A program made the position numbers and the translations under genes. Below are positions 1 to 7,708 of a stretch of 7,708 nt of DNA, one piece after another. The notes beneath the pieces are model-generated. The model searched no databases, was not told where the DNA came from, and worked only from the letters and a program-made list of their open reading frames with translations. Where the stretch lies: the IMG/VR virus record IMGVR_UViG_2663763413_000006; one strand, given 5' to 3'. Positions within the stretch are counted from its first letter, which is position 1; each line of letters begins with the position of its first letter. This stretch comes from a virus (lineage: Duplodnaviria; Heunggongvirae; Uroviricota; Caudoviricetes).

Positions 1-296
1 GGGCCGGTAAAACCGGACTGATACAGCCACTTATCCGCAGCGTGCTGGACTCCGGGGGCTTTGCCGTGGTGTTCGACATGGGGGATGGCTACAAGTCCCT
101 GTGTGAGAACATGGGGGGCGTATATCTGGACGGTGAAACCCTGCGTTTTAACCCGTTTGCGAACATCACCGATATCGACCAGTCAGCGGAGCGTGTCCGT
201 GACCAGTTGTCAGTGATGGCCAGCCCCAACGGTAACCTGGATGAAGTGCATGAAGGTCTGCTGCTGCAGGCGGTCAGGGCCTCCTGGCTGGCCTGA
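1..296 (+). pseudogene. traC: Internal fragment of F-type conjugative transfer ATPase TraC (VirB4-family T4SS ATPase); 5' end outside window, stop TGA at 294-296
   Basis: Frame starting at nt 3 is open from the window edge and reads AGKTGLIQPLIRSVLDSGGFAVVFDMGDGYKSLCENMGGVYLDGETLRFNPFANITDIDQSAERVRDQLSVMASPNGNLDEVHEGLLLQAVRASWLA. The leading AGKT is the tail of a Walker A P-loop. The string matches my recollection of F-plasmid TraC, which continues past ...RASWLA; here a TGA follows immediately. Recognition is from memory, not a search. Confidence 0.7.
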
Positions 297-647
297 TCCT
301 TAACTGATCGGCATTACAGCCAGATGCTGGGCTTTATTGCCGAAAACTATGATCAGGCGCTGACCATCAACGATGTGGCTGAGCACGTCAAACTTAACGC
401 CAACTATGCAATGGGGATATTCCAGCGGGTCATGCAATTGACGATGAAACAGTACATTACCGCGATGCGCATCAACCACGTTCGCGCGTTACTGAGCGAT
501 ACCGATAAAAGTATTCTCGATATTGCCCTGACGGCAGGCTTTCGTTCGAGTAGCCGTTTTTACAGCACGTTCGGCAAATATGTCGGCATGTCGCCGCAAC
601 AATACCGCAAACTTAGCCAACAGCGCCGCCAGACGTTTCCCGGCTAA
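297..647 (+). pseudogene. melR: 3' portion of an AraC/XylS-family regulator (MelR-like C-terminal HTH DNA-binding domain); 5' part of the gene absent
   Basis: Same frame as the traC fragment. Translation SLTDRHYSQMLGFIAENYDQALTINDVAEHVKLNANYAMGIFQRVMQLTMKQYITAMRINHVRALLSDTDKSILDIALTAGFRSSSRFYSTFGKYVGMSPQQYRKLSQQRRQTFPG is a typical AraC-family tandem-HTH C-terminus. Position directly upstream of adiA matches the E. coli melR-adiA-adiY-adiC arrangement. Only about 115 codons are present, so the gene is 5'-truncated. Confidence 0.6.
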
Positions 648-842
648 AGACGATATCAGTATCAGCCAAAAAAATAGTTTAGCCGTCGATAATAAGCAGT
701 GAAAATAATTTAAAATAATCACATAACGTATTGTTTATAAAAATAAATATTTCAAAAATGTTTGTTTTTCACGCGCTTTACAGCCCGAAAAGGCCGGAAG
801 ATACTTGCCCGCAACGAAGATTCCTTCATAACCGGGTAAGCA
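648..842 (+). promoter_or_regulatory. AT-rich upstream control region of adiA (promoter not resolved to -35/-10)
   Basis: Strongly AT-rich intergenic tract (aaaaatagtttagcc...tttataaaaataaatatttcaaaaatg) between the regulator fragment and the adiA start at 843. No convincing sigma70 hexamer pair could be assigned by eye. Confidence 0.3.
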
Positions 843-3183
843 ATGATGAAAGTATTAATTGTTGAAAGCGAGTTTCTCCATCAAGACACCTGGGTCGGTA
901 ACGCCGTTGAGCGTCTGGCAGATGCTTTAAGCCAGCAAAATGTTACCGTGATTAAATCCACCTCCTTTGATGATGGTTTTGCCATTCTCTCTTCAAACGA
1001 AGCCATTGACTGCCTGATGTTCAGCTATCAAATGGAACATCCGGACGAACATCAAAACGTCAGACAATTGATCGGTAAGCTTCATGAGCGCCAACAAAAC
1101 GTGCCGGTCTTCCTGTTGGGCGATCGGGAAAAAGCCCTCGCCGCAATGGACCGGGATCTGCTGGAGCTTGTCGATGAATTCGCCTGGATTCTGGAAGATA
1201 CCGCCGACTTTATCGCCGGACGCGCCGTTGCCGCGATGACCCGCTACCGCCAGCAGCTATTGCCGCCACTGTTCAGCGCGCTGATGAAATATAGCGACAT
1301 CCATGAATATTCCTGGGCAGCGCCAGGCCACCAGGGCGGCGTTGGTTTTACCAAAACACCCGCCGGACGTTTCTACCATGACTATTATGGTGAAAATCTG
1401 TTCCGCACCGACATGGGTATCGAACGCACTTCCCTCGGTTCTTTGCTTGACCATACTGGCGCATTTGGCGAAAGCGAAAGATATGCCGCACGCGTATTTG
1501 GTGCCGATCGCTCCTGGTCGGTAGTCGTCGGTACTTCCGGCTCTAACCGCACCATCATGCAGGCTTGCATGACCGATAACGAGATAGTAGGTCGGTGACC
1601 GTAACTGCCAGAAATCCATCGAAAAAGCCATAAAGCCAACAAACAAGAAACCAGGCTAACAGGCGCGAAACCGGTCTACATGGTGCCAAGCCGCAACCGC
1701 TACGGCATTATCGGGCCAATCTATCCGCAGGAAATGCAACCTGAAACCTTGCAGAAGAAAATCAATGAAAGCCCGCTGACCAAAGACAAAGCCGGGCAAA
1801 AACCGTCTTACTGCGTGGTGACCAACTGCACCTATGACGGCGTGTGTTATAACGCTAAAGAAGCACAGGATCTGCTGGAAAAAACCTCCGATCGTCTGCA
1901 CTCTGACGAAGCACTGGTACGGCTATGAACGTTCCAACCCGATCCATGCCGATCACGAGCCATGCGACAGCTCTATGCCGATCAACCCGATCTATGCCGA
2001 TCACTATGCCATGCGCGGCGAACCTGGCGATCACAACGGTCCTACCGTTTTCGCCACCCACTCCACCCACAAACTGCTGAATGCGCTGTCACAGGCCTCT
2101 TATATTCATGTACGTGAAGGTCGTGGGGCGATTAACTTCTCCCGCTTCAACCAGGCCTACATGATGCATGCCACCACCTCCCCGCTGTATGCCATCTGCG
2201 CATCCAACGACGTGGCGGTGTCGATGATGGACGGCAACAGCGGCCTGTCACTGACCCAGGAAGTGATCGACGAAGCGGTTGATTTCCGTCAGGCGATGGC
2301 GCGGCTATATAAAGAGTTCACCGCTGACGGTAGCTGGTTCTTCAAACCGTGGAACAAAGAAGTCGTCACCGACCCACAAACCGGCAAAACCTATGACTTT
2401 GCTGACGCACCAACCAAACTGCTGACCACCGTTCAGGACTGCTGGGTCATGCATCCGGGCGAAAGCTGGCACGGCTTCAAAGATATTCCGGATAACTGGA
2501 GTATGCTCGACCCGATTAAAGTCAGCATCCTTGCTCCGGGAATGGGTGAAGATGGTGAACTGGAAGAAACCGGTGTTCCGGCGGCGCTGGTCACAGCCTG
2601 GCTTGGTCGCCACGGCATTGTGCCTACCCGTACCACTGACTTCCAGATTATGTTCCTGTTCTCTATGGGCGTGACCCGTGGGAAATGGGGGACTCTGGTT
2701 AACACCCTTTGCTCCTTCAAACGCCACTATGATGCCAACACACCGCTGGCGCAGGTGATGCCGGAACTTGTTGAACAATATCCTGACACTTACGCGAACA
2801 TGGGGATTCACGATCTGGGTGACACCATGTTTGCCTGGCTGAAAGAAAACAACCCTGGCGCACGGTTGAATGAAGCCTATTCCGGCCTACCGGTGGCGGA
2901 AATCACCCCGCGTGAAGCGTACAACGCGATTGTCGACAACAATGTCGAACTGGTATCCATTGAAAATCTGCCAGGACGTATCGCGGCAAACTCAGTTATC
3001 CCGTATCCGCCAGGAATCCCGATGCTGCTGTCTGGTGAAAACTTCGGCGATAAAAACAGTCCGCAAGTAAGTTATTTACGCTCGCTGCAATCCTGGGACC
3101 ATCATTTCCCTGGATTTGAACACGAAACAGAAGGGACAGAAATTATTGACGGTATTTACCACGTTATGTGTGTGAAAGCGTAA
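843..3183 (+). pseudogene. adiA: Biodegradative (acid-inducible) arginine decarboxylase AdiA, reading frame broken into three ORFs (843-1598, 1680-1928, 1834-3183)
   Basis: N-terminus MMKVLIVESEFLHQDTWVGNAVERLADALSQQNVTVIKSTSF... and C-terminus ...GTEIIDGIYHVMCVKA match E. coli AdiA as I recall it. In-frame stops TGA 1596-1598 and TAA 1602-1604 lie in a scrambled segment 1581-1658, after which frame 0 resumes (TGAKPVYMVPSRNRYG). A +1 shift near 1911-1916 moves the native reading to frame 1 (WYGY...). A 48-bp in-frame insertion at about 1936-1983 is a diverged partial copy of the following sequence. Confidence 0.85.
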
Positions 3184-3199
3184 CCACTATTCCGCTGAA

Positions 3200-3226
3200 G
3201 GCGTAATTGTTAAATAACATTACGCC
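3200..3226. other. 27-nt near-perfect palindrome (hairpin-capable) immediately downstream of the adiA stop
   Basis: ggcgtaat tgttaaataac attacgcc: 8-bp perfect outer stem (3200-3207 with 3219-3226), a further 4 bp after one mismatch. No T-run follows, so it is not a canonical intrinsic terminator. Confidence 0.4.
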
Positions 3227-3300
3227 GCCTGGCTTGAGGCCTTTTAAGTATGGCAACGTTTTCATAAAAATTGCTGCAAACAAAAAATGTCATGCTTTTT

Positions 3301-3328
3301 GCGCGGTCCCACCCCGCGCTTTTTTTTG
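3301..3328 (+). terminator. Rho-independent terminator between adiA and adiY
   Basis: GC-rich stem gcgcgg (3301-3306) pairing with ccgcgc (3314-3319), 7-nt loop tcccacc, followed directly by a run of 8 T (3320-3327). Confidence 0.6.
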
Positions 3329-3518
3329 CCTGTTATTTATCCTTTTTTTAGCCTGTAAAAAAATATGTACATGAGAAATTACTATAAAAATTTGTAATAT
3401 TAGTAAAACTCGTTATTTTTATGCATGTTTATATTCATCATACAATTATATAACCATTTCCCGGTATCGCTTCGCTTTAGCGAGAACTGGTCTTTTATTC
3501 GCACTCAGGAGTACATGT

Positions 3519-4443
3519 ATGAGGATTTGCAGCGACCAACCTTGTATTGTTTTATTGACTGAAAAAGATGTCTGGATAAGGGTGAATGGGAAAGAACCTA
3601 TTAGCCTTAAAGCTAACCACATGGCGTTATTAAATTGTGAAAATAATATTATCGACGTCTCCTCTCTTAATAACACTTTGGTTGCTCATATTAGTCACGA
3701 CATCATCAAAGATTACCTCCGGTTTCTGAATAAAGATCTCTCGCAAATACCAGTATGGCAACGTAGCGCTACGCCCATCCTCACCCTTCCATGCCTGACG
3801 CCAGACGTCTTTCGCGTTGCCGCGCAGCATAGCATGATGCCCGCTGAAACTGAGTCAGAAAAGGAACGAACACGTGCATTATTATTCACTGTGCTATCCC
3901 GTTTTCTCGACAGTAAAAAATTCCTTTCACTAATGATGTATATGTTTCACTAATGATGTATATGTTACGTAATTGTGTAAGTGACAGCGTTTATCAAATT
4001 GTGTAAGTGACAGCGTTTATCAAATTATTGAAAGCGAAATCCACAAAGACTGGAATCTTAGTATGCCAGCAAGAGACTGGAATCTTAGTATGGTAGCCAG
4101 TTTGGAATCTTAGTATGGTAGCCAGTTGATGATGTCTCAGCCCAAGTCTGTTAAAGAAAAAGCTGAAAAGCGAAAACACCAGTTATAGCCAAATAATCAC
4201 CACCTGCCGCATGCGTTATGCCGTAAATGAATTAATGATGGACGGTAAAAATATTTAATAATGGACGGTAAAAATATCTCTCAGGTACGCTAAAAATATC
4301 TCACAGGTATCACAGTCCTGCGGCTACAACAGTACGTCGTACTTTATTTCTGTCCTTAAAGACTTATACGGTATGACGCCGCTGCATAAGGTATGACGCC
4401 GCTGCATTATGTTAGTCAGCACAGAGAACGCACTGTCGCCTGA
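3519..4443 (+). pseudogene. adiY: AraC-family activator AdiY, disrupted by multiple short tandem duplications and in-frame stops
   Basis: ORF 3519-3953 reads MRICSDQPCIVLLTEKDVWIRVNGKEPISLKANHMALLNCENNIIDVSSLNN..., matching recalled E. coli AdiY, then terminates early at TAA 3951-3953 inside a duplicated segment. Downstream sequence still encodes AdiY-like peptides in shifting frames (e.g. [56 protein letters not shown]) up to the native-looking stop TGA 4441-4443. Good RBS aggag 8 nt upstream of the ATG. Confidence 0.8.
3925..4409 (+). repeat. Cluster of short direct tandem duplications inside adiY
   Basis: Read directly: tttcactaatgatgtatatg x2 (3925-3944, 3945-3964); attgtgtaagtgacagcgtttatcaa x2 (3972-3997, 3998-4023); gactggaatcttagtatg(gtagccagtt) in three overlapping copies (4048-4065, 4075-4102, 4103-4127); atggacggtaaaaatat x2 (4238-4254, 4261-4277) with a third partial copy near 4291-4310; ggtatgacgccgctgcat x2 (4370-4387, 4390-4407). 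Confidence 0.85.
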
Positions 4444-4579
4444 TTTTTAACCTTAACGAAGAGCTATATTAATAACGGCATCAGCGATAACCCGGCCGAT
4501 AATAATTCAACTATCGAATGCAGGCGTATGATATGACGTAATTTATTGTCACGAAGCTCGCCTTCGCAGGAGTTTAATT

Positions 4580-5163
<584 letters not shown>

Positions 5164-5164
5164 T

Positions 5165-5242
<78 letters not shown>

Positions 5243-5251
5243 TTGCAGATA

Positions 5252-5641
5252 TTACTCTTTTTTCTCCGTATCTGCATCGGGTTCATCAGCAAATAGCTTG
5301 CCCTGCATCCGATCCAGTTCTTCTTTTCTTACCCGCTTAACCACGCTGTAGACCCACTGAAGCGAAACACCAAATTTGCGGGCCAGTTCGTGGTGGTTGC
5401 GTCCGTTAAACTCCCTGAAGATTTCCCGGTCGCGCTGACTGACCTTCCATACCATGCCCATCGGGAAATAAACGTTTTGCCCGCCCCAGACCTGCATCAT
5501 TCGGTTCGCGACGGCCTGACCAATCTGGTCGGCAACTTCGGGCTCAATATCAATAATCTCGCGAACGGTCTCAGAGGTATGCTGTGCCAGTTCCACCAGG
5601 AGTTCCGGCCCCTTACTTCGAAACTGATTCAGGTCGCTCAT
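5252..5641 (-). CDS. mor: Mor-like middle-operon transcriptional activator (Mu gp17 family)
   Basis: 129 aa. C-terminal region ...GGQNVYFPMGMVWKVSQRDREIFREFNGRNHHELARKFGVSLQWVYSVVKRVRK resembles the conserved Mor/C-family HTH region of phage Mu Mor as I recall it (...FNGRN..EL...YG......VY...RR.R). Start overlaps the upstream gemA-like gene by 29 nt. Confidence 0.7.
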   Translation of the reverse strand: MSDLNQFRSKGPELLVELAQHTSETVREIIDIEPEVADQIGQAVANRMMQVWGGQNVYFPMGMVWKVSQRDREIFREFNGRNHHELARKFGVSLQWVYSVVKRVRKEELDRMQGKLFADEPDADTEKKE

Positions 5642-6062
5642 GTTTGACTCCCGCAGCTCTGCGCTGCCACTTCTTCAGTTTCTCAATAACACTGCTTGCC
5701 TGTTCAGTACTGAGCCAGCGCAGGGCGCTGATGCCCGTTTCCCGCTTGATCCACCTCGCTAATGCATTTTCTGAACGGTCACGAACAATGCCGGCAGCAG
5801 CCATTTCAAGCCATAGCGCACGAATTTTCCTGGACTGCGGATGGTTATCAAGCGGTAAACCGGAGCTGGCTTTTCTGGCTGGTTTAACGCGAAAGCCTTT
5901 CTTTTTCATGGATTCCAGCACGCAGTTTAGTTGTGTGGTATCCATTCCTTTGGTTGAGGCTTTACCGGTCAGCCCCTGTAACATCTGGCGGTAGGTGTCT
6001 TCATCCATACCCAGTTCATTACGGGCAATATGGATAAGCTGTATCAGGCGTTTTTTCTGCAT
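5613..6062 (-). CDS. gemA: GemA-like protein (Mu gp16 / DUF1018 family)
   Basis: 149 aa, MQKKRLIQLIHIARNELGMDEDTYRQMLQGLTGKASTKGMDTTQLNCVLESMKKKGFR...KIRALWLEMAAAG... matches the GemA family pattern recalled from Mu-like prophage annotations. Lies immediately upstream of mor as in phage Mu. RBS ggag upstream of ATG at 6062. Confidence 0.65.
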   Translation of the reverse strand: MQKKRLIQLIHIARNELGMDEDTYRQMLQGLTGKASTKGMDTTQLNCVLESMKKKGFRVKPARKASSGLPLDNHPQSRKIRALWLEMAAAGIVRDRSENALARWIKRETGISALRWLSTEQASSVIEKLKKWQRRAAGVKHERPESVSK

Positions 6063-6063
6063 A

Positions 6064-6270
6064 TCATCTCCTTTTTTTCAGTCTGTCGGCAACAATGTCG
6101 GTTGCAGCTGGCAGGGTGACTGGCCAGAACAACATGACGGCGGTCATGTACAGGATGTAATGCGCGGTGTCGTAGTGCCTGCCATAGCCCAGGGAACGAT
6201 GAAGTCTTGCGCTGCATGATCCTGCGTACATATACCAGAAAAGAAAACAGACAATGGTTTCAGTAGTCAT
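6064..6270 (-). CDS. Small hydrophobic (putative membrane) protein, 68 aa, unknown function
   Basis: Internal start of the 6064-6426 ORF: ATG at 6270-6268 preceded by ggagg about 10 nt upstream. MTTETIVCFLFWYMYAGSCSARLHRSLGYGRHYDTAHYILYMTAVMLFWPVTLPAATDIVADRLKKRR has two hydrophobic segments. Start overlaps the stop of the upstream gene; the stop is 1 nt from the gemA start. Confidence 0.4.
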   Translation of the reverse strand: MTTETIVCFLFWYMYAGSCSARLHRSLGYGRHYDTAHYILYMTAVMLFWPVTLPAATDIVADRLKKRR

Positions 6271-6490
6271 TCTGAATACCTCCCCATTCGATATGAATAT
6301 TACGGGCAGCAATGACAGGGTCGTTATTCCACCATGCACCTGACATGTATTTTTCAACCTGTTCGCGTCCGGCAATAACACCAATTGTGATCCCCGGCCT
6401 GACGTTCTTAAAAAAGGCGCGGGCAAAAAGGTATCTGGCAGATATTCGGCAGGCTTTTAATTTCCGGCTTTTACCTGATAGCGTAATCAT
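6260..6490 (-). CDS. Hypothetical phage protein, 76 aa
   Basis: ORF with ATG overlapping the TGA of the upstream DUF2786-like gene (ATGA at 6487-6490, minus strand), consistent with translational coupling in a phage operon. No family recognised. Confidence 0.4.
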   Translation of the reverse strand: MITLSGKSRKLKACRISARYLFARAFFKNVRPGITIGVIAGREQVEKYMSGAWWNNDPVIAARNIHIEWGGIQNDY

Positions 6491-7170
6491 CTGGCCTCCA
6501 GTTTCTGTTGTTCCTGCCCACTGACCGGGCGGTGCAGTCTGACGTTCTGCCCTTCACGAAACCCCGCATAGCGCGAGGCGTCGCCATTGCGGCTTCTTCC
6601 CGGTTTACGCGCCCTGGTGGTTTGCGTCTGCGGGTATTTATGTTCCAGCCACTGCTGCATCAGTTCACGCTCATCATCGGTCAGGGCAAAGGACTGTATT
6701 TCACTGATAACGGCCAGCACCCAGCCTTCGGCAAACTGGTCTCCACGGCTGGTGCGGGTGGCGGTTTTTATTCTTTTGTTCTGTGCACTGATATACTGCT
6801 GACGCGCCTTTTTCAGCTGACGGGCCAGCACTTCCCAGGTGTATGCAGCCAGTGCCGCACGTTCCCGGTTGCCGTAGAACCCCACAGACGGATGCGTGCC
6901 GGGGTGAATGATGGAGTTAACACCAAATACCTCGCGGATGATGTTCATCAGGCCCAGCATGTAGCGCGGTGGACGGAGACTGCCTGTCGGCCAGTAGTGA
7001 CTGATGGTTTCATCAATATCACTCATAGCAATGTCGGAATGTGTGATGCCGTGAACATCCATCAGTTTACGGGCTCGGCGCAGTGCCAGAGCGGCCTCGT
7101 GCGGGTTGCCGGATGCGGCCAGCGCCAGCAACTTTTTCAGTTTCTCAATGTGTTTATTCTGGTCTGTCAT
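6487..7170 (-). CDS. DUF2786-like phage protein (227 aa from ATG 7170; the six-frame ORF extends to 7206)
   Basis: N-terminus MTDQNKHIEKLKKLLALAASGNPHEAALALRRARKLMDVHG resembles the DUF2786 signature (EKI.KLLALA.S.N..EA..A...A..LM) common in prophage early regions. The ATG at 7170 overlaps the TGA of the upstream gene (ATGA) and has ggag about 11 nt upstream, so I prefer it over the 7206 start. Confidence 0.55.
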   Translation of the reverse strand: MTDQNKHIEKLKKLLALAASGNPHEAALALRRARKLMDVHGITHSDIAMSDIDETISHYWPTGSLRPPRYMLGLMNIIREVFGVNSIIHPGTHPSVGFYGNRERAALAAYTWEVLARQLKKARQQYISAQNKRIKTATRTSRGDQFAEGWVLAVISEIQSFALTDDERELMQQWLEHKYPQTQTTRARKPGRSRNGDASRYAGFREGQNVRLHRPVSGQEQQKLEAR

Positions 7171-7382
7171 TGTTCTGTATCTCCGGTATTTTTCTGCCGT
7201 TTCCATGCCCGGACAGCGTCGGACAGCTCTTTCAGGCTGTATGCTGCTTTAAGCTTTTCCCATAACCACTGTGTTGTTATGTGCATCAGCAGGGCAGCCA
7301 GGGCTGCCCCCGCACTGAGGCATGTCGCCAGGCCAGTAAGAATCAGTGTCCATGCGGTGATTTCCCTGAGTATGTCAGCCAT
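7167..7382 (-). CDS. Small putative membrane protein, 71 aa, unknown function
   Basis: MADILREITAWTLILTGLATCLSAGAALAALLMHITTQWLWEKLKAAYSLKELSDAVRAWKRQKNTGDTEQ has one clear hydrophobic helix. RBS gggagg 8 nt upstream of the ATG; stop overlaps the start of the downstream gene. Confidence 0.4.
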   Translation of the reverse strand: MADILREITAWTLILTGLATCLSAGAALAALLMHITTQWLWEKLKAAYSLKELSDAVRAWKRQKNTGDTEQ

Positions 7383-7396
7383 TGAATGCCTCCCGG

Positions 7397-7693
7397 TTAC
7401 TCGTTCGTGTAAATCACGCCCAGTCGTGCAGCCAGACGTTCCAGTTTTTTCTGTTTGTGGAAGTCAATCAGCCGGTCCATCCCCTGAAGGCGCAGTTGCT
7501 CTGTCATGATTTCCACGTCTGCCAGCTCTGCCGCGAGGTCACTTTCGCTGCCCTGTCCGTTCAGGTTGCGGGCGGCACTGGCCGCCAGTTCAGCGGCCTC
7601 TTCTGCCAGTTTCAGGGCCTGTGCGTCCGGCCCGAAACGCTGCAGGGCCAGACGGTAGAGGGCGGTGCGGGTGAGTTCGGTGTTTCGTGTCAT
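7397..7693 (-). CDS. Small MazG-like all-alpha nucleotide pyrophosphohydrolase-type protein, 98 aa (motif-based call)
   Basis: Contains E31-x3-E35 (LAEEAAELAAS), then 20 residues later E56-x2-D59 (AAELADVEIM), matching the MazG/HisE-type metal-binding signature E-x3-E ... E-x2-D. RBS gaggg upstream of ATG at 7693. Inferred from motif only. Confidence 0.5.
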   Translation of the reverse strand: MTRNTELTRTALYRLALQRFGPDAQALKLAEEAAELAASAARNLNGQGSESDLAAELADVEIMTEQLRLQGMDRLIDFHKQKKLERLAARLGVIYTNE

Positions 7694-7708
7694 GCCGCGC
7701 CCTCAGTG

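Follow-up and report, generated by a model that had tools for sequence, protein, structure and literature searches.

Background

In Escherichia coli the genes for arginine-dependent acid resistance lie in the order melR, adiA, adiY and adiC, where melR encodes an AraC-family regulator, adiA the arginine decarboxylase, adiY an AraC-family activator and adiC the arginine/agmatine antiporter. IS4 is a 1426-bp element that leaves target duplications of 11-13 bp, and its targets at other sites include those in yicI (CAGCCAGGTCTG) and ygdR (CAGCCGGATGCTG). The BcepMu-type phages (genus Bcepmuvirus) include Escherichia phage PhiKM and a 37-kb BcepMu-like prophage that we found at many unrelated sites in 641 out of 5426 genomes of E. 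coli, the flanks including ycaL, hycE and genes for a TonB-dependent receptor, a LysR-family protein, an MFS transporter and an exonuclease. The copy in JJ1887 (ST131) is bounded by TG...CA ends that form a terminal inverted repeat and is flanked by a 6-bp GAAGAA target duplication, its far end reading TGATGCG... inward, and both this prophage and PhiKM carry annotated genes for a DDE transposase, an ExeA-family ATPase and Gam. In Hfr and F-prime fusions of F transfer DNA with the chromosome, a complete insertion sequence stands at the joint as the product of recombination between IS copies. False tandem duplications that arise through overlapping sequence at contig boundaries and through error-driven under-collapse are a documented class of assembly artefact (VGP preprint 10.1101/2020.05.22.110833, Box 1).

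Here we analysed a stretch of 7,708 nucleotides (the window), which is the complete NCBI whole-genome shotgun contig AOQJ01000101.1 (7708 bp) of assembly GCA_000397385.1, a public draft of E. coli. We argue that the window is probably an assembly artefact lying over two ordinary insertion events, one of IS4 and one of a Mu-like prophage, and that it holds no new biological arrangement.

Results and discussion

Organization of the window

The first-pass annotation had described a mosaic of three blocks with junctions at 285-300 and 5060-5100, and both the mosaic and these coordinates were borne out by our analysis, which identified the blocks as an F-type traC fragment, a melR'-adiA-adiY-adiC' segment and part of a Mu-like prophage. 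It had also stated that the blocks meet with no intervening mobile-element ends, and this proved to be wrong, as bases 294-316 are an IS4 terminus and the prophage ends exactly at base 5089. In none of 5426 complete E. coli genomes was at least 80% of the window found in one place, the exact strings of the two novel joints had no match in four scans of genome and metagenome collections, and a comparison of the window with Rfam gave no match.

The middle block (317-5088) is, outside its lesions, 100% identical to the chromosome of E. coli D8 and to more than 20 others. Its genes all lie on the plus strand and include the 3' part of melR (317-647, with Pfam HTH_AraC/HTH_18 on the ORF at 324-647), which is cut by the IS4 insertion, adiA (843-3183), which is interrupted at two of the artefact zones and reads as three ORFs, adiY (3519-4443), which measures 925 nt against 762 nt in the reference and is shortened to an ORF of 144 aa, and the 5' part of adiC (4580-5088), which stops at nt 503 (codon 168 of 445), the phage insertion point. 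Compared with the known acid resistance locus, the window keeps the gene order and shares 4127 identical nucleotides with D8 and related chromosomes, whereas its melR and adiC are cut by insertions and duplications, probably artefactual, disrupt its adiA and adiY.

The IS4 terminus in melR

Short-query BLAST and comparison with annotated 1426-bp elements identified bases 294-316 (plus strand; TGATCCTTAACTGATCGGCATTA) as the terminal 23 nt of the right end of IS4. Positions 293-323/325 gave matches of 100% or 97% identity at 5-19 places per genome, annotated as IS4 family transposase within the 1426-bp element, and 294-316 coincide with the last 23 nt of such copies (loci L011-L013). The remaining 1403 bp, and with them the transposase gene and the left end, are missing from the window, and what lies upstream of 293 is traC and not the interior of IS4. 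We also examined bases 294-316 as a noisy copy of traC or melR sequence and rejected this origin: four candidate neighbours, taken on both strands, aligned no better than shuffles except for one marginal value (P = 0.03), and a 40-nt BLAST query led to the IS4 end.

On its outer side the stub is followed by CAGCCAGATGCTG (317-329, plus strand), which comparison with E. coli 7CC identifies as the IS4 target in melR. In 7CC the IS4/melR joint is identical and CAGCCAGATGCTG is duplicated on either side of the element; the window holds a single copy, after the stub, of what would be a 12-13 bp target duplication. The reciprocal joint, in which the 5' part of melR meets the left end of IS4, is predicted to read ...TTTTATGTCAGCCAGATGCTG followed by TAATGCCAGTCAGTTAAGC. 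The 23 nt of the window are hence like any IS4 right end, joined to their melR target exactly as in 7CC, and differ from known copies in that the inner edge of the stub meets traC.

The traC fragment and its join to IS4

Bases 1-293 (plus strand) are an internal fragment (nt 1469-1761 of 2631) of the F-type conjugation gene traC. Over 160 IncF plasmids match it at 100% identity along its whole length, and at least 80% of the fragment is covered in 3516 plasmids; the traC annotation of the matching region was taken from plasmid pPA45B. Base 293 (C) is common to traC and IS4, and the boundary between the two is ambiguous at that position. An intact traC is expected to continue past the break as ...CTGGCTGGCCAAAGAGAACAGG.

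At the first junction a single join is probably unnatural, the one where traC meets the inward-facing side of the 23-nt stub. In a 40-nt search across this join no record covered the traC side, and the joint occurred in no record searched. The whole arrangement could in principle be a real molecule, produced either by an IncF-chromosome fusion via IS4 (Hfr-like or F-prime-like) with a deletion that left 23 nt of the element, or by illegitimate recombination between traC and IS4, the stutter tracts of the middle block then being due to error-prone repair. The authentic IS4-melR and phage-adiC joints speak for mobile-element activity at this locus in the isolate, and the core of the IS4 target is present in reverse complement (CTGGCTG) at the traC end, only 3 nt from the join, which could be a hint of a real IS4-related event. 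However, a second IS4 copy at the target-like CAGCCAGG in traC would give a joint displaced by 3 nt from the one in the window, and IS4 occupies this predicted site in 0 of 72,556 plasmid records. The likeness to Hfr and F-prime fusions extends to the meeting of F transfer-region and chromosomal DNA at a joint that contains IS sequence, but the window has only 23 nt of IS4 and a break in the middle of traC, and neither a complete shared IS nor another known recombination substrate is found at the joint. Fusions mediated by insertion sequences keep whole IS copies, whereas a stub of 23 nt fits the scale of an assembler's word size, and we know of no mechanism by which such a stub would form. 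Taking these observations together with the pattern of changes in the middle block described below, we regard a real molecule of this kind as very improbable, and the integrated F-like element that the first-pass annotation had suggested loses its footing at a joint that lacks a recombination substrate and recurs in no other record.

The prophage and its joint with adiC

Bases 5089-7708 (2620 nt) match both phage PhiKM and the prophage of JJ1887 at 100% identity. On the minus strand they encode a Mor-family transcription activator (5252-5641; PF08765), a GemA/gp16 family protein (5613-6062; PF06252) and other early-operon genes (6064-7693), namely two small ORFs, a DUF2786/DUF7168 protein (6487-7170) and ORFs of 71 and 98 aa. 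Mor and GemA are thus the members of the Mu-like gene set seen in the window, the transposase, ATPase and Gam genes falling outside it. The prophage terminus (5'-TGATTAGACTTGAGATAAATG...) and a non-coding end region occupy 5089-5251 (plus strand), as judged from seven insertions and from the JJ1887 inverted repeat; within this region GAGATA is repeated at 5100 and 5123 and ATGGGAAGA at 5132 and 5152, and these repeats are putative transposase-binding sites.

The second junction is an exact Mu-type joint, adiC extending to 5088 and the first base of the prophage (5'-TG) standing at 5089. The terminus is base-exact, as seven independent insertions share TGATTAGACTTGAG... from that base on and have unrelated flanks before it. 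Here the transposable phage named among the explanations of the first-pass annotation was the right one, and the later deletions invoked with it are superfluous for a clean end-to-target joint. The window contains one prophage end only. For the other, the reciprocal joint with adiC is predicted as the far end ...GGCGCATCA followed by CGTATTTGGCTGG or, with a 6-bp duplication, as ...GGCGCATCA abutting CGTATTTGGCTGGTTCTGG; the exact far-end string had no match in the part of the PhiKM record examined. The window shares with the BcepMu-type phages, besides its identity over 2620 nt, the 5'-TG terminus, the position of Mor and GemA at the close of an early operon read towards that terminus, and the arbitrary choice of host gene, while it differs from them in that 2.6 of 37 kb are on the contig and that the site at adiC codon 168 occurs in no other record searched.

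Just before the joint lies a noisy stretch of adiC (5064-5080, plus strand) with 3 extra nt and 3 T-to-G substitutions, whose colinearity with the continuation of adiC was established by local alignment, none of 2000 shuffles reaching its score. Such noise directly beside an otherwise perfect joint would be odd in an insertion that was fixed and well covered.

The joint may be real without being fixed. Molecules carrying it could be a minority, generated by replicative transposition after spontaneous induction or consisting of host DNA on packaged phage genomes, so that the assembler followed a single poor junction read while the resident prophage lay elsewhere, for instance next to ycaL, its position in ST131. 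One poor read would be expected to leave noise just where these 17 nt lie, the phage block is 100% identical to a prophage that adjoins ycaL in JJ1887, this phage is found in adiC in 0 of 5426 complete genomes, and the PhiKM record shows that host DNA adjacent to a terminus does get assembled into phage records. However, if most cells had an intact adiC, an assembler would as a rule continue through the gene and clip the rare branch, and comparable noise is seen within adiA and adiY at a distance from any joint, so that noise by itself is no sign of a minority molecule. We consider this account possible but rather unlikely.

Nature of the lesions

The lesions that the first-pass annotation had noticed in the middle block are real and are confined to 1583-1658, 1903-1981, 3925-4389 and 5064-5080. 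The first three, all on the plus strand, were resolved by jump alignment, complemented in the first two by a map of exact matches. Zone 1 (1583-1658) consists of an error-rich stretch followed by a re-used overlap of 20 nt, zone 2 (1903-1981) of an error-rich stretch and noisy re-used overlaps with 48 extra nt in total, and zone 3 (3925-4389) of a succession of colinear segments measuring 52, 69, 37, 152, 32 and 100 nt, which step back by 20, 26, 25, 25, 23, 22 or 20 nt of the reference at each restart and contain 0-4 single-base errors each. The lesions are therefore chains of read-sized colinear segments in which each segment begins again 20-26 nt back in the reference; they include no deletions and leave a net excess of +239 nt.

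All 8 unambiguous overlaps fall within 20-26 nt (P ~2e-5 under a null of lengths uniform on 0-26). The substitutions are equally far from random: a reference T was altered in 21 of the 34 (P ~5e-5) and T was created in 0 of 34, and the spectrum is strand-asymmetric, with 10 T>G against 1 A>C and 6 T>C against 0 A>G. A natural tandem duplication or localised hypermutation would show a strand-symmetric spectrum and copies that start out identical and vary in length, which is not what the window shows. Because 11 insertion events and 34 substitutions are clustered in ~0.6 kb, against zero mismatches in the remaining 4127 nt, and because the loss of T is strand-asymmetric, the pattern is a non-mutational one, which weighs against error-prone repair in a real molecule; the lesions are probably overlaps left uncollapsed, together with errors of base calling, and not mutations. 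We hold it extremely improbable that the contig is true to a molecule of the clinical E. coli, in which F transfer DNA had fused at the melR IS4 with loss of most of that element, the prophage had entered adiC 4.8 kb away, and template-switching and error-prone repair tied to transposable-phage replication had generated the stutters.

The uniform 20-26 nt of unmerged overlap imply a particular minimum-overlap or word-size behaviour of the assembly software. Simple abutment of non-overlapping reads was rejected as their source, since it predicts overlaps spread from 0 to k and occasional deletions, neither of which is seen. Colour-space (SOLiD) error propagation was likewise rejected for the bursts of substitutions, which follow no fixed base mapping. 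The window agrees with the false "homotype" duplications of draft assemblies in that copies stand head to tail at the seams of colinear pieces, one copy often carrying read errors, and in that chimeric breakpoints coincide with a repeat boundary, and differs from them in that the unit is 20-26 nt, on the scale of a word or minimum overlap and not of a read length, and in that several units follow in series inside one bacterial gene.

Origin of the contig

Very thin coverage, uncorrected errors and chimeric joins would also be explained if the contig came from a second E. coli strain contaminating the sample at a low level, or from sample cross-talk, the adi locus of the main strain then lying clean on another contig. 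The tiling by what look like single reads and the uncorrected errors fit a coverage of ~1-3x, and the contig is of small size and, as number 101, stands late in its assembly. We nevertheless think this unlikely, given that 4127 nt are error-free and that neither the phage block (2620 nt) nor the traC block (293 nt) has a single mismatch, which points to decent coverage over most of the contig. As for a cloned or engineered construct or the output of a sequence model, origins of the kind the first-pass annotation had listed, the abrupt joins of plasmid, chromosome and phage and the stutter repeats do bear a superficial likeness to construct scars or generated sequence. But the sequence was deposited as a whole-genome shotgun contig, its breakpoints lie base-exact on natural IS4 and phage termini, it has no vector, marker or linker, and over thousands of bases it matches specific natural lineages at 100% identity, so that we give such an origin practically no credence.

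Mis-assembly, also among the explanations first listed without a choice between them, best explains both the lesions and the join at traC. In the course of events that we propose, the contig would come from a short-read draft assembly of an E. coli isolate, and the real DNA of the isolate would include an IncF plasmid, an IS4 at its hot-spot target in melR and a prophage whose Mor-side end lies on adiC codon 168. The unique 4.8-kb stretch melR'-adiA-adiY-adiC' between these two repeats would have been assembled from thin or poor data, and at three zones adjacent pieces the size of reads, with overlaps of no more than 20-26 nt, would have been written in series instead of being merged, giving perfect or noisy tandem "stutter" duplications and leaving base-calling errors (the loss of T calls) uncorrected. 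At the boundary of the IS4 repeat the contig would have retained a word-sized stub of 23 nt, which a chimeric fragment, or a scaffolding or abutment step, may then have joined to the unrelated 293-nt piece of traC, a join that probably never existed in a cell.

Conclusions

The main value of these results is one of caution. The contig carries frameshifted adiA and adiY "pseudogenes" and a plasmid-chromosome "fusion", and a naive reading of them would suggest a hypermutational loss of arginine-dependent acid resistance or an Hfr-like event. Automated pipelines have already turned these features of AOQJ01000101.1 into unique protein entries, and in a search of 153 billion gene positions the broken AdiY and the AdiC-fusion proteins were known from this contig alone.

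What the contig tells about the biology of the isolate is not new in kind. The hot-spot target of IS4 is sharply defined and includes a site in melR, struck independently in two lineages. A BcepMu-like prophage that is widespread in E. coli inserted into adiC in at least some molecules of the isolate and, if that insertion is fixed, the arginine/agmatine antiporter would be abolished.

Source record and composition of the mosaic

The window is identical from first to last base to the NCBI WGS contig AOQJ01000101.1 (assembly GCA_000397385.1; 7708 bp), and an exact-protein look-up of two lesion-dependent open reading frames, an AdiC fusion (4580-5095) and a truncated AdiY (3519-3953), matched this one record only. 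The window is therefore one small contig, in full, from an E. coli draft assembly, and it is neither part of a finished genome nor a synthetic sequence.

The first-pass annotation had described a mosaic of three blocks with junctions at about 285-300 and 5060-5100, and both the mosaic and these coordinates were borne out, each block being matched to known traC, adi and phage sequences. The first block (1-293) represents nucleotides 1469-1761 of the 2631-nt traC gene and matches this internal segment in many IncF plasmids at 100% identity. The second (317-5088) is colinear with the melR(3')-adiA-adiY-adiC(5') region of E. coli D8 and of more than 20 further chromosomes. The third (5089-7708) matches both Escherichia phage PhiKM (Bcepmuvirus) and a prophage of the ST131 strain JJ1887 at 100% identity, and carries on its minus strand the genes for Mor, GemA and a DUF2786/DUF7168 protein together with small ORFs; the Mor and GemA frames overlap by 29 nt (5613-5641, minus strand), with the same annotation in PhiKM and JJ1887. 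At least 80% of the window was found in one place in none of 5426 complete E. coli genomes.

Lesions in the adi block

An exact-match map and a jump-alignment showed the adi block to equal D8 with zero mismatches over 4127 nt, a count that leaves out three zones (1583-1658 and 1903-1981 in adiA, 3925-4389 in adiY) and the noise beside the phage joint. The zones are chains of colinear segments, each of which begins again a short way back along the reference. The adiY restarts lie 20, 26, 25, 25, 23, 22 and 20 nt back and separate segments of 52, 69, 37, 152, 32 and 100 nt with 0-4 single-base errors each, while the first adiA site is a densely erroneous stretch of about 75 nt (about 15 differences) followed by a 20-nt restart and the second holds 48 extra nt. 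There are no deletions in the lesions, and the net excess is 239 nt. Random abutment of pieces predicts overlaps from zero upward and was rejected, all eight unambiguous overlaps falling within 20-26 nt (P about 2e-5).

Among the 34 substitutions, 21 affected a reference T (P about 5e-5; T makes up 28% of the zones) and none created a new T, with a marked strand asymmetry (T>G 10 against A>C 1; T>C 6 against A>G 0). This loss of T is unlike mutations fixed in double-stranded DNA and fits base-calling failure in reads of one strand. The lesions are best explained as uncollapsed short overlaps with uncorrected read errors, and as such they belong to the false 'homotype' duplications that the Vertebrate Genomes Project described at contig boundaries (10.1101/2020.05.22.110833, Box 1). 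They divide adiA among three ORFs and cut AdiY short, and through false frameshifts in 843-3183 and 3519-4443 a public protein collection now contains five separate gene products (251, 82, 402, 144 and 171 aa) that no other contig of the searched collection has. Natural disruption of the adi locus by insertion sequences does occur, as with IS1 inside adiY of E. coli CU532-9 (NZ_CP082776.1).

The joint between adiC and the prophage

The identical prophage end is present in 641 of the 5426 complete E. coli genomes, beside many different genes. In an alignment of seven independent copies, namely PhiKM and six chromosomes in which the flanks were ycaL, hycE, TonB-dependent receptor, LysR-family, N-acetyltransferase and exonuclease genes, the common sequence starts at TGATTAGACTTGAG (window 5089), and all copies differ leftward of it. 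The adiC sequence ends in GCCGTATT (nt 503, codon 168), phage base 1 comes immediately after it, and the next two bases, TG, are common to adiC and the phage. Since a random chimera would miss the terminal nucleotide, a molecule with the phage inserted in adiC must have been present in the sequenced DNA, and this junction is a genuine transposition joint. The 17-nt noise at 5064-5080 is colinear with adiC (its alignment score was reached by none of 2000 shuffles) and suggests that the joint was backed by few or poor reads. The phage::adiC molecule may have been either the lysogen's resident copy or a product of transposition in a minority of molecules, the latter being a variant of the same artefact conclusion.

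In JJ1887 the prophage measures 37,045 bp with TG...CA ends (2571-39615 of its locus) and lies between aroA and ycaL, a ycaL site common to many ST131-type genomes. It is flanked by the 6-bp target duplication GAAGAA, which overlaps the ycaL start codon region, and encodes a DDE transposase, an ExeA/MuB-like ATPase, Gam, GemA, Mor and a Gin-like recombinase. Its imperfect terminal inverted repeats have GATAAATG in common, which recurs at the far end at an equal offset from the terminus. Repeated motifs in the non-coding phage end of the window (5089-5251), with GAGATA at 5100 and 5123, GATAAATG at 5102 and ATGGGAAGA at 5132 and 5152, are candidate transposase-binding sites. In the PhiKM record (PQ738613, 'partial genome'), non-phage DNA (3625-4001) annotated as an 'Fe2+ ABC transporter permease' fragment lies directly left of the phage terminus, after the tail-fibre gene; this suggests a permuted assembly including host DNA joined to the phage end, and the far terminus was not found within the part of it examined.

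The IS4 end in melR and the traC join

Between traC and melR lie 23 nt (294-316, TGATCCTTAACTGATCGGCATTA), which aligned to the adjacent traC and melR no better than shuffled controls, so that a local copy was rejected. In a 40-nt search of E. coli genomes, window 293-323/325 had 5-19 matches per genome, at 100% or 97% identity. These matches lie at the right end of IS4, which is 1426 bp long and has an annotated IS4 family transposase. The earlier statement that the blocks abut with no intervening mobile-element ends consequently fails at both junctions, adiC meeting the phage terminal base exactly and the IS4 end having been missed.

The IS4 targets, CAGCCAGATGCTG in melR, CAGCCAGGTCTG in yicI and CAGCCGGATGCTG near ygdR, are each duplicated on both sides, and these copies (window 294-329; 1086-1111 and 2502-2537 in locus L011, and the same positions in L012 and L013) point to a very specific, sharply defined target, approximately CAGCCRGRTSYTG, and a duplication of 12-13 bp. 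In strain 7CC, IS4 occupies exactly the melR position of the window. Because identity between the adi region of 7CC and the window is no more than 99.07%, the two insertions at this site appear to be independent, and the shared position together with the target specificity indicates that melR is truncated at its start by a real IS4 insertion.

The traC side of the stub is most likely not natural. The sequence switches to mid-traC beyond only 23 nt of IS4, and when the 40 nt spanning the join were searched against E. coli genomes, no record covered this side; the joint string was not found in species-representative genomes or metagenome contigs, nor was IS4 found at the target-like traC site in any plasmid searched. 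De Bruijn and overlap assemblers leave repeat stubs of about word size at contig seams, at repeat boundaries. The sole support for a physically real plasmid-chromosome fusion is one heptamer that resembles the IS4 target and lies 3 nt away from the break in traC, and such a fusion would require an unexplained deletion that spared exactly a word-sized remnant of IS4. A 7-nt inverted repeat, CTGGCTG in traC (284-290) and CAGCCAG in melR (317-323), encloses GCC and the stub; it may have arisen by chance (a probability put very approximately at 5%) or reflect the target preference of IS4.

Origin of the mosaic

The most economical reading is an isolate in which IS4 sits in melR and adiC is joined to the end of a BcepMu-like prophage, with a stuttered assembly between them and a false attachment of traC. 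The unique 4.8 kb between IS4 and the prophage would have been assembled from locally thin or poor data, giving the stutter, and a 293-nt traC piece of the isolate's IncF plasmid would have been attached at the IS4 boundary, either via a chimeric fragment or when pieces were abutted. The whole contig may instead stem from a contaminant, which is again a variant of the artefact conclusion. Among the origins first proposed, mis-assembly and a transposable phage are thus relevant, the fusion lacks support, and an engineered or computer-generated sequence is excluded by the provenance and the base-exact natural termini. The components, F traC, IS4, the adi acid-resistance locus and a common BcepMu-like E. 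coli prophage, are all known; the mosaic most probably does not represent a real biological arrangement, and the apparent combination of its components is not a biological novelty.

What the first reader, a model, noticed from the sequence alone, without database searches (positions are those of the whole stretch)
285..330. Abrupt in-frame junction between traC fragment and melR 3' end
The TraC-like reading frame ends ...RASWLA and is followed immediately by TGA (294-296). The same frame then continues as SLTDRHYSQMLGF..., the C-terminal domain of an AraC-family regulator. No inverted repeat, target-site duplication or transposase is visible, so the breakpoint looks like a clean deletion or ligation joint rather than an IS-mediated event.
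Basis: partly seen in the sequence, partly recalled or inferred. Interest (0 to 1): 0.55.

Follow-up and report, generated by a model that had tools for sequence, protein, structure and literature searches.

The report
IS4 stub at chimeric contig joint
The "clean" traC–melR joint is really the tip of an IS4 insertion sequence that interrupts melR, stuck onto an unrelated 293-base plasmid fragment in a small, error-laden draft-assembly contig, so it is most likely an assembly artefact and not a new rearrangement.

Summary
traC identity (100% to IncF plasmids) ends at base 293. melR identity starts at 317. The 23 bases between them (24 counting the shared C at 293) are the outermost end of insertion sequence IS4. 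A complete genome, E. coli 7CC, carries a full 1426-bp IS4 in melR at exactly this position, with a 13-bp target duplication CAGCCAGATGCTG (window 317-329). The TGA stop and the residues "SLTDRHY" therefore come from the IS4 terminal repeat, not from melR. So melR is broken by an IS insertion.

traC is attached to the inner side of that 24-base stub. A transposase does not make such a joint, and no searched collection contains it. The window is an entire 7.7-kb contig of a draft assembly (AOQJ01000101.1). Its chromosomal block (melR'-adiA-adiY-adiC') ends on the other side at the exact tip of a Mu-like phage. The block also carries eight short tandem duplications (mostly 20-26 nt) and clustered substitutions seen in none of about 5,400 complete E. 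coli genomes.

Best reading: two real mobile-element insertions plus a repeat-boundary misjoin in a low-quality contig. Interest is low.

The parts
1..293 (+). Internal fragment of F-type conjugation gene traC (about residues 490-587 of 876, starting in the Walker A region AGKTG). It has neither its own start nor its native continuation.
   Evidence: 100% identity over 293 nt to thousands of IncF plasmids, annotated 'type IV secretion system protein TraC'. Identity stops at 293.
293..316 (+). Outermost 24 nt of insertion sequence IS4 (IS4 positions 1403-1426, the end that reads ...TGATCCTTAACTGATCGGCATTA). Base 293 (C) is shared with traC. This stub supplies the TGA stop at 294-296.
   Evidence: The 23-mer has 103 exact multi-copy hits in enterobacterial genomes, typically at repeat boundaries near contig ends. 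It lies at the end of the 1426-bp element annotated insG / IS4 family transposase. Exact 24-nt match confirmed.
317..329 (+). CAGCCAGATGCTG: one copy of the 13-bp target-site duplication of the IS4 insertion in melR.
   Evidence: In strain 7CC this 13-mer flanks both ends of a full IS4 inserted in melR.
317..647 (+). 3' part of melR (about the last 109 codons plus the stop; AraC-type helix-turn-helix domain).
   Evidence: Identical to melR of strain D8 from locus position 1501 onwards. Pfam HTH_AraC / HTH_18 on the called gene.
843..3183 (+). adiA (arginine decarboxylase), broken into three ORFs by two garbled zones: 1583-1658 (clustered substitutions plus a 23-nt insertion) and 1903-1981 (a 48-nt imperfect duplication).
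3519..4443 (+). adiY, disrupted by tandem duplications of period 20, 26, 25 (three copies), 23/22 and 20 nt.
   Evidence: None of 5,421 matching E. coli genomes has them; the best identity is 80-90%.
4580..5088 (+). 5' part of adiC (about the first 167 codons). The last 25 nt (5064-5088) are garbled.
5089..7708 (-). The mor/gemA end of a Mu-like transposable phage, identical to Escherichia phage PhiKM and to the prophage inserted at ycaL in ST131-type genomes. The element tip is 5'-TGATTAGAC at 5089.
   Evidence: 100% over 2620 nt. The same tip abuts at least 10 different host genes in other genomes. Pfam Mor and GemA.

Best explanation
The junction is two separate things placed next to each other.

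(1) A genuine IS4 insertion in melR. The IS4 outer end abuts melR at 316/317, next to its 13-bp target duplication.

(2) An artefactual attachment of an unrelated 293-nt traC piece to the inner side of the 24-nt IS4 stub.

The window is one whole small contig of a draft assembly. In the source genome, the unique chromosomal block melR'-adiA-adiY-adiC' appears to lie between two mobile elements: IS4 in melR and a Mu-like phage in adiC. The assembler ran a short distance into IS4, as word-based assemblers do at repeat boundaries. It was then joined to a plasmid fragment, either by a graph or scaffolding misjoin or by a chimeric read. The same poor-quality process left eight short tandem duplications and clustered substitutions inside the block.

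Shown: the identity of all four pieces, the IS4 site and its target duplication, the uniqueness of the traC-IS4 joint, and the error pattern. Inferred: that the traC-IS4 joint and the duplications are artefacts. No reads were available to test this.
For: The window is the complete contig AOQJ01000101.1 of GCA_000397385.1, and its odd ORFs occur on that single contig among about 15 billion proteins.

Three-part mosaic: traC 1-293, chromosome 317-5088, phage 5089-7708. No record in the plasmid or E. coli collections covers 80% or more of the window.

Bases 293-316 are identical to the last 24 nt of IS4.

A full IS4 sits at the same melR site in strain 7CC, with target duplication CAGCCAGATGCTG.

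traC lies on the inner side of the IS4 end, where IS4 interior should follow. The traC-IS4 joint was not found in 72,556 plasmids, 5,426 E. coli genomes, one representative genome per species for 185,579 species, or the metagenome contigs.

All 29 differences from strain D8 fall into 5 clusters, with clean stretches of 1991, 1266, 694 and 245 nt. None of 100,000 random placements was as clustered.

The tandem duplications have periods of 20-26 nt, similar to the 24-nt IS4 stub, and are absent from all complete genomes.

The flanking traC and phage parts are 100% identical to their references.
Against: No reads or sister contigs of the assembly could be examined, so the artefact is inferred and not demonstrated. 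The sequencing and assembly method of GCA_000397385.1 is unknown; a literature search for the accession found nothing.

The two outer boundaries of the chromosomal block are precise, biologically meaningful element ends. This shows that at least part of the contig reflects real molecules.

The duplication periods are not one constant length, so a simple 'k-1 overlap not trimmed' model does not fit exactly.
Confidence: 0.77

Rival explanations
1. The contig is accurate. This would be a real plasmid-chromosome fusion, such as an integrated F-like plasmid or an F-prime-type product. In it, illegitimate recombination deleted everything between traC codon 587 and a point 24 nt from the end of the IS4 in melR.
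For: Both pieces match sequences of the same kind of strain (B2 / uropathogenic-type chromosome, IncF plasmid, PhiKM-type phage). There is a 1-nt overlap (C at 293) at the joint, as in illegitimate joins. The other boundaries of the block are real element ends.
Against: No other genome, plasmid or metagenome contig has the joint. A random deletion endpoint landing within 24 nt of an IS tip is unlikely, whereas a short run into a repeat is what assemblers typically leave. The traC piece is only 293 nt and sits at a contig end. The same contig shows eight non-biological-looking duplications. The only 'plasmid' carrying melR-adiC is a mislabelled chromosomal fragment with no transfer genes.
Confidence: 0.12
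2. One reading: a clean deletion or ligation joint directly between traC and melR with no mobile element involved.
For: No transposase gene lies in the window. The two reading frames happen to coincide.
Against: 23-24 nt of IS4 terminal repeat separate the two genes. The melR breakpoint, with its 13-bp target sequence, is identical to a complete IS4 insertion in strain 7CC.
Confidence: 0.02
3. Mobilisation of host DNA by the Mu-like phage. Replicative transposition of the PhiKM-type phage would have carried the adjacent melR-adiC block into the plasmid gene traC, as in Mu-mediated prime-plasmid formation.
For: The phage end abuts adiC exactly at its 5'-TG tip. The phage family clearly transposes to many sites.
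Against: From established knowledge of Mu, Mu-mediated transfer leaves a phage copy at each end of the moved host segment. Here the traC side carries an IS4 stub, not a phage end, and the joint is on the inner side of that stub.
Confidence: 0.03

Closest known systems
IS4 (insG) insertion in melR, as in E. coli strain 7CC (NZ_CM137006.1)
   Same: The IS4 end sequence is identical, the insertion point in melR is identical, and the 13-bp target sequence CAGCCAGATGCTG lies next to the IS4 end in both.
   Different: 7CC has the whole 1426-bp IS4 and the 5' part of melR on the other side. The window keeps only the last 24 nt of IS4, followed inward by traC. The adi block of 7CC belongs to a different lineage (about 1.3% SNPs).
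Repeat-boundary contig ends and chimeric contigs in short-read draft assemblies
   Same: Other draft genomes show the same IS4 23-mer close to contig ends, at distances consistent with the assembler's word size where one is given in the contig name. Here a 24-nt run into IS4 is followed by unrelated sequence, in a short contig with local duplications of similar length.
   Different: The assembler and read type of this assembly are unknown. The duplication periods vary (20-26 nt, one of 48 nt) and do not equal one word size.
Mu-like transposable phage PhiKM (PQ738613.1) / BcepMu- and phiE255-like prophages
   Same: 100% identity over 2620 nt. The mor-gemA early region points toward the element tip, the tip starts 5'-TG, and insertion sites vary.
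   Different: Here the tip abuts adiC, a site not seen in any of the 5,426 complete genomes searched. Only one end is in the window.
F-prime / Hfr-type plasmid-chromosome joints
   Same: Plasmid transfer-gene sequence lies directly next to chromosomal genes.
   Different: From established knowledge, such joints normally arise through complete IS copies shared by F and the chromosome (IS2, IS3, Tn1000), not IS4. Here no complete IS is present, and no independent record shows the joint.

Membership tests
IS4 insertion sequence (IS4 family, DDE transposase) | Characteristic terminal inverted-repeat sequence at the element tip | tested here: met
   Window 293-316 is identical to the last 24 nt of the 1426-bp IS4 of E. 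coli.
IS4 insertion sequence (IS4 family, DDE transposase) | Target-site duplication of 11-13 bp flanking the element | tested here: inconclusive
   One copy of the 13-bp target (317-329) is present next to the tip. The second copy would lie beyond the missing part of IS4. Both copies are seen in strain 7CC (13 bp) and around the IS4 copy in E. coli ECGI0523, locus L033 (12 bp).
IS4 insertion sequence (IS4 family, DDE transposase) | Transposase gene and second terminal repeat (a complete element) | tested here: not met
   No other significant IS4 match anywhere in the window. Only a 24-nt stub is present.
F-type TraC (VirB4-family conjugation ATPase) | Full-length gene within a tra operon | tested here: not met
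   Only 293 nt (residues about 490-587 of 876) are present, 100% identical to annotated traC. The neighbours trbI and traW are absent.
MelR (AraC-family melibiose regulator) | N-terminal sugar-binding/dimerisation part plus C-terminal double helix-turn-helix | tested here: not met
   Only the C-terminal approximately 109 codons are present (HTH_AraC, HTH_18). The gene is truncated by IS4.
Mu-like transposable phage | Element tip 5'-TG and insertion at many unrelated host sites | tested here: met
   The same tip, TGATTAGAC..., is next to ycaL, cysE, an arylamine N-acetyltransferase gene, a glutathionylspermidine synthase-family gene and others.
Mu-like transposable phage | DDE transposase (A), ATPase (B), Gam, GemA and Mor early genes | tested here: met
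   Mor and GemA are in the window. Transposase, AAA ATPase and Gam lie next to them in the identical prophage of CP088398.1.

The most novel reading that the evidence does not exclude
The contig is correct as written. A natural E. coli would carry a plasmid-chromosome fusion in which the arginine acid-resistance block, bounded by a 24-nt IS4 stub and a Mu-like phage end, is joined to the middle of traC. The adiA and adiY genes would have been destroyed by a burst of eight 20-50-nt tandem duplications, which would point to an unusual local slippage or repair process.
Probability: 0.07. Interest if true: 0.4.

Novelty: not a real feature. Interest (0 to 1): 0.08.

Why it matters
It matters mainly as quality control. 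A junction that looks like a plasmid-chromosome gene fusion turns out to be an IS4 boundary plus a probable misjoin in a 7.7-kb draft contig, so it should not be counted as a rearrangement, a gene fusion or evidence of plasmid capture of acid-resistance genes.

Two parts are probably real but ordinary. IS4 has inserted at the same melR position in two different lineages, which fits the site preference reported for IS4-subgroup elements. A PhiKM-type Mu-like phage has inserted into adiC.

Tried and rejected
(1) I first treated 294-316 as untemplated filler or a garbled copy of the native melR upstream sequence. I rejected this when the 23-mer gave 103 exact multi-copy hits and proved to be the IS4 tip.

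(2) I compared the 23-mer from memory with common sequencing adapters. Only a 6-nt GATCGG coincidence with the Illumina adapter appeared, so I dropped it.

(3) I asked whether IS4 could also be inserted in traC, so that the assembler merely collapsed the IS. I rejected this because traC abuts the inner side of the terminal repeat and not its tip.

(4) I looked for a precedent of a plasmid carrying melR-adiC. The only 'plasmid' of ordinary plasmid size (94 kb), p009_C, is a non-mobilizable record made only of chromosomal genes. The 'plasmid' CP088398.1 likewise carries chromosomal genes such as rpsA and cmk.

(5) Exact-pattern scans for the junction in genome and metagenome collections found nothing.

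(6) Literature searches for AOQJ / GCA_000397385 found nothing relevant, so the strain name and assembly method remain unknown.

(7) I looked for sister contigs of the same assembly through the Mor protein. The protein is too widespread (27,640 index blocks) and none of the listed places came from this assembly.

(8) Short 10-nt matches of the IS4 tip inside adiA (1946-2003) are chance matches to the native ATGCCGATCA motif.

Full report
**What the window is.** The 7708-base window is one entire contig, AOQJ01000101.1, of the draft assembly GCA_000397385.1. BLAST against annotated plasmids and complete E. coli genomes splits it into three unrelated pieces.
- Bases 1-293 are 100% identical to an internal part of traC of thousands of IncF plasmids.
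- Bases 317 to about 5088 are the chromosomal run melR'-adiA-adiY-adiC'.
- Bases 5089-7708 are 100% identical to a prophage region with gemA and mor.

No record covers 80% or more of the window.

**Checking the observation.** Translation from base 3 gives AGKTGLIQ...LLLQAVRASWLA, a TGA at 294-296, then SLTDRHYSQMLGFIAEN in the same frame. The reading is therefore correct. In plasmid pPA45B the match is traC nucleotides 1469-1761 of a 2631-nt gene, about residues 490-587 of 876. Native traC continues AAAGAGAAC after base 293, whereas the window continues TGATCCTTA. melR identity starts only at 317. The 23 bases 294-316 match neither native traC nor native melR. The shared frame has a one-in-three chance expectation.

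**What the 23 bases are.** An exact scan for TGATCCTTAACTGATCGGCATTA found 103 matches. They are multi-copy within genomes of Shigella, E. coli, Rahnella, Kosakonia, Pantoea and others. Many lie close to contig ends, and some sit on contigs of about 1.4 kb. This is the signature of the tip of a repeated element.

In E. coli ECGI0523 the 23-mer is the last 23 nt of a 1426-bp element flanked by a 12-bp direct repeat. That element is annotated insG, "IS4-like element IS4 family transposase", in K-12 and many other genomes. Window 293-316 equals IS4 positions 1403-1426 exactly. The C at 293 is shared with traC. There is no other significant IS4 match in the window.

**The melR break is a real IS4 insertion site.** A search with window 286-380 found one complete genome, E. 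coli 7CC, that matches from 293 to 380 at 100%. In 7CC melR is split by a full IS4. The sequence there reads ...TTTTATGT CAGCCAGATGCTG | TAATGCC...IS4...GATCGGCATTA | CAGCCAGATGCTG GGC..., which is a 13-bp target duplication.

The window has the right-hand junction of this structure, with the duplication copy at 317-329. The adi region of 7CC differs from the window by about 1.3%, so the same site is occupied in a different lineage. This fits the marked insertion specificity reported for elements of the IS4 subgroup (PMC2266710).

**The traC-IS4 joint.** traC sits where IS4 interior (...GGATCGGTCAAC) should precede the terminal repeat. A transposase acts at the tip of the element, not 24 nt inside it, so this joint is not a transposition product. 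It cannot be an IS4 insertion in traC either, because that would put the tip (TAATGCC...) against traC.

The joint was found in none of the following:
- 72,556 plasmids
- 5,426 complete E. coli genomes
- one representative genome for each of 185,579 species
- the metagenome contigs

**The other end of the chromosomal block.** adiC runs, with its last 25 nt garbled, up to 5088. The next base starts TGATTAGACTTGAG.... In five complete genomes read at the sequence level, that same sequence begins immediately after unrelated host genes: ycaL, an arylamine N-acetyltransferase gene, a glutathionylspermidine synthase-family gene, cysE and a phosphopantetheine-binding protein gene. An exact-protein look-up of Mor found at least ten different neighbourhoods.

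The full prophage has a DDE transposase, an AAA ATPase, Gam, GemA and Mor transcribed toward this tip, with late genes diverging from the other side. The segment is 100% identical to Escherichia phage PhiKM and distantly similar to Burkholderia phage phiE255. So 5089 is the true 5'-TG tip of a Mu-like transposable phage, and molecules with a phage insertion in adiC must have existed in the sample. No complete genome has the phage at this site.

**Quality of the chromosomal block.** Against strain D8 the block is perfect over stretches of 1266, 245, 1991 and 694 nt. All 29 differences fall in five clusters. None of 100,000 random placements of 29 events gave clean stretches as long.

The clusters consist of clustered substitutions plus insertions that are tandem copies of the adjacent native sequence:
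- Periods of 20, 26, 25 (three copies), 23, 22 and 20 nt in and just after adiY.
- A 48-nt imperfect duplication and a 23-nt insertion in adiA.

They break adiA into three ORFs and truncate adiY. A search with window 3900-4420 found adiY in 5,421 genomes, and every match was only 80-90% identical, so none carries these duplications. The two ORFs with altered ends occur on this one contig only, among about 15 billion proteins. The traC and phage parts contain no difference from their references.

**Interpretation.** The chromosomal block is bounded on both sides by exact tips of mobile elements. This is what a unique segment between two repeats looks like in an assembly graph. A run of only 24 nt into IS4 resembles the short word-length overhang that assemblers leave at repeat boundaries, as other drafts show. 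The local duplications have periods in the same 20-26-nt range. The traC piece is a 293-nt fragment at the contig end.

I infer that the traC-IS4 joint is a misjoin or comes from a chimeric read in a poorly supported contig, and that the duplications are consensus or joining errors. This step is inference. I could not reach the reads, the sister contigs or the assembly method, and literature searches for the accession found nothing.

**Rivals.**
- A real illegitimate recombination between traC of an integrated F-like plasmid and a point 24 nt inside IS4 cannot be excluded. It needs an unlikely endpoint, has no precedent in any searched collection, and leaves the duplications unexplained. The only 94-kb 'plasmid' carrying melR-adiC is a mislabelled chromosomal fragment.
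- From established knowledge of Mu, Mu-type mobilisation of host DNA into a plasmid would leave a phage end at the traC side, not an IS4 stub.

**Verdict.** The melR::IS4 and adiC::phage insertions are probably real and are ordinary events. Interest is low.

Noticed in passing
window 5064-5095: adiC is cut after about codon 167 by the exact 5'-TG tip of a Mu-like transposable phage, 100% identical to phage PhiKM. This insertion site is not seen in any of 5,426 complete E. coli genomes. It implies a real transposition into the arginine/agmatine antiporter gene in at least part of the sampled population.
   Followed up: yes
window 1583-1658, 1903-1981, 3925-4138, 4246-4390, 5064-5080: There are eight local tandem duplications (periods 20-26 nt, one of 48 nt) with clustered substitutions inside an otherwise perfect copy of adiA-adiY-adiC. 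They are absent from all complete genomes. They are probably assembly or consensus errors, but the process that made them is not identified.
   Followed up: partly
L123 (E. coli 7CC, NZ_CM137006.1) 7586-9037: A complete IS4 sits in melR with the 13-bp duplication CAGCCAGATGCTG, at the same position as in the window but in a lineage about 1.3% divergent in the adi genes. This suggests an IS4 hot spot in melR or transfer of the allele by recombination.
   Followed up: partly
L003 (CP088398.1) 2998-3020: In ST131-type genomes the same phage tip lies at the start of ycaL. The annotated ycaL CDS runs about 20 nt into the prophage, apparently because the native start codon was displaced.
   Followed up: no
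L003/L005 (CP088398.1) and L124 (NZ_CP048307.1): Two records filed as plasmids in the plasmid collection look like chromosomal fragments. The stretches examined hold typical chromosomal genes (rpsA, cmk, ycaL; lysS, dcuB, fumB, mel, adi, eptA), and both records are typed non-mobilizable.
   Followed up: no
L005 (CP088398.1) 1368-27418: The PhiKM-type prophage has its early region (repressor-like genes, transposase, ATPase, gam, gemA, mor) transcribed toward the nearby element tip, and its late genes diverge the other way. This is the layout I recall for BcepMu/phiE255-type phages and not for Mu itself.
   Followed up: partly

What the first reader, a model, noticed from the sequence alone, without database searches (positions are those of the whole stretch)
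1575..1665. adiA lesion 1: scrambled segment with two in-frame stops that returns to the original frame
Between MTDN and TGAKPVYMVPS the AdiA protein as I recall it has 19 residues (57 nt); the window has 78 nt containing TGA (1596) and TAA (1602) and a repeated aaagcca motif, yet the downstream sequence is back in frame 0. A net in-frame change with internal scrambling is not what a single indel produces.
Basis: partly seen in the sequence, partly recalled or inferred. Interest (0 to 1): 0.4.

Follow-up and report, generated by a model that had tools for sequence, protein, structure and literature searches.

The report
Assembly stutter artefact inside adiA
The scrambled, stop-containing stretch in the arginine decarboxylase gene is really in this deposited contig, but it is almost certainly an error made when the draft genome was assembled, not a mutation in the bacterium.

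Summary
Between AdiA residues MTDN and TGAKPVYMVPS the window has 78 nt (1581-1658) where E. coli has 57, with in-frame TGA (1596) and TAA (1602) and a return to frame.

The segment has three components:
- 15 substitutions.
- A 1-nt insertion (A at 1589), which exposes two native out-of-frame stop triplets.
- A noisy 20-nt re-copy of the reference stretch GCCATAAATCCATCGAACAA. 1 + 20 = 21, so the frame returns by arithmetic.

The window is a complete 7,708-bp contig, AOQJ01000101.1, of draft assembly GCA_000397385.1. It carries eight lesions of this kind (backward jumps of 6-29 nt with errors at the seams) and no other difference from the reference across 4.8 kb. It also has a non-natural join of a plasmid traC fragment to the inner side of an IS4 end.

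No other public sequence searched has lesion 1. A sibling assembly of the same clone (TOP379, AOQB01000082.1) is wild type at this site but has its own stutter lesions elsewhere. The four independent re-assemblies of this clone's raw reads that were retrieved lack lesions L3-L8.

Verdict: assembly or consensus artefact, not a real feature. The real biology in the contig is a Mu-like prophage in adiC and IS4 in melR.

The parts
846..3183 (+). adiA (biodegradative arginine decarboxylase) as it stands in the contig, broken by lesions 1 and 2
   Evidence: Matches annotated adiA in 5,415 of 5,426 complete E. coli genomes. The best identity is 98.4% only because of the two lesions.
1581..1658 (+). 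Lesion 1: 78 nt replacing 57 nt of reference
   Evidence: 15 substitutions, +1 nt, and a 20-nt backward jump on the reference diagonal.
1589..1589 (+). 1-nt insertion (A) that shifts the frame
   Evidence: Similar single-A insertions occur at window 1913 and at position 858 of the TOP379 contig.
1596..1604 (+). TGA (1596-1598) and TAA (1602-1604): native out-of-frame triplets (gtTGAcc, cgTAAct) brought into frame by the +1 at 1589
   Evidence: The bases of both triplets are identical to the reference (MEM 1596-1610).
1590..1626 (+). Copy A: continuation of the reference with errors increasing towards its 3' end
   Evidence: 37 of 42 matches on diagonal 2700, measured over 1590-1631.
1627..1658 (+). 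Copy B: restart 20 nt upstream in the reference (from GCCATAAA...), error-rich until 1658 and perfect afterwards
   Evidence: 22 of 32 matches on diagonal 2680, the best of 200 diagonals scanned. A conservative chance estimate, computed for at least 21 of 32 matches, is about 8e-4 after correction for the 200 diagonals.
1903..1981 (+). Lesion 2 in adiA: +1 A, 2 substitutions, two backward jumps (29 + 19 nt), net +49
3925..3996 (+). Lesions 3 and 4 in adiY: exact 20-nt and 26-nt tandem re-copies
   Evidence: Absent from Logan re-assemblies L012-L015.
4038..4138 (+). Lesion 5 in adiY: backward jumps of 27 + 25 nt with seam errors, net +52
   Evidence: Absent from L010-L015.
4246..4389 (+). Lesions 6 (23 + 22 nt, net +45) and 7 (20 nt) in adiY
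   Evidence: Absent from L010-L015.
5064..5080 (+). Lesion 8 in adiC: 4 substitutions and +6 nt, just before the prophage junction
   Evidence: The un-lesioned junction protein (169 aa) is found on 11 other contigs.
1..293 (+). Internal fragment of F-plasmid traC, joined to the inner side of an IS4 end (chimeric join)
   Evidence: 100% identity to traC in many plasmids, where it lies internal to a 2.6-kb gene.
293..316 (+). Terminal 24 nt of IS4 abutting melR at 317 (real IS4::melR junction)
   Evidence: 28-nt exact match to multi-copy IS4 ends. The identical junction occurs in strain 7CC. The TOP379 contig retains 14 nt of the same end at the same site.
5089..7708 (-). End of a Mu-like transposable prophage (Mor, GemA, DUF2786 and others) inserted in adiC (real junction at 5088/5089)
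   Evidence: 100% identity to prophages at other chromosomal sites, all starting at TGATTAGAC. 100% identity to Escherichia phage PhiKM. The same junction occurs in sibling assemblies.

Best explanation
Lesion 1 is a seam error in the deposited draft assembly and is not present in the bacterium's DNA. At this point two sequence pieces with error-laden ends overlapped by about 20 nt (reference GCCATAAATCCATCGAACAA). They were laid end to end instead of being merged.

The left piece runs on with growing errors, including one extra A at 1589. The right piece restarts 20 nt upstream and is noisy until 1658. The extra A shifts the frame and exposes two native out-of-frame stop triplets. The unmerged 20 nt adds up with the extra A to 21 nt, so the downstream frame is restored by coincidence.

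Shown here: the anatomy, the uniqueness of the lesion, its non-reproducibility in the same clone, and the co-occurrence of bogus joins at repeats.

Inferred: the software step responsible. Scaffolding or gap-closing across coverage gaps, or consensus calling on a thin layout, are candidates. That the read ends were of low quality is also inferred.
For: 1. Source: the window is the whole 7,708-bp contig AOQJ01000101.1 of draft assembly GCA_000397385.1.

2. Clustering: between 317 and 5088 all 29 difference blocks against a clean contig of the same locus lie in eight clusters. Nothing differs elsewhere.

3. Shared architecture: every cluster is one or two backward jumps on the reference diagonal, with substitutions or junk bases confined to the seams. 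The jumps are 20; 29+19; 20; 26; 27+25; 23+22; 20; and 6 nt.

4. Uniqueness:
- All 5,398 complete E. coli genomes that matched the 131-nt query fall in the 60-80% identity band; the listed top hits are 76.3%.
- There are 0 exact hits to the lesion 30-mer in GTDB representative genomes and in JGI metagenomes.
- The 251-aa truncated ORF occurs on this contig only. The lesioned AdiY and AdiC products have NCBI as their only source and no Logan copy.

5. Same clone, different lesions: the TOP379 contig AOQB01000082.1 shares the exact adiC::prophage junction and private prophage-end variants, and it is wild type at lesion 1. It has its own +29 stutter 14 nt downstream, plus +44, +29 and +1 A elsewhere.

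6. Raw-read re-assemblies: four Logan contigs of this clone were retrieved (SRR653724, SRR653737, SRR653739, SRR653745). One search indicates three more similar places that were not shown or read. The four retrieved contigs have intact adiY and a clean adiC junction. They lack lesions L3-L8, and three of them (L012-L014) also lack TOP379's intergenic duplications where they cover them.

7. Bogus joins at repeats: traC is joined to the inner side of an IS4 end here, and IS4 is collapsed to 14 nt in TOP379.

8. Seam next to a contig end: Logan contig L012 starts 3 nt from a seam of a TOP379 lesion.

9. Precedent: duplications that arise from sequencing errors and incorrect gap filling are a described class of assembly error (PMC9516828).
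Against: - I could not see the reads of this isolate, so the absence of read support is inferred rather than shown.
- None of the Logan contigs retrieved covers window 1581-1658. For lesion 1 itself the only direct comparison within the clone is the TOP379 GenBank contig.
- That the isolate belongs to the 'TOP' recurrent-UTI series, and that its run is among SRR6537xx, is inferred from neighbouring accession prefixes.
- The overlap lengths (6-29 nt) do not fit one fixed k-mer, so the exact software step is not identified.
- Both mobile-element junctions flanking the segment are real. The segment should therefore have had normal chromosomal coverage unless the whole data set was thin.
Confidence: 0.88

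Rival explanations
1. The artefact arose before assembly, at the level of the library or the reads. Template switching or PCR chimeras, or a few aberrant molecules or reads, carried the stutters and were incorporated faithfully by the assembler.
For: Backward jumps of 19-29 nt with local errors also resemble polymerase template switching. The contig contains a chimeric traC join.
Against: - Eight such events on one 4.8-kb stretch, and further events on the sibling contig, would each have to outvote normal reads.
- Re-assemblies of this clone's raw reads do not show lesions L3-L8.
- One seam lies next to a contig end of an independent re-assembly, which points to the joining step.
Confidence: 0.06
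2. The lesion is a real, private complex mutation of this isolate: a slippage or template-switch duplication with clustered point mutations. It would have arisen in an adi locus already made useless by the prophage insertion in adiC.
For: adiC and melR are genuinely disrupted in this clone, so adiA would be under relaxed selection. Truncated adiA alleles do occur in nature.
Against: - There are no ordinary SNPs across about 4.4 kb of background, against eight complex lesions.
- The lesion is absent from the sibling isolate and from every other sequence searched.
- The sibling assembly has different lesions of the same odd type, and its intergenic lesions are absent from the read re-assemblies that cover them.
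- From general knowledge, E. coli has no known process that makes noisy 20-nt duplications in series.
Confidence: 0.04
3. The segment is a gene-conversion or recombination patch copied from a divergent adiA-like donor.
For: Clustered substitutions in an otherwise identical gene are what mosaic recombination produces.
Against: - No donor exists in 5,426 complete E. coli genomes, in GTDB representatives or in JGI metagenomes.
- The patch contains a frameshift and a self-duplication of the local sequence, not a coherent foreign allele.
Confidence: 0.01

Closest known systems
False ('homotype') duplications in genome assemblies, caused by sequencing errors or incorrect gap filling (Ko et al. 2022, Genome Biol, PMC9516828)
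   Same: Adjacent duplicated sequence that independent data do not support. It is enriched in erroneous bases, sits at joins between assembled pieces, and creates false gene disruptions.
   Different: Those cases are kilobase-scale and in vertebrate assemblies. Here the duplicated units are 6-29 nt in a bacterial short-read draft, and the seam carries many base errors.
Natural adiA and adi-locus pseudogenes in E. coli, for example the single-frameshift adiA of E. coli P0304816.4 and truncated AdiA clusters
   Same: adiA reading frame interrupted in the same part of the protein.
   Different: The example read here (P0304816.4) is a plain frameshift on a 147-kb contig. Several other truncated AdiA products recur on many contigs; their causes were not examined. 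Lesion 1 is a 15-substitution, +1, +20 composite found on one contig only.
Replication-slippage tandem duplication
   Same: Head-to-tail re-copy of a short stretch. Lesions 3 and 4 are exact copies.
   Different: Slippage gives clean copies without clustered substitutions and does not recur eight times in 4.8 kb. Copy B of lesion 1 is only 22/32 identical to its template.
Chimeric contigs and collapsed repeats at mobile-element boundaries in short-read drafts
   Same: The contig enters IS4 for 24 nt and is then joined to unrelated traC. The sibling assembly collapses IS4 to 14 nt.
   Different: This explains the contig's ends, not the internal stutters. Both point to the same unreliable joining step.

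Membership tests
Assembly seam artefact (unmerged overlap with error-laden ends) | Short head-to-tail re-copy of the local sequence at the site (a backward jump on the reference diagonal) | tested here: met
   There is a 20-nt jump from diagonal 2700 to 2680. Copy B matches 22/32, the best of 200 diagonals.
Assembly seam artefact (unmerged overlap with error-laden ends) | Errors confined to the seam in an otherwise identical background | tested here: met
   All 29 difference blocks lie in 412 of 4,772 nt, with none outside.
Assembly seam artefact (unmerged overlap with error-laden ends) | The same kind of lesion recurs in the contig, and at different positions in sibling assemblies from the same project | tested here: met
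   Eight lesions occur here. TOP379 contig AOQB01000082.1 has four others: +29, +44, +29 and +1 A.
Assembly seam artefact (unmerged overlap with error-laden ends) | Not reproduced in independent assemblies of the same clone | tested here: met
   The TOP379 contig and the 40-kb contig L010 are wild type at lesion 1. Logan re-assemblies lack lesions 3-8. Caveat: the Logan contigs retrieved do not cover lesion 1 itself.
Assembly seam artefact (unmerged overlap with error-laden ends) | No raw-read support across the seam, or a coverage gap at the site | not testable with these tools
The only indirect hint is that Logan contig L012 begins 3 nt from a TOP379 seam.
Genuine adiA pseudogene allele | Present in the organism and therefore shared by clone-mates or other genomes | tested here: not met
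   It occurs on this contig only. The clone-mate TOP379 is wild type at the site.
Genuine adiA pseudogene allele | Mutational signature of ordinary decay: a nonsense change, a small indel or an IS, with background SNPs at a comparable rate | tested here: not met
   The lesion is 15 substitutions, +1 and +20 within 78 nt, against zero SNPs in the rest of the locus.
Replication-slippage tandem duplication | Clean duplicate copies without associated base changes | tested here: not met
   Copy A matches 37/42 and copy B 22/32. Lesions 3 and 4 alone would pass this test.
Gene-conversion patch from a divergent homologue | A donor sequence exists | tested here: not met
   No match was found in complete E. 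coli genomes, GTDB representatives or JGI metagenomes.

The most novel reading that the evidence does not exclude
The stutter lesions are real. Individual isolates of this uropathogenic clone would have independently accumulated noisy 20-30-nt tandem re-copies in the adi segment bounded by IS4 and a Mu-like prophage. That would imply a localised, error-prone template-switching process linked to the flanking mobile elements.
Probability: 0.03. Interest if true: 0.6.

Novelty: not a real feature. Interest (0 to 1): 0.05.

Why it matters
It matters mainly as a caution. A database contig shows adiA and adiY as heavily damaged pseudogenes, and gene callers have turned the pieces into unique 'proteins' of 251, 82, 402, 144 and 171 aa that now sit in protein collections. 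Anyone counting pseudogenes, acid-resistance loss or gene decay in uropathogenic E. coli from this and sibling assemblies would be misled.

The genuine biology nearby is modest. A Mu-like prophage truncates AdiC to 169 aa in this clone and IS4 interrupts melR. The arginine-dependent acid-resistance system is therefore probably lost, through the antiporter and not through the decarboxylase.

Tried and rejected
- Exact 30-mer of the lesion searched in GTDB-representative genomes and JGI metagenome contigs: no hit.
- Look-up of the 250-aa ORF starting at the second Met found nothing. The 251-aa version identified the source contig.
- Literature search for AOQJ and neighbouring accessions found nothing directly. 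The 'TOP' series was inferred from AOQB01, AOQQ01, AOQT01 and AOQU01 mentions. The presumed source paper is not held, so the assembly method remains unknown.
- The truncated AdiA of E. coli P0304816.4 was examined as a possible second example of the artefact. It is a plain frameshift and not comparable.
- Look-up of the 107-aa MelR C-terminal ORF, meant to reach Logan contigs of this clone that cover lesion 1, failed. The ORF is called in hundreds of unrelated assemblies and only the longest contigs are read.
- The 23-nt 'filler' at 294-316 was first treated as junk, with no similarity to the local sequences. It was then identified as the IS4 terminus.
- A fixed-k de Bruijn overlap was considered as the cause of the duplications. 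It was rejected as the sole cause because the jump lengths vary from 6 to 29 nt.
- AT-richness as the determinant of seam positions holds for only about half of the seams.
- I first read the prophage as a mini-element ending after mor. The 40-kb contig and phage PhiKM show it is part of a roughly 35-kb Mu-like phage.

Full report
**What is in the sequence**

The window reads, left to right:
- a fragment of F-plasmid traC (1-293)
- 24 nt of an IS4 end (293-316)
- the 3' third of melR (317-647)
- adiA (846-3183)
- adiY (from 3519)
- the 5' part of adiC (4580 to about 5088)
- the end of a Mu-like prophage (5089-7708)

MTDN ends at 1580 and TGAKPV begins at 1659. Wild-type adiA has 57 nt (DVVVVDRNCHKSIEQGLML) between them, and the window has 78. 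TGA (1596) and TAA (1602) are in frame. 'aaagcca' occurs twice, and the downstream frame is restored.

**Anatomy of lesion 1**

I aligned the window to E. coli D8 adiA, the closest complete genome, and decomposed the result into exact matches.
- Two substitutions at 1583-1584 come first.
- One extra A follows at 1589.
- The reference then continues on a diagonal shifted by one (copy A, 37/42 matches over 1590-1631).
- At 1627 the sequence restarts 20 nt upstream in the reference with GCCATAAA. Copy B (1627-1658) matches 22/32, the best of 200 diagonals. A conservative chance estimate is about 8e-4 after correction.
- From 1659 the sequence is perfect again.

In total there are 15 substitutions, +1 nt and a noisy 20-nt re-copy. 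The two stops are the native out-of-frame triplets gtTGAcc and cgTAAct, brought into frame by the extra A. Their bases are unchanged from the reference. The return to frame is 1 + 20 = 21. Among the contig's eight lesions the net lengths are 21, 49, 20, 26, 52, 45, 20 and 6. Three are divisible by 3, as chance predicts.

**Lesion 1 is one of a series**

Between 317 and 5088 every difference from the reference lies in eight clusters that cover 412 of 4,772 nt. There are no differences elsewhere.

Each cluster has the same architecture: one or two backward jumps on the reference diagonal, with substitutions or a few junk bases at the seams.

| Lesion | Window position | Gene | Backward jumps (nt) |
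|---|---|---|---|
| L1 | 1583-1658 | adiA | 20 |
| L2 | 1903-1981 | adiA | 29 + 19 |
| L3 | 3925-3944 | adiY | 20 |
| L4 | 3971-3996 | adiY | 26 |
| L5 | 4038-4138 | adiY | 27 + 25 |
| L6 | 4246-4303 | adiY | 23 + 22 |
| L7 | 4355-4389 | adiY | 20 |
| L8 | 5064-5080 | adiC | 6 |

This is not how a gene decays, because there is not one ordinary SNP in the background.

**Where the window comes from**

An exact-protein look-up of the 251-aa truncated ORF shows that the window is the whole contig AOQJ01000101.1 (7,708 bp) of NCBI draft assembly GCA_000397385.1.

Neighbouring WGS prefixes belong to the 'TOP' E. coli isolates:
- AOQB01 is TOP379 (PMC5060011).
- AOQQ01, AOQT01 and AOQU01 are TOP2396_1, TOP2515 and TOP2522_1 (PMC9774513).

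The source is therefore probably another isolate of that series. This is an inference. From memory, these are isolates from women with recurrent urinary-tract infection. The source paper was not available.

**Uniqueness**

- All 5,398 complete E. coli genomes that matched the 131-nt query fall in the 60-80% identity band. The listed top hits are 76.3%, so none carries the lesion.
- The lesion's 30-mer has no exact match in GTDB-representative genomes or JGI metagenome contigs.
- The lesioned products of adiA, adiY and adiC occur on this one NCBI contig and in no Logan or ENA assembly.

**The decisive comparison**

The adiC/prophage junction lies exactly at the phage terminus (5'-TGATTAGAC). 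That terminus is shared by copies inserted next to ycaL and inside a lambdoid prophage in other strains. The junction is therefore a real insertion.

I predicted the un-lesioned junction protein, ending ...ALIPIVGIAVFD*. It exists as a 169-aa protein on 11 other contigs:
- a 40-kb contig (L010) with intact melR, adiA and adiY, and no difference from D8 up to the junction
- the GenBank contig of TOP379 (AOQB01000082.1, L011)
- Logan re-assemblies of raw SRA runs; four were retrieved (SRR653724, SRR653737, SRR653739, SRR653745), and one search indicates three more similar places that were not shown

TOP379 and the four Logan contigs share with the window an exact 119-nt adiC-end/phage-end sequence. 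It includes private phage-end variants that L010 lacks. They are therefore the same clone as the window.

Within that clone:
- TOP379's deposited contig is wild type at lesion 1 and at all the window's other lesions.
- TOP379 has its own stutters: +29 in adiA only 14 nt downstream of lesion 1, +44 (21 + 23) and +29 (27 + 2) in the adiA-adiY spacer, and a single extra A.
- The four retrieved Logan re-assemblies carry none of the window's lesions L3-L8. Three of them (L012-L014) also lack TOP379's intergenic duplications where they cover them.
- One Logan contig begins 3 nt from one of TOP379's seams. This suggests that seams sit where contigs ended.

**Bogus joins at repeats**

The deposited assemblies also make bogus joins at repeats. 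Window 293-316 is the terminal 24 nt of IS4, abutting melR at a site where the unrelated strain 7CC also carries IS4. On its inner side the IS4 end is joined to the middle of traC, which is not a natural structure. In TOP379 the same IS4 insertion is collapsed to 14 nt.

**Interpretation**

Lesion 1 is best explained as an assembly or consensus seam. Two pieces with error-rich ends overlapped by about 20 nt and were abutted instead of merged. Duplications that arise from sequencing errors and faulty gap filling are a recognised class of assembly error (PMC9516828).

- Shown: the anatomy, the uniqueness, the non-reproducibility within the clone, and the unreliable joins.
- Inferred: which software step is responsible, and that coverage was thin. 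Logan contigs of these runs break at many different places in this locus, which is consistent with thin coverage.
- Not shown: a read pile-up for this isolate. None of the Logan contigs retrieved covers 1581-1658.

**Rivals**

- A library-level template-switch artefact remains possible but would change little.
- A real private mutation is unlikely, given zero background SNPs, eight odd lesions of one type, and different lesions in the sibling assembly, whose intergenic lesions are absent from the read re-assemblies that cover them.
- Gene conversion is excluded for lack of any donor and because the patch is a self-duplication of the local sequence.

**Verdict**

The feature is an artefact of the deposited assembly, not a property of the genome. 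Interest is low.

The real findings in the window are ordinary. A Mu-like prophage, 100% identical over 2.6 kb to Escherichia phage PhiKM, is inserted in adiC. IS4 is inserted in melR.

Noticed in passing
window 5088/5089 (adiC | prophage end), 5089-7708: adiC is genuinely interrupted by the terminus (TGATTAGAC...) of a Mu-like transposable prophage, 100% identical to Escherichia phage PhiKM. The clean junction gives a 169-aa AdiC and is shared by TOP379, a 40-kb contig and Logan re-assemblies of raw reads (four retrieved). The clone has probably lost arginine-dependent acid resistance through the antiporter.
   Followed up: partly
window 293-317: The terminal 24 nt of IS4 abut melR at 317. 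The identical IS4::melR junction occurs in the unrelated (about 1% diverged) strain 7CC, which suggests an IS4 target hot spot in melR.
   Followed up: partly
window 1-293: A 293-nt internal fragment of F-plasmid traC (100% identity) is joined to the inner side of the IS4 end. This is a chimeric contig join, not a natural structure.
   Followed up: yes
window 1903-1981, 3925-3996, 4038-4138, 4246-4303, 4355-4389, 5064-5080: Seven further stutter lesions of the same type as lesion 1 break adiA a second time, break adiY five times, and scramble adiC just before the prophage junction.
   Followed up: yes
L011 (AOQB01000082.1, E. coli TOP379) 858, 1501-1518, 2854-2882, 4489-4532, 4588-4616: The sibling GenBank assembly has its own stutter lesions and a collapsed IS4. 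One +29 stutter in adiA lies only 14 nt downstream of the window's lesion 1. This part of adiA may be a recurrent weak spot in the project's data.
   Followed up: partly
protein collection, clusters of P0001, P0016, P0031: The artefactual ORF products (251-aa AdiA, 144-aa AdiY, 171-aa AdiC fusion) are stored as unique proteins in the large protein collection. This is database pollution from the contig.
   Followed up: no
protein cluster 1: Many other truncated AdiA products end at residues 250-275. For example...DNDVVVVDRN is seen on 112 contigs and ...TGAKPVYMV on 91. Some may be real nonsense or IS alleles and others contig-end truncations. I did not examine them.
   Followed up: no

What the first reader, a model, noticed from the sequence alone, without database searches (positions are those of the whole stretch)
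1899..1990. adiA lesion 2: +1 frameshift plus 48-bp in-frame insertion that is a diverged partial duplicate
Around 1911-1916 the native reading shifts from frame 0 to frame 1 (gca c tgg tac ggc...). Segment 1936-1983 (aacccgatccatgccgatcac...atgccgatc) is a diverged copy of the following native sequence aacccgatctatgccgatcac, giving NPIHADHEPCDSSMPI inserted before NPIYADHYAM. Neighbouring codons also differ from recalled AdiA (F to S, A to E).
Basis: partly seen in the sequence, partly recalled or inferred. Interest (0 to 1): 0.4.

Follow-up and report, generated by a model that had tools for sequence, protein, structure and literature searches.

The report
Assembly artefact inside the adiA gene
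The frameshift and 48-base insertion in the arginine decarboxylase gene are truly written in this deposited contig, but they are almost certainly stitching errors of a poor draft assembly, not a mutation carried by the bacterium.

Summary
Against functional adiA, the window has T>C at 1903 (F346S), +A at 1913 (frameshift), C>A at 1928 (A354E) and a 48-nt insertion (1934-1981) that is a diverged copy of the following native sequence. The biological reading is very probably wrong. The window is the whole 7,708-bp contig AOQJ01000101.1 of draft assembly GCA_000397385.1. It is a chimera: F-plasmid traC interior, a 24-nt stub of IS4, melR'-adiA-adiY-adiC', then a Mu-like prophage. Within the adi block it is 100% identical to E. 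coli D8 except in tight clusters. Every cluster in adiA and adiY is the same event: the sequence restarts 19-29 nt back, ten times, with errors only within about 70 nt of a restart. Lesion 2 is two restarts (29 + 19 nt) after an error-rich tail. Contigs of the same lineage share the adiC::prophage junction but lack lesion 2. The sister assembly AOQB01000082.1 has the native sequence there and its own private restarts (30, 21, 23, 27 nt) elsewhere. Independent re-assemblies of SRA reads have none of the window's adiY lesions. No complete E. coli genome or public contig carries the insertion. Verdict: not a real feature. The adiC::prophage insertion is real; melR::IS4 probably is.

The parts
1..293 (+). 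Interior fragment of F-plasmid traC, 100% identical to many IncF plasmids. It is joined to unrelated DNA at 293/294 (chimeric join).
   Evidence: 100% over 1-293; no record continues past 293.
294..316 (.). Stub of the terminal inverted repeat of IS4 (TGATCCTTAACTGATCGGCATTA). The 1.4-kb body of IS4 is missing.
   Evidence: identical to the IS4 end next to melR in strain 7CC (L007) and to 6-19 IS4 copies per genome elsewhere.
317..647 (+). 3' part of melR, starting with the IS4 target duplication CAGCCAGATGCTG (317-329).
846..3183 (+). adiA (biodegradative arginine decarboxylase) as deposited. It is broken into ORFs 843-1598, 1680-1928 and 1834/1975-3183 by lesions 1 and 2, and is otherwise 100% identical to D8 and L019.
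1583..1658 (+). Lesion 1: error-rich tail, a restart 20 nt back after 1626, then an error-rich head. It introduces stop codons.
1903..1971 (+). Lesion 2, left piece tail. The native adiA sequence continues to D8 position 6250 but carries errors at 1903, 1913 (+A, the frameshift), 1928, 1934, 1945, 1957-58, 1967 and 1969, denser towards the break.
1972..1981 (+). Lesion 2, 10-nt fragment TCTATGCCGA, reached by a restart 29 nt back.
1982..3924 (+). Clean right piece, reached by a restart 19 nt back. It gives 1,943 nt (1982-3924; one search counts 1,963 between the breakpoints at 1981 and 3944) without a single difference from D8 and includes the PLP-lysine motif THSTHK.
3519..4443 (+). adiY as deposited, with seven restarts: after 3944 (20 nt), 3996 (26), 4065 (25), 4102 (25), 4254 (23), 4286 (22) and 4386 (20). 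The native gene is 762 nt.
   Evidence: these are absent from L019-L023.
4580..5090 (+). 5' part of adiC, with an error cluster at 5064-5080 (2 substitutions, +6 nt, 2 substitutions) just before the prophage junction.
   Evidence: (clean version P0041).
5089..7708 (-). Left end and early region of a Mu-like transposable prophage (Mor, GemA, DUF2786 and others). The terminus TGATTAGACTTGAG sits at 5089. This is a real insertion in adiC shared with L019-L024.

Best explanation
The 'lesion' is an assembly artefact. Contig AOQJ01000101.1 was produced by chaining short sequence pieces whose true overlaps of about 19-30 nt were not merged, so the overlapping bases were written twice. The ends of the pieces came from poorly supported, error-rich sequence. 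At repeats the chain jumped to a wrong neighbour. In lesion 2 the left piece reads native adiA through ...CATGCGCGGC, but its last 69 nt carry eight errors, including the extra A that shifts the frame. The sequence then restarts 29 nt back for 10 nt, then 19 nt back, and continues error-free. The result is a net +48 nt 'diverged duplicate' plus +1. The bacterium itself most probably has an intact adiA at this site. Shown: the anatomy of the restarts, their privacy to this contig, and the same signature in a sister assembly. Inferred: the exact software step and the low read coverage.
For: (1) The window is an entire 7,708-bp contig of draft GCA_000397385.1. Its odd truncated ORFs exist on that one contig only, from NCBI only, and not in any Logan or ENA assembly. 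(2) The contig is a chimera of three replicons, each 100% identical to known DNA. The joins lie at repeat boundaries: a 24-nt IS4 stub abuts the traC interior, and adiC abuts the exact prophage terminus. (3) In the adi block (4,746 nt) there is no difference from D8 or L019 outside the clusters. All ~37 mismatches lie within 68 nt of a restart (P about 4e-28 if spread uniformly). Natural alleles (L006, L007) instead show substitutions scattered every 60-100 nt. (4) All ten discontinuities in adiA and adiY are restarts of 19-29 nt (mean 22.9, sd 3.1). The restart model beats a colinear alignment everywhere, 145.5 against 46.5 for lesion 2. (5) Contigs of the same lineage share the adiC::prophage junction and prophage-end variant. 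L020 (AOQB01000082.1, same accession series) has the native sequence at lesion 2 and at every other window lesion, but has private restarts of 30, 21, 23 and 27 nt elsewhere and an IS4 stub with the IS4 body skipped. Logan re-assemblies of SRR653724, SRR653739 and SRR653745 cover adiY with zero differences. L019 has intact 756-aa adiA and 253-aa adiY. (6) The insertion is in none of 5,410 complete E. coli genomes that match this stretch, nor in GTDB representatives or JGI metagenomes.
Against: No reads were inspected, so lack of read support is inferred, not shown. I could not establish which SRA run belongs to this assembly, nor the assembler or coverage; no paper in the library cites the accession. 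None of the Logan contigs retrieved covers the lesion-2 site itself. Its absence in the lineage rests on L020 and L019. The restart lengths are not constant, so a simple 'k-1 overlap not trimmed' rule does not explain them exactly. No second, clean copy of the locus from the same assembly was found.
Confidence: 0.88

Rival explanations
1. Genuine pseudogenisation. In this isolate adiA suffered a replication-slippage duplication of about 48 nt plus a +1 frameshift and point mutations, as part of decay of an adi locus already disabled by the prophage in adiC.
For: adiC is really interrupted by a Mu-like prophage in this lineage, and melR is probably interrupted by IS4. Selection on adiA and adiY could therefore be relaxed. 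Real adiA frameshifts exist in other isolates, for example a 1-bp deletion in L006.
Against: The duplicate differs from its parent at about 8 of 37 positions, while 4.2 kb of surrounding sequence has zero private substitutions. Sister contigs with the same prophage junction lack the lesion. Ten such events in 4.7 kb, none shared with the sister isolate, would imply thousands genome-wide. The contig is chimeric at both ends of the block.
Confidence: 0.05
2. The chimera and stutters are real in a molecule but were made in the laboratory, for example as library-preparation or amplification chimeras, or from one error-prone long read partly corrected with short reads. The assembly software's stitching would then not be the cause.
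For: The contig starts and ends inside unique sequence and is only 7.7 kb, about the size of a single long read or clone. Errors cluster where correction would fail, as in AT-rich adiY.
Against: The joins fall exactly at repeat boundaries (IS4 end, prophage terminus), which is what graph-based assembly produces and random ligation does not. An independent 11.7-kb contig of the sister assembly has the same 21-30-nt restarts and the same skipped IS4, pointing to a systematic software step.
Confidence: 0.05
3. A real, locus-restricted burst of template switching (microhomology-mediated, break-induced-replication-like repair) created the multiple short restarts, the clustered mutations and the joins to plasmid and prophage DNA in one event.
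For: Such repair gives clustered mutations, short templated insertions and joins between replicons. The pattern of errors confined to breakpoints fits superficially.
Against: A sister isolate would need an independent burst in the same locus at different sites. Microhomology at the perfect duplications is only 1-4 nt. The traC join uses an IS4 stub exactly as a mis-traversed repeat would. The test for templating of the point changes from 48 nt upstream gave 5 of 8, which is not significant (with positions corrected by eye).
Confidence: 0.02

Closest known systems
Misassembly signatures of draft genomes: false short tandem duplications from unmerged overlaps, and chimeric joins at repeat boundaries
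   Same: The lesions are private to one assembly. The restarts have a narrow, k-mer-like length (19-30 nt). Errors are confined to piece ends. Repeats (IS4, prophage end) are skipped or mis-joined. A sister assembly of the series is affected at other sites.
   Different: The restart length is not one fixed value, and several piece ends carry many base errors. This is more than untrimmed k-1 overlaps. The responsible software step is not identified.
[quoted passage not shown]
   Same: The genes and their order are the same: melR-adiA-adiY-adiC. AdiA is the decarboxylase, AdiC the arginine/agmatine antiporter and AdiY the activator (PMC12826058, PMC8989999). In this lineage adiC is truly cut by a Mu-like prophage.
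   Different: Real lesions seen here are simple: a 1-bp deletion in adiA (L006), IS4 in melR (L007) and a prophage in adiC. They sit in a background of scattered substitutions or are shared by relatives. Lesion 2 is complex, unshared, and sits in a background of zero divergence.
Replication-slippage tandem duplication
   Same: A head-to-tail repeat of a short segment, in frame (48 nt), next to its parent copy.
   Different: Slippage gives identical copies that then diverge at the background rate. Here the copy is about 20% diverged with no background divergence. It resolves into two restarts (29 + 19 nt), and it is one of ten such events in 4.7 kb.

Membership tests
adiA, biodegradative arginine decarboxylase (Orn/Lys/Arg decarboxylase family, PLP-dependent) | Sequence identity to characterised AdiA over the full length | tested here: met
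   Outside the two lesions the gene is 100% identical to adiA of E. coli D8. That protein matches PDB 2VYC over residues 1-755 with E=0. Pfam finds OKR_DC_1_N, OKR_DC_1 and OKR_DC_1_C.
adiA, biodegradative arginine decarboxylase (Orn/Lys/Arg decarboxylase family, PLP-dependent) | Genomic context melR-adiA-adiY-adiC | tested here: met
   The order and orientation are the same as in D8.
adiA, biodegradative arginine decarboxylase (Orn/Lys/Arg decarboxylase family, PLP-dependent) | One uninterrupted ORF of 755/756 codons including the PLP-lysine motif | tested here: not met
   As deposited the gene is split into ORFs of 251, 82 and 402/449 aa. Lesion 2 lies at residues 346-360 of the major domain (140-589). 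The motif THSTHK is present downstream; assignment of the PLP lysine to K386 is from memory of the 2VYC paper and was not tested here.
Genuine pseudogene lesion (heritable mutation of the isolate) | Present in independent sequence data of the same strain or lineage | tested here: not met
   L020 (sister assembly) and L019 have the native sequence at the site. The odd ORFs occur on one NCBI contig only. Reads of the isolate itself were not available.
Genuine pseudogene lesion (heritable mutation of the isolate) | Divergence of the duplicate commensurate with divergence of the surrounding sequence | tested here: not met
   There are about 8 differences in the 37-nt copy against 0 private substitutions in about 4.2 kb around it. 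Clustering gives P about 4e-28.
Assembly artefact (unmerged overlaps or chimeric contig) | Same class of discontinuity recurs in the contig and in other contigs of the same submission series, at different positions | tested here: met
   There are ten restarts of 19-29 nt in the window and four of 21-30 nt in AOQB01000082.1, none shared.
Assembly artefact (unmerged overlaps or chimeric contig) | Chimeric joins located at repeat boundaries | tested here: met
   The traC interior joins a 24-nt IS4 end stub. In the sister contig the IS4 body is skipped between the two halves of melR.
Assembly artefact (unmerged overlaps or chimeric contig) | No read support for the lesion; low or abnormal coverage at the joints | not testable with these tools
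   Raw reads cannot be mapped here. The only indirect hint is that Logan re-assemblies of runs SRR6537xx give short (1.5-3.4 kb) but clean contigs over the locus.

The most novel reading that the evidence does not exclude
The restarts are real. A lineage-specific, locus-restricted mutational process, such as a stuttering, template-switching repair polymerase acting near a transposable prophage, would write 19-30-nt re-copies with error-rich tails into the disabled adi locus, independently in sister isolates.
Probability: 0.03. Interest if true: 0.6.

Novelty: not a real feature. Interest (0 to 1): 0.05.

Why it matters
The main value is as a caution. A convincing-looking 'decaying gene' with a frameshift and a diverged in-frame duplicate can be produced by assembly software. 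Its spurious ORFs (251-, 82-, 402-, 144- and 171-aa fragments) have already entered large protein collections. Pseudogene surveys of acid-resistance loci in E. coli and Shigella that use old draft assemblies would count adiA and adiY of this isolate as decayed, but only the prophage insertion in adiC (and probably IS4 in melR) is real. The simple diagnostic used here may be reusable for screening other drafts. It has three parts: zero background divergence, restarts of one narrow length class, and privacy to a single assembly.

Tried and rejected
(1) Natural decay by slippage followed by divergence. Rejected because the background is identical to D8 and L019 and the lesion is unshared. (2) Machine-generated or synthetic sequence. 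I considered this early because of the stutters and abrupt topic changes, and rejected it once the window proved to be a deposited NCBI contig. (3) Point changes at 1903, 1913 and 1928 templated from the imperfect repeat 48 nt upstream (family D4). With corrected positions only 5 of 8 errors match the upstream base, which is not significant, so I dropped it (plus reading). (4) The 24 nt at 294-317 as random filler. Wrong: it is the IS4 terminal repeat. (5) Looking for a second, clean copy of the locus in the same assembly through the 107-aa MelR' ORF. This was uninformative because that ORF arises in many unrelated broken melR contexts. (6) Checking whether the split adiA of another 2013 draft (AQBB01000157, L006) shows a restart. 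It does not; it is a plain 1-bp deletion. (7) Literature search for AOQJ and neighbouring accessions found no paper. (8) Rfam scan of the window found no family at gathering score.

Full report
**What is in the sequence**

The window carries the 3' part of melR, then adiA, adiY and the 5' part of adiC, in the order found in E. coli. I aligned it to E. coli D8 (locus L001). At the reported coordinates there is T>C at 1903 (F346S) and one extra A at 1913, which moves the native reading from frame 0 to frame +1. Frame 0 then stops at 1926-1928. There is also C>A at 1928 (A354E) and a 48-nt insertion at 1934-1981. In the shifted frame the text reads WYGYERSNPIHADHEPCDSSMPINPIYADHYAM, against native WYGYARFNPIYADHYAM. 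The repeat 1935-1956 / 1983-2004 is 21/22 identical at a spacing of 48, where about 3e-6 such pairs are expected by chance. The lesion lies at residues 346-360 of the major, PLP-binding domain (Pfam OKR_DC_1, residues 140-589). The gene is unambiguously adiA: PDB 2VYC matches at full length with E=0.

**The background does not look like decay**

Across the 4,746 nt of the adi block, the window is base-for-base identical to D8 and to L019 except in a few tight clusters. The longest clean stretches are about 1,950 and 1,265 nt. All ~37 mismatches lie within 68 nt of a discontinuity, which has a probability of about 4e-28 if they were spread uniformly. Natural adiA alleles from other strains (L006, L007) differ from D8 by substitutions scattered every 60-100 nt. 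A duplicate that is about 20% diverged from its parent cannot have aged inside a locus that has no private substitution at all.

**Anatomy of the lesions**

I used an alignment model that lets the window jump back on the reference.
- **Fit:** It fits every lesion far better than a colinear alignment, 145.5 against 46.5 for lesion 2.
- **Restart lengths:** A chain version resolves ten restarts in adiA and adiY. They are 20 nt (after 1626), 29 and 19 nt (after 1971 and 1981), and 20, 26, 25, 25, 23, 22 and 20 nt (in adiY). The mean is 22.9 with sd 3.1.
- **Lesion 2 in detail:** The left piece continues native adiA as far as ...CATGCGCGGC, but its last 69 nt carry eight errors that get denser towards the break. 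They sit at 1903, 1913, 1928, 1934, 1945, 1957-58, 1967 and 1969. A 10-nt fragment (TCTATGCCGA) follows. The clean right piece then starts at TCAACCCG and runs about 1,950 nt without error.
- **Consequence:** The '48-nt insertion' is the doubly written overlap, and the '+1 frameshift' is one of the errors of the tail.

**The contig is a chimera**

- **Left end:** Bases 1-293 are the interior of F-plasmid traC at 100% identity.
- **IS4 stub:** Bases 294-316 looked like filler but are the terminal inverted repeat of IS4. Strain 7CC has a complete IS4 in melR at exactly this site, with the same target duplication CAGCCAGATGCTG. In the window only about 24 nt of IS4 are present, abutted to traC.
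- **Right end:** adiC runs, through an error cluster at 5064-5080, to the exact terminus (TGATTAGACTTGAG, 5089) of a Mu-like transposable prophage. That prophage sits at different chromosomal sites in other genomes.

**Provenance**

The odd truncated proteins of the window (251-aa AdiA N-terminus, 82-aa fragment, 144-aa AdiY', 171-aa AdiC') are each on record from NCBI only, on a single contig of 7,708 bp. The window is the complete contig AOQJ01000101.1 of draft assembly GCA_000397385.1. No paper in the library cites this or neighbouring accessions.

**Relatives settle the question**

A 169-aa AdiC' (P0041) ends ...IPIVGIAVFD*. It is the clean version of the window's ...[12 protein letters not shown], and it occurs on 11 other contigs.
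- **L019** (40 kb) has the same adiC::prophage junction with intact melR (302 aa), adiA (756 aa) and adiY (253 aa).
- **L020** is AOQB01000082.1 of GCA_000397225.1, from the same accession series as the window.
- **L021-L024** are Logan re-assemblies of SRA runs SRR653724, SRR653739, SRR653745 and SRR653737.
- **One lineage:** The window and L020-L024 share the same three small differences from L019 at the prophage end, so they belong together.

L020 has the native sequence at lesion 2 and at every other lesion of the window. It carries its own private restarts: 30 nt inside adiA, and 21, 23 and 27 nt in the adiA-adiY spacer. At the melR site it jumps from the left half of melR to an ~18-nt IS4 stub to the right half, skipping the IS4 body. 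The Logan contigs that cover adiY (L021-L023) show none of the window's adiY lesions, and L022 and L023, the two that reach the adiA-adiY spacer, show none of L020's spacer lesions. The insertion is also absent from 5,410 complete E. coli genomes that match this stretch (no place at 99% or above; the best places span 122 nt of record for the 171-nt query). It is absent from GTDB species representatives and JGI metagenomes as well.

**Explanation**

The lesions are products of how these two drafts were assembled.
- **Unmerged overlaps (shown):** Pieces with short overlaps (about 19-30 nt) were concatenated rather than merged.
- **Error-rich ends (shown):** Poorly supported piece ends were kept in the consensus.
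- **Mis-traversed repeats (shown):** IS4 and the prophage end were skipped or joined to the wrong neighbour.
- **Inferred only:** That coverage was low and which program step did this. The short Logan contigs (1.5-3.4 kb) are the only hint about coverage.

A biological origin would need about two restarts per kb. These would have to arise independently in sister isolates that are otherwise identical, and genome-wide that rate would wreck most genes. I give the artefact explanation 0.88. The remainder is split between a wet-lab chimera or long-read artefact (0.05), a genuine mutation (0.05) and a real template-switching burst (0.02).

**What is real at this locus**

The Mu-like prophage insertion in adiC is shared by all relatives retrieved and is genuine. 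IS4 in melR is probably genuine in the AOQ-series lineage, since both drafts keep an IS4 end stub at the site that IS4 occupies in 7CC. L019 has an intact melR. This lineage has therefore very likely lost arginine-dependent acid resistance through adiC, while adiA and adiY are most likely intact.

**Leads that went nowhere**

- The idea that the point changes were templated from an imperfect repeat 48 nt upstream did not hold: 5 of 8 match, which is not significant.
- An early suspicion of synthetic sequence was dropped once the contig was identified.
- The 107-aa MelR' look-up was uninformative.
- Another 2013 draft's split adiA (L006) is a plain 1-bp deletion.
- Rfam found nothing in the window.

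Noticed in passing
window 5089-7708 (junction at 5088-5090); L019 6047-16051: A Mu-like transposable prophage is inserted in adiC after codon ~168. Its genes include an rve transposase, AAA_22 ATPase, Gam, GemA and Mor, with the early genes transcribed towards the end next to adiC. The junction is clean and identical on 11 other contigs, so this is a real insertion that should abolish the arginine/agmatine antiporter in this lineage. The same element end lies next to ycaL or inside a lambdoid prophage in other genomes.
   Followed up: partly
window 294-329; L007 1586-3034; L020 1500-1520: IS4 occupies the same site in melR (target duplication CAGCCAGATGCTG) in the unrelated strain 7CC. It has left end stubs at that site in both AOQ-series drafts. 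This suggests a recurrent IS4 target in melR, or shared ancestry of the insertion.
   Followed up: partly
window 1-293 / 294: The interior of F-plasmid traC is joined directly to the last ~24 nt of IS4. No complete E. coli plasmid or chromosome continues across this join (best coverage 1-293), so it is a chimeric join.
   Followed up: yes
window 1583-1658: adiA 'lesion 1' consists of six errors in the tail, a restart 20 nt back after 1626, and ten errors in the next 32 nt. Many of these are changes to A, giving an A-rich 'babble' (AAAGCCAACAAACAAGAAACCAG). It is the same artefact class as lesion 2.
   Followed up: yes
window 3925-4390 (adiY): There are seven restarts within 470 nt of AT-rich adiY, including perfect 20- and 26-nt tandem duplications and a triple copy of TGGAATCTTAGTATG. 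All are absent from L019-L023.
   Followed up: yes
L020 (AOQB01000082.1) 2873, 4503, 4532, 4597, 1500-1520: The sister draft GCA_000397225.1 has its own restarts (30, 21, 23, 27 nt) and a skipped IS4. Its adiA is split 314 + 466 aa by a 29-nt false duplication. Both assemblies of this series appear systematically affected, and their proteins are in public protein collections.
   Followed up: partly
L019 6054-6067 versus window 5098-5105: The prophage end comes in two variants 10-20 nt inside the terminus: T/C, a 6-nt GGTTCC indel and a 1-nt indel. One variant is in L019 and the other in the window and L020-L024, which could affect transposase-binding sites.
   Followed up: no
L006 (AQBB01000157.1, E. 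coli P0304816.4) 3822: adiA of this unrelated 2013 draft is split 304 + 461 aa by a single-base deletion (G). I did not determine whether this is a real frameshift or a base-calling error.
   Followed up: no

Follow-up and report, generated by a model that had tools for sequence, protein, structure and literature searches.

The tandem micro-duplications that interrupt adiA and adiY in this database record are most likely a technical artefact of assembly, and not a feature of the chromosome of the bacterium. This reading is favoured by the divergence between copies that lie beside pristine flanks, by length changes that are insertions only, and by the narrow size of the back-steps, together with the concentration of errors at the restarts, a one-strand substitution spectrum, and the chimeric nature of the contig that carries them.

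Source and composition of the contig

The window, that is, the whole stretch of DNA analysed (7708 nt), corresponds to the complete 7708-bp contig AOQJ01000101.1 of the NCBI draft assembly GCA_000397385.1, as established by an exact match through its truncated AdiY. The contig is chimeric, with a traC piece, the adi region, and the end of a prophage joined to each other. On the plus strand, an internal fragment of traC from an F-type plasmid (1–293, 100% identical to many plasmids) is followed by the 3′ part of melR (317–647), by adiA (846–3183), which is broken into three open reading frames by two stutter zones, by adiY (3519–4443), written in the record with 925 nt versus 762, and by the 5′ part of adiC (4580–5084), garbled at positions 5064–5084; the remainder, 5085–7708 on the minus strand, is the end of a Mu-like transposable prophage encoding Mor, GemA, and DUF2786 proteins, among others. 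The chromosomal stretch melR′-adiA-adiY-adiC′ occupies positions 317–5063. Within this same contig, long stretches are free of errors, namely 1985–3925 and the prophage part 5085–7708, which matches at 100%.

Between mid-traC and mid-melR lie 23 nt of filler, TGATCCTTAACTGATCGGCATTA (294–316), the origin of which is unexplained; this portion of the window (1–316) shows neither an IS element nor homology at the join, and a traC fragment adjacent to melR occurs in no record searched. An adapter or linker origin of the filler was considered and set aside, as only GATCGG is recognisable in it. A source elsewhere in the window gave no significant match, the best being a 10-mer and an 11-mer that are borderline after multiple testing; the 10-mer pairs the filler with the reverse complement of the adiA stutter motif. 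At the other side, the garbled end of adiC (21 nt) contains 17 unrelated nt in place of 11 nt of adiC. Neither the traC-melR nor the adiC-prophage junction was found in 5426 complete E. coli genomes, 72,556 plasmids, or 50,697 phage records, and an F-prime plasmid or phage-packaged host DNA as the carrier of the junctions was discarded, with no match among the plasmid and phage records.

The prophage end is 100% identical to prophages located at other chromosomal sites of E. coli. It belongs to a 36.7-kb Mu-like transposable prophage (positions 1043–37750 of locus L089) and is 100% identical to a prophage that strain TUM14759 carries between ylbE and fdrA; across other genomes, the element occupies many different chromosomal sites. 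A 313-nt match to phage PhiKM is likewise 100% identical. Transcription of the early operon of the prophage (transposase, B-like ATPase, Gam, GemA, and Mor) runs outward to this end, an arrangement inverted relative to Mu. The adiC-prophage junction (window 5064–5090) reads GCCG/TATTTG, where the slash marks the join and the six nucleotides TATTTG are common to adiC and the phage end. The insertion in adiC may be a real but rare transposition that was caught by a few poor reads.

Tandem duplications in adiY

The gene adiY encodes an AraC-family activator of adiA, an acid-resistance regulator, and is sited between adiA and adiC. Both the sequence match and the synteny with the E. coli adiA-adiY-adiC region identify the disrupted gene as adiY, as the sequence-only reading had proposed. 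The stutter-like tandem micro-duplications that this reading placed in the gene were recovered at the same coordinates by two repeat finders and stood up to a shuffle control. In a scan of the 7708-nt window for neighbouring repeats of ≥90% identity and a period of 15–40, four loci were retrieved, all of them inside 3923–4412, and no qualifying repeat appeared in 100 composition-preserving block shuffles, indicating that the adiY repeats are real in the record and far beyond chance.

When mapped to E. coli strain 104, every event follows the same pattern, in which the wild-type adiY is followed up to a point, and the sequence then restarts upstream and runs onward. The first back-step (3925–3964, plus strand, as are all those below) consists of two 100% identical copies of 20 bp with the restart at 3945, detected by Tandem Repeats Finder and by a second repeat search, and the second (3971–4022) of two 100% identical copies of 26 bp, with the 4 nt AATT common at the boundary and the restart at 3997. 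Back-steps 3 and 4 (4042–4127, delimited as 4051–4127 by the repeat finders) give three copies of about 25 nt, the first of them degraded, with restarts at 4066 and 4103; the former opens with CCAgCAAgA, and the latter is clean. Back-step 5 (4225–4270, restart 4248) comprises two imperfect copies of 23 bp (83% identical without gaps), and back-step 6 (4265–4308, restart 4287) two copies of 22 bp, 91% identical, both with one or two mismatches close to the left end of each restarted copy. The last (4366–4405, restart 4386) contains two copies of 20 bp that are 95% identical, with a single C>A change at window position 4389, near the start of the second copy. The back-steps therefore measure, in order, 20, 26, 27, 25, 23, 22, and 20 nt and account for 163 extra bases, with no deletions relative to strain 104.

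The five duplications counted at the outset hold as five places in the gene, but they comprise seven restart events. Nor do the linkers reported as untemplated survive alignment: a two-segment alignment resolves ccagcaaga into the template CCACAAAGA with two 1-nt insertions, while ttaata is TTAATG with a G>A change and cgc is CGG with a G>C change. The first duplication shifts the reading frame of adiY after codon ~142, and the first open reading frame stops at 3953; once the extra 163 nt are taken out, adiY is again full-length and in frame, with 253 codons and a few private substitutions. Three of these private substitutions (T>A, T>G, and T>C) fall at 4126–4140 on the plus strand, and two of them make stops at codons 171–172 of the collapsed gene. 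An 11-mer at 4126–4136, TTGATGATGTC, made by two private substitutions, is the reverse complement of 3699–3709, 420 nt upstream; about 0.02 inverted matches of this type are expected by chance, which is borderline after multiple testing, and the match may be due to chance or may point to an inverted template.

Damage in adiA and substitution spectrum

The restriction of the cluster to positions 3925–4409 of adiY, as first described, applies to the repeats found there, but three further back-steps of 19–29 nt are located in adiA, and both internal junctions of the contig show damage of the same kind. Zone 1 (1583–1660, plus strand) combines dense private substitutions, a 1-nt insertion, and a 21-nt back-step with the restart at 1627, and the first ~30 nt of the restarted segment are ~30% wrong, without any T. 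In zone 2 (1903–1985, plus strand), a 37-nt copy is degraded, two back-steps, of 29 and 19 nt (restarts at 1972 and 1982), come after it, and a 1-nt insertion lies at 1913; here, the error-rich copy comes before the restart, and not after it. An extra T at 3343, within the poly-T run that separates adiA from adiY, is natural variation shared by several metagenome E. coli contigs and does not belong to the damage.

Taken together, adiA and adiY harbour ten back-steps of 19–29 nt (mean 23.2, sd 3.4). The changes in length amount to 14 insertions (the ten back-steps plus four 1-nt insertions, all four within the stutter zones) versus no deletions (sign test, p = 6e-5). In three of the ten duplications, the copies match perfectly, the flanks are clean, and the boundary homology is 2, 4, and 0 nt; the other seven copies carry substitutions or 1-nt insertions despite pristine flanks, so that copies diverge by up to 20–30% while the flanking DNA is ~100% identical to that of other strains.

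Compared with strain 104, the chromosomal part shows 36 substitutions, 15 known in the metagenome panel and 21 private. The known polymorphisms are all transitions (15/15) and keep clear of the restarts (0/15 within 50 nt), whereas 14 of the 21 private substitutions are transversions (Fisher's test for transition or transversion against known or private, p = 6e-5) and 19 of the 21 fall within 50 nt of a restart, in 15% of the sequence (p = 3e-14). Almost all of the private changes in coding sequence are non-synonymous. On the plus strand, the changed base is T in 12 cases, C in five, G in four, and A in none (probability of zero A, 4e-4), the new base is A in 11/21, and the garbled inserts contain no T. 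Viewed on the minus strand, T is never miscalled, 11/21 changes are to T, and A>C accounts for 5/21, that is, 16/21 combined, with four fitting neither class. In most cases, the errors are concentrated on the left side of the restarted segment, the position expected for the 3′ tail of a read from the minus strand.

Uniqueness among other sequences

The duplications are found in none of the complete E. coli genomes, the plasmid or phage records, or the 82-locus metagenome panel. The adiY region aligns to none of the 5426 complete E. coli genomes in fewer than five pieces, with a matched span of 1138 nt versus 1301 nt of query. As anticipated from the sequence, the reference adiY lacks the repeats, the gene of strain 104 being 163 bases shorter and none of the 82 panel loci having an insertion of at least 5 nt in adiY. 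The search for identical duplication boundaries in other genomes likewise returned nothing: exact patterns over three duplication junctions, one against metagenome contigs and two against contigs of GTDB species-representative genomes, gave no matches, while the wild-type junction pattern was present in 82 metagenome contigs. Each truncated protein of the contig occurs in exactly one contig among ~15 billion proteins, with NCBI as the only source. The truncated AdiA of another draft genome was considered as a parallel case and rejected, as it is a plain frameshift with no stutter. Four low-coverage (1–2×) SPAdes metagenome contigs of the locus show many 1-nt indels and no micro-duplications, indicating that low coverage alone is insufficient with a modern assembler.

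Origin of the duplications

The sequence-only reading had left template switching during replication or repair, polymerase slippage in a constructed sequence, and an artefact side by side; the chimeric contig, the uniqueness of the events, and the error-like spectrum favour the artefact over the other two. The affected stretches would be backed by very few, error-rich reads, and neighbouring reads or mini-contigs would truly overlap by only ~19–29 nt. Such short overlaps, placed end to end instead of being merged, would be written twice, and miscalls in the read tails would explain why copies differ, how the apparent linkers arose, and why private substitutions lie close by. The traC-melR and the garbled adiC-prophage joins could then be chimeric or minority-read joins in the same poor contig. 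Low read depth, the sequencing platform, and a faulty assembler step are elements of this scheme that we infer. Some observations fit it less well: in zone 2 of adiA the errors precede the restart, and long flawless stretches exist in the same contig. The three perfect duplications imply that read errors alone do not explain the unmerged overlaps, and the absence of stutters in the 1–2× SPAdes contigs implies that the artefact would be pipeline-specific. Concatenation at a fixed k-mer overlap (k-1) was rejected as the cause, since the back-steps range from 19 to 29 nt.

Other assemblies are known to contain false duplications linked with errors in reads, very low depth, and flawed filling of gaps (Ko et al. 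2022, PMC9516828). The cases described there resemble the present one in the tandem double writing, the involvement of read errors or erroneous k-mers, the spurious disruption of genes, and the absence from better assemblies, but they are kilobase-scale and vertebrate, whereas here units of 19–29 nt recur ten times in one bacterial contig. By the features that identify a false duplication, those of adiA and adiY are absent from independent assemblies, carry errors at the copies, and are accompanied by other signs of mis-assembly in the contig. Regarding the substitutions, late-cycle errors of early Illumina chemistry produce a 'T accumulation' (Kircher et al. 2009, PMC2745764), in which, as on the minus strand here, T is unaffected and errors are mostly to T, plus A>C, and fall where reads would have their 3′ ends. 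The fit is only partial, with 11/21 miscalls towards T and 16/21 once A>C is included, and base-calling errors alone make no duplications.

If the events had instead taken place in the cell, a mutational catastrophe could be envisaged in which low-fidelity repair or break-induced synthesis re-primes 20–29 nt upstream, by template switching, an MMBIR-like process, or unprocessed 5′ flaps; we regard this as unlikely. Such a process would leave substitutions on exposed single-stranded DNA and, with the same low probability, could connect with the plasmid-chromosome join and the Mu-like insertion. The duplication-only character, the narrow size class, and the strand-coordinated substitutions at restarts superficially resemble break-associated mutation clusters, and homology to adiC is lost exactly at the prophage end, as expected of true transposition. 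Nevertheless, the junctions have little or no microhomology (0–4 nt), no inverted or distant templated inserts occur in the window, the ten events sit in two patches of a 4.7-kb segment whose neighbouring DNA is identical to that of other strains, an error density of ~30% over 30 nt with no T is far above any known in vivo cluster, and the events are carried by a short, chimeric draft contig and by no other sequence. The more specific proposal that the stutters are the real, kataegis-like footprint of an error-prone polymerase that, during break-induced or gap-filling synthesis, re-primed ~23 nt upstream without homology is distinctly unlikely. MMBIR/FoSTeS and polymerase-theta end joining leave microhomology junctions, often with inverted or distant templates, at one break; Slack et al., in 2006, reportedly belong to this template-switching repair literature, and E. 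coli is not known to have a polymerase theta. These systems share with the present case the copy-and-restart logic and the complexity of events at a single locus, but MMBIR/FoSTeS use microhomology, whereas the ten separate, local, direct back-steps described here have almost none; a template switch of the MMBIR type finds no support, since all the restarts are direct and local and the filler has no significant match elsewhere in the window. The E. coli polA 5′-exonuclease is the equivalent of the flap function of yeast rad27. Defects in flap processing, as in the rad27 flap endonuclease, are known to give duplication mutations (Rad27; PMC4608483), which, like those in adiA and adiY, are duplications only, tens of nucleotides long, and in direct tandem, and which in this respect speak for an event in the cell. 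They differ in being flanked by short direct repeats (3–12 bp), in being distributed genome-wide on a mutator background, and in lacking dense, strand-biased substitutions, while here microhomology is 0–4 nt, the cluster is tight, and such substitutions are present; in this contig, to which the comparison is limited, flanking repeats are mostly absent at the duplications.

Replication slippage generating a real allele finds no support either, given the boundary homology of 2, 4, and 0 nt and the seven other copies that differ beside pristine flanks. A diversity-generating retroelement was rejected, as no second copy of the region was found in the window and no reverse transcriptase in the called genes or the homologous prophage; moreover, 9/21 changes are not at a minus-strand A. 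Very unlikely, too, is an origin in vitro, through polymerase template switching in library PCR or whole-genome amplification and faithful sequencing of the stuttered molecules. This would account for unrelated DNA joined through a short filler, as in traC/melR, and for copy-and-restart events in direct orientation, but chimeras of this kind are individually rare and outvoted at normal depth, ten events on 4.7 kb need many independent molecules tiling one locus, and strand-biased miscalls indicate base calling and not polymerase error. The pattern is unlike ordinary pseudogene decay, a point on which the initial reading proved correct. That a dispensable adiY and adiA gathered slippage duplications and point mutations over time is extremely unlikely, even though the adi locus is broken at both ends in the record and other Escherichia and Shigella assemblies also contain truncated forms of AdiY and AdiA: the copies differ by as much as 20–30% while their flanks are ~100% identical to other strains, there are zero deletions despite the usual deletion bias, the private changes are mostly strand-biased transversions whereas the natural polymorphisms of the locus are all transitions, and no intermediate alleles appear in 5426 genomes and 82 metagenome loci.

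Implications

Old draft assemblies could be screened for errors of this class, with no need for reads, by the combination of duplication-only back-steps of ~20–30 nt, private strand-biased transversions clustered at the restarts, and pristine flanks. If the duplications were real, they would represent an undescribed, homology-independent re-priming in E. coli, of interest to the field of replication and repair. If, on the other hand, they are the assembly artefact favoured here, the adiA and adiY 'pseudogenes', the traC-melR join, and the truncated proteins of this record are unfit as evidence of gene loss, of plasmid integration, or of new protein variants.

What the first reader, a model, noticed from the sequence alone, without database searches (positions are those of the whole stretch)
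5252..7708. Mu-like early-operon module that stops right after mor, with no C gene or late genes
Gene order on the minus strand (MazG-like, membrane protein, DUF2786, 76-aa protein, membrane protein, GemA-like, Mor-like) with ATGA stop-start overlaps mirrors the semi-essential early region of Mu-like phages, where gemA and mor precede the Mor-activated middle promoter and gene C. Here mor is followed by only about 160 bp and then truncated adiC. This is either a prophage remnant deleted from the mor side or an artificial joint. The rest of the early region (gam, kil, B, A, ner, c) would be expected to the right of the window.
Basis: partly seen in the sequence, partly recalled or inferred. Interest (0 to 1): 0.5.

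Follow-up and report, generated by a model that had tools for sequence, protein, structure and literature searches.

The report
Natural end of BcepMu-like prophage
The gene block is the intact left arm of a common, already described BcepMu-type transposable prophage of E. coli, in which the Mor regulator gene is normally the last gene before the phage end, so nothing has been deleted after it.

Summary
Seven tightly packed minus-strand ORFs (5252-7693) end with GemA and a Mor/C-family activator, 163 bp from a junction with a truncated adiC.

The interpretation (deleted remnant or artificial joint) is not supported. Window 5089-7708 is 100% identical to phage PhiKM (genus Bcepmuvirus) and to a prophage found in at least 576 of 5,426 complete E. 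coli genomes. In eight independent host contexts the identity starts at exactly the same base, TG at window 5089. That base is therefore the natural transposon-type terminus.

In the type phage BcepMu, gene 1 is the Mor/C homologue and gene 2 is gemA. Both are transcribed towards the left end, as here. The late genes lie on the other arm, beyond a central repressor region, and there is no separate C gene.

Two complete relatives show TG...CA ends, 6-bp target duplications and matching terminal motifs.

The contig itself is a poor draft. It has a traC-melR chimeric joint and stutter errors in adiA and adiY. Whether the adiC insertion is fixed in the strain therefore cannot be decided.

Verdict: an ordinary, already known element. 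Interest is low.

The parts
4580..5088 (+). 5' fragment of host adiC (arginine/agmatine antiporter), cut by the phage end. 5064-5085 is garbled relative to native adiC. 5083-5088 (CGTATT) is the predicted 6-bp target site.
   Evidence: 98.5% identity to the E. coli adi locus. Alignment to strain D8 shows native sequence up to 5059 and again at 5082-5089. The TSD length is inferred from two complete relatives.
5089..5251 (.). Phage left-end (attL-type) region. It holds the terminal TG at 5089-5090 and two copies of a terminal motif: TGAGATAAATG at 5099-5109 and TGAGATATTTA at 5122-5132, spaced 23 bp apart. These are presumed transposase-binding sites.
   Evidence: Identity among eight independent host contexts begins exactly at 5089. 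The same motif positions (about 11-21 and 34-44 from the tip) occur at the other end of the prophage and at the BcepMu left end.
5199..5244 (-). Strong hairpin just after the mor stop, followed by UUUUCAC. It is a candidate terminator of the early operon, placed before the phage end.
   Evidence: MFE -29.2 kcal/mol, z=-4.17, 0 of 200 shuffles fold as well; inverted repeat I1. The Klebsiella relative KP12 has a different GC hairpin plus TTTTCATATACTGTAA at the same place. The simple terminator scan did not flag it because the loop is 14 nt.
5252..5641 (-). Mor/C-family transcription activator. It is the last gene of the early operon and the orthologue of BcepMu gp01.
   Evidence: PF08765 E=1.3e-43. 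54% identity to BcepMu gp01. 30% to Mu Mor and 37% to Mu C with equal bit scores.
5613..6062 (-). GemA (Mu gp16) homologue, the orthologue of BcepMu gp02.
   Evidence: PF06252 E=8.3e-41. 44% identity to BcepMu gp02 and 36% to Mu GemA.
6064..6270 (-). 68-aa small hydrophobic protein of unknown function.
   Evidence: phrog_6436 E=2.2e-45; annotated CDS in relatives.
6260..6490 (-). 76-aa protein of unknown function.
   Evidence: phrog_3681 E=6.5e-55.
6487..7170 (-). DUF2786/DUF7168 protein (227 aa).
   Evidence: Pfam hits; phrog_421 E=4.7e-77.
7167..7382 (-). 71-aa protein with one predicted transmembrane segment.
   Evidence: phrog_3958 E=1.1e-41; hydropathy maximum 1.98.
7397..7693 (-). 98-aa MazG-like NTP pyrophosphohydrolase family protein.
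   Evidence: phrog_2245 E=5.5e-34; RefSeq name for WP_001295929.1; no Pfam hit at E<=0.01.

Best explanation
Window 5089-7708 is the undamaged left arm of a BcepMu-type (Bcepmuvirus) transposable prophage. This phage is common in E. coli and is sequence-identical to phage PhiKM. In this phage type the early operon starts at a central repressor/operator region and is transcribed leftward. It runs through small HTH regulators, an rve-type DDE transposase, an AAA+ target-DNA ATPase, Gam, a string of small accessory genes (among them the NTP-pyrophosphohydrolase-like and DUF2786 proteins seen here), GemA and finally the Mor/C-family activator. It ends at a hairpin about 10 bp after mor. The last 163 bp carry the transposase-binding repeats and the terminal TG. 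Lysis, head and tail genes lie on the other arm and are transcribed the other way. There is only one Mor/C-family gene. This activator therefore most likely works in trans, directly on the late promoters more than 8 kb away, without the Mor-to-C relay of Mu. The phage end abuts adiC because the phage transposed into adiC; the other half of adiC should follow the far end of the roughly 37-kb prophage after a 6-bp duplication. Shown: the gene families, the exact terminus, the architecture and target duplications in complete relatives, and the orthology to BcepMu gp01/gp02. Inferred: the transcription pattern, the terminator, the transposase-binding role of the end motifs, and direct Mor control of late promoters.
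For: 100% identity of 5088/5089-7708 to PhiKM (taxonomy Bcepmuvirus) and to prophages in at least 576 complete E. coli genomes. Eight different flanks (adiC, ycaL, ydaT-side, ylbE, yibQ, an integrase, a DUF2207 gene, and the PhiKM flank) all switch to identical sequence at TGATTAGACTTGAG. The complete 37,061-bp prophage in strain 4/1-1 reads invertase-tail-head-lysis | HTH repressor region | early operon ending GemA-Mor | end. The far end is TGATGCGCC...; both ends share TGAT, then GATAAATG at position 14, and a second motif copy 23 bp further in. The duplications are 6 bp: GAAGAA in 4/1-1 and CCAGTT in TUM14759. In BcepMu, gp01 is Mor/C at 365-736 and gp02 is GemA, both on the bottom strand next to the left end, and the left end has the same two-motif geometry. 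The published description places genes 1-13 on the bottom strand and 17-52 on the top strand, with a Tn552/IS1604-type transposase and terminal CA dinucleotides (PMC2771037). Protein identities to BcepMu are 54% (Mor), 44% (GemA) and 68% (transposase). PhiKM has only one Mor/C homologue. For late promoters, the 8-mer TTAAWATC occurs only four times in PhiKM. All four are in the late sense, in the intergenic regions before the holin, head, tail and baseplate genes, and each is followed after exactly 19 nt by a -10-like nAnnCT. The motif is kept at three equivalent sites in the Klebsiella relative KP12 although the spacers diverge. Related elements sit before the BcepMu holin, head and baseplate genes.
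Against: Only one end of the insertion is in the window, so the target duplication and the second half of adiC cannot be checked. The 20 nt of adiC just before the junction are garbled. The contig has another clearly chimeric joint (traC to mid-melR at 294-316) and several stutter duplications. No complete E. coli genome has a prophage at this adiC site. The late-promoter motif was found by eye in regions chosen beforehand, its raw count (4 against about 2 expected for the 8-mer) is modest, and no binding by Mor has been shown.
Confidence: 0.9

Rival explanations
1. Prophage remnant: a Mu-like prophage that lost its middle operon (C) and late genes through a deletion that ended just after mor.
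For: In Mu itself mor is followed by Pm, gp18-20, C and the late genes. None of these follow mor here.
Against: The breakpoint coincides to the base with the terminus used in seven other independent contexts. The terminal TG and both end motifs are intact. BcepMu has the same mor-at-the-end layout. Complete 37-kb relatives carry all late genes on the other arm.
Confidence: 0.02
2. Assembly artefact: the adiC-phage joint is a chimeric join made by the assembler or by a chimeric read, like the traC-melR joint at the other end of the contig. The real prophage would then sit elsewhere in the genome.
For: The contig is a 7.7-kb draft fragment. It has a 23-nt filler between an internal traC fragment and mid-melR. 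It has stutter duplications and error-rich patches in adiA, adiY and adiC, one of them 4 nt from the junction. The exact fusion ORF is found in no other assembly, although that ORF includes the garbled residues.
Against: A random chimeric joint would hit the exact terminal base of a 37-kb element with a probability of about 1 in 37,000. About 7-8 native adiC bases lie between the garbled patch and the phage TG, with no filler.
Confidence: 0.05
3. The junction is real but not fixed. It would come from a replicative-transposition product or from host DNA packaged on a virion end, in a subpopulation of an induced culture or in a low-level contaminant strain, captured at very low coverage.
For: Transposable phages insert at many sites during lytic growth and package host DNA at both ends (PMC2771037 and PMC5977238 abstracts). 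The host part of the contig looks like roughly 1x coverage, with errors and stutters, while the phage part is error-free.
Against: About 4.8 kb of contiguous host sequence is attached, more than one would expect on a virion end. There are no depth data. The same facts fit a fixed insertion in a poorly covered genome.
Confidence: 0.3

Closest known systems
Burkholderia phage BcepMu (AY539836; genus Bcepmuvirus; Summer et al. 2004, as cited in PMC2771037)
   Same: Gene 1 is Mor/C and gene 2 is GemA, on the bottom strand next to the left end. The early and late clusters diverge from a central lysogeny region. It has an rve (Tn552/IS1604-type) transposase, an ExeA-like ATPase, a P2-like tail and TG...CA ends with two end motifs 23 bp apart. 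Protein identities to the E. coli phage are 54% (Mor), 44% (GemA) and 68% (transposase).
   Different: The accessory genes between the ATPase and GemA differ: BcepMu has SSB and HU genes there, while the E. coli phage has Gam, the NTP-PPase-like gene, the DUF2786 gene and small membrane proteins. BcepMu has 364 bp after gene 1 against 163 bp here. The E. coli phage has a Gin-like invertase and an invertible tail-fibre segment at the far end; BcepMu is stated to lack one and carries an acyltransferase gene there.
Escherichia phage PhiKM (PQ738613) and the prophage of ST131-type and other E. coli, for example next to ycaL in strain 4/1-1
   Same: 100% nucleotide identity over window 5088/5089-7708, with the same gene order.
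   Different: Only the insertion site differs (adiC here). The PhiKM record is a permuted, partial assembly, and it labels the Mor homologue 'protein C'.
Escherichia phage Mu (AF083977) early region: gemA, mor, Pm, C
   Same: It has GemA and Mor/C-family homologues, with gemA immediately before mor and overlapping it. It has Gam and replicates by transposition. Mor is the last product of the early transcript.
   Different: Identity is only 30-37%. In Mu the early operon runs towards the genome centre, so mor is followed by Pm, C and the late genes. Mu uses the MuA transposase (its record lists Mu-specific InterPro domains) and, from textbook knowledge, makes 5-bp duplications. Here the transposase matches only the rve integrase core, the duplication is 6 bp, and there is a single Mor/C paralogue.

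Membership tests
BcepMu-like transposable phages (Bcepmuvirus) | The Mor/C homologue is the terminal gene at the left end, preceded by gemA, and both are transcribed towards the end. | tested here: met
   Window 5252-5641 and 5613-6062, minus strand, 163 bp from the terminus. BcepMu gp01 and gp02 have the same layout.
BcepMu-like transposable phages (Bcepmuvirus) | Sequence relatedness to BcepMu proteins. | tested here: met
   Mor 54% (E=4e-50) and GemA 44% (E=3e-37). The 100%-identical phage PhiKM is classified as Bcepmuvirus.
BcepMu-like transposable phages (Bcepmuvirus) | A Tn552/IS1604-type rve transposase rather than MuA. | tested here: met
   The gene is not inside the window. In the 100%-identical prophage of strain 4/1-1 the transposase hits Pfam rve only and is 68% identical to BcepMu gp09.
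BcepMu-like transposable phages (Bcepmuvirus) | Transposon-type TG...CA termini with repeated end motifs. | tested here: met
   TG at 5089; CA at the same end read on the other strand and TG at the far end; two motif copies 23 bp apart at both ends and in BcepMu.
BcepMu-like transposable phages (Bcepmuvirus) | Insertion at many unrelated sites with a short target duplication. | tested here: inconclusive
   Relatives show at least six different host sites and 6-bp duplications at two of them. For this window only one junction is available.
BcepMu-like transposable phages (Bcepmuvirus) | Late genes (lysis, Mu-like head, P2-like tail) on the opposite strand, beyond a central lysogeny region. | tested here: met
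   Seen in complete relatives and in the published description (PMC2771037). This region lies outside the window.
Muvirus (phage Mu proper) | mor is followed by the Mor-dependent middle promoter, gene C and the late genes. | tested here: not met
   Only 163 non-coding bp follow mor, and then the terminus. PhiKM has a single Mor/C paralogue.
Muvirus (phage Mu proper) | Close protein similarity to Mu and a MuA-type transposase. | tested here: not met
   30-37% identity to Mu Mor, C and GemA. The transposase of the relatives matches only Pfam rve.
Mor/C transcription activator family (PF08765) | Full-length match above the gathering score, including the C-terminal HTH. | tested here: met
   147.8 bits against a cut-off of 24.9, model positions 1-107 of 107; weak HTH_23 and HTH_29 hits at residues 80-110.
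Mor/C transcription activator family (PF08765) | Binds upstream of activator-dependent promoters and turns them on. | not testable with these tools
   There are only candidate sites: TTAAWATC-N19-(-10) before four late gene blocks of PhiKM, conserved in KP12.
GemA (PF06252) | Full-length match above the gathering score. | tested here: met
   140.1 bits against a cut-off of 27, model positions 1-119 of 119.

The most novel reading that the evidence does not exclude
BcepMu-type phages may run a shortened regulatory cascade. Their single Mor/C-family protein, made last from the early operon at the very edge of the genome, would directly switch on four late promoters on the other arm through a conserved element. 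That element is roughly TWAA-N5/6-TTAAWAKC, placed 19 nt upstream of a -10-like hexamer. It is shared by E. coli, Klebsiella and Burkholderia members, and I found no description of it in the searchable literature. A second, weaker possibility is that the adiC insertion is real and abolishes arginine-dependent acid resistance in this strain.
Probability: 0.45. Interest if true: 0.3.

Novelty: already known. Interest (0 to 1): 0.1.

Why it matters
It matters little beyond correct annotation. The apparent truncation after mor is the normal architecture of a known phage genus, and this exact sequence is present in about a tenth of complete E. coli genomes. Two points are useful. First, annotators should not use Mu gene order to judge whether BcepMu-type prophages are complete. 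Second, this contig's adiA, adiY and adiC 'pseudogenes' and its traC-melR joint are most likely assembly errors and should not be read as biology. If the adiC insertion is genuine, the strain would lack the arginine/agmatine antiporter of acid-resistance system 3.

Tried and rejected
- Local BLAST of the window against the native adi locus failed because several fetched loci were never copied to the script machine (L015 likewise). I used DNA alignment instead.
- Pfam gave nothing for the four small ORFs or for the NTP-PPase-like ORF. PHROGs resolved them.
- The simple terminator scan found nothing after mor. Folding showed a long hairpin with a 14-nt loop, which is outside that scan's criteria.
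- A first extended late-promoter pattern had the wrong gap length and found none of the four PhiKM sites and only one of the three KP12 sites, the one before holin.
- A literature search for the assembly accession found nothing. The strain is therefore unnamed here.
- Looking up the truncated AdiC fusion ORF returned only this contig. This is uninformative, because the ORF contains the garbled residues.
- I considered and rejected that the protein can be called specifically 'Mor' or specifically 'C'. It scores equally against both Mu proteins.
- I did not use the large protein-database, structure-prediction or metagenome scans. The nucleotide-identical relatives already answered the question.
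Full report
**What the window is**

The window is the complete 7,708-bp contig AOQJ01000101.1 of NCBI assembly GCA_000397385.1. It has three parts:
- Positions 1-293 are 100% identical to an internal piece of the F-type plasmid gene traC.
- Positions 317 to about 5088 are the E. coli chromosomal melR'-adiA-adiY-adiC' region, at 98.5% identity.
- Positions 5089-7708 are phage DNA.

**Checking the observation**

They are tightly packed. Two junctions are true ATGA overlaps (7170/7167 and 6490/6487). The others are an 11-nt overlap, a 1-nt gap, a 29-nt overlap (GemA/Mor) and a 14-nt gap.

Pfam results:
- 5252-5641 is a Mor-family protein (E=1.3e-43, whole model).
- 5613-6062 is GemA (E=8.3e-41).
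- 6487-7170 carries DUF2786 and DUF7168.

The 98-aa ORF at 7397-7693 has no Pfam hit. It matches a PHROG of NTP pyrophosphohydrolases at 5.5e-34, and RefSeq names the identical protein that way. All seven ORFs belong to phage protein families at E<=1e-34, so these are real genes and not chance ORFs.

mor stops at 5252. The 163 bp down to 5089 contain no frame on the mor strand that could hide a C-like gene.

**What the element is**

Window 5088/5089-7708 is 100% identical to Escherichia phage PhiKM, which GenBank classifies in the genus Bcepmuvirus. It is also 100% identical to prophages in hundreds of complete E. coli genomes. In all, 576 of 5,426 genomes carry at least 80% of the segment, almost always on the chromosome.

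The decisive point is where the identity starts. I aligned the window junction with seven other contexts: next to ycaL, next to a ydaT-family gene, next to ylbE, next to yibQ, inside an integrase gene, inside a DUF2207 gene, and in the PhiKM record. All eight sequences are unrelated up to one base and identical from TGATTAGACTTGAGATAAATG onward. That base is window 5089. It is therefore the natural terminus of a mobile element that inserts at many sites, not a deletion end point.

**Architecture in complete relatives**

In strain 4/1-1 the prophage is 37,061 bp long and lies between aroA and ycaL. Its order is:
- a Gin-like invertase and tail-fibre genes;
- P2-like tail genes;
- Mu-like head genes;
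- a lysis cassette, all of the above on one strand;
- a central region with an HTH repressor;
- on the other strand, small DNA-binding proteins, an rve-type DDE transposase, an AAA+ (ExeA-like) ATPase, Gam, several small ORFs, the NTP-PPase-like gene, the 71-aa gene, the DUF2786 gene, the 76-aa and 68-aa genes, GemA and Mor;
- then the end.

So mor is normally the last gene before the terminus. The late genes are on the far arm.

**The ends**

The far end reads TGATGCGCCGCGCGATAAATG... when read inward. The mor end reads TGATTAGACTTGAGATAAATG... Both begin with TGAT, both have GATAAATG at positions 14-21, and both have a second related copy 23 bp further in. In the window these copies are at 5099-5109 and 5122-5132.

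Two complete insertions show 6-bp target duplications: GAAGAA in 4/1-1 and CCAGTT in TUM14759. By analogy, the target in the window would be CGTATT (5083-5088).

**Comparison with the type phage**

The BcepMu record (AY539836) annotates gp01 (365-736, bottom strand) as the Mor/C-family regulator and gp02 as GemA. They are followed by an ExeA-like ATPase gene (gp08) and a Tn552/IS1604-type rve transposase gene (gp09), all transcribed towards the left end. The window proteins are 54% and 44% identical to gp01 and gp02. The relatives' transposase is 68% identical to gp09.

The BcepMu left end, TGAAGAGAGGTGAGATATTTCC...GCGCGATATTTCC, has the same two motifs at the same distances from the tip. [quoted passage not shown] It places the lysogeny control region between them, followed by lysis, head and P2-like tail genes. 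It also states that the ends carry CA dinucleotides and that the transposase is unrelated to MuA (PMC2771037).

Against Mu itself the window proteins are only 30% (Mor), 37% (C, over a shorter stretch, with the same bit score) and 36% (GemA) identical. In Mu, mor is followed by Pm, three small genes, C and the late genes.

The element is therefore a member of the BcepMu group and not a Mu-type prophage that lost its right-hand part.

**How it most likely works**

Shown: the gene families, the terminus and the layout.

Inferred from the layout and from what is established for Mu:
- The early transcript starts at the central operator and ends after mor.
- A strong hairpin at 5199-5244, followed by UUUUCAC, sits about 10 nt after the mor stop (-29.2 kcal/mol, z=-4.2). 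The Klebsiella relative KP12 has a different GC-rich hairpin followed by TTTTCATATACTGTAA at the same place. This fits a terminator that keeps early transcription from running out of the phage end.
- The last 163 bp would bind the transposase.

PhiKM has only one Mor/C-family gene. The activator must therefore act in trans on the other arm.

I looked at the intergenic regions ahead of the late gene blocks in PhiKM. The 8-mer TTAAWATC occurs just four times in the whole genome on both strands. All four are in the late sense, before the holin, head, tail and baseplate genes. Each is followed after exactly 19 nt by a -10-like nAnnCT. Three of these sites are kept in KP12 although the spacer sequences diverge. 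BcepMu has related elements before its holin, head and baseplate genes: TAAAGCCGATTAAAAGACC twice and GGCTTTAATATCC once.

These are good candidates for Mor-dependent late promoters, which would make this a one-step cascade instead of Mu's Mor-to-C relay. The motif was found by eye, and no binding has been shown, so this part is a hypothesis.

**Is the adiC joint real?**

The contig is of poor quality:
- A 23-nt filler (294-316) joins internal traC to the middle of melR.
- Compared with native E. coli, adiA has error-rich insertions at about 1583-1661 and 1903-1981.
- adiY has back-to-back stutter duplications at about 3947-3996, 4051-4102, 4246-4290 and 4370-4389.
- adiC is garbled at 5064-5085.

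The phage part has no errors at all. No complete E. coli genome has a prophage at this adiC site.

Even so, the joint falls on the exact terminal base of a 37-kb element, and 7-8 native adiC bases lie directly against the phage TG. A random chimera would do that about once in 37,000 tries. I therefore take the junction as a genuine transposition junction. I cannot say whether it is fixed in the strain or comes from a minority product or a low-coverage contaminant. The reciprocal junction and the read depth would settle that.

**Verdict**

The 'Mu-like early module' reading is right in kind, but the 'remnant or artificial joint' reading is not supported. The element is already known: the sequence is identical to a named phage and to hundreds of prophages, and the architecture was described for BcepMu in 2004. 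Interest is low. The only mildly new items are side observations: 6-bp duplications, shared end-motif geometry, a candidate late-promoter element, and the assembly artefacts in the host part of the contig.

Noticed in passing
window 1-316: Positions 1-293 are 100% identical to an internal fragment of the F-type plasmid gene traC. A 23-nt stretch (294-316) matches neither partner, and then the sequence continues in the middle of chromosomal melR. There is no mobile-element end here, so this looks like a chimeric assembly joint.
   Followed up: partly
window about 1583-1661, 1903-1981, 3947-3996, 4051-4102, 4246-4290, 4370-4389 and 5064-5085: Relative to native E. coli, the adiA, adiY and adiC sequence carries error-rich inserts and back-to-back imperfect duplications of 20-50 bp. 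These break adiA into three ORFs and truncate adiY. The phage part is error-free. They are most likely low-coverage assembly artefacts and not real pseudogenes.
   Followed up: partly
L001 (PhiKM) 4476, 10393, 16658, 31683; L013 (KP12) 24018, 10714, 4898; L015 (BcepMu) 11495, 18822, 30784: A conserved element, TTAAWATC (TTAAAAGA in two of the BcepMu sites), lies before the holin, head, tail and baseplate gene blocks. In PhiKM and KP12 it is preceded about 10 nt upstream by TWAA and followed after 19 nt by a -10-like hexamer. These are candidate activator-dependent late promoters of Bcepmuviruses.
   Followed up: partly
L005 4286 and 41346; L011 1331; L007 302: This E. coli BcepMu-type prophage makes 6-bp target duplications (GAAGAA, CCAGTT), not the 5 bp of Mu. 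Both of its ends carry two copies of a GAGATAWWT/GCGATAAATG motif 23 bp apart, as does the BcepMu left end.
   Followed up: yes
L005 41327-41346 (strain 4/1-1, and many strains with the ycaL-side insertion): The prophage sits in the first codons of ycaL. The annotated ycaL CDS starts 20 nt inside the phage end, so YcaL would have a phage-derived N-terminus, or would no longer be expressed from its own signals.
   Followed up: no
L013 (OM835952.1, 'Klebsiella phage KP12 clone KP12_2'): The record is filed under Vequintavirinae, but this 34.9-kb clone is a BcepMu-type prophage-like genome with invertase, P2-like tail, rve transposase, GemA and Mor. It has one extra gene (34523-34852) between mor and the end, and its Mor homologue is labelled 'rdgB'.
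   Followed up: no
window 5171-5198, minus strand: A weak sigma-70-like promoter match (TTCACA-16-CATATT) lies just downstream of the hairpin and points out of the phage end into adiC (antisense). The number of such matches in the region is no greater than in shuffles.
   Followed up: no
L001 20165-20554 (PhiKM annotation): The PhiKM record calls the Mor/C homologue 'positive regulator of late transcription protein C'. It also calls a 345-bp ORF just outside the phage end an 'Fe2+ ABC transporter permease'. The record is a permuted partial assembly that joins the two phage ends through flanking DNA.
   Followed up: no

What the first reader, a model, noticed from the sequence alone, without database searches (positions are those of the whole stretch)
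6064..7382. Uncharacterised four-gene cassette (membrane protein, DUF2786-like, 76-aa protein, membrane protein) in the host-interaction part of the operon
These four overlapping, translationally coupled genes occupy the position where Mu-like phages carry non-essential host-modulating functions (kil, gam and others). Two are small membrane proteins and DUF2786 has no established function. Such cassettes are typical hiding places for superinfection-exclusion, anti-defence or toxin-like activities.
Basis: inference. Interest (0 to 1): 0.4.

Follow-up and report, generated by a model that had tools for sequence, protein, structure and literature searches.

The report
Unknown-function early genes of Mu-like prophage
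The four genes are real, tightly packed early genes of a Mu-like (BcepMu-type) prophage of E. coli, but they are not one cassette: one is a widespread, conserved, probably nucleic-acid-binding protein of mobile elements, and the other three are small, lineage-restricted add-on genes of unknown function.

Summary
Four minus-strand genes at 6064-7382 are packed with ATGA or 11-nt overlaps, inside the early operon of a BcepMu-type transposable prophage. The prophage's left end is at 5089, inside adiC. All four are under purifying selection. The stretch is 100% identical to Escherichia phage PhiKM and to prophages in about 576 complete E. coli genomes.

- **DUF2786+DUF7168 protein (227 aa).** It is a core gene. 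It occupies the same slot upstream of gemA-mor in at least five transposable-phage lineages, but not in Mu. It also occurs in an ICE parA-dnaB-parB operon, in conjugative plasmids and in lytic phages. It is always basic (pI 9-11). Its model (pLDDT 85) has a KH-like beta-alpha-beta-beta-alpha core but no GXXG loop.
- **g71.** An E. coli-only single-pass membrane protein that comes and goes by precise indel.
- **g76.** A small basic helical protein, also optional.
- **g68.** A two-helix membrane protein that always sits just before gemA in enterobacterial relatives, and is swapped as gene-sized alleles.

No internal promoter was found, so expression is probably lytic-cycle only. No homology to any characterised protein was found, and function remains unknown. 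This is an ordinary, already catalogued region of modest interest.

The parts
7167..7382 (-). g71: a 71-aa single-pass membrane protein. The N-terminal hydrophobic helix is variable. The C-terminal helix (HITTQWLWEKLKAAYSLKELSDAVRAWKRQK...) is conserved. It is an accessory gene restricted to E. coli.
   Evidence: ORF. Kyte-Doolittle peak 1.98 at residues 14-32. phrog_3958, unknown function. All homologues come from E. coli or from unnamed contigs. Alignment. Precise absence in L027-L033 and others. dN/dS 0.37-0.41. Cys21 is not conserved and the -1 residue is Thr, so it is not a lipoprotein.
6487..7170 (-). DUF2786+DUF7168 protein, 227 aa, pI 10.1. It has an N-terminal helical hairpin followed by a basic alpha/beta domain with a KH-like core. 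It is a core early gene.
7039..7149 (-). DUF2786 domain (residues 8-44 of the 227-aa protein): a two-helix hairpin with invariant N22 and E25 in the loop motif N-P-H-E-A.
   Evidence: Pfam PF10979, E 4.8e-11. Helices 2-18 and 23-40 in the model. Invariant columns.
6604..7035 (-). DUF7168 domain (residues 46-189). It has beta(52-57)-alpha(69-82)-beta(85-89)-beta(95-101)-alpha(102-129), followed by helices that carry the conserved basic motif NKRIKxxTKTxRxDxFxEGW.
6260..6490 (-). g76: a 76-aa basic (pI 10.2) soluble protein, predicted to be three helices. It is a facultative gene of enterobacterial BcepMu-like prophages.
   Evidence: ORF. phrog_3681. Homologues only in Enterobacterales. Alignment A2 with a strongly conserved core. 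Low-confidence model. No fold, Pfam or PDB match. Absent or replaced in many relatives. Interrupted by an IS3-family element in L021. dN/dS 0.11-0.16.
6064..6270 (-). g68: a 68-aa aromatic-rich inner-membrane protein with two hydrophobic segments. This is the window's allele of a family that always lies immediately upstream of gemA in enterobacterial relatives.
   Evidence: phrog_6436 covers residues 1-68. Family alignment with conserved FWY..GWC.A.LH..G...RY...W...WP..LP. It occupies this slot in nearly all loci. Identity profile 100% -> 43% -> 100% across the gene against L008. Only 8 clusters among 1.84 billion representatives. dN/dS 0.12 against the 83% allele.
7397..7693 (-). Context: a 98-aa MazG-like NTP pyrophosphohydrolase, the next gene upstream in the operon.
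   Evidence: phrog_2245, E 5.5e-34. Weak Pfam PRA-PH match. Conserved next to DUF2786 in this lineage.
5613..6062 (-). Context: gemA (gp16 family).
   Evidence: Pfam GemA, E 8.3e-41.
5252..5641 (-). Context: mor, the middle-operon activator and last gene of the early operon.
   Evidence: Pfam Mor, E 1.3e-43.
5089..5251 (.). Context: the prophage left end (TGATTAGACTTGAG...), inserted in adiC.
   Evidence: Twelve different host flanks abut the same TG end in related loci. adiC homology stops at about 5070.

Best explanation
**What is shown.**
Window 6064-7382 is the distal part of the repressor-controlled early (Pe-type) operon of a BcepMu-type transposable prophage. Gene order on the minus strand is mazG-like, g71, DUF2786/DUF7168, g76, g68, gemA, mor, then the prophage end at 5089. 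The four genes are real and translationally coupled, but they are a mosaic and not a functional cassette.

- DUF2786+DUF7168 is a conserved core gene. It holds the same slot in several transposable-phage lineages and also occurs in ICE replication/partition operons, conjugative plasmids, a P1-like phage-plasmid and lytic phages.
- g71 and g76 are optional, lineage-restricted inserts.
- g68 is a narrow family fixed in the slot before gemA, and it is exchanged as whole-gene alleles.

**What is inferred.**
- The DUF2786+DUF7168 protein most likely binds nucleic acid. Its invariably basic, KH-like alpha/beta domain would provide the binding surface, and the N-terminal helical hairpin would act as a protein-contact or oligomerisation module.
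- It would act early after infection or derepression on the element's own DNA or transcripts. That is, it would be an accessory factor for replication or establishment rather than a host-killing or exclusion factor.
- The two small membrane proteins and g76 are made only during lytic development, because they have no promoter of their own.
- They most likely modulate the host envelope or host factors during the lytic cycle. Possibilities are exclusion of secondary infection, interference with division or membrane function, or counter-defence.
- Each small protein probably acts on its own.
For: **Anatomy and coupling.**

**Identity.** 100% to phage PhiKM and to prophages in 576 E. coli genomes that hold at least 80% of the query.

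**Transposable prophage.** Twelve different flanks at the same TG end.

**Coding.** dN/dS 0.11-0.41.

**Not co-inherited.** The table of 80 IMG/VR loci, slot analysis and identity profiles.

**Core status and breadth of DUF2786+DUF7168.**
- Homologue in 178 phage records. In the contexts read, it sits between the transposition genes and gemA-mor: B3 ORF5, JBD24 gp17 and Pasteurella ORF8.
- Aeromonas, Shewanella and Citrobacter Mu-like prophages.
- SGI4, in the order parA-dnaB-parB-DUF2786.
- 283 plasmid records, 227 of them conjugative, including one next to mobI, xseAB and a ParB-domain gene.
- A P1-like plasmid.
- Lytic phages by fold.

**Nucleic-acid-binding inference.**
- Model pLDDT 85.5.
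- pI 9.05-11.0 and net charge +6 to +18 in all 38 homologues tested.
- Conserved basic motif.
- The neighbouring early genes Gam and GemA are reported to handle DNA ends and topology (PMC12407980).

**Lytic-only expression.**
- No promoter-like or terminator-like site on the minus strand within 6064-7382.
- The pE operon of B3-like Fc02 is silent in the lysogen and on by 10 min after induction (PMC9936078).

**Core-plus-accessory pattern.** Known for transposable phages (PMC4378225).
Against: - No experimental datum exists for any of the four families. DUF2786 appears only as an annotation label in five papers, and DUF7168 in none.
- Guilt by association is weak, because contexts differ between elements.
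- The promoter scan is a crude sigma-70 consensus search and cannot exclude weak or non-canonical internal promoters.
- Mu itself lacks the protein, so it is not required for transposition as such.
- The g76 model is unreliable (pLDDT 63).
Confidence: 0.5

Rival explanations
1. One reading: the four genes form one cassette that works together as a superinfection-exclusion, anti-defence or toxin-like module.
For: Tight translational coupling. Two membrane proteins. No housekeeping homology. Two adjacent early-operon genes of B3-like phage Ps56 are reported to act together in exclusion (PMC9936078).
Against: - The genes are not co-inherited. g71 is absent, g76 absent or replaced and g68 swapped in phages that are otherwise 95-100% identical.
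- DUF2786+DUF7168 occurs in ICEs, plasmids and lytic phages without the three small genes.
- Translational coupling is the norm along the whole operon, for example gemA and mor overlap by 29 nt.
- No promoter of their own was found.
Confidence: 0.08
2. DUF2786+DUF7168 is a broad-spectrum counter-defence or host-takeover protein. It would bind and neutralise a conserved host protein, with its N-terminal hairpin or conserved C-terminal tail as the docking element, as many early or leading-region genes of phages and plasmids do.
For: - It is an early gene in phages and sits in accessory or leading-like regions of conjugative plasmids, next to H-NS, nuclease, zeta toxin and a methylase fragment, and near mobI.
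- It is present in unrelated element types, including strictly lytic phages.
- It has a conserved C-terminal peptide, L..PVSGQEQxKLG.
- The neighbouring Gam and GemA interact with host DNA-repair and defence pathways (PMC12407980).
Against: - Strong, family-wide purifying selection and conserved basic charge fit a nucleic-acid ligand better than an arms-race interface.
- In an ICE it sits inside the parA-dnaB-parB maintenance operon.
- No similarity to any characterised inhibitor was found.
Confidence: 0.22
3. The small membrane proteins g68 and/or g71 are Kil-like or holin-like toxic peptides. They would block cell division or depolarise the membrane to condition the cell for lytic growth or to time lysis.
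For: They are small hydrophobic proteins in a lytic-only operon. Mu-type phages carry kil in the early region, and the Pfam Kil_protein family is found in Aeromonas and Shewanella relatives. The g68 family has conserved polar residues (E, H, R) at the membrane edge.
Against: No match to Pfam Kil_protein or to any holin family. The lysis genes of this phage type lie elsewhere, as an SLT transglycosylase, a lipoprotein and a membrane protein on the other arm. g71 is dispensable in close relatives.
Confidence: 0.15
4. Some of the small ORFs are annotation artefacts and not genes.
For: They are short, have no Pfam family, and are labelled 'hypothetical protein' in all records.
Against: - dN/dS is well below 1 at deeper divergence for all of them.
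- Each has a full-length PHROG match.
- All have Shine-Dalgarno sites and coupled starts.
- Length and frame are conserved in Salmonella, Citrobacter, Proteus and Serratia for g76, and across many loci for g68.
- The competing ORFs (the 333-aa antisense ORF 6508-7509 and the 120-aa extension) have no support.
Confidence: 0.03

Closest known systems
Semi-essential early region of phage Mu (genes between B and mor: kil, gp6-gp9, gam, gp11-gp15, gemA)
   Same: It has the same operon logic and position. Densely packed small genes lie downstream of the transposition genes and upstream of gemA-mor, transcribed from the repressor-controlled early promoter, and most have no known function.
   Different: None of Mu gp6-gp9 or gp11-gp14 carries DUF2786 or DUF7168. 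Profile comparison of A1 with Mu gp11 and gp12 is negative, at probability below 1%. kil and gam are not in this stretch. The operon lies on the opposite arm orientation, in the BcepMu/B3 layout.
Core plus regions-of-genomic-plasticity architecture of Pseudomonas transposable phages (D3112/B3 groups; PMC4378225, PMC9936078)
   Same: Conserved core genes are interleaved with 34-100-codon accessory ORFs that appear as indels or replacements at fixed sites in the left arm. B3 ORF5 and JBD24 gp17 are homologues of the DUF2786+DUF7168 protein in the equivalent slot.
   Different: The three small genes here have no homologues in the Pseudomonas phages. None of the accessory genes with known function there (anti-CRISPRs, Ps56 gp9/gp10) is related.
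Pfam DUF2786 (PF10979) / DUF7168 (PF23771), PHROG 421
   Same: Full two-domain match above the curated thresholds. Same architecture in all 64 database relatives.
   Different: The families have no assigned function, so membership names the protein but does not explain it.
Type I KH (K-homology) single-stranded nucleic-acid-binding domains
   Different: No conserved GXXG loop, and only one predicted helix between beta1 and beta2. No Pfam KH hit. The similarity is fold-level and is shared with KH-like domains that do not bind nucleic acids, such as secretin N-domains.
Small membrane exclusion proteins of temperate phages (for example Ps56/Fc02 gp10 of B3-like phages)
   Same: A small insoluble or membrane protein encoded in the early operon of a transposable phage. 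Exclusion is shown when it is expressed from a plasmid (PMC9936078).
   Different: No sequence relationship. Those genes lie next to ner, at the promoter-proximal end. No function has been tested for g68 or g71.

Membership tests
Pfam DUF2786 (PF10979) | Whole-protein score above the gathering threshold (23.9 bits) | tested here: met
   42.9 bits, E 4.8e-11, profile positions 3-40 of 40
Pfam DUF7168 (PF23771) | Whole-protein score above the gathering threshold (25.5 bits) | tested here: met
   90.4 bits, E 1.1e-25, profile positions 2-139 of 140
Mu-type transposable prophage early operon | GemA and Mor genes at the distal end of the operon | tested here: met
   Pfam GemA 8.3e-41 and Mor 1.3e-43. 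Transposase, B-like ATPase and Gam lie upstream in the identical phage PhiKM.
Mu-type transposable prophage early operon | The element ends with TG and is inserted at many different host sites | tested here: met
   The same end, TGATTAGACTTGAG, abuts 12 different flanks. Here it interrupts adiC at 5089.
KH domain (type I) | beta-alpha-alpha-beta-beta-alpha topology | tested here: inconclusive
KH domain (type I) | Conserved GXXG loop between the two helices | tested here: not met
   No conserved GXXG in alignment A1 between residues 57 and 69. P68 is nearly invariant but the glycines are not conserved.
KH domain (type I) | Sequence-profile match to the Pfam KH families | tested here: not met
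   No KH family at E <= 0.1
KH domain (type I) | Binding of single-stranded RNA or DNA | not testable with these tools
   Needs EMSA or CLIP. Only the conserved basic charge was shown.
   None of the four proteins matches. Gam is a separate gene upstream, outside the window.
Known anti-phage defence proteins (PADLOC-DB) | Match to any PADLOC model | tested here: not met
   No significant hit. The only hit was JetC at E 0.026 for g76, which is chance level.
Prophage superinfection-exclusion genes | Expression in the lysogen from its own promoter | tested here: inconclusive
   No sigma-70-like site on the minus strand within 6064-7382. The homologous operon of Fc02 is silent in lysogens (PMC9936078). 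The scan is crude and this phage was not measured.
Prophage superinfection-exclusion genes | Blocks infection by other phages when expressed | not testable with these tools
   Needs plating assays
Bacterial lipoproteins (considered for g71) | Lipobox [LVI][ASTVI][GAS]C with an invariant Cys | tested here: not met
   The sequence is L-A-T-C with Thr at -1, and the Cys is replaced by Phe in P0109.
Ner/Nlp HTH_35 family (considered for g76 from its sequence pattern) | Profile similarity to Mu Ner or Pfam HTH_35 | tested here: not met
   hhalign probability 0.16% against Mu Ner. No Pfam hit for any of the 23 family members even at E <= 10.

The most novel reading that the evidence does not exclude
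The DUF2786+DUF7168 family is an unrecognised, near-universal 'establishment' factor of mobile DNA. It would be a basic protein with a degenerate KH-like fold that binds the single-stranded or structured DNA (or the early RNA) of an incoming or replicating element. Through its N-terminal hairpin it would couple that nucleic acid to replication, partition or repair machinery. This would explain its presence in transposable phages, ICE parA-dnaB-parB operons, conjugative plasmids and lytic phages alike. A second, smaller possibility is that the g68 slot before gemA is a diversifying locus for lytic-phase exclusion, with allele-specific targets.
Probability: 0.25. Interest if true: 0.6.

Novelty: already known. 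Interest (0 to 1): 0.3.

Why it matters
The stretch itself is ordinary. It is base-for-base identical to a deposited phage and to prophages in roughly a tenth of complete E. coli genomes (576 of 5,426), and every gene already sits in a catalogued family of unknown function.

Its value is as a tractable handle. DUF2786+DUF7168 is one of the more widespread uncharacterised protein architectures of phages, ICEs and plasmids. Here it sits in an E. coli prophage that also exists as a deposited phage genome (PhiKM).

This work adds three things that turn a 'hypothetical protein' into an experiment:
- a testable fold hypothesis (a KH-like, basic domain);
- a fixed syntenic slot next to Gam and GemA;
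- natural variants in which the flanking small genes are absent (g71, g76), swapped (g68) or interrupted by an IS element (g76).

If the small membrane proteins turn out to exclude other phages or to counter defence during lytic growth, they would matter for phage therapy against ST131-type strains that carry this prophage.

Tried and rejected
1. Sequence search of the DUF2786 protein, and of profile A1, against all PDB chains found only chance hits: a de novo helical design at E 0.12 and a reaction-centre cytochrome at E 0.7.
2. NCBIfam and PADLOC scans of all four proteins found nothing.
3. The idea that Mu gp11 or gp12 is a diverged homologue was rejected by hhalign, with probability below 1%, and by Pfam.
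5. The idea that the small membrane protein after DUF2786 is a universal partner was rejected. The downstream genes in Shewanella, Aeromonas, B3, JBD24 and Acinetobacter are soluble and unrelated. Only SGI4 has an unrelated polytopic membrane protein there.
6. g71 as a lipoprotein was rejected.
7. Plus-strand ORFs, including the 333-aa antisense ORF 6508-7509, have no meaningful family match. The only hit was a sub-threshold DUF6129 match (E 0.012) for the 70-aa ORF 6312-6524. The selection signal lies in the minus-strand frames.
8. Rfam and the promoter/terminator scans of 5000-7708 found nothing within the stretch.
9. Foldseek against AFDB50 could not be run because the library was unavailable. 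BFVD gave only uncharacterised relatives.
10. Literature searches for DUF2786, DUF7168, PF10979, PF23771 and IPR024498 found no functional study. The B3 genome paper could not be read.
Full report
**1. Where the stretch lies**

The window is Escherichia chromosome (melR fragment, adiA, adiY, 5' part of adiC) joined to the end of a prophage.
- From 5089 rightwards the sequence is 100% identical to Escherichia phage PhiKM, which is classified as Bcepmuvirus.
- It is also 100% identical, over the 5096-7708 query, to the best-matching prophages in complete E. coli genomes. 576 of 5,426 genomes hold at least 80% of that query, and 453 records match at 99% or better.
- In twelve related loci the same terminal sequence, TGATTAGACTTGAG, abuts twelve unrelated host flanks. 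adiC homology stops at about 5070.
- This is therefore a Mu-type transposable prophage inserted in adiC.

The early operon runs on the minus strand towards this end. In PhiKM the order upstream of the window is Ner-like HTH genes, DUF3102, transposase, B-like ATPase, a small gene, Gam and two small genes. Inside the window it continues as a MazG-like gene (7693-7397), g71, DUF2786, g76, g68, gemA (6062-5613) and mor (5641-5252).

**2. The observation**

All four ORFs are present.

The junctions, read from the sequence, are:
- ATGA between g71 and DUF2786;
- ATGA between DUF2786 and g76;
- an 11-nt overlap between g76 and g68;
- one base between the g68 stop and the gemA start.

The g76, g68 and gemA starts have a GGAG-type Shine-Dalgarno 5-8 nt upstream; for DUF2786 it is about 10 nt upstream.

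Two mechanical ORFs are over-extended:
- The DUF2786 protein starts at 7170 (227 aa), not 7206.
- g68 starts at 6270 (68 aa), not 6426. The PHROG and Pfam profiles and the family alignments begin at those codons.

All four are under purifying selection against diverged orthologues. dN/dS is about 0.11 for DUF2786, 0.11-0.16 for g76, 0.12 for g68 and about 0.4 for g71. The long antisense ORF (6508-7509, +) and the other plus-strand ORFs have no meaningful family match. There is no promoter-like or terminator-like site on the minus strand within the stretch, and no Rfam match.

**3. The four genes are not a unit**

I compared 80 IMG/VR loci that encode a relative of the DUF2786 protein.
- The backbone MazG-like, DUF2786, small membrane protein, GemA, Mor is conserved.
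- g71 is missing by a precise deletion in phages that are otherwise 91-100% identical in the flanks, for example L027.
- g76 is absent from most of the 65%-identity group (the DUF2786-to-gemA gap is about 220 nt instead of about 430 nt). It is replaced by another small ORF in L025, L031 and L074. It is interrupted by an IS3-family element in L021.
- g68 is always there but as very different alleles. Against L008 the nucleotide identity is 100% from the window's right end (7708) to 6309. It falls to 43% within g68 and returns to 100% in gemA.

This is the core-plus-accessory mosaic described for Pseudomonas transposable phages (PMC4378225).

**4. The DUF2786+DUF7168 protein**

Family membership. 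Pfam gives two domains above threshold. PHROG 421 is 'unknown function'. NCBIfam, PADLOC and PDB sequence searches give nothing.

Distribution. All 64 relatives in the 5.8-billion-protein search carry one or both of these domains and no other Pfam domain; nearly all full-length ones carry both. Homologues occupy the equivalent slot, between the transposition genes and gemA-mor, in:
- Pseudomonas B3 (ORF5), JBD24 (gp17) and a Pasteurella Mu-like phage;
- Aeromonas and Shewanella Mu-like prophages;
- a Citrobacter Mu-like prophage.

Mu itself has no detectable homologue.

The protein is also found outside transposable phages:
- Salmonella island SGI4, in the operon parA, two small genes, dnaB-type helicase, parB, DUF2786.
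- 283 plasmid records, 227 of them predicted conjugative. These include Acinetobacter plasmids, amid H-NS, nuclease and zeta-toxin genes and about 2.5 kb from ParAB. They also include a Pseudomonas plasmid, next to mobI, xseAB and a ParB-domain gene.
- A P1-like Vibrio phage-plasmid.
- A non-Mu prophage-like island in Komagataeibacter.
- By fold, many lytic phages of unrelated hosts.

Structure. An AlphaFold2 model from a 30-sequence alignment is confident (pLDDT 85.5, pTM 0.76). It shows:
- an N-terminal two-helix hairpin, which is DUF2786, with invariant N22 and E25 in its loop;
- beta(52-57)-alpha(69-82)-beta(85-89)-beta(95-101)-alpha(102-129);
- three further helices that carry the conserved NKRIKxxTKTxRxDxFxEGW motif;
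- a conserved C-terminal peptide.

Charge. All 38 homologues examined, from every element type, are basic, with pI 9.05-11.0 and net charge +6 to +18.

Literature. No paper in the library describes a function.

**5. The three small proteins**

g71
- It has a variable hydrophobic helix, with indels of Ala/Leu triplets, and a highly conserved C-terminal helix.
- Its relatives are all from E. coli or from unnamed contigs.
- It is not a lipoprotein.

g76
- It is basic (pI 10.2), with a strongly conserved core, and is found only in Enterobacterales.
- Its model is poor. Neither fold, profile nor PDB searches give a lead.

g68
- It belongs to a compact family of aromatic-rich proteins with two hydrophobic segments and a conserved pattern, FWY..GWC.A.LH..G...RY...W...WP..LP.
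- Only eight clusters among 1.84 billion representative proteins match it, and one of those is spurious.
- The genes that follow DUF2786 in more distant elements are unrelated and mostly soluble. g68 is therefore a lineage-specific feature and not a partner of DUF2786.

**6. Most likely mechanism**

Shown:
- operon position and coupling;
- coding status;
- mosaic inheritance;
- domain composition and fold prediction;
- basic charge;
- contexts.

Inferred, for the large protein:
- DUF2786+DUF7168 binds nucleic acid through its basic KH-like domain.
- It acts early on the element's own DNA or transcripts, as an accessory factor for replication or establishment.
- Its company supports this. In phages it sits between Gam and GemA, which are reported to bind DNA ends and to be linked to gyrase and DNA metabolism (PMC12407980). 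In an ICE it sits with parA, dnaB and parB.

Inferred, for the small proteins:
- The pE operon of the B3-like phage Fc02 is silent in the lysogen and on within 10 minutes of induction (PMC9936078), and no internal promoter is seen here.
- The three small proteins are therefore probably lytic-phase products that each act independently on the envelope or on host factors.
- Exclusion by other early-operon genes of B3-like phages is a precedent. Those genes are unrelated and lie at the other end of the operon.

I give the overall account a confidence of 0.5. Within it, the anatomy stands at about 0.9, and the nucleic-acid-binding role at about 0.4.

**7. Rivals**

| Rival | Confidence | Main point |
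|---|---|---|
| Single four-gene functional cassette | about 0.08 | Contradicted by the inheritance pattern |
| DUF2786+DUF7168 as a protein-targeting counter-defence factor | about 0.22 | Remains open |
| Kil-like or holin-like toxicity of the membrane peptides | about 0.15 | Possible, but without homology support |
| Annotation artefact | about 0.03 | Excluded by selection and conservation |

**8. Verdict**

The 'cassette' framing and the emphasis on hidden exclusion or toxin functions are not supported for the largest gene. It is a conserved core gene found in many kinds of mobile element. For the three small genes the idea is untested.

The sequence and all four families are already catalogued, so the novelty class is 'already known', with unknown function. 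Interest is modest (0.3). The main value is a tractable E. coli system, plus a fold-based hypothesis, for a very widespread uncharacterised protein family.

Noticed in passing
window 5063-5089; L006 (IMGVR_UViG_2695420576_000002): The prophage interrupts adiC at 5089. L006 has the phage at the same adiC position with a clean flank (..atcgtcgggattgccgtatt|tgattag). The window instead has a small scrambled patch (..accatcggcagtgggagggccgtatt|). L006 in turn carries 'ttccgtgggaggg' inside the phage end, where all others have 'ataaatgacaggg'. The shared 'gtgggaggg' in two different places is unexplained.
   Followed up: partly
window 843-3183: The adiA (arginine decarboxylase) reading frame is broken. 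One ORF ends at 1598 and the next long ORF starts at 1834, so adiA looks like a pseudogene or carries sequence errors. With adiC also disrupted, the arginine-dependent acid-resistance system appears to be inactivated.
   Followed up: no
window 42-296 and 324-647: By my reading of the translations (not tested with tools), a TraC-like conjugation-protein fragment lies directly next to a C-terminal fragment of an AraC-family regulator that looks like MelR. This suggests a rearrangement or insertion scar at the left edge of the window.
   Followed up: no
window 4300-5070: The adiY-adiC region is only about 96% identical to almost all complete E. coli genomes; only 2 records reach 99% or more. The host is therefore a divergent Escherichia lineage, although the prophage is 100% identical to ST131-type prophages.
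   Followed up: no
window 7397-7693 (-): A 98-aa MazG-like NTP pyrophosphohydrolase (phrog_2245, E 5.5e-34) lies directly upstream of the four genes. It is conserved next to the DUF2786 gene throughout the enterobacterial BcepMu-like lineage. It is a candidate nucleotide-signal or dNTP-pool modulator.
   Followed up: partly
L021 5793-7006: An IS3-family element (OrfA plus an rve-type OrfB, on the opposite strand) is inserted inside the g76 orthologue of one related prophage. This is a natural knock-out of g76, and is probably polar on g68-gemA-mor.
   Followed up: partly
window 6508-7509 (+): A 333-aa antisense ORF spans the whole DUF2786 gene and is conserved in L021. It has no family match, and the selection signal is in the minus-strand frame, so it is most likely a by-product of the codon composition of the opposite strand.
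   Followed up: yes
L087 (Salmonella SGI4) 7645-8070: In the ICE operon the gene overlapping the end of the DUF2786 gene encodes a 141-aa polytopic membrane protein. This loosely echoes the DUF2786-then-membrane-protein order in the window, but the sequences are unrelated.
   Followed up: partly
P0145 (representative protein, 119 aa): One database representative is a g68-family protein fused in frame to the N-terminus of GemA. This probably comes from loss of the stop codon at the 1-nt g68/gemA junction, or from a sequencing error.
   Followed up: no

What the first reader, a model, noticed from the sequence alone, without database searches (positions are those of the whole stretch)
7397..7693. 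Phage-borne MazG-like mini pyrophosphohydrolase
A 98-aa protein with the E-x3-E ... E-x2-D all-alpha NTP-pyrophosphatase signature sits at the head of the visible early operon. Phage MazG-like enzymes have been proposed to reshape host nucleotide or alarmone pools; in light of nucleotide-based antiphage signalling such an enzyme could act as a counter-defence, but this is speculative.
Basis: inference. Interest (0 to 1): 0.4.

Follow-up and report, generated by a model that had tools for sequence, protein, structure and literature searches.

The report
MazG-like pyrophosphatase in Mu-like prophage
A 98-residue gene in the early operon of a transposable (BcepMu-like) E. coli prophage encodes a small MazG-type nucleotide pyrophosphatase; this is a common, optional phage accessory enzyme, and its substrate and role here have not been tested.

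Summary
The ORF is real: 7397-7693, minus strand, 98 aa. It has a Shine-Dalgarno site, is under purifying selection (dN/dS 0.07-0.24), and its region is present in about 640 of 5,426 complete E. coli genomes and in phage PhiKM.

It carries the canonical MazG metal motif, E31-E32-x2-E35 ... x20 ... E56-x2-D59, and these residues are conserved across 73 diverse relatives.

Pfam and NCBIfam miss it. Four other lines place it in the all-alpha NTP-pyrophosphatase superfamily:
- PHROG 2245 ("NTP pyrophosphohydrolase"), E 5.5e-34.
- Profile-profile match to the Bacillus MazG family, E 4.9e-6.
- MazG Pfam hits (E<0.01) for 18 of 73 relatives.

The gene is not at the head of the operon. It sits mid-way through the early region (transposase, B, Gam ... 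GemA, Mor) of a BcepMu-like transposable prophage that is inserted in adiC here. It is optional: 60 of 71 related phages carry it.

Substrate and role are unknown. I favour (d)NTP-pool conditioning. A counter-defence role has a precedent (Atd1), but Atd1 is only a superfamily-level relative.

Verdict: an ordinary new member of a known kind, of low interest.

The parts
7397..7693 (-). 98-aa ORF encoding the small MazG-like (all-alpha NTP pyrophosphohydrolase superfamily) protein
7589..7603 (-). Codons for E31-E32-A-A-E35, the first metal-binding motif (EExxE) in helix 1
   Evidence: Sequence. Conservation in A1 and A2. Aligned with the EEmGE motif of BcMazG.
7517..7528 (-). Codons for E56-L-A-D59, the second metal-binding motif (ExxD) in helix 2. 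It is followed by the conserved V60-E61-I-M and E65-Q66.
   Evidence: Sequence. D59 is invariant and E56 at least 90% conserved in 73 relatives. Aligned with the EElGD motif of BcMazG.
7694..7705 (-). Translation start region: the TGA stop of the upstream gene (7703-7705) overlaps a GAGGG Shine-Dalgarno (7700-7704), 6 nt before the ATG
   Evidence: Read directly from the sequence. The upstream 90-aa gene ends 9 nt before this ORF in the full prophage.
7167..7382 (-). Next gene in the operon: a 71-aa hydrophobic protein (phrog_3958, unknown function), starting 14 nt after the MazG-like stop. It is variably present in related phages.
6487..7170 (-). DUF2786/DUF7168 protein gene in the same operon. 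The RefSeq start gives 227 aa; the ORF listing gives a longer 239-aa ORF starting at 7206.
   Evidence: Pfam DUF7168 1.1e-25 and DUF2786 4.8e-11. RefSeq annotation.
5613..6062 (-). GemA (Mu gp16 family) gene, a marker of the Mu-like early region
   Evidence: Pfam GemA 8.3e-41.
5252..5641 (-). Mor-family transcription activator, the last gene of the early operon and about 166 bp from the prophage end
   Evidence: Pfam Mor 1.3e-43. Same layout as BcepMu gp01/gp02 at that phage's left end.
5085..5090 (.). Approximate junction between the interrupted host gene adiC and the end of the transposable prophage
   Evidence: adiC similarity runs to 5090. Prophage similarity starts at 5085-5087 and abuts different host genes in other E. 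coli genomes.

Best explanation
The ORF encodes a small, divalent-cation-dependent nucleoside-triphosphate pyrophosphohydrolase of the all-alpha MazG/HisE superfamily.

Structure. Each 98-aa chain is predicted to be a long two-helix hairpin (helices about 9-44 and 50-90). By analogy with solved small MazG proteins, two or four chains would pack into the dimeric four-helix-bundle core (inferred, not tested).

Mechanism. E32 and E35 on helix 1 and E56 and D59 on helix 2, helped by E31, E61 and E65, would hold Mg2+/Mn2+. The metal would activate water to cut the alpha-beta phosphoanhydride bond of a (d)NTP, giving (d)NMP plus pyrophosphate. Conserved K80, K83 and R86 probably contact the phosphates. 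This mechanism is inferred from the family.

Expression. The gene is co-transcribed from the early promoter with the transposase, the B protein, Gam, GemA and Mor of a BcepMu-like transposable phage. It would therefore act during the first minutes of lytic growth.

Role. The most likely role is conditioning or sanitising the host (d)NTP pool for replicative transposition, as an optional accessory function. The substrate is not known.

Confidence. The stated confidence is for the whole statement. It is about 0.85 for the enzyme class and about 0.4 for the specific role.
For: Shown here:
- It is a real, conserved gene.
- The MazG metal motif is present and conserved.
- PHROG 2245 'nucleoside triphosphate pyrophosphohydrolase' matches at E 5.5e-34.
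- 18 of 73 family members hit Pfam MazG PF03819 at E<0.01, best 2.2e-5.
- The family profile finds MazG structures 5IE9, 2Q73, 2Q5Z, 2GTA and 1VMG, all weakly, E 0.009-0.33.
- hhalign against an independent alignment of PF03819-positive Bacillus MazG proteins gives Prob 86%, E 4.9e-6, with both motifs in register.
- The AF2 model has pLDDT 96.4.
- Early-operon position: the gene sits between Gam and GemA/Mor on the same strand in 49 of 80 viral loci, including relatives of only 42-50% identity.
- No internal promoter or terminator is detected.
- Nucleotide-pool theme: in related phages a PF04447 dATP/dGTP pyrophosphohydrolase (E 5e-44) lies directly downstream of this gene (L021, L125, L126) or occupies its slot (L148).

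From the literature:
- The cyanophage MazG prefers dGTP and dCTP and does not hydrolyse (p)ppGpp (PMC6850273).
- The superfamily is described as house-cleaning NTP pyrophosphatases that form dimers or tetramers (PMC10014863).
Against: - The protein itself fails the curated thresholds. Its best Pfam hit is PRA-PH at 15.5 bits against a cut-off of 21.3, and its best NCBIfam hit is 14.6 against 42.7.
- Foldseek matches are not significant (E >= 0.18, TM <= 0.5).
- No activity, metal binding or oligomeric state was tested, or could be.
- Substrate and physiological role are inference only.
- The gene is absent from Mu and BcepMu and from 11 of 71 close relatives, so it is dispensable.
Confidence: 0.7

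Rival explanations
1. Same enzyme fold, but the physiological substrate is a signalling nucleotide: (p)ppGpp, or an immune second messenger or its precursor. The protein would then be a counter-defence or anti-abortive-infection factor, like Atd1 of Pectobacterium phage PcCB7V.
For: - Atd1 is a phage MazG-like mini enzyme. It hydrolyses ppGpp (apparent Km about 50 uM), protects against TIR-STING toxicity and improves T5 plating about 10-fold on retron-TIR (bioRxiv 10.1101/2022.06.09.495361).
- The gene lies in a mosaic accessory slot of the early region, expressed before replication.
- The same slot holds a Lar-type restriction-alleviation domain (PF14354, 1.4e-8) in a related phage, L151.
- Gam, a host-nuclease inhibitor, lies just upstream.
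Against: - The relation to the two MazG/HisE-like proteins of PcCB7V is at superfamily level only: hhalign P 0.12 and 0.0018, no BLASTP similarity.
- I could not establish which of those two proteins is Atd1.
- A different phage MazG does not touch (p)ppGpp (PMC6850273).
- There is no PADLOC hit and no defence-related neighbour in this prophage.
Confidence: 0.17
2. A catalytically inert helical-hairpin protein that keeps a MazG-like shape but acts by binding a host or phage protein, or DNA. Other tiny early proteins of Mu-like phages work this way, for example Aqs1.
For: - Curated HMMs do not reach threshold.
- Some relatives are fused to an XRE-type HTH domain (L053; Pfam HTH_3 2.3e-18).
Confidence: 0.07
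3. A HisE-type phosphoribosyl-ATP pyrophosphatase acting in histidine biosynthesis.
Against: Both scores are below the curated cut-offs. There are no histidine-pathway neighbours, and the context is a phage early operon. More relatives hit MazG (18) than PRA-PH (3). HisE and MazG share the fold, so the structural hits do not discriminate between them.
Confidence: 0.02

Closest known systems
Sulfolobus solfataricus MazG-type NTP pyrophosphohydrolase SSO3215 (PDB 1VMG)
   Different: An archaeal chromosomal protein. Sequence similarity is only marginal (profile E 0.33). Substrate information for it was not retrieved here.
Bacillus-conserved MazG (BcMazG, PDB 5IE9; Pfam PF03819)
   Same: Closest solved relative by sequence profile (E 0.009). 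The family-family hhalign gives E 4.9e-6 with EExxE and ExxD in register.
   Different: BcMazG is 103-123 aa with a longer, basic inter-motif loop (25 residues against 20). It passes Pfam MazG, and it is a chromosomal housekeeping gene rather than phage cargo.
Integron cassette iMazG (Vibrio DAT722, PDB 2Q5Z/2Q73)
   Different: Different mobile context (integron cassette), and the relation is weak. Its reported preference for dCTP and dATP is from my own memory of Robinson et al. 2007 and was not checked here.
Atd1, MazG-like anti-TIR defence protein of Pectobacterium phage PcCB7V
   Same: A phage-encoded mini MazG/HisE-like protein (candidates of 86 aa and 120 aa) with the twin acidic motifs. 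It is the only phage MazG-like protein I found with a demonstrated counter-defence effect.
   Different: Related only at superfamily level (hhalign P 0.12 and 0.0018). It comes from a 146-kb lytic Vequintavirinae phage and lies next to an NTase gene, not in a Mu-like early operon.
Cyanophage S-PM2 MazG
   Same: A phage-borne MazG, long presumed to remodel host nucleotide or alarmone pools.
   Different: It was shown to prefer dGTP and dCTP and not to hydrolyse (p)ppGpp (PMC6850273). It is a marine myovirus auxiliary metabolic gene of bacterial origin. No direct sequence comparison was made here.
PF04447 dATP/dGTP pyrophosphohydrolase (former DUF550, MazZ-type)
   Same: Another small pyrophosphatase, of the same all-alpha superfamily as I recall it (clan not checked here). 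It is found immediately downstream of this gene, or in its slot, in related BcepMu-like phages.
   Different: A distinct family: it hits PF04447 at 5e-44, while the window protein does not. It is absent from this window.
PHROG 2245 (phage orthologous group annotated 'nucleoside triphosphate pyrophosphohydrolase')
   Same: The window protein is a clear member: E 5.5e-34, residues 1-97 matched.
   Different: The PHROG annotation is itself a remote-homology inference. No member known to me has been characterised biochemically.

Membership tests
All-alpha NTP pyrophosphohydrolase superfamily (MazG / HisE / dimeric dUTPase) | All-helical fold whose two long helices form the core of a dimeric four-helix bundle | tested here: met
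All-alpha NTP pyrophosphohydrolase superfamily (MazG / HisE / dimeric dUTPase) | Metal-binding signature E-x2-E ... (12-28 residues) ... E-x2-D | tested here: met
   E32-x2-E35, then 20 residues, then E56-x2-D59. E31 and D59 are invariant, and E32, E35 and E56 are at least 90% conserved in 73 relatives. In register with BcMazG motifs.
All-alpha NTP pyrophosphohydrolase superfamily (MazG / HisE / dimeric dUTPase) | Homodimer or tetramer assembly that builds the active site | not testable with these tools
   Only monomer prediction was available. The oligomer is inferred from solved relatives (PMC10014863).
All-alpha NTP pyrophosphohydrolase superfamily (MazG / HisE / dimeric dUTPase) | Mg2+/Mn2+-dependent hydrolysis of (d)NTP to (d)NMP plus PPi | not testable with these tools
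   Needs a biochemical assay.
Pfam MazG domain PF03819 | Score at or above the curated gathering threshold of the Pfam HMM | tested here: not met
   The window protein has no PF03819 hit even at E<=1. 18 of 73 relatives hit at E<0.01, best 2.2e-5. The relation is recovered only by profile-profile comparison.
HisE / PRA-PH (PF01503, TIGR03188) | Score at or above the curated threshold, plus a histidine-biosynthesis context | tested here: not met
   15.5 bits against a 21.3 cut-off, and 14.6 against 42.7. The neighbours are phage early genes.
PHROG 2245 (phage NTP pyrophosphohydrolase group) | Significant full-length match to the PHROG profile | tested here: met
   E 5.5e-34, 118.9 bits, residues 1-97.
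Atd1-type anti-TIR (p)ppGpp hydrolases | Close sequence relationship to Atd1 of phage PcCB7V | tested here: not met
   Against the two MazG/HisE-like ORFs of MW367417: BLASTP finds nothing, and hhalign gives P 0.12 (QQG33500) and 0.0018 (QQG33552). Which ORF is Atd1 could not be established from the preprint.
Atd1-type anti-TIR (p)ppGpp hydrolases | ppGpp hydrolysis and protection from TIR effectors | not testable with these tools
   Requires enzyme and plating assays.
Known anti-phage defence system components (PADLOC) | Match to a PADLOC model | tested here: not met
   No hit at E<=0.1 for this protein or three neighbours.

The most novel reading that the evidence does not exclude
This widespread mini-MazG clade sits at a fixed position in the early operon of many Mu-like transposable phages. 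It could be a dedicated counter-defence enzyme that destroys an alarmone, an immune signalling nucleotide or its NTP precursor within minutes of induction. It would then form part of an unrecognised anti-defence 'slot' that also hosts Lar-like and dATP/dGTP-pyrophosphatase cargo.
Probability: 0.15. Interest if true: 0.6.

Novelty: new member of a known kind. Interest (0 to 1): 0.22.

Why it matters
The practical value is annotation. A protein labelled 'hypothetical' in hundreds of E. coli genomes, in a prophage region found in about 12% of complete assemblies (many of them clinical isolates), can be relabelled as a MazG-superfamily NTP pyrophosphatase.

The analysis also defines a large family, more than 2,000 50%-identity clusters at E<1e-10, that curated HMM libraries mostly miss.

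Biologically it adds one more case to the open question of what phage MazG enzymes really hydrolyse. The prophage yields a phage (PhiKM) and grows in E. coli, so this would be a convenient system for testing house-cleaning against alarmone or immune-signal hydrolysis. By itself, though, nothing here is surprising to a phage biologist.

Tried and rejected
Searches that gave nothing or too little:
- Direct Pfam and NCBIfam scans of the protein gave only sub-threshold HisE-like hits.
- phmmer against PDB sequences gave only spurious coiled-coil and designed-protein hits.
- The profile of close homologues (A1) against PDB gave 5IE9 at only E 0.59.
- The first AF2 model, built on the shallow 24-sequence alignment, was mediocre (pLDDT 78).
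- Foldseek against PDB with either model gave no significant hit, although MazG-superfamily entries were enriched at the top.
- PADLOC gave nothing.
- tblastn against 50,697 phage genomes found only 6 records even at E<=10.

Comparisons that did not support a closer relationship:
- No homologue in Mu or BcepMu by HMM search of six-frame ORFs.
- Comparison with the Atd1 candidates showed no specific relationship.
- Pfam scans of longer relatives found no informative fused enzymatic domains.
- Literature searches found no paper on MazG-like genes in Mu-like phages.

Ideas rejected:
- 'PF04447 replaces this gene as a functional analogue.' The two genes also occur in tandem in the same phage.
- 'The window is chimeric at the adiC/prophage junction.' A transposable-phage insertion explains it.
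- The antisense ORFs 6508-7509(+) and 7506-7658(+) as genes. They have no family hits and lie opposite conserved genes.

Full report
**1. The observation**

The ORF listing finds one ORF at 7397..7693 on the minus strand, with an ATG start and 98 aa.
- On the coding strand the ATG is preceded by ...CAC-TGA-GGGCGCGGC-ATG. The stop codon of an upstream gene overlaps a GAGGG Shine-Dalgarno 6 nt before the start.
- The next gene starts 14 nt after the stop codon, behind a GGGAGG site.
- The protein reads ...L29-A-E31-E32-A-A-E35-L... and ...A55-E56-L-A-D59-V-E61-I-M-T-E65-Q66....

The one reservation is 'head of the visible early operon'. That holds only because the window ends 15 nt upstream.

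**2. Is it a real gene?**

- The 2.6-kb stretch 5100-7708 is matched in 641 of 5,426 complete E. coli genomes. In 576 of them at least 80% of it is covered, and 453 matching records are at least 99% identical.
- RefSeq annotates the same 98-aa ORF as 'hypothetical protein' WP_001295929.1.
- The protein is 100% identical in Escherichia phage PhiKM (PQ738613, genus Bcepmuvirus).
- Codon alignments with homologues from viral contigs give dN/dS of 0.07-0.24 for pairs whose synonymous sites are not saturated.
- The antisense ORFs on the plus strand (6508-7509 and 7506-7658) have no family matches and lie opposite conserved genes. I treat them as chance ORFs.

**3. Genomic setting**

The downstream genes on the same strand are:
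- a 71-aa hydrophobic protein (phrog_3958);
- a DUF2786/DUF7168 protein;
- two small ORFs;
- GemA (Pfam 8.3e-41);
- Mor (1.3e-43).

In the complete prophage the order is: HTH/Ner-like regulators, DUF3102, DDE transposase, ExeA-type B protein, small ORF, Gam, two small ORFs, this gene, the 71-aa gene, DUF2786, two small ORFs, GemA, Mor, phage end. BcepMu has the same layout, with Mor (gp01) and GemA (gp02) at its left end.

The gene is therefore in the middle of the early operon, in the stretch that corresponds by position to Mu's accessory early genes between B and GemA. It is not at the head. No promoter-like or terminator-like site lies near it.

The phage end maps to about window 5085-5090. 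In other E. coli genomes the same end abuts unrelated host genes, including ycaL, an arylamine N-acetyltransferase gene, a LysR-family gene and a TonB-receptor gene. This is expected for a transposable phage. In this window the prophage interrupts adiC.

**4. What the protein is**

Curated libraries miss it:
- The best Pfam hit is PRA-PH (HisE) at 15.5 bits, below the 21.3 cut-off.
- The best NCBIfam hit is hisE at 14.6 against 42.7.
- phmmer against PDB sequences gives only noise.

Six independent lines nevertheless converge on the all-alpha NTP pyrophosphohydrolase superfamily:
- (a) PHROG 2245, annotated 'nucleoside triphosphate pyrophosphohydrolase', matches residues 1-97 at E 5.5e-34.
- (b) An exhaustive profile search finds a very large family: 10,527 cluster representatives at E<=1e-3 and 2,046 at E<=1e-10, mostly 90-110 aa. 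Of 73 diverse members, 18 hit Pfam MazG PF03819 at E<0.01, and 3 each hit MazG-like and PRA-PH.
- (c) The 73-sequence profile picks out five small MazG structures from PDB sequences: 5IE9 (E 0.009), 2Q73, 2Q5Z, 2GTA and 1VMG.
- (d) I built an independent alignment of PF03819-positive Bacillus MazG proteins, the relatives of 5IE9. hhalign between the two families gives probability 86% and E 4.9e-6. EExxEL aligns with EEmGEL, and EEIADV aligns with EElGDV. A single bona fide phage MazG (PcCB7V QQG33552; PF03819 35 bits) also aligns in register, at P 0.0018.
- (f) Conservation falls on the expected metal ligands. E31 and D59 are invariant, and E32, E35 and E56 are at least 90% conserved, across 31-100% identity.

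Taken together, I am about 85% confident that this is a MazG-superfamily NTP pyrophosphatase. It belongs to a sub-family divergent enough to fall below the Pfam thresholds.

**5. Distribution and variability**

- At least 331 IMG/VR contigs encode relatives.
- In 49 of the 80 best loci the gene lies upstream of GemA and Mor on the same strand. This includes relatives of only 42-50% identity whose GemA is 35-40% identical. The position is therefore old and stable in Mu-like phages.
- Relatives at or below 41% identity sit in other phage types, in early or replication-like gene blocks. Some are fused to an N-terminal XRE HTH domain or carry other extensions.
- Among 71 enterobacterial BcepMu-like loci chosen through GemA rather than through this gene, 60 carry it and 11 do not.
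- Mu and BcepMu themselves lack it.
- The slot is mosaic. Related phages have a PF04447 dATP/dGTP pyrophosphohydrolase (E 5e-44) directly after this gene (L021, L125, L126) or in its place (L148). One has a Lar-type restriction-alleviation domain (L151).

**6. How it most likely works**

Shown here: the fold class, the conserved acidic cluster and the early-operon position.

Inferred from the family (Moroz et al. 2005 as cited in PMC10014863):
- assembly into a dimer or tetramer;
- two or three divalent cations held by E32, E35, E56 and D59;
- cleavage of the alpha-beta bond of a (d)NTP to give (d)NMP plus PPi.

Role. I favour conditioning or sanitising the dNTP pool during replicative transposition, for two reasons:
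- The one phage MazG tested in the papers I read preferred dGTP and dCTP and did not touch (p)ppGpp (PMC6850273).
- A dATP/dGTP pyrophosphatase is this gene's frequent neighbour.

The main rival is a counter-defence role.
- In its favour: the preprint on Atd1 shows that a MazG-like mini enzyme from phage PcCB7V hydrolyses ppGpp and blunts TIR-STING and retron-TIR toxicity. The accessory slot can also carry anti-restriction cargo.
- Against it: the window protein is related to the PcCB7V candidates only at superfamily level, and nothing in this prophage links it to a defence system.

I give the counter-defence reading about 0.15-0.2. A non-catalytic binder gets about 0.07, and HisE function about 0.02.

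**7. Comparison with what is known, and novelty**

[quoted passage not shown] It fails the formal Pfam PF03819 and PF01503 thresholds, so I do not file it under either Pfam family. It is not a close relative of Atd1.

Small MazG-like genes are among the most commonly annotated phage auxiliary genes. One IMG homologue is already labelled 'NTP pyrophosphatase (non-canonical NTP hydrolase)'.

This is a new, uncharacterised member of a known kind. The fixed position in Mu-like early operons and the mosaic neighbourhood are mildly interesting but not surprising. Interest 0.22.

Noticed in passing
window 5085-5090 (junction); adiC fragment 4580-5095 (+): The BcepMu-like prophage ends here, and adiC is cut at about codon 168, so the prophage is inserted inside adiC. 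The same phage end abuts ycaL and several other unrelated host genes in other E. coli genomes, as expected for random transposition.
   Followed up: partly
window 1589-4389 and 5069-5074: Compared with reference E. coli, the melR'-adiA-adiY-adiC stretch carries ten insertions: two of 1 bp, seven of 20-52 bp (at 1637, 1934, 3925, 3971, 4066, 4248 and 4370) and one of 6 bp. They break adiA into several frames. The prophage part has none. This looks like an assembly or sequence artefact, or unusual small duplications.
   Followed up: partly
window 1-316: An ORF at 42-296 that I recognised by eye as a conjugative-transfer traC fragment (not scanned against any family library); positions 1-316 are not covered by the chromosomal alignment. 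It directly abuts the 3' part of melR at 317, which is an unexplained join: plasmid integration, rearrangement or mis-assembly.
   Followed up: no
L021 4263-4754; L125 and L126 from 4616; L148 4382-4873: Related BcepMu-like phages carry a PF04447 dATP/dGTP pyrophosphohydrolase (E 5e-44). It lies immediately downstream of the MazG-like gene, giving two pyrophosphatase genes in tandem, or in L148 it occupies the slot on its own.
   Followed up: partly
L151 4189-5121: In one related phage that lacks the MazG-like gene, the same slot holds a protein with a Lar restriction-alleviation domain (PF14354, 1.4e-8). This hints that the Gam-GemA interval is an accessory or anti-defence cargo site.
   Followed up: partly
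L053 3782-4246; L029, P0012 and P0031 (169 aa); L033, L036 and L047: Some family members are fused to other modules: an N-terminal XRE-type HTH (Pfam HTH_3 2.3e-18), or one of two different C-terminal extensions of about 70 aa with no known domain.
   Followed up: partly
window 7167-7382 (-): A 71-aa hydrophobic protein (phrog_3958, unknown function) lies directly downstream. It is present only in the closest relatives and absent from many otherwise syntenic phages.
   Followed up: no
window 6487-7206 (-): The DUF2786/DUF7168 gene has two possible starts: ATG at 7206 (239 aa, overlapping the 71-aa gene by 40 nt) or the RefSeq start at 7170 (227 aa). Its function is unknown although it is very widespread (phrog_421, 2e-77).
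   Followed up: no
L085 2104-2364 (-) and L085 32483-32845 (-) (phage PcCB7V, MW367417): The phage that is the source of Atd1 encodes two MazG/HisE-like proteins. One is an 86-aa 'phosphoribosyl-ATP pyrophosphatase' two genes from an NTase. The other is a 120-aa 'hydrolase' that passes Pfam MazG. The preprint text does not say which one is Atd1.
   Followed up: partly
window 6508-7509 (+): A 333-aa TTG-initiated ORF runs antisense to the DUF2786, 71-aa and MazG-like genes. It has no family hit and is probably a chance ORF in GC-rich antisense sequence.
   Followed up: partly
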